20,000 nucleotides of DNA from an uncultured virus (IMG/VR IMGVR_UViG_3300003316_000129). Lineage: Duplodnaviria > Heunggongvirae > Uroviricota > Caudoviricetes. The stretch lies in the IMG/VR virus record IMGVR_UViG_3300003316_000129; one strand, given 5' to 3'. Below are positions 1 to 20,000 of the stretch, one piece after another (position 1 is the stretch's first letter; the number at the start of each line of letters is the position of its first letter). Below the pieces are notes generated by a model. It searched no databases. It was not told the origin of the DNA and saw only the letters and a program-made list of their open reading frames with translations. The translations under genes and the position numbers were made by a program.

Positions 1-2
1 TT

Positions 3-1844
3 GTTGCTATTGCTCCTGATGTAATGAAATTGGTAGCAAATATTGTTCGTGATGGTATAGATAAACTTCCAGATGTTATTGACGCTGTCCATAATTATTT
101 AAAAGACAACTTGCCAGAACTTACAAAAGAAGATGTGCATAATATTATAGCTGGTGAATATTCACAAAAGCAAACAAAGACTTCATTACAAGAAAAGATA
201 GCCGAAATAAAAATGGAGGCTACTTTGATAAATAGACTTGAATCTTTAAAGGCCGGTGTGCAGCCTAAATCCGAAAGACAAAGAAAAATTAGAAGCGCTG
301 AAATAGAAAAGTTGCGCGGGCAAATAAAAGAATTAACCGACCGACCAGAAAAAACCGAAGCGGAAAATTTAGCCGCATTAAAGGCTAGATATAAAAAACA
401 AACAGCAGAACTACAAAAGAAAATTGACGAAGGTGACTTTGAGCCAGAAGAACGAAAAGAGTTGGAATTGGATAAAGAAGCACAGGATTTAAAAGATGCC
501 TATATCAAAAAGAAAATAGAATGGCAAAAACACATAGCTCAAGAGGCGTATAATAATAGAACAACAGGAGAAAAGGCAAAAGACAGAGTTATAGAAGTTT
601 TGAATATACCAAGAACCCTAATGGCTTCCGCGGATTTATCAGCGCCATTGCGACAGGGGTTAGTTGTAACGGCTTCACATCCAGGTATAGCATCAAAGGC
701 TTTCGTTGAGAGCGTTAGGCAGGCGATTAGTCCTGCTCGTTTTGATAGATGGTTGTATGATTTAAAAGAAAGCGAATATTATAAAAATGTGCTTGAAAAG
801 TCCGGGTTGTATATAGCCGATCCTAATAATTTGCATTTGTCTGCAAAAGAAGAGGCGTTTATGACGAATCTGGCAGAAAAAATACCATTAATTGGAGATA
901 CATTAAAACTTGGGAAGTTTGGAAAGAAGATTGGTTTAGGAGAGGATGCAAAATTGCCAGGTTTGGGAATTGTATCTAAAAGCGAACGAGCATATGTAGC
1001 GTATCTAAACAAAATGAGAGTGGATATATTTACCATGTATGCAAAAGCTTTAGCTGATGATAAGATGACACCAAAAACGCATCCTGAAGTTTATGAGGGC
1101 CTGGCAACATTTGTAAATGCGGCTACTGGGCGTGGTGAACTAGGCGCATTAGAGCCTGCTGCAAAGGTATTGAACACGGTATTTTTCTCTCCACGATTAA
1201 TGGCATCCAGAATAAATATGCTAAATCCGGTATGGTATGCATCCTTACCAAGAGCAGTACGAATAATGGCATTAAAAGATATGGGTAAGACTATTGGATT
1301 GGGAGCCGCAACGCTTACACTATTGTCTATGGTTCCGGGAATTAAAGTAGAAACAGACCCCAGAAGCACAGACTTTGGTAAGGTGCATGCTGGAAATACT
1401 AGATGGGATATTTGGGGTGGATTTCAGCAATATGTTCGTGTGATGGCTCAGGTATTAAGCCAGAAGGAGAAAAAGGGAGATGGAAGCGTAGTGCCTCTTG
1501 GGTCGAAAATCGGACAAGAATCAGCAGGAACAAAAATACTCAAGTTGTTTAGAGGCAAATTAGCTCCCATCCCGTCAATAGTTACGGATATTGCTATGGG
1601 TAAAACCGCAACAGGCGAAGATGTGGAATTAAAAAGTGAATTAAAGGAGCATCTTATTCCAATGATAGGCAATGACATTGCTGACGCATGGAAAGAACAG
1701 GGGCCAGCATCCATAGCCGCTGTAGGTATACCAAGCTTTTTGGGCATTGGCACAACAACATATGAGTCAAAATCCCCCAAATCAAAATCGCATGCTCATT
1801 CAAAAAACTCAAAATCTAAACATAAAAAGCACATAAAAAAATAG
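3..1844 (+). CDS. Large virion-associated (ejection/internal-type) protein, C-terminal part; 5' truncated by window
   Basis: Frame is open from the window edge upstream of ATG 24. Coiled-coil N-part followed by motifs (SADLSAPLRQG, FFSPRL, DPRSTDFGK..GNTRWDIWGGFQQYVR) that I recognise from giant phage virion proteins. K/H/S-rich basic tail. Confidence 0.6.
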   Translation, partial: VAIAPDVMKLVANIVRDGIDKLPDVIDAVHNYLKDNLPELTKEDVHNIIAGEYSQKQTKTSLQEKIAEIKMEATLINRLESLKAGVQPKSERQRKIRSAEIEKLRGQIKELTDRPEKTEAENLAALKARYKKQTAELQKKIDEGDFEPEERKELELDKEAQDLKDAYIKKKIEWQKHIAQEAYNNRTTGEKAKDRVIEVLNIPRTLMASADLSAPLRQGLVVTASHPGIASKAFVESVRQAISPARFDRWLYDLKESEYYKNVLEKSGLYIADPNNLHLSAKEEAFMTNLAEKIPLIGDTLKLGKFGKKIGLGEDAKLPGLGIVSKSERAYVAYLNKMRVDIFTMYAKALADDKMTPKTHPEVYEGLATFVNAATGRGELGALEPAAKVLNTVFFSPRLMASRINMLNPVWYASLPRAVRIMALKDMGKTIGLGAATLTLLSMVPGIKVETDPRSTDFGKVHAGNTRWDIWGGFQQYVRVMAQVLSQKEKKGDGSVVPLGSKIGQESAGTKILKLFRGKLAPIPSIVTDIAMGKTATGEDVELKSELKEHLIPMIGNDIADAWKEQGPASIAAVGIPSFLGIGTTTYESKSPKSKSHAHSKNSKSKHKKHIKK

Positions 1845-1848
1845 GTAT

Positions 1849-2385
1849 ATGGAAAAGAAAGTAATGTTTAAGAAAAGAATAACTGCTACTAATGATGGCG
1901 ATCCTATTTCACCGCCATCAAATTACAAGCCGTTGACAGTCCAACAAAGAAAGGACTGGAATGATTTTCTTGATTATTTAGAAAAAGAAGGGATAGGAGG
2001 AAAAACAGATTTAGATAAAAGAGATCAAGCATTAGGATTGAAGTATCTACAAAAATATCGTGCCATGAATCCTAAAACAATGGTAACACCAGATATGATC
2101 CCATCTGTTCAGTATGAGCAATACATGCTTCGAAAAGGCGATAGTTTCCCTGGACTAAAACCAGAGGAATTGGCTTATATCAGAAAGGGATTAAATCCAG
2201 CTTTCCTAAATAAGCCGGTATCACCAGTGGATTCGTGGCTAGGTTCGCTTACATCGAGACAATATTATCCAACTGCGCGACGAGGTACTAATCAAGGGGC
2301 CTCTTACGATTTTGGGGTTAATATGGAAGACTACGTTAGGAGTTTACAAAATTCTGAATTACAGGAAAAATACAGGGTAAAATAA
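1849..2385 (+). CDS. Hypothetical phage protein
   Basis: 178-aa ORF starting 4 nt after the previous stop; no recognisable motif. Confidence 0.7.
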   Translation: MEKKVMFKKRITATNDGDPISPPSNYKPLTVQQRKDWNDFLDYLEKEGIGGKTDLDKRDQALGLKYLQKYRAMNPKTMVTPDMIPSVQYEQYMLRKGDSFPGLKPEELAYIRKGLNPAFLNKPVSPVDSWLGSLTSRQYYPTARRGTNQGASYDFGVNMEDYVRSLQNSELQEKYRVK

Positions 2386-2432
2386 TCAATAAATAAAAGT
2401 AATTTTATATCATATTTCAATACCTGATTTGT

Positions 2433-2966
2433 ATGGCGTTCACCGGCACTTTTTCTATTACGCAAACTTCTGATTTTTCATCGTTCACTGTGAACGATTT
2501 AAGCTCATACGCGGGAGAAGGACAGGGTACTTTTTCTGGTAGAAGAATCTATATTTATAATGTCGACGGAACCACTCGCGTACCGACTGGCACAACCACT
2601 TCATATATCAATTTCCCTTTTACAGATGGTTCAAGTAAATTAATAAGTGGCATATTGGATACAGATGCCTCGTTGCTTATTAATGTGGTGTGGCTGAGTA
2701 ATAACCCACAGCCCGGTTCAACTTATGATGCGCAGGATGTTTATTCATTCTTGAATTATTTAAAGCAATTTTTGAATGGGCAGATAAGTAACTTATCTGA
2801 TAATCCAGATGTGTTAAACAATACGAACTGGTATACTGACTTGTTCAAATTGCAAACAGAAATTAATAATGCTGAATCGGCAACTGATGATGGTCAGCAG
2901 TATTCTGCGCAGGCAGCAATTAGTAGAGGATTATACCTTAAACAAAACTCACAATTCTTTTTCTAA
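2433..2966 (+). CDS. Putative structural/tail protein
   Basis: 177 aa; beta-rich S/T/N N-terminal half and helical C-terminal half; TAATG overlap with next gene. Confidence 0.55.
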   Translation: MAFTGTFSITQTSDFSSFTVNDLSSYAGEGQGTFSGRRIYIYNVDGTTRVPTGTTTSYINFPFTDGSSKLISGILDTDASLLINVVWLSNNPQPGSTYDAQDVYSFLNYLKQFLNGQISNLSDNPDVLNNTNWYTDLFKLQTEINNAESATDDGQQYSAQAAISRGLYLKQNSQFFF

Positions 2967-3538
2967 TGGCAGTCCCAGTATCAACATATCTTAATTATGC
3001 CAGAATATGTCAATATCTATCATCAGATGGTAATTCTAAAAAGAGACTATTTCAGGGAGGCGGTGATAGACCTTCCCAACCGGCACTCCTTTATATAGTA
3101 AGGGAATCCGTTCAGTGGTTGTATGACATTGATCCAACTAATACTGGCCTGCCAAAACAGGCTAACTATTTGTTTTCATTGTGCAATCCGTATGTGCATT
3201 TGGCTCAGAATATAATCAATTCCGGGAGTACTGGTAATATTATAAATCCTTCAACTGGTAATAACGTGACAATAGCAACACCTTTGGTTCAGTTTCGAGT
3301 TGGAGATATTGGGGCTCCAATGACTGCCGGACAAACAACACTCACTCTGAATTATTCAGGAGTGGTAAATCCAAGCATTGAGATAACATTGGATGGAACC
3401 GAACTTCCGTATAATGACAGCAATCAAATATCATATACGGCATCCTACAACACAAACAACATTCAAATAGTGTTCAATCAGGGCGTGCAGAACGGTCAAT
3501 TATATATGATACATTTTGTGCAACTTGTTAATGTGTAA
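2966..3538 (+). CDS. Putative structural/tail protein
   Basis: 190 aa; helical N-half, beta-rich C-terminal domain; coupled to neighbours and directly upstream of the fibre gene. Confidence 0.55.
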   Translation: MAVPVSTYLNYARICQYLSSDGNSKKRLFQGGGDRPSQPALLYIVRESVQWLYDIDPTNTGLPKQANYLFSLCNPYVHLAQNIINSGSTGNIINPSTGNNVTIATPLVQFRVGDIGAPMTAGQTTLTLNYSGVVNPSIEITLDGTELPYNDSNQISYTASYNTNNIQIVFNQGVQNGQLYMIHFVQLVNV

Positions 3539-3540
3539 TA

Positions 3541-6500
3541 ATGAAAAAGATATTATTATTAGTATTCGTCTTAGTTAGCTTTATTGGTAAATCGCAACAA
3601 AGATTTCCAACAGGGTTCCCTACTCAGTTAAATACTGGATGGAATAGATGGGGGTATGCAATGAGTGACAGTGGTCTTATTGTGGCCAATAGAGATACGA
3701 ATTGGTTGGCTAAATTTAGTGGAACAATCGTTTTTAAGCCTTCTAATAAAGAATTTTATTGGTTTGATAGTACTACTCTTACGTGGAAGAGATTTGGATA
3801 TTTAGATACAACCTCATTAAGCAATAGAATAAATCTTAAATTAAACATATCAGACACAACAGGTAAGTGGCTAGAACAATCTACAAGATTAGTAGATACG
3901 ATGTATCGAGTCAATGACTCTACAATAGGATATACGATTAAAGGGAATGTATATACATTCCAAATATTGGGTAGATCATCAGGTGGCGGCGGCGGAAGTG
4001 GTGTTACGAGTGTTGGATTGTCTATGCCATCTGCTTTTAGTGTATCAGGTTCTCCTGTTACTTCAAGCGGCACATTGGCTGTATCTGGCGCGGGAACCAC
4101 ATTGCAATATATGAGAGGGAATGGTACATTGGCCACTACAGATACTACTATGGTGCCTAATTTTTATTTAAAGGTTCGAGGATTGTTATCTGGTACATCG
4201 CCAATAACATTCAATACTACTACGGGCGCAATAGGGATTACAAATGCAAACACTTCTGGTACTAAAGGGGCAGCTACCTTTAGTTCATCTTCATTTTCAG
4301 ACAATGGGTTGGGGTTAATAAGCTTAGTTGATGTTGTTAGTGCTGGAAGCTGCAATAATTGCAATGTAGTTTTTGATAGTAAAGGTAGAGCTACATCATT
4401 TTCAAATGGAAGTGGAGGTGTTGTTATTGATACTGCTGATAATGGACTAACTAAAGTACAAGACACAATTAGGCTTGGAGATGTATCTGGCCCCGGTGCG
4501 CCACTCAAACATAATACATTTATTGATAATAATGGATTTAAGTTTCAATTAGAAGATAGGACTACTGGCGCTACGTTACAAATTGATCCAGCAAATGGGG
4601 CGTATCAGATCGGTAAGAATGTCACCAATGGCGCATATCTTGGTCTTGATACGATTCTGCACCAGTTCACGCTTCAATCTGGAAACGCTGCTTATATAAA
4701 TATGGATGCTTCTATAAACCATTTTAAGGTGGTAATGCAAAGTGGATTTCCATTTCTTGATTTGGACGCTGACAATGGAACGCATAAGATAGGGGATGTT
4801 TCCTCATTTGGAAGCGGGAATAATACATATTTAAATGTTGATGATGCAAATTCTCAGTTCATATTTAGTACGGGCGGAGTAACAAAAGCATTGTTGGATG
4901 CTAACGGTCAATGGAAGTGGCCTGGTTATCCGGCATTAACGGCCCAAATAGACACTACAACATACAAACCAATAGCAATAGATGGTTCTGGTAATGTAGT
5001 GAAAATGGCCGGATGGGCAGGGAGCGGGGGCGGTGGTACTGGTGGTGGGATTGCTTATATATATTCATCTACGGCTCCCACAGGGAATGATACATCTAAG
5101 CTATGGGTTAAGACTCCCGCTATTGCTGGGGTATATGATGTGTACACTCATATTTCTAATGCGCAACCATTATGGCAACGTTTTGGGTGGTTGACTATTG
5201 ATGGTTTTTTTTCGACATTATCCCCTATCAATCTCGCTGGTGCCGGACAATCTAATATGGGGGGCGTATATCCAGGAGGTGATACTTCATGGGTAAACGG
5301 AATTGTAGCATACACAAGCGGGTCGGCTAATTCTGGAATAGATAATCCTACGCATTGGGAGACTGCTCGAATAGGCAAGTCTCCATTCTACTTAGACAAT
5401 AATAATATGGCTTATCAGTTTGCTAAGAACCTAAGAATAAAGGAGGGTCGAATAGTCAGAATAGTTATGACATATCAGGGTGGGGTAGGGTTAAGTGCAT
5501 GGCTATGCGGAAGCCCACATTATCTGCTAGATACATTGCGCAATAGGCTATCAAGATCGGGCATCGATACTTTACAGGCGTTTTTGTGGCATCATGGCGA
5601 AGCGGGTGGATGTACAGGTAACCTATCGGGGGGGTACTATAAGGACATGGCTGATTTTTACGACACGCTTTGCGTCAATACAAATGGATTCTTTCGAAAT
5701 GTGACACAATTTATAGCCGGAGAATTAGGAGGATTAGATGCAGCAAATAGGAATACGGAATGGCCTTTTACATCTGCTAATGGGGCAATAAGAAAGATGA
5801 ATGAAGATGGTAATTTGAATACCGCATCTGTGCCATCCTATAGTCTATCTCGTTGTGATGACACTCACTTCTGTGGGACAGCATTAGATACGATGGGGCT
5901 GCGTATGTATGGGGCGTATAAAGAAATGCCTCATACTGTTGCATATGAAACAAGACAGCTAAGGGGCAACTTCGATACAACATACGAACAGTTAAAGTAT
6001 GATGAATCTAATTTTCTCGAACCTGCTTCTGGCAGTGGGTTTTTGTATAAATACTACACTACTTCATTTGCCTGGCGTGTAGGCGGAATCAATACCCTTG
6101 CAATTAATAATGATGGAACAGTTGGGGTGTCTAATGCAGACGCAATTCCTGGGGTTAATACGAGCGCTGGATTAAAAGTAAATAGCAGGATGTCGTTAGC
6201 AGATGGAACTAACTCGATTATTGCAATAAACTTCAATCCTAATGCAACGGGAGGACTTCAACGAAATGTTATATTCACAAATTATTCATCAAACTGGAAT
6301 TTAAACCCTGAATCGGACAATGTTTTCATGGGTTACAATGCAGGAGCTACAGCCAGTAGGATGTCATTGAACTCTGTAATGATTGGAAGCGATGCAGGTA
6401 ATGGACTTACACCTGCTGGATCAGGGGATTATAATATAGGGATTGGTAAAGGTGTATTCACGAGTAGTGCTGTGGCTGCATGGACGATTGCGATAGGACA

Positions 6501-7422
6501 CTTGAATGGTGCCGGAATGTATGGTGGTGGGAATACATTAATAGGTCACGAAGTTTCTTGTCCTGCTAATATAAGCAATGCTAGTGTATATGGATATACT
6601 GCTGTAGCTGATAGCAGTAATCAGGTCGTGCTAGGAAACTCAGATATAACACAATTGAAAGTTGGGGATAATATCAGATTCAAAGTAAGTGCAACCCCTA
6701 ATAACGGAGATACATGGGTGTATGATAATAGCACACAAGAATTTAAGCCTCAAGCTCTTTCATCTGTAACTACCATATACAATGGTAATGGGACATTGTC
6801 GGGGAATAGAACGGTTACCGGAGGAAGCAATAGTTTGACATTTAATGGTATATCTAATTTCAAGGTTAATGCAAATGTGCTTGCGATCGATAAAAGTACA
6901 GCAACTGCACCCTATTCGTTTGGAGTAATAGGTGCTTCAAATCAATTATGGGTTGGTTATACTCCAACAGCAGCAGTTTATAGTAAAGGAGCGGCAATGA
7001 TCATTGATACCAATAACAATGTGAGTTTGGGAGATGCGATCATACCGACTACAGCCCCTTTGTATAGTGCAGGAGGTTCTGTTTATGCTGATGCATTACA
7101 GTTAGAGGCTAGTATATTCCAGAAAGTACAATCTGTTACTTCTGACATTACAGCTACTTTGTATCAATACTATTTCAGGATAGATGCCACATCCGGTAAT
7201 ATAACCATTACTCTCCCGGCCGCTAGTACTGCGTTTGGGAATAGTATAGGGATAAAGTATGTATTTAAGAGAATAGATAATAGTGCGAATACGGTTACAA
7301 TTCAAAGGGCTGGAACCCCTGGAACGGATACGATAGACGGAGCGGCATCATTCGTATTAAATACTCAGTATGAGGTAAAGAGATTGCAATGTTCTAGTGC
7401 TTCTACATGGGATATTGAATAA
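3541..7422 (+). CDS. Tail fibre/spike-like protein with N-terminal signal peptide and SGNH (sialate O-acetylesterase/SASA-like) esterase domain
   Basis: MKKILLLVFVLVSFIGKS|QQ signal peptide; fibre motif VTSVGLSMPSAFSVSGSPVTSSGTL; poly-Gly linkers; GQSNM (5245), FLWHHGE and DDTHF SGNH blocks; NxxIG-type beta-roll repeats; C-terminal DATSGNITITLPAA..KRIDNSANTVTI..TIDG domain typical of phage fibres. Confidence 0.75.
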   Translation: MKKILLLVFVLVSFIGKSQQRFPTGFPTQLNTGWNRWGYAMSDSGLIVANRDTNWLAKFSGTIVFKPSNKEFYWFDSTTLTWKRFGYLDTTSLSNRINLKLNISDTTGKWLEQSTRLVDTMYRVNDSTIGYTIKGNVYTFQILGRSSGGGGGSGVTSVGLSMPSAFSVSGSPVTSSGTLAVSGAGTTLQYMRGNGTLATTDTTMVPNFYLKVRGLLSGTSPITFNTTTGAIGITNANTSGTKGAATFSSSSFSDNGLGLISLVDVVSAGSCNNCNVVFDSKGRATSFSNGSGGVVIDTADNGLTKVQDTIRLGDVSGPGAPLKHNTFIDNNGFKFQLEDRTTGATLQIDPANGAYQIGKNVTNGAYLGLDTILHQFTLQSGNAAYINMDASINHFKVVMQSGFPFLDLDADNGTHKIGDVSSFGSGNNTYLNVDDANSQFIFSTGGVTKALLDANGQWKWPGYPALTAQIDTTTYKPIAIDGSGNVVKMAGWAGSGGGGTGGGIAYIYSSTAPTGNDTSKLWVKTPAIAGVYDVYTHISNAQPLWQRFGWLTIDGFFSTLSPINLAGAGQSNMGGVYPGGDTSWVNGIVAYTSGSANSGIDNPTHWETARIGKSPFYLDNNNMAYQFAKNLRIKEGRIVRIVMTYQGGVGLSAWLCGSPHYLLDTLRNRLSRSGIDTLQAFLWHHGEAGGCTGNLSGGYYKDMADFYDTLCVNTNGFFRNVTQFIAGELGGLDAANRNTEWPFTSANGAIRKMNEDGNLNTASVPSYSLSRCDDTHFCGTALDTMGLRMYGAYKEMPHTVAYETRQLRGNFDTTYEQLKYDESNFLEPASGSGFLYKYYTTSFAWRVGGINTLAINNDGTVGVSNADAIPGVNTSAGLKVNSRMSLADGTNSIIAINFNPNATGGLQRNVIFTNYSSNWNLNPESDNVFMGYNAGATASRMSLNSVMIGSDAGNGLTPAGSGDYNIGIGKGVFTSSAVAAWTIAIGHLNGAGMYGGGNTLIGHEVSCPANISNASVYGYTAVADSSNQVVLGNSDITQLKVGDNIRFKVSATPNNGDTWVYDNSTQEFKPQALSSVTTIYNGNGTLSGNRTVTGGSNSLTFNGISNFKVNANVLAIDKSTATAPYSFGVIGASNQLWVGYTPTAAVYSKGAAMIIDTNNNVSLGDAIIPTTAPLYSAGGSVYADALQLEASIFQKVQSVTSDITATLYQYYFRIDATSGNITITLPAASTAFGNSIGIKYVFKRIDNSANTVTIQRAGTPGTDTIDGAASFVLNTQYEVKRLQCSSASTWDIE

Positions 7423-7500
7423 AATGATATAGTGATATGAGGATTTATTTTTAAGAGACGGGGCATTAAATATTTCATAAGCAGTTTAAATTAACATAAC

Positions 7501-7869
7501 ATGTCATATTTGCCTAATCCATATAAATTATTAGGGAAGAAAGTTAGTGCTAATATGAATAGCACTTCCGATCAGGTTATCGCAATGGGCGCTAGTAAAT
7601 ACTTTATTGACAAAGTAGTAATTACTAATGCGTCAACAAATTTAACATTGGCAGTAGGTGGGTTATATACAGCAGCATCTAAGGGTGGTACTCAGATAAT
7701 AGCAAATACACAAGTGTTTTCTGCGTTAACAGTGGGCACGAAAATATTACTATTGACATCACTGATTACAGGGGATGTGATAACTGCTGGGCAGCTTTAT
7801 TTATCATTAACGACTGCTCAGGGGGCTACTGCTACCGCCGATTTATATATCTATGGATACGAATTATAA
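7501..7869 (+). CDS. Hypothetical beta-rich protein, possibly minor structural
   Basis: 122 aa, A/T/S/G-rich, follows the fibre gene. Confidence 0.6.
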   Translation: MSYLPNPYKLLGKKVSANMNSTSDQVIAMGASKYFIDKVVITNASTNLTLAVGGLYTAASKGGTQIIANTQVFSALTVGTKILLLTSLITGDVITAGQLYLSLTTAQGATATADLYIYGYEL

Positions 7870-7890
7870 TGATACCAAAAACAAACAAAA

Positions 7891-8280
7891 ATGATTAATT
7901 ACATATTTGATTACGCTGCGTTTTTACTTGGGTCTGTTTTGTACGTATTAGGTAAAATACAAGAGTTTAAGGAGTTGGCAGAGGCCAACCCCGACCCTAA
8001 TGTGAAGTACGATTTCAAGCATATGATTTCAAAAGAGGCGATAAATTTTATTCGCTTATTAGTTGGGGGCATTGCATTAGTATGGTTCATGCCAATGTTA
8101 ATTGGCGGTGCTACTGTCGATATAAAAAGCACAGAGGGCGCTGTTATCACTACATTAGCGCTTCAAACTTTATTATTGCCGTTTTATTTTTTTGTTGGCT
8201 ATTCAGGAAATAGTGCGCTGTTTGCCATATTCGGGAAGTACAAAAAAACATTACTAAATAGGGTTGGTGTTCAGGATTAA
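7891..8280 (+). CDS. Membrane protein (holin candidate)
   Basis: About 3 hydrophobic segments, basic C-terminus, strong A-rich start context (AAAACAAACAAAA-ATG). Confidence 0.55.
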   Translation: MINYIFDYAAFLLGSVLYVLGKIQEFKELAEANPDPNVKYDFKHMISKEAINFIRLLVGGIALVWFMPMLIGGATVDIKSTEGAVITTLALQTLLLPFYFFVGYSGNSALFAIFGKYKKTLLNRVGVQD

Positions 8281-8295
8281 ATAAATTAGTTGTAT

Positions 8296-8466
8296 ATGAG
8301 TAATATAAAAAAACTAAAATCCTTACTTGAAGAGGTAAAAAAGACTCACACGAAGATAGGAGAACAAATAAAAGAAATAGAAAATGAAATTGAGCTACTT
8401 AGTGAGATGTCTAATGAAGAAGATGGCGGAGGTGGTAATAACCCTGAGCCGCCTGATATACCATAA
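8296..8466 (+). CDS. Small coiled-coil peptide with Gly/Pro tail (56 aa, not in ORF track)
   Basis: Hand translation: MSNIKKLKSLLEEVKKTHTKIGEQIKEIENEIELLSEMSNEEDGGGGNNPEPPDIP*; fills the gap after 8280. Confidence 0.7.
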   Translation: MSNIKKLKSLLEEVKKTHTKIGEQIKEIENEIELLSEMSNEEDGGGGNNPEPPDIP

Positions 8467-8806
8467 TTCATTTCAATTATCACTAACGGTATACACATCT
8501 GGCTTAATTACCTTTCATACATTTGCGTTCTTTAATAACAATAATTGGAAGAAAGTATATTATGTATGGGATAATACAGTGGATTCATTATTTATAATAG
8601 CATTATATCAATTACTCCCAAACCATAGGAAAACCATTCTGTATATTTTAATTTATTCATTATGCCGTCTAAGTTTCAGAATAACGGATATATTTCTAGG
8701 GTTGGGAGCAAATCATCCAGCTACGATAAACGCATTGTTCATGATAATGTTAATGGGTTTATTAATAGTAACAATCCGACAAATAATCAGCGAATGGAAA
8801 CAATAA
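8414..8806 (+). CDS. Multi-pass membrane protein (start probably 8414 or 8423 rather than 8384)
   Basis: About 4 hydrophobic segments; overlaps the upstream peptide gene and the downstream gene. Confidence 0.6.
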   Translation: MKKMAEVVITLSRLIYHNSFQLSLTVYTSGLITFHTFAFFNNNNWKKVYYVWDNTVDSLFIIALYQLLPNHRKTILYILIYSLCRLSFRITDIFLGLGANHPATINALFMIMLMGLLIVTIRQIISEWKQ

Positions 8807-9015
8807 TTACTATTTTTTCTTTTTTGGGTGTAAGCTCCTACGTCCTCGGCATTCTTTTAAATCTAAACACAATTAAGTCGGATATTCTTTTCTTCTTTGG
8901 GTTAATATTTATCGTCGCTAAGCTCGTTAGGTATTCTGTAAGAACCTGGCAAGCGTACAAAAGAGAAGAAATAGAACAGGAAATACTTAGAAAAAAAATA
9001 GAAGATGATGAGTGA
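8794..9015 (+). CDS. Small 2-TM membrane protein, holin candidate (true start probably 8794, not 8662)
   Basis: METIITIFSFLGVSSYVLGILL..DILFFFGLIFIVAKLVRY followed by a highly charged C-terminus; class II holin-like topology. Confidence 0.55.
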   Translation: METIITIFSFLGVSSYVLGILLNLNTIKSDILFFFGLIFIVAKLVRYSVRTWQAYKREEIEQEILRKKIEDDE

Positions 9016-9058
9016 ATATTTTGTTGAAACCGGAAGTTTCAAATAAATTTGGCCAAGT

Positions 9059-9241
9059 ATGTATAGGGATGAATATTTACGATTCAATGAATTGATTAAA
9101 AAAGCTAACGTAAGTCGCTCTACTTTGTATAGATTGATAAAATCCGGGGCAATAAAAATTGAAAAAATAGGCACCTTGAATTTATATTCTTATAAGGATG
9201 TTATAAATAATAAACCGCGTAAAAATGAAGCTAGAAGTTAA
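9059..9241 (+). CDS. Excisionase/AlpA-like helix-turn-helix DNA-binding protein
   Basis: YLRFNELIKKANVSRSTLYRLIKSGAI..KIG matches the HTH_17/AlpA pattern. Confidence 0.7.
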   Translation: MYRDEYLRFNELIKKANVSRSTLYRLIKSGAIKIEKIGTLNLYSYKDVINNKPRKNEARS

Positions 9242-9989
9242 GCCTGTTGTAGTATATGCCGTATTGATTGGGGCTCTTATTATGGTCGTTATGTTGGTAA
9301 GGGGATGTAAAGAAACCAGAAGAGTAAATCAAGCTAATGAGCTATTGCAAGCTACCAAAGACAGTATTTCAAATATATTGATTCGCTCTAAAGCGCATAG
9401 TGATAGCAGTAAAAAAGCATACGAGGAAAGAATAGAGTTTGAGCAGGGTCAAAAAGAATTGGCGCTGGCACAAAAAGAGCGAACAGAAAATGATTTGAGT
9501 GCTCTAAATAAACAGGTGGCGGCGATTATTGATAAATACAAATACTCCAAATATACCGATACCAATGCTGTTACTGTGCCAAATGAGTACGTAGCCAATT
9601 GTCATGATTGCTTCACGCAACTTGAATCTCAAAATTCCCTTTTTAATAAGTATAAAAAAAATGTAAATGACCTGACATCTAAATGGGATCAACAGGATAA
9701 TATTTACAAAAACAGAATCAACGAACTGGGGGCAGAAAAGAAATTGCTTTCAGATAGTATAGGCATTTTGAATGAAAGTCAGCAGAAAAATATTAAACAA
9801 TTAGAACCACATAGGAAGATGTATTTGTCTGGTGGAGTACTTTGGCATCCGTGGCCTTGGGGTGTTGGGGCTGGTCTTTTATATAAAAACAAAAAAGATG
9901 TTATTTGGGGGGCTAAATGGTACTATTCTTCTCAAGGGCAACTAATAGAAACAACTATAAATTTCCCTCTTTCTTTAAGATTTAAATAA
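9225..9989 (+). CDS. Spanin-like envelope protein (N-terminal TM/lipobox, coiled coil, C-terminal amphipathic beta strands)
   Basis: Hydrophobic N-terminus ending LVRGC (Cys28), about 160 aa coiled coil, aromatic/Gly beta-meander C-terminus; located in the lysis cassette. Confidence 0.55.
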   Translation: MKLEVKPVVVYAVLIGALIMVVMLVRGCKETRRVNQANELLQATKDSISNILIRSKAHSDSSKKAYEERIEFEQGQKELALAQKERTENDLSALNKQVAAIIDKYKYSKYTDTNAVTVPNEYVANCHDCFTQLESQNSLFNKYKKNVNDLTSKWDQQDNIYKNRINELGAEKKLLSDSIGILNESQQKNIKQLEPHRKMYLSGGVLWHPWPWGVGAGLLYKNKKDVIWGAKWYYSSQGQLIETTINFPLSLRFK

Positions 9990-9997
9990 AAACAAAA

Positions 9998-10195
9998 ATG
10001 AATCTCACAAAATCAATTTTATTCACAGTGCTGTTAGTAGCACTTGCTGTTTTGGCTGTAATGGGGTGGCATTGGACAGATTTGGCTAAAACAAAATTCT
10101 GGTGGACATTTTGGGTTGTAGCTGCAATTGCAGCAATACCCGCATTTATCTTATTGGCATGGTGGTACGGGACTAAACGAAACGGTGATAAATGA
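9998..10195 (+). CDS. Small 2-TM membrane protein
   Basis: Two hydrophobic Trp-rich helices; overlaps the next gene by 4 nt. Confidence 0.65.
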   Translation: MNLTKSILFTVLLVALAVLAVMGWHWTDLAKTKFWWTFWVVAAIAAIPAFILLAWWYGTKRNGDK

Positions 10196-10587
10196 GTTTT
10201 TTATTAAACCAATTGGTTTTGGCATTTTGGAATTATCTTAATTCCATTTTTGACGCCTATAGGATAATGAAAAATAAAACCATTGCGCATGGGGTCAACT
10301 TTGGTGTGTACGGATTAGTTGTTGCCTTGTTATGTATATTATTCCGATATGACATCTGGAATATTATTGTGTTCGGAATCTCTGCCTTTACAAATCGTCA
10401 GTTTACCTTCGATATACCATTAAACCTGCGACGTGACCTAGCATGGGATTATGTAACAAAAGCTGACCCACCGGCAGCATGGTTGGATAGACAAGAGATC
10501 AAATTGTTTGGGCGTGATGGGCGAAAACCAATAATTGTGTACGGTGCAATGTGGATAGTATGCTCAATAATTAAAATATTCATTTGA
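10192..10587 (+). CDS. Membrane protein of unknown function
   Basis: 3-4 hydrophobic segments, FDIPLNLRR motif, abuts the endolysin start. Confidence 0.65.
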   Translation: MSFLLNQLVLAFWNYLNSIFDAYRIMKNKTIAHGVNFGVYGLVVALLCILFRYDIWNIIVFGISAFTNRQFTFDIPLNLRRDLAWDYVTKADPPAAWLDRQEIKLFGRDGRKPIIVYGAMWIVCSIIKIFI

Positions 10588-11187
10588 ATGGTAATTACAT
10601 CTGATATTTTAAAGCAAATTGCCCCAGCAAGTAAAAGAACCGGATTTATTCTATTAGAACCGCTGGCTACTTGGATGAATTATTGGCTCCCGGCTGCCGA
10701 AATAGACACCCCATCAGAGTTATGTCACTTTTTGGCGCAAGCGGCCCATGAGACGGATTCCTTTAACTCTCTGATAGAATATGCCTCTGGGAGCGCATAC
10801 GAAGGCCGCAAAGACCTTGGAAATGTAAATCCAGGGGATGGCGTCAAGTACAAAGGGAGAGGGATATTTCAAACTACGGGGCTTTCTAATTACGTAAGGC
10901 TAGATGGAGTTTTGAATGAGTTTGGAATTAGTTTTGAAAATAACCCCGCATTGCTTGCTGACCCAAAATGGGCTGTTTGGAGTGCTTGTGTTTTTTGGAA
11001 TGACCGGCATCTATCAGATATAGCTAATATGCCAGATGGTACGCCAATATGGGTAAAGAGACTTGATGAGAATTTGACACCATTTCAGTACATCACATGG
11101 AGGATAAATGGCAGTATAAAAACAGTTCCAGATAGAGTTGTTTTTTATAAAAGAGCAAAAGGCATTTTCGCCTCGTTGAATAAATAG
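10588..11187 (+). CDS. Endolysin, glycoside hydrolase family 19 (chitinase-like)
   Basis: HFLAQAAHET, YEGRKDLGN..GDGVKYKGRGIFQTTG and ITWRING motifs of phage GH19 lysins. Confidence 0.9.
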   Translation: MVITSDILKQIAPASKRTGFILLEPLATWMNYWLPAAEIDTPSELCHFLAQAAHETDSFNSLIEYASGSAYEGRKDLGNVNPGDGVKYKGRGIFQTTGLSNYVRLDGVLNEFGISFENNPALLADPKWAVWSACVFWNDRHLSDIANMPDGTPIWVKRLDENLTPFQYITWRINGSIKTVPDRVVFYKRAKGIFASLNK

Positions 11188-11271
11188 TTTTTGCTATATT
11201 TATGCCCGATGGAAACTTCTTAATTCACTAAATCTCCCTTTTTAGGATGTTTTCGTGAGGTCTAAAAGAGT

Positions 11272-11305
11272 AAAGCCGTGATATAATGTCACGGCTTTTT
11301 GTTTT
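11272..11305 (+). terminator. Intrinsic terminator between convergent arms (possibly bidirectional)
   Basis: AAAGCCGTGA-tataatg-TCACGGCTTT perfect 10-bp stem followed by TTGTTTT; A-rich 5' flank. Confidence 0.85.
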
Positions 11306-11328
11306 AAATCGCTTAGTCTATTAAGCGC

Positions 11329-11568
11329 TCATTCATCGGTAGCTATATCATAATAGCTGCATTTAATAGAGCCGTCCATATTGAGTATGAAGATTCTATT
11401 TGTTTTTCTATTCTTTAGCCATCCATAACCTTGCAGTTTGTTTTTATGAACGGCTGGGCATCCATATTTAGGGGCGCATCCAGATGCAGCAACAATAATA
11501 ATCATTAGAATGATGAATATTATTACCGCATGTATGGCGCTTCTTCGGTATGAGTGAGGGGTCTGCAT
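11329..11568 (-). CDS. Small putative lipoprotein
   Basis: Hydrophobic stretch then lipobox AASG-C, followed by APKYGCPA; starts 1 nt after the upstream stop. Confidence 0.65.
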   Translation of the reverse strand: MQTPHSYRRSAIHAVIIFIILMIIIVAASGCAPKYGCPAVHKNKLQGYGWLKNRKTNRIFILNMDGSIKCSYYDIATDE

Positions 11569-11569
11569 G

Positions 11570-11740
11570 TTAGTTTATTGTTGATTTTTTATACATTGTC
11601 GTATCACCGGGGCTGCCGTCAATTGTTTCAGCCACTACTTTAAAATAATAGGTAGTCCCTTTATCTGGCACTTTGTTATCTGATTTTTTACAACTAAAGG
11701 CCAAAACGATCAATGTCGTAATGATTAATACCTTCTTCAT
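11570..11740 (-). CDS. 56-aa lipoprotein carrying FN3-like terminal strands (not in ORF track)
   Basis: Hand translation: MKKVLIITTLIVLAFSCKKSDNKVPDKGTTYYFKVVAETIDGSPGDTTMYKKSTIN*; lipobox LAFS-C17; fills the gap between 11746 and 11568 with 5-nt and 1-nt spacers. Confidence 0.85.
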   Translation of the reverse strand: MKKVLIITTLIVLAFSCKKSDNKVPDKGTTYYFKVVAETIDGSPGDTTMYKKSTIN

Positions 11741-11745
11741 AGAGT

Positions 11746-12276
11746 TTATTTTTTAATTTTTAAGGTGTTTACTTTTATGGAATATGTTCTTTCTAACATA
11801 CCATTTTCGGCTGGAATAGAATCAATTGCATGGTATTCCACGCCATCAGTTGAGATAAGGATTTTGTATTGTTTTGCATTTGATACTTCGGCTACTTTAA
11901 AAGAGATCAATGCCTCTTTGTTTCCCATTGGTAGTACATCAAGAGAGAGGAATTTTGCCGGCATTGCGGATAATGTAAGCTCCACCCATCCAAAATCAGT
12001 ATTGCCACAATTAGTCAAACTTTTTGCTTTGATTGTAGCAATAGCAGCAGGCGGCATGAATAATAGATTTGAATTGCCTGGAATTGTCAAATTTACTTCT
12101 GATTGCGCATAAGAAACTTTAATAACGCTTTCGCATGATTGTTTGTTAGTCACAAGCACCGACGTATTGACCCATTCCAATTTTACTGAATTGTTTTCAG
12201 GGTATTGCCCTCCATTTTGGGCGATTGCTCCAAAGATCAAAAAGGTTCCCAATAGGGAAAGAATTAAATGTTTCAT
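11746..12276 (-). CDS. Secreted protein with truncated LPVxF-type FN3/Ig-like domain
   Basis: SPI signal ending AIA|Q; Cys48/Cys90 pair; MPAKFLSL..ALISFKVAEVSN..YKILISTDGVEY..I..IPA..RTYS resembles the domain preceding the T9SS CTD in Chitinophagaceae/Cytophagales proteins. Confidence 0.75.
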   Translation of the reverse strand: MKHLILSLLGTFLIFGAIAQNGGQYPENNSVKLEWVNTSVLVTNKQSCESVIKVSYAQSEVNLTIPGNSNLLFMPPAAIATIKAKSLTNCGNTDFGWVELTLSAMPAKFLSLDVLPMGNKEALISFKVAEVSNAKQYKILISTDGVEYHAIDSIPAENGMLERTYSIKVNTLKIKK

Positions 12277-12362
12277 TTTATTGTTTTATAGATTAAAAAT
12301 TGATTGCTTTTTTTAGGTATAAAAAAGAGTGGCGGTATGCTAGACCCACCCCAACCACTCAT
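12273..12362 (-). CDS. Putative 29-aa leader peptide
   Basis: MSGWGGSSIPPLFFIPKKSNQFLIYKTIK*; its TGA overlaps the ATG of 12276 (ATGA); it runs through a terminator-like hairpin. Confidence 0.35.
   Translation of the reverse strand: MSGWGGSSIPPLFFIPKKSNQFLIYKTIK
12321..12360 (-). terminator. Terminator/attenuator-like hairpin
   Basis: Minus strand GAGTGG-ttggGGTGggtctagcaTACCg-CCACTC-TTTTTT. Confidence 0.55.
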
Positions 12363-12379
12363 AACACTTAAGTGTTTAA

Positions 12380-12622
12380 TTATATTTCACCACGTAAGGC
12401 AGCGGCATGAGTTCGCCCAAATGATGATGAACCACATATGGAACATGTACAGGATTCCAACACGATCGGATCATCGATCTTGTTGTGATGTTCATAGATC
12501 AATTCCCGCCGGGCATCCCAGCAATAAGATGCCCATCGGGGGTATGTATACCAACTGATTATTTTCCCGCTGGCTGATACTATAAGTGGATCGCCTTTGT
12601 CGTTACATATGTGGTTTATCAT
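12380..12622 (-). CDS. Hypothetical protein with Cys/His cluster (possible zinc binding)
   Basis: HxC near the N-terminus and CTCSIC near the C-terminus. Confidence 0.6.
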   Translation of the reverse strand: MINHICNDKGDPLIVSASGKIISWYTYPRWASYCWDARRELIYEHHNKIDDPIVLESCTCSICGSSSFGRTHAAALRGEI

Positions 12623-12631
12623 AAAATTTGC

Positions 12632-12874
12632 TTAGTCTTTAGGTCGTATAATGCTCGTTTTAATCACTTCTTCCGAAGGATAACTGCCGTTTTTTTCAAC
12701 ATACGCAAGTATTGAATCATATGCTTTTTGGGCTTCTGATTGATCTTTGCCCGCGTAAGGAATTTCACCGTTGACGGATACGTAATACCAGACCTCAATC
12801 TCTTGAGTATCACTTAGGCGCGGTTTCTTATATAGTTTAAGGGTTGTCACTTGTATTTCTTTTTTTTCTGACAT
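12632..12874 (-). CDS. Hypothetical phage protein
   Basis: 80 aa, tightly packed, A-rich start context. Confidence 0.7.
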   Translation of the reverse strand: MSEKKEIQVTTLKLYKKPRLSDTQEIEVWYYVSVNGEIPYAGKDQSEAQKAYDSILAYVEKNGSYPSEEVIKTSIIRPKD

Positions 12875-12879
12875 TTTAT

Positions 12880-13080
12880 TTATGGTTTAGAGTGAATGAA
12901 GTATGTCTTGCCGTTTTTAGTGAATGAGAATAAGGGGGCATAAGTAGCTAGTGGTTTATCAAATACGTGTTCCTCAGTGTCTTGCTCATTTACGTAATGG
13001 TAGCCCTTATTGCTCCAATGAGAATATAGTAATGTTTCGTTTTTGCCGTTTATTGTTACGGTATATTTAATGTGTGTCAT
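12880..13080 (-). CDS. Hypothetical phage protein
   Basis: 66 aa, co-oriented and tightly packed. Confidence 0.65.
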   Translation of the reverse strand: MTHIKYTVTINGKNETLLYSHWSNKGYHYVNEQDTEEHVFDKPLATYAPLFSFTKNGKTYFIHSKP

Positions 13081-13095
13081 AAAATGTTATTCGTT

Positions 13096-13287
13096 TTAAA
13101 TTGTGTTTGGTTTTATTTTGCAAATAAACCATCCGGGTTTATTACCTCCTTTCTTTTCAGCATCTTCAATGGTATCGTAATATTTTATACACCCGCTTTT
13201 ATCTGTAGAAAAAACGATACCCATTGCTGATTTGTATTTATAAACGTATTTGCCGATTGCTTCAGGTGGATGGATTATTTTTTTCAT
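13096..13287 (-). CDS. Hypothetical phage protein
   Basis: 63 aa; YYDTIEDAEK motif; C-terminal WFICKIKP. Confidence 0.65.
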   Translation of the reverse strand: MKKIIHPPEAIGKYVYKYKSAMGIVFSTDKSGCIKYYDTIEDAEKKGGNKPGWFICKIKPNTI

Positions 13288-13313
13288 GTAATAGTAGTTA
13301 GGTATAAGATAAA

Positions 13314-13511
13314 CTAAGATTGACCAAATCTACCTTTATCTATCCAGATGAGTAAGCCATTTTCAGACGGTCGCAACATAACAGAATAACCCTTAGAAAG
13401 TATTTTAGTTATAATGTTATTACGTCTTCGGATTGAATAGTCAAATTCTTGCATATGCTTATACGGCAGATCGCCATAGGTTACATTCCAATATCCAACA
13501 ATTATTTTCAT
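13314..13511 (-). CDS. Hypothetical phage protein
   Basis: 65 aa, co-oriented. Confidence 0.65.
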   Translation of the reverse strand: MKIIVGYWNVTYGDLPYKHMQEFDYSIRRRNNIITKILSKGYSVMLRPSENGLLIWIDKGRFGQS

Positions 13512-13530
13512 TAGTTATTAATTTAATTTA

Positions 13531-13782
13531 TTAGGTTTTTGTATAGTCTTGTAATCGTTCAATTTCATTTCTTAGCATAGTCGCCGTGTACATGTCGCCT
13601 TCGCTTTCGCACACGTTTGCTGCATTATTGGCTAAATCAAAAAGTGTTTTAAGTTGTTCCATTTGCCATTCTGCACCAGCTTTAAAGGAATGGAACTTTG
13701 CTTCAGTAATGGTTTTTGGTTTTGGCTGTCCATATTTAACATGATAATGTGCCGCGCCATCTACTGTTTGGTTTACTATCAT
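13531..13782 (-). CDS. Hypothetical phage protein
   Basis: SFKAGAEWQ motif common in small phage proteins; overlaps the sigma gene stop. Confidence 0.7.
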   Translation of the reverse strand: MIVNQTVDGAAHYHVKYGQPKPKTITEAKFHSFKAGAEWQMEQLKTLFDLANNAANVCESEGDMYTATMLRNEIERLQDYTKT

Positions 13783-14309
13783 TTTACTTTTAGTTTAGTT
13801 TTAAATGAATTTAATACCCTGCGCAATTGAGTGTACACGGTATCTTTTGAAATATTCAATCTAAGCGCTATTTCTTTTGGACTTAATTGTTCAAAATAAG
13901 CCAATTTGAATATGCGTTTTCGGTCTTCCGGCAATTGCTCAATTGCTACATGTATAGCCTCGATCAATTCGGTTTTTATAGAATATTCATAGATCAATAA
14001 GGTATCATCTTCCATATGTTTGGCAAACTCATTAAAACGTCTTTGCTTTCTATCCCTGTGTTTAATATAATTTAGTGCTTTATTTCTTGCTGTAACATAC
14101 AAAAATGCCTGAATTTCTCCATTGCTATTAAATAGGGTGCATCTTGCAAACAATGCCTGGAATGCCATTAAAACAATGTCTTCTGCCTCTTGTTTGTTAT
14201 TCAGTATCTTATCCACGAAATACAATAATTTGGCGTAGTATTCATTGAATACTATTCGGAATGCCCGTTCGCTTCCATTTTTAAATTCATAGATAAGATC
14301 AGATTCCAT
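13779..14309 (-). CDS. ECF RNA polymerase sigma-70 factor, Bacteroidota type
   Basis: Region 2: GSERAFRIVFNEYY..EAEDIV..F..L..FLYVTARNKALNYIKH. Region 4: IEQLPEDRKRIFKL..EQLSPKEIALRLNISKDTVYTQLRR. Confidence 0.9.
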   Translation of the reverse strand: MESDLIYEFKNGSERAFRIVFNEYYAKLLYFVDKILNNKQEAEDIVLMAFQALFARCTLFNSNGEIQAFLYVTARNKALNYIKHRDRKQRRFNEFAKHMEDDTLLIYEYSIKTELIEAIHVAIEQLPEDRKRIFKLAYFEQLSPKEIALRLNISKDTVYTQLRRVLNSFKTKLKVK

Positions 14310-14312
14310 AAA

Positions 14313-14543
14313 CTAACTATTTAAATAGCGTTTAATATCTGAGGCAATAATATGCCTTATAGATATAAGCCAGCAAATACCAGCAATAAATGCAATCATA
14401 CAAGTGCCGCCTCCCCATATTAAAAAAATATGTGGCGCTTCTTTTGGGAAATCATTAATAGCAGCATAGGCAACGATTGAGATTATCCAAATGATGAAAG
14501 ATGAAACGCATATGCAGGACAGAAAAACAATAATCTTTTTCAT
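14313..14543 (-). CDS. Small 2-TM membrane protein
   Basis: Two hydrophobic segments; ends 3 nt before the sigma start. Confidence 0.65.
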   Translation of the reverse strand: MKKIIVFLSCICVSSFIIWIISIVAYAAINDFPKEAPHIFLIWGGGTCMIAFIAGICWLISIRHIIASDIKRYLNS

Positions 14544-14579
14544 GTTTAATGTGATTTTTAAATATTATAAATAATTGAT

Positions 14580-14723
14580 CTATTTTAATGTTACATGCCA
14601 GCAAGCTATAATATCATAATTCCGAAATTCCCATAAGAGACAATCTTTGTTCGAGTGGTTACGTGTCCGACCTATATCTAGTGCCATATTCCCCCTAACT
14701 TGAAGAAACCAAAATTTATTCAT
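14580..14723 (-). CDS. 47-aa hypothetical protein (not in ORF track)
   Basis: MNKFWFLQVRGNMALDIGRTRNHSNKDCLLWEFRNYDIIACWHVTLK*; fills an intergenic gap. Confidence 0.6.
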   Translation of the reverse strand: MNKFWFLQVRGNMALDIGRTRNHSNKDCLLWEFRNYDIIACWHVTLK

Positions 14724-14729
14724 ATTTAA

Positions 14730-14945
14730 TTAGTTAATGTGTTTAGGTTCGTAAAGAATACACCCAAAATCTTCACCTGTCATTAGCTTAACATGTAGGT
14801 TACTATCATCATCAGCGCTGGCAACAATATCAAACGTTTTCTTTTTGTCTGGATCGGGTTTGCAGTCGGGCCTATCACAATCGGAAACCCCATCTGTGAT
14901 ATTATAACTAACGTTCCAGTATTTACAGGTTTTGCAAGTATTCAT
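14730..14945 (-). CDS. Cys-rich small protein (CxxCxxW...C...GC)
   Basis: MNTCKTCKYW..C..FGCILYE pattern common in phage metal-binding miniproteins. Confidence 0.7.
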   Translation of the reverse strand: MNTCKTCKYWNVSYNITDGVSDCDRPDCKPDPDKKKTFDIVASADDDSNLHVKLMTGEDFGCILYEPKHIN

Positions 14946-14965
14946 AAATATATTTTTTGATTTGG

Positions 14966-15109
14966 TTAATCAATGTCAATAGGGATAACAACAACATAGG
15001 GCCATGTTGTACCTGATATGTACCCACATTTTTTAATAAACGCTAACCATTTTTCGCTATATTCCGAAAGCCCTAAATCTTCAGGATAGATGTAAATTGC
15101 TTTTGTCAT
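14966..15109 (-). CDS. 47-aa hypothetical protein (not in ORF track)
   Basis: MTKAIYIYPEDLGLSEYSEKWLAFIKKCGYISGTTWPYVVVIPIDID*; fills a gap. Confidence 0.6.
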   Translation of the reverse strand: MTKAIYIYPEDLGLSEYSEKWLAFIKKCGYISGTTWPYVVVIPIDID

Positions 15110-15203
15110 GACAATTCATTTTATAAATTAACGTTTGTATTTAATGGATAGGATAAGGTACGGCCTTACTAGGTCATAATTTCAGGCCGTCCATTGTAAT
15201 TAT

Positions 15204-15413
15204 TTAATAGCGGGACGTGTATTCCATTTTGCGGGATAATGGCCCCGGTTTATGTGTTGAATTGTAGTTTTCGCAATATTCCCGCGCTTCTTGTTCGGTG
15301 TTAAATTCTCTATGTCGCGTCCGTCTTGCCCCTGGATCGGGGACTATTTTTTTCTCTCCACTTGAAGTTCGTTCATATCTGTACCAATTGCGAGTGAAAC
15401 ATGTGTAAGGCAT
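15204..15413 (-). CDS. Conserved-looking small basic phage protein
   Basis: FTRNWY..TEQEAREYCENYN..PGPLSRKMEY pattern. Confidence 0.7.
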   Translation of the reverse strand: MPYTCFTRNWYRYERTSSGEKKIVPDPGARRTRHREFNTEQEAREYCENYNSTHKPGPLSRKMEYTSRY

Positions 15414-15475
15414 AAAATTAATTTTAATTAATTATTAAATTTTGGTTAGTCTTTATTGTGTTTAATAGGTAGGTA

Positions 15476-16333
15476 TTAGTTCTTGAAGTGGTCGTTCCCG
15501 AATTTTATTAAATAGTCCGCCGGGAATGTGTGACAGCCTATTTTAACAAGTTCCCCAACTTCATTAACACTATAATGGGAAATAGCGTCCCCAACAGCTA
15601 AATGACCGCTTTTAATTTTCTCCCAAAATGAACGGGCAGCGGGAATGGGTATTTTTACGCCTTGAGTAGTCTCTACACTGTTCATATCTTCACTCATTCT
15701 TAAATAATCAACATCAATTTTTGTGTAGAGGCGGTCGGTTTCATAGTTTAACCATTTTTTAAGCGCTGCCTTATGTTCTCTTTTTTCTTTAGCGGCCTCT
15801 TTCTTTCTGTTAGCCTCAAATATGGCCAATTGATTCTCTTGGTATTCTGTGCATTGTTCCGCTGATTCTATAGCCAAAATTGAAGATAATGAGTCGGGAA
15901 CGGCATAATTAAAGAAATCGGCATACTTTTTCACCCTGGCTAAAATGCTGTGAATCTCAAATAGATATTTTTCTGGTTTTTTAGCATTTATAAGTTTAGG
16001 GGCTATTGCTTTTGCTTGGCTCAACCAGTCTGCAAAATTTGCAACGCTTGTATTGTTTAAATCGGGGCAATAAATGACATTTAAATGGCTACACGCCTGC
16101 CTGACTATAGTAATATGTTTAGCCGTTGTATTACTATATGTTCGTTCTGTGAATAATACTGCTTTTTCTCCATTCTCATTTTCAATATGTCGGGCTATAG
16201 GAAAATGACGGCCATAGGAGTAAATTGTATCTCCCTCATAATAGAAATTAGAGCCGTTAGTAGCTTCATGTTGTACTTTATTAGCCCACATGTGAGCAAT
16301 TGTACTGTTTTCGCCGCGAAATACCTTTTTCAT
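15476..16333 (-). CDS. Phage protein of unknown function
   Basis: 285 aa; AHMWAN..NFYYEGDTIYSYGRHFPIA..YSNTTAKH and C-terminal VETTQG..IGCH motifs. Confidence 0.8.
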   Translation of the reverse strand: MKKVFRGENSTIAHMWANKVQHEATNGSNFYYEGDTIYSYGRHFPIARHIENENGEKAVLFTERTYSNTTAKHITIVRQACSHLNVIYCPDLNNTSVANFADWLSQAKAIAPKLINAKKPEKYLFEIHSILARVKKYADFFNYAVPDSLSSILAIESAEQCTEYQENQLAIFEANRKKEAAKEKREHKAALKKWLNYETDRLYTKIDVDYLRMSEDMNSVETTQGVKIPIPAARSFWEKIKSGHLAVGDAISHYSVNEVGELVKIGCHTFPADYLIKFGNDHFKN

Positions 16334-16395
16334 AAAATCGTTTTTAGATAAAAATTATTTAATCAGTTTTATTTCTTGCTATTAGAGATAATTAT

Positions 16396-16686
16396 TTACT
16401 CAAACCAAATATCTTTTATTCTTTCTGTACCCCATACTCTTTTTGTGCCATTATCTTTGTCTACCATTGTAAACTTGGGGTTGCCGTTTTTGTATAATAA
16501 GCTAATGCTTTTTATATTTTCAGGCGTTAATTCAGAGATTGGGATAAATGTATTAGTGGCTTTAACATGTTGAATACCTAATAATACCCACGTTCCGGAA
16601 GGTGTAAAACGCATATCTGTGCGCATTATTTGACCTTTTTCATTGACTTTGTATGTTTTACCAAATGTGGTATATATGGTTAACAT
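16396..16686 (-). CDS. Hypothetical phage protein (start probably 16686, MLTIY)
   Basis: A-rich context AAAACAAAACCA-ATG at 16686; DKDNGTKRVWG motif. Confidence 0.7.
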   Translation of the reverse strand: MLTIYTTFGKTYKVNEKGQIMRTDMRFTPSGTWVLLGIQHVKATNTFIPISELTPENIKSISLLYKNGNPKFTMVDKDNGTKRVWGTERIKDIWFE

Positions 16687-16696
16687 TGGTTTTGTT

Positions 16697-16780
16697 TTAA
16701 TCGTTTGTAATAAACTTACATGCAACTAAGAGTATAAGAGGGAGCGCTACAATCAGCGCTCCAAAGCATACGGCAATCAT
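16697..16780 (-). CDS. 27-aa single-TM microprotein (not in ORF track)
   Basis: MIAVCFGALIVALPLILLVACKFITND*; starts 1 nt after the upstream TAA. Confidence 0.5.
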   Translation of the reverse strand: MIAVCFGALIVALPLILLVACKFITND

Positions 16781-16781
16781 T

Positions 16782-17042
16782 TTAGGAGATTTTTTCAAGT
16801 TCTGAAATGAACGGAATAAGACCTATACCATGCAGCCCATACCCGATAGCATCAAATGCGATATGGAAAATGAAAATATCGGCCCCTATTTTTGAGATTA
16901 GCACACCTACAATGATCAAAACCGTCCCCACGATACAACGATGTGTTTTAGAGTGCCCCTTACCAACTATGTGGTTGGAGATGGCCTTTGAAAGATTCAG
17001 TTTTACAATTAGTCTAGCAATGAAGGTGCGAATAAAATAAAT
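16782..17042 (-). CDS. 86-aa membrane protein with apparent ATT start codon (not in ORF track)
   Basis: Open frame (I)YFIRTFIARLIVKLNLSKAISNHIVGKGHSKTHRCIVGTVLIIVGVLISKIGADIFIFHIAFDAIGYGLHGIGLIPFISELEKIS*; two TM-like segments; no ATG in frame. Confidence 0.65.
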   Translation of the reverse strand: MYFIRTFIARLIVKLNLSKAISNHIVGKGHSKTHRCIVGTVLIIVGVLISKIGADIFIFHIAFDAIGYGLHGIGLIPFISELEKIS

Positions 17043-17061
17043 TTTTAGTTTTAATAAGTAG

Positions 17062-17169
17062 TTAATTCTTTCTTTTGGGTTTTGTTACAGATAAAGCAAA
17101 TAGGACTGGCATACAGGCAGTAAAAAGAGTAGCACCGTATCCGATTACAAAGATAATATCTTTTATCAT
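17062..17169 (-). CDS. 35-aa single-TM microprotein (not in ORF track)
   Basis: MIKDIIFVIGYGATLFTACMPVLFALSVTKPKRKN*. Confidence 0.5.
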   Translation of the reverse strand: MIKDIIFVIGYGATLFTACMPVLFALSVTKPKRKN

Positions 17170-17213
17170 AAACGAACGAGAATTTTCTGTTTTAACAAAA
17201 TTTTGATAGTCCT

Positions 17214-17414
17214 TTAGTAATTTATAACCCAACACGTTCCCTGAAAATCGATTATATCATATCCAGGGTGGTTGCCTCCTTTTTGGTAACGATTGTATTT
17301 AACATGAACATATGATGGCGACGTGTAGCCCATTTGCTTTGCAAATTTGCTAACCGGTAACGCGTTGGCGGGAAGCTTTGTAACTGTTTCGTATTTGGTG
17401 CCTTTTATTCTCAT
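17214..17414 (-). CDS. Small putative HTH DNA-binding protein
   Basis: LPVSKFAKQMGYTSPSYVHVKYNR is HTH-like. Confidence 0.55.
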   Translation of the reverse strand: MRIKGTKYETVTKLPANALPVSKFAKQMGYTSPSYVHVKYNRYQKGGNHPGYDIIDFQGTCWVINY

Positions 17415-17419
17415 ATACG

Positions 17420-17427
17420 CAAAGGTA
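17420..17427 (-). promoter_or_regulatory. Bacteroidota primary-sigma -7 element
   Basis: TACCTTTG on the minus strand, 5 nt before ATG 17414, in an intergenic gap; -33 element weak. Confidence 0.55.
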
Positions 17428-17464
17428 TTATCTTTAATCTTTTTAGAAAAAATATTTTCATGGC

Positions 17465-17569
17465 CTATCTTTTGAAGTTCAGGTAATGAAAAGATGAATA
17501 ATAAACGGTTATGAATATGGCCACAATTGTAATGAGGGCCAATATTACAGGGAGCGCTCTTTTGATCAT
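17465..17569 (-). CDS. 34-aa single-TM microprotein (not in ORF track)
   Basis: MIKRALPVILALITIVAIFITVYYSSFHYLNFKR*; ATGA overlap with the stop of 18126-17566. Confidence 0.6.
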   Translation of the reverse strand: MIKRALPVILALITIVAIFITVYYSSFHYLNFKR

Positions 17570-18126
17570 TGTAAAAAGTTTAACGCGTTATCAATAAATT
17601 GTTTCATTTTTTCATTGTTGGATGGGTTGTAATCGTCATTCCACAGGTTACCCCTATTTTTAAGGGAAACATATTCCATTTCTGGTAATGGTATTTCTCC
17701 TAAGCAACTAAATTCTTCGCTACTTATTTCATCTTTATCAAGTAAAACAGTATCCTCTGACGTTTCATAGAACATGGTAGAATCGAAAAAAAACGTATCT
17801 ATCTTAACACAATAATGATCAGACATAGATATATCTAAGGTGTCTGGGCGTAAATTTCTTACTTCTGCTTTATGTATATTGGTAATATTTGCTTGGTGAT
17901 GCTCTTTAAAATAGTTCGGATTGTGACCAAACATTAGAGAAAATAAATCAGGATGCAACATTGTTAGTTCTATTACTTTTGCATCATACCCTAGTTCATT
18001 CATTTTTTCCGCAAAAAGACAAGCGAAAACACCACAACCACCTGCGTTAATGTGTGGTATTAGATTATTTATGTCTTTTACGTTGTTCATTATTTCCTGA
18101 GCAATTGATTTTGTCATTTTTTTCAT
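17566..18126 (-). CDS. Putative papain/transglutaminase-like fold protein (Cys-His-Asp)
   Basis: INAGGCGVFA..DHYCVKI..FFDS spacing. Confidence 0.55.
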   Translation of the reverse strand: MKKMTKSIAQEIMNNVKDINNLIPHINAGGCGVFACLFAEKMNELGYDAKVIELTMLHPDLFSLMFGHNPNYFKEHHQANITNIHKAEVRNLRPDTLDISMSDHYCVKIDTFFFDSTMFYETSEDTVLLDKDEISSEEFSCLGEIPLPEMEYVSLKNRGNLWNDDYNPSNNEKMKQFIDNALNFLQ

Positions 18127-18171
18127 TGTAATAAAATTGAAGGTTAAATAAATAAAAGAATATATGAGTAG

Positions 18172-18386
18172 TTAATTTAGGCTAAATCTAAACGGCATAG
18201 CTTTGTTAGTTTTTTGAGGCTTCAGCGTCTTTACTTTCCATATAGCTACGCAATAATTTTCAGCAAGCCCAATATCTATGCGGTTATCATAGAAATGCGT
18301 TTCATTTAGGGTATTGAAATTAGCCTGCCAAACACCTGCATCAGGCAGAACGCCGTAAAAACGGTATAATCAAATATCTTTCTCAT
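18172..18386 (-). pseudogene. Frameshifted small gene (about 71 aa if one T is restored at 18357-18361)
   Basis: The ATG 18386 frame (MRKIFDYTVF) stops after 26 aa. The -1 frame continues YGVLPDAGVWQANFNTLNETHFYDNRIDIGLAENYCVAIWKVKTLKPQKTNKAMPFRFSLN* without an early start of its own. Confidence 0.45.
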
Positions 18387-18414
18387 TGATTTAATGATTT
18401 AATAAATGGTGGAT

Positions 18415-18642
18415 TCAATTAAAACGGGCGTATCGATAAGGGGTATTGTAAGTGATTGGGGGACGGGTGAAATTTAAATCAGCTACCATCATTGGGTACC
18501 ATTCATCTACATCAGCTCTATATTTAGCATTGGCAGCGGCTCGATTGCCCTTATAGTTGATTTTTTGTTGAATATTCATATCCCTATAACAGATAGATTC
18601 TGTGTAAGGTGTAGAAAGATTGTGAGCTAGTTTGCTAGTCAT
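18415..18642 (-). CDS. Hypothetical phage protein
   Basis: 75 aa, co-oriented. Confidence 0.6.
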   Translation of the reverse strand: MTSKLAHNLSTPYTESICYRDMNIQQKINYKGNRAAANAKYRADVDEWYPMMVADLNFTRPPITYNTPYRYARFN

Positions 18643-18653
18643 AACACTTAGTT

Positions 18654-18935
18654 TTAATCAATTATAGTAATATGATCTAAGAATTGAGTATACGCGCCAT
18701 CTTGCATATATCCTTCTTTGAAATATTCAACGGCAATATCCTTAGCTTTTTGCCATAGTTCATTATAACCATTCAGTGTTTTATTTAATGACCCGACAAA
18801 TTGCAACGCGTCGTCTTTTTTACACCCCCATATGTATACCTTATATTCAACTAGTAAAACAGTAGTTCCTTTCCCGGTATTTTTGCGTACATTTTTTGCG
18901 GTTCCGGTTATCATTATAGTATTTAAGTGTGTCAT
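18654..18935 (-). CDS. Hypothetical phage protein
   Basis: 93 aa, tightly packed. Confidence 0.65.
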   Translation of the reverse strand: MTHLNTIMITGTAKNVRKNTGKGTTVLLVEYKVYIWGCKKDDALQFVGSLNKTLNGYNELWQKAKDIAVEYFKEGYMQDGAYTQFLDHITIID

Positions 18936-18942
18936 AATGCAG

Positions 18943-19152
18943 CTATTTTATAGTTAGTGTTATAGCGTGGTTGGCTGTCTGATAAATACTGCCTTCAATT
19001 AAATCCATTAGCATGGTAAATGCCTGATTGAAGGTTTTAGGCTTTAAGGGATCATCTTTGAATGAGCTGCTTTTGGGATTAAGAAAATCTCGTGCAGGGA
19101 TTGCTAACTCTTCTTTAGTGTTTTTATTTAAAATAGTCAATTGTTGTGTCAT
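18943..19152 (-). CDS. Hypothetical phage protein (start probably ATG 19152, MTQQL)
   Basis: The ATG with A at -3 is preferred over the upstream GTG. Confidence 0.6.
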   Translation of the reverse strand: MTQQLTILNKNTKEELAIPARDFLNPKSSSFKDDPLKPKTFNQAFTMLMDLIEGSIYQTANHAITLTIK

Positions 19153-19319
19153 GATTGACGGATTTGAAAGGTTAATTAATTCGGTACAATTCACTATAAA
19201 ACGTAGCTATTGCTTTTTTCATAGATGTTGCATTTGGTTTGAATGTCGCAAGTGACACTCTTAAACTGAGCTATTGTAGTGTTTATAATTTTAGGGGTCA
19301 ATTACCGGGTTTCGTCCAT

Positions 19320-19541
19320 TCAGGACTCATCAGTTAACCTATTAATACGATCATATCGCCTTTGCATTAGTTTAATTTCTGCAACTAACCTATTGAGCAT
19401 TAGTTCAACGTTGGTTAATTCAGCCCGATTTGTTGCGTCAATAGTAACGAACAATAATGACTCTATTTTGTGGCCAAGGCGTGTTATTTCTGAGGGACGG
19501 CCCGCAATGCTCATTTCTTGTTGCAGTTCTAACCACGTCAT
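19320..19541 (-). CDS. Hypothetical helical/coiled-coil protein
   Basis: 73 aa from GTG; co-oriented with the arm. Confidence 0.55.
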   Translation of the reverse strand: MTWLELQQEMSIAGRPSEITRLGHKIESLLFVTIDATNRAELTNVELMLNRLVAEIKLMQRRYDRINRLTDES

Positions 19542-19612
19542 TGATGATATTTTTTTGCCATAAGTAAAATGTTTTTGATTTAAAGAGGTAGATTACAGAC
19601 ATCAATCAAATT

Positions 19613-19870
19613 TTATTTCCCTCTTTCACGCTCTATTGCAACGTAAACGCTGTCAACAATAGAGCGCAGCGTAGGCAACTCCCATACACTAGAAGTTAGT
19701 TCAATAACAAACTCCCCTTTTTTAACATCATGTACAGCAGCTACACGAATATTAGCACCTTGCATAGATAAGCCATCCGGGGCCATCGATCCGGACAAAT
19801 CAGCGTTATAAGCAGCCATTACAATAGCTTTTGCGGTTTTACGGCGAAGAACGGTAACCGTGTGTGTCAT
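19613..19870 (-). CDS. Hypothetical protein, first gene after the early promoter (start probably 19870, MTHTV)
   Basis: The annotated TTG start (19894) lies inside the promoter -7 box; AAACAAA-ATG context at 19870. Confidence 0.65.
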   Translation of the reverse strand: MTHTVTVLRRKTAKAIVMAAYNADLSGSMAPDGLSMQGANIRVAAVHDVKKGEFVIELTSSVWELPTLRSIVDSVYVAIERERGK

Positions 19871-19891
19871 TTTGTTTCGATTTTTGTACAA

Positions 19892-19922
19892 CAAAGATAA
19901 TGTCTTTTATCATTCAATCAAA
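19892..19922 (-). promoter_or_regulatory. Canonical Bacteroidota primary-sigma promoter
   Basis: Minus strand TTTG (19922-19919), 19-nt spacer, TATCTTTG (19899-19892); A/T-tract upstream. Confidence 0.8.
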
Positions 19923-20000
19923 TTTATTTTCAATTTTATTTTTCTTCCCTTTTAACACAGTAACCCAGGGGCAAACCCCAATACCTCTCAGACCTCACCA

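What the first reader, a model, noticed from the sequence alone, without database searches (positions are those of the whole stretch)
11570..12276. Apparently split FN3/Ig-like domain: secreted protein plus a lipoprotein donating the missing strands (candidate strand-complementation surface-display system)
Seen: the 176-aa SPI protein ends with MPAKFLSLDV..ALISFKVAEVSNAKQYKILISTDGVEYHAIDSIPA..RTYSIKV and then stops. The next gene, 5 nt downstream and missed by the ORF track, is a 56-aa lipoprotein (LAFS-CKKSD) whose only mature content is a short linker plus GTTYYFKVVAETIDGSPGDTTMYK. Known: many Chitinophagaceae/Cytophagales T9SS cargo proteins carry a domain of approximate consensus LPVxLxxF..V.L.W.TASE.N...F.VERS.DG..F..IG.V.A....YSF.D......YYRLK.VD.DG...YS before the CTD. 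K/D-rich residues after the lipid Cys resemble the Bacteroidota lipoprotein surface-export signal. Inference: gene 1 holds the first strands and gene 2 holds the final YYRLKxVDxDG hairpin in the correct order, with its own intact lipoprotein signal. That looks like a purposeful split rather than decay. The lipoprotein could complete the fold and tether the partner's disulfide-bonded N-domain to the membrane, or capture host proteins with this domain. Possible roles are superinfection exclusion, receptor masking or T9SS interference.
Basis: partly seen in the sequence, partly recalled or inferred. Interest (0 to 1): 0.85.

Follow-up and report, generated by a model that had tools for sequence, protein, structure and literature searches.

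The report
Two-gene split FN3 lipoprotein anchor
An uncultured Bacteroidota phage makes a secreted protein whose last small beta-sandwich domain stops two strands short, and the next gene is a tiny lipoprotein carrying just those two strands, so the pair probably snaps together to tether the protein to a membrane.

Summary
On the minus strand lie a 176-aa secreted protein (12276..11746) and, 5 nt later, a 56-aa lipoprotein (11740..11570). The core reading, a purposeful split, is well supported by comparison. The protein's C-terminal domain is homologous to FN3-type domains but has only five strands. The lipoprotein's mature part matches the FN3 F-G hairpin. The lipoprotein follows the gene in the window and in 13 of 13 related loci, with one of each per phage genome. 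The truncated domain sits at the extreme C-terminus of 54 of 59 small proteins, which have varied N-terminal parts. A conserved lineage fuses hairpin and protein in one chain. Physical complementation was not shown. It is unclear whether the protein's last strand is E or F. The published surface-export signal occurs in 1 of 73 lipoproteins, so a periplasm-facing tether is likelier than surface display. The closest catalogued thing is NCBIfam NF058595, the untested one-chain "lipo-invert" anchor, which this family does not match. Biological role is unknown. Verdict: a new two-gene variant of strand-complementation anchoring, interest about 0.65.

The parts
11746..12276 (-). Gene for the 176-aa secreted two-domain protein (stop codon included)
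   Evidence: ORF found. 93 homologues. AlphaFold model with mean pLDDT 83.
12220..12276 (-). Signal peptide, residues 1-19, with predicted SPI cleavage at AIA|Q
   Evidence: Read directly from the sequence. A19, Q20, N21, G22 are nearly invariant and G23, Q24 invariant. Cleavage is inferred.
11977..12219 (-). N-terminal motif QNGGQYPENN followed by a complete Ig-like N-domain (residues 20-100)
   Evidence: pLDDT is 90-97 over residues 31-70. VIA-align gives Z 7-9.3 over model residues 28-104, aligning 68-80 residues with Ig/FN3-like domains.
11749..11976 (-). C-terminal truncated FN3-type domain (residues 101-176), with five strands and then the stop codon
   Evidence: DSSP strands at 107-118, 121-131, 136-141, 149-155 and 161-170. 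A profile of the domain finds 5389 proteins, including multi-FN3 proteins. hhalign to FN3 gives 95.5% probability.
11570..11740 (-). Gene for the 56-aa lipoprotein (stop codon included)
   Evidence: ORF found. 74 homologues. Lies downstream of the 176-aa gene in the window and in 13 of 13 related loci.
11690..11740 (-). Lipoprotein signal peptide and lipobox LAFSC (residues 1-17, Cys17)
   Evidence: Read from the sequence. Cys17 is invariant and K18 nearly invariant in 70 aligned homologues.
11573..11647 (-). Beta-hairpin GTTYYFKVVAETIDG...MYKKSTIN (residues 32-56), the FN3 F-G equivalent
   Evidence: The hairpin profile matches the F strand (...GTTYYFRV...) of complete FN3 domains. It starts 1-5 residues before the point where the C-domain profile would end in 33 of 40 cases.
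11329..11568 (-). Third cassette gene: 79-aa lipoprotein-like protein (N-terminal ...TPHSYRRSAIH, lipobox AASGC, four Cys in the whole protein, three after the lipobox Cys)
   Evidence: ORF found. Homologues with the same N-terminal motif lie next to the pair in L001/L012, L002, L007-L010 and L018, and a diverged form in L016/L017. No family match.
11272..11298 (.). Bidirectional terminator-like hairpin between the cassette and the convergent endolysin gene
   Evidence: 12-pair stem on the + strand and 10 pairs on the - strand, followed by T-rich tails.
12329..12362 (-). Terminator-like stem-loop followed by UUUUUU, upstream of the 176-aa gene
   Evidence: Fold. Not picked up by the consensus scan because the loop is longer than 8. 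The reading that the cassette is its own transcription unit is inference.

Best explanation
The pair is one FN3-type beta-sandwich domain split between two genes and used as a non-covalent membrane anchor. Both products are exported by Sec. The 176-aa protein is cut after AIA. It consists of a conserved N-terminal motif, a complete Ig-like domain, and a C-terminal FN3-type domain that stops after five strands, most likely A, B, C, C' and E. The 56-aa product is lipidated at Cys17. It then consists only of a lipid, a 14-residue K/S/D-rich linker and an amphipathic beta-hairpin that is the F-G hairpin of the same domain type. The hairpin inserts beside strand C of the truncated domain, completes the sandwich, and so ties the protein to a membrane. 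Because the published surface-export signal is missing, the tether most likely faces the periplasm. Shown: the anatomy, the homology, the conserved pairing and the fusions. Inferred: the binding itself, the strand assignment, the membrane, and the role of the tethered Ig-like domain. My guess for that role is binding of an envelope component during lytic infection.
For: 1. Truncated fold. The AlphaFold model has five strands in residues 107-170 at pLDDT about 87-90, and the chain then ends.
2. Homology of the first half. A 19-sequence profile of the C-domain finds 5389 proteins at E<=1e-3. Pfam fn3 scores above its cut-off in 3 of 16 hits scanned. hhalign to 16 FN3 domains gives 95.5% probability, E 1.5e-8. 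In the nearest complete domains the alignment runs without gaps to strand E, and an F-G hairpin follows; this holds for 26 of 40 listed alignments from 11 proteins.
3. Homology of the second half. The best matches of the lipoprotein hairpin profile in complete FN3 domains are mostly F strands of the form ...GTTYYFRV.... In 33 of 40 cases they start 1-5 residues before the projected end of the C-domain profile.
4. Pairing. A hairpin lipoprotein lies downstream on the same strand in the window and in 13 of 13 related loci with downstream DNA. It is absent from 8 of 8 loci whose distant relative lacks this C-domain. There is exactly one C-domain and one hairpin gene in each of two phage genomes that are 100% and 93% complete. 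29 of 74 lipoprotein clusters share a longest-contig length with a cluster of the 176-aa family.
5. Modularity. The truncated domain ends within 7 residues of the C-terminus in 54 of 59 small proteins, and these have varied N-terminal parts.
6. Fusions. P0134, P0329 and P0330 (14, 3 and 1 members, on contigs up to 75 kb) have lipobox, hairpin, N-domain and C-domain in one chain. P0121 has the C-domain, a 12-residue link and the hairpin.
7. Selection. Hairpin codons show 5 synonymous and 0 non-synonymous changes between L002 and L007.
Against: No prediction or measurement of binding exists. AlphaFold on the natural fused protein P0134 gave pLDDT 64 for the first hairpin strand and about 39 for residues 41-60, so there was no confident docking. 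The alignment was only three distinct sequences deep over the hairpin. hhalign against classical FN3, and 9 of 40 HMMER alignments, put the protein's own last strand on strand F, with strand E missing. If that is right, the lipoprotein's F strand would be redundant and the geometry differs. The 16 FN3 domains used were picked through hairpin matches, so they are biased. Individual hairpin matches in FN3 domains are weak, at 2-14 bits. No single sequence of the C-domain reaches any Pfam FN3 model at E<=1. P0121 is a single, N-terminally truncated record. The neighbours of the proteins carrying other cargo could not be fetched.
Confidence: 0.6

Rival explanations
1. The two proteins descend from a gene fission but no longer bind each other. 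Alternatively the hairpin augments some other sheet, such as a host protein or the 79-aa neighbour. On this view they stay together only as members of one envelope-directed cassette.
For: No docking was seen in the fused form. A third secreted partner is conserved in the cassette. The strand assignment is ambiguous.
Against: A mature peptide consisting of a linker and a 25-residue amphipathic hairpin cannot fold alone, and the only matching incomplete domain is encoded next door. There is a one-to-one correspondence per genome. The lipoprotein is absent where the C-domain is absent. Fusions of exactly these two parts recur.
Confidence: 0.15
2. The cassette is a lysis accessory of spanin type. 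On this view an outer-membrane lipoprotein is bound by the C-terminus of a periplasmic or inner-membrane partner, possibly with the 79-aa protein, to help break the outer membrane. This is a rival about role and could coexist with strand complementation.
For: The cassette converges on the endolysin and a holin-like gene in the window and in the L002 lineage. No spanin is evident beside the endolysin. There are two small lipoproteins. The relatives look virulent: no integrase was found in 2 of 2 near-complete genomes and no prophage copy was found in the scan of the GTDB species-representative genome contigs.
Against: The cassette is on the opposite strand to the lysis genes and is bracketed by terminator-like hairpins. 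The 176-aa protein is all-beta with no coiled coil. In L001 the pair lies beside a sigma-factor gene instead. The fused lineage has no second membrane anchor.
Confidence: 0.12
3. The C-terminal domain is a sorting tag recognised by a host secretion system (T9SS-like C-terminal domain), and the lipoprotein is unrelated to it.
For: The domain lies at the extreme C-terminus of varied secreted cargo. Structural neighbours of the Atlas model are often T9SS cargo, with TM 0.41-0.57. Distant 209-aa relatives carry another C-terminal domain instead.
Against: No Por_Secre_tail or other T9SS model matches at E<=1. This does not explain the conserved adjacent hairpin, its F-G homology or the fusions.
Confidence: 0.08
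4. The pair is a decayed or mis-assembled single gene.
For: One record (P0121) has the two halves in one frame.
Against: 93 and 74 homologue clusters from many samples keep the stop codon, the second start, an intact lipobox and their lengths. Selection is purifying.
Confidence: 0.02

Closest known systems
NCBIfam NF058595 'invert_tail' (lipo-invert putative C-terminal anchoring domain; 113 positions, cut-off 37 bits)
   Same: As described in earlier notes of this scan (e1-3069374 and others), which I did not check: a last Ig-like domain of an exported protein whose final strands lie behind a lipoprotein-type lipidation site. Processing would leave the cargo held by a lipidated strand donor. 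That is the same principle proposed here.
   Different: NF058595 is one polypeptide with an internal two-helix hairpin and lipobox. Here there are two genes, and the second has its own ordinary lipoprotein signal. The model matches none of the family's proteins tested at E<=10 and neither of the two phage genomes that carry the pair (G001, G002). The term 'lipo-invert' occurs in 0 papers of the library, so that anchor is itself untested.
Donor-strand complementation and exchange in chaperone-usher pili (recalled knowledge)
   Same: An incomplete Ig-like fold is completed by a strand or strands from another polypeptide.
   Different: In pili one strand (G) is donated by a chaperone or by the next pilin, and the result is a polymer. 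Here two strands come from a lipopeptide, there is no chaperone or usher, the stoichiometry is presumably 1:1, and the purpose is anchoring.
Type V pili of Bacteroidota (FimA/Mfa1; seen only as search listing and abstracts, e.g. PMC4789730, PMC5789003)
   Same: Same phylum, lipoprotein precursors, and strand exchange between subunits.
   Different: Pilins are large lipoproteins that are cleaved and polymerise. Here the lipoprotein is only a hairpin, and the partner is an SPI-type secreted protein. No pilin family matched.
FN3 domains of the 'ERS.DG' type in T9SS cargo of Bacteroidota
   Same: These are the nearest complete homologues. They share the A-strand motif, the C-C' motif and the E-strand YS.-type motif, and an F-G hairpin of the lipoprotein's type follows.
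   Different: They are complete single-chain domains inside larger proteins. Here the chain stops after strand E.
Two-component phage spanins (Rz/Rz1 type; recalled knowledge)
   Same: A small lipoprotein gene lies directly after the gene of a partner that would bind it through its C-terminus, close to the endolysin.
   Different: The partner is all-beta with a cleavable-looking signal and no coiled coil. The cassette is on the opposite strand to the lysis genes.

Membership tests
Fibronectin type III (Pfam PF00041) | Match to the Pfam model above its gathering score | tested here: not met
   No fn3 hit at E<=1 for the whole protein or for the C-domain alone.
Fibronectin type III (Pfam PF00041) | Profile-level homology to bona fide FN3 domains | tested here: met
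   The C-domain profile hits multi-FN3 proteins. Of these, P0105, P0148 and P0172 carry 9, 5 and 7 Pfam fn3 stretches. hhalign gives 95.5% probability, E 1.5e-8.
Fibronectin type III (Pfam PF00041) | Seven-strand sandwich (A, B, C, C', E, F, G) in one chain | tested here: not met
   Only five strands are modelled before the stop codon. The F-G equivalent is in the next gene.
NCBIfam NF058595 invert_tail (lipo-invert anchor) | HMM score of at least 37 bits | tested here: not met
   No hit at E<=10 in 15 proteins of the family, including the fusions, and none at E<=1 in the window's proteins. No hit in 4 of 4 phage records either.
NCBIfam NF058595 invert_tail (lipo-invert anchor) | Single polypeptide with an internal membrane hairpin and lipobox inside the last Ig-like domain (feature taken from earlier notes, unchecked) | tested here: not met
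   There are two separate genes with a stop codon, a 5-nt spacer and a normal N-terminal lipoprotein signal. No such tail was found in any of the top-150 hits of 230 residues or more.
Donor-strand complementation systems (pili) | Incomplete Ig-like fold plus a complementing strand on another chain | tested here: inconclusive
   The incomplete fold and the matching strands are shown by model and homology. The cis model of the fused form is not confident.
Donor-strand complementation systems (pili) | Dedicated chaperone/usher or polymerising subunits | tested here: not met
   No such families were found among the window's ORFs scanned. There is one C-domain and one hairpin per genome.
Surface-exposed Bacteroidota lipoproteins (LES) | K-(D/E)2 or Q-A-(D/E)2 just after the lipidated Cys (abstract of PMC5080379) | tested here: not met
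   The motif occurs in 1 of 73 lipoproteins. The consensus is C-K-K-S-T.
T9SS C-terminal sorting domain (PF18962 / TIGR04183) | HMM match at the extreme C-terminus | tested here: not met
   No hit at E<=1. Only loose structural neighbours were found.
Two-component spanin | i-spanin with an N-terminal membrane helix and a coiled-coil periplasmic domain | tested here: not met
   The model is all-beta apart from the signal helix. The invariant AxA|Q-type site suggests cleavage.
Two-component spanin | Small outer-membrane lipoprotein encoded with its partner beside the lysis genes | tested here: inconclusive
   A small lipoprotein lies directly after its partner, near the endolysin, but on the opposite strand. 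In L001 the pair lies beside a sigma-factor gene.

The most novel reading that the evidence does not exclude
Uncultured Bacteroidota phages carry a modular, natural tag-and-catcher system. The tag is a roughly 70-residue FN3 domain truncated after strand E, placed at the C-terminus of varied secreted cargo (an Ig-like binder, an esterase, larger unknown domains). The catcher is a cognate lipopeptide of about 25 structured residues that supplies strands F and G. This would be the free-standing two-gene form of the untested 'lipo-invert' anchor. It would give a direct handle to test how that anchor works, and a minimal non-covalent membrane-tethering pair for engineering.
Probability: 0.5. Interest if true: 0.8.

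Novelty: new variant of a known kind. Interest (0 to 1): 0.65.

Why it matters
If the hairpin really completes the domain, this is a very small natural system for hanging a secreted protein on a membrane by rebuilding one domain from two chains. It would show that the principle known from pili, and proposed for the catalogued but untested lipo-invert tails, also exists as two ordinary genes. That makes it easy to test with a peptide and a 76-residue domain. It would also show how phages of Bacteroidota place their own proteins in the host envelope. The same tag sits on several unrelated cargo domains, which suggests a general docking device and not a one-off. The biological pay-off (exclusion of other phages, envelope remodelling or lysis) is still unknown.

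Tried and rejected
I stopped that step. As a result, the unbiased profile-profile test of hairpin against complete domain was not done.
- The search for related loci with alignments A3, A5 and A12 failed because no stretch was conserved enough.

**Searches that found nothing**
- AlphaFold of the natural fused protein P0134 gave no confident docking of the hairpin, so it supports nothing either way.
- I could not fetch the DNA around proteins with other cargo or around the fused form. Viral scans with P0134, P0162, P0202, P0231 and P0132 found nothing.
- A DNA pattern for EAVDNDG in viral contigs gave 35 loci. Only one (L043, the contig of L002) is a true hairpin lipoprotein.
- Genome-contig scans found no relative with A2. 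A C-domain motif pattern gave one unrelated Planctomycetales discoidin-type protein.

**Ideas that were not supported**
- The deeper hairpin HMM found no hit next to the C-domain matches that reach the last strand (0 of 46). Short-profile power is low.
- MAFFT placed the lipoproteins on the wrong part of the fused protein, so they were left out of the folding alignment.
- My impression that the 209-aa distant relatives end in a T9SS tail was not borne out by Pfam or NCBIfam.
- Phage-collection tblastn with the 176-aa protein found no match.
- Literature searches for a described split FN3 with a lipoprotein found none.

Full report
**What is there**

On the minus strand, ORF 12276..11746 encodes a 176-aa protein with a signal peptide ending GAIA|QNGGQ. 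After 5 nt, ORF 11740..11570 encodes a 56-aa lipoprotein (lipobox LAFSC, then KKSD...). ORF 11568..11329 encodes a further 79-aa lipoprotein-like protein.

The setting is a phage. On the plus strand a 1293-aa protein carries a SASA acetylesterase domain, and a membrane protein and a GH19-type endolysin (phrog_181, E 1e-36) end at 11187, converging on the cassette. The minus strand carries an ECF-type sigma factor and small genes. No whole genome is held for the window. None of the three small proteins matches Pfam, PHROGs or NCBIfam.

A bidirectional terminator-like hairpin lies at 11272-11298. A stem-loop followed by a U-run lies upstream of the 176-aa gene. The cassette therefore may be its own transcription unit; this is inference.

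**Both genes are real and conserved**

- The 176-aa protein has 93 homologues at E<=0.01 among 137 candidates, and 89 of the 93 are 153-193 aa long.
- In an alignment of 27 sequences, 25 of the 26 homologues end within about a dozen residues after the last strand. The exception, P0023, has an unrelated extension.
- The lipoprotein has 74 homologues of 42-71 aa. All share the same plan: signal, Cys, usually KK, a variable linker of 10-20 residues, then a conserved hairpin with consensus ..KYYF.IEAVDNDG...T.T.YK.ITV..
- Between L002 and L007 the lipoprotein gene has 12 synonymous and 4 non-synonymous codon differences. In the hairpin codons 27-53 the counts are 5 and 0.

**The fold**

With a 93-sequence alignment, AlphaFold gives mean pLDDT 83 and pTM 0.54. 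Residues 28-104 form a complete Ig-like sandwich, with VIA-align Z 7-9.3 over 68-80 aligned residues against many Ig/FN3-like domains. That is a common fold and says nothing about function. Residues 107-170 form only five strands, at pLDDT about 87-90, and the chain then ends.

**Homology of the two halves**

A 19-sequence profile of the C-domain (A4) was run over 1.84 billion representatives. It found 5389 proteins at E<=1e-3, 191 at 1e-10 and 5 at 1e-30. Many are giant proteins with 5-22 matched stretches.

Of 16 hits scanned with Pfam, three (P0105, P0148, P0172) have 9, 5 and 7 fn3 stretches above the cut-off. Three carry a Por_Secre_tail above the cut-off (P0169, P0180, P0161), and two more fall just below it. 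hhalign of A4 against 16 FN3 domains gives 95.5% probability, E 1.5e-8.

A small HMM of the lipoprotein hairpin, searched over the same hits, matches F strands of the form ...GTTYYFRV.... Of 350 C-domain matches, 40 had a hairpin match nearby. In 33 of those 40 it begins 1-5 residues before the point where the C-domain profile would end. The single matches are weak, at 2-14 bits.

**Which strand is the last one?**

This is not settled. Of the 40 best C-domain matches that reach the last strand inside longer proteins:

- 26 (from 11 proteins) align it without gaps to strand E of the nearest complete domains. In these, an F-G hairpin much like the lipoprotein's follows; examples are P0225 and P0209.
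- 9 (from 6 proteins, classical FN3) align it to strand F, treating E as an insertion.
- 5 are unclear.

hhalign also chose F, but its FN3 set had been picked through hairpin matches. The spacing from the S.DG motif to the Tyr is 23 residues both in the C-domain and in strand E of P0225, read. I take E as the more likely assignment, at about three in four.

**Pairing**

- In the window and in all 13 related loci that include downstream DNA (L001, L002, L007-L017, about nine distinct lineages), a hairpin lipoprotein lies downstream on the same strand. It is directly adjacent in most, about 240 nt downstream in L011, and behind one inserted gene in L001/L012. L018 ends inside the gene.
- Eight loci have a distant 209-248-aa relative that shares only the N-domain and ends differently. 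None of them has such a lipoprotein.
- Two relatives' genomes, 100% and 93% complete, each have exactly one C-domain and one hairpin gene. A complete 121-kb genome with the 209-aa relative has neither.
- 29 of 74 lipoprotein clusters share their longest-contig length with a cluster of the 176-aa family. This is an indirect sign of shared contigs.

**A modular tag, and fusions**

Among the 59 hits shorter than 400 aa, the C-domain match ends within 7 residues of the C-terminus in 54. The N-terminal parts differ:

- the QNGGQ-type Ig domain in most;
- a second family that starts ..HHL.A.G.C;
- an esterase-like protein, P0202 (PHB-depolymerase-type hits, below cut-offs);
- two proteins of about 365 aa, and others with no family match.

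All are from metagenomic contigs of 1.8-120 kb.

Three clusters (P0134 with 14 members on contigs up to 75 kb, P0329 with 3, P0330 with 1) are single chains. Each has a lipobox, a linker, a nearly invariant hairpin, then the NGNGGQ motif, the N-domain and the C-domain. One record, P0121 (single and N-terminally truncated), has the C-domain, a 12-residue link and the hairpin with no signal between them.

**What argues against, or is missing**

- AlphaFold on the fused P0134 gave mean pLDDT 74.5. The first hairpin strand (33-38) scored about 64, and residues 41-60 about 39. The model does not show docking. The alignment over the hairpin was shallow, and joining the end of strand G to the start of the N-domain may be strained within one chain (inference).
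- The surface-export signal of Bacteroidota lipoproteins is K-(D/E)2 or Q-A-(D/E)2 (abstract of PMC5080379). It occurs in 1 of 73 lipoproteins; the consensus is C-K-K-S-T. Surface display is therefore not supported.

**Relation to what is known**

It pointed to NCBIfam NF058595, 'invert_tail', the lipo-invert putative C-terminal anchor. Other notes describe that anchor as an Ig-like domain interrupted by a membrane hairpin with an internal lipobox. These are unchecked AI notes.

I tested the model. It exists (113 positions, cut-off 37 bits) but matches none of 15 family proteins at E<=10 and none of 4 phage records. The window's own proteins gave no hit at E<=1. The term lipo-invert occurs in 0 papers of the library. 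Searches for a described split FN3 with a lipoprotein found only pilus literature. The pair is therefore best filed as a two-gene variant that works like the lipo-invert idea and like donor-strand complementation, without being a member of either family.

**Role**

The role is unknown. The relatives look virulent: no tyrosine integrase was found in 2 of 2 near-complete genomes, and no copy was found in the scan of the GTDB species-representative genome contigs. The Atlas places related clusters in Bacteroidota. The cassette's position opposite the endolysin recalls both moron-type lipoprotein genes and spanins (recalled knowledge). The all-beta partner, and the pair's different neighbourhood in L001, speak against a canonical spanin.

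My committed reading is that the hairpin lipopeptide completes the truncated FN3 in the periplasm, and so tethers the Ig-like N-domain to a membrane during infection. Confidence is 0.6 for the complementation and much lower for any particular role.

Noticed in passing
window 11329-11568 (-): A 79-aa lipoprotein-like protein with a long basic N-terminus (..TPHSYRRSAIH), lipobox AASGC and a small Cys-rich mature part. It travels with the pair, upstream or downstream of it, in most related loci (L001/L012, L002, L007-L010, L018, with a diverged form in L016/L017). It has no family match. It could be a third component of the complex.
   Followed up: partly
window 12163-12219 (-), residues 20-38 of the 176-aa protein: The most conserved part of the whole family is the stretch right after the signal peptide (AQNGGQY.ENN..KLE). 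It is modelled with low confidence. It is kept as SNGNGGQ.NENN even in the fused lineage, where no signal cleavage would occur there. This suggests a binding or recognition motif and not only a cleavage site.
   Followed up: partly
L003-L006, L019-L022 (e.g. L004 3001-3630): Distant 209-248-aa relatives share only the N-terminal motif and the Ig-like domain (about 33% identity). They end in a different domain of about 100 aa that looked T9SS-tail-like by eye but matched no Pfam or NCBIfam model. No hairpin lipoprotein lies nearby.
   Followed up: partly
window 3541-7422 (+): A 1293-aa protein with a SASA sialate/carbohydrate acetylesterase domain (PF03629, E 9.5e-10, residues 568-793). It is probably a tail fibre or spike with receptor-modifying activity.
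   Followed up: no
window 10192-11187 (+): A 131-aa membrane protein is directly followed by a GH19-type endolysin (phrog_181, E 1e-36). No spanin-like gene follows on that strand before the terminator at 11272-11298.
   Followed up: partly
window 13779-14309 (-): A phage-encoded ECF-type sigma factor (Sigma70_r4_2 E 7e-15, Sigma70_r2 E 1e-8). A similar gene lies next to the pair in L001 (4235-4717).
   Followed up: no
P0135 (200 aa), P0187, P0238: A few family members have 17-23 extra residues after the C-domain match, or a variant last strand. I did not examine whether these tails replace the missing strands.
   Followed up: no
L060 928-3807: The C-C' motif of the domain (..YN.Q.S.DGK.FKT..) also occurs in a Planctomycetales discoidin-type domain. 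The weak Pfam F5_F8_type_C hits to the C-domain (E 0.07) reflect this shared hairpin motif, so that motif alone is not diagnostic of FN3.
   Followed up: partly
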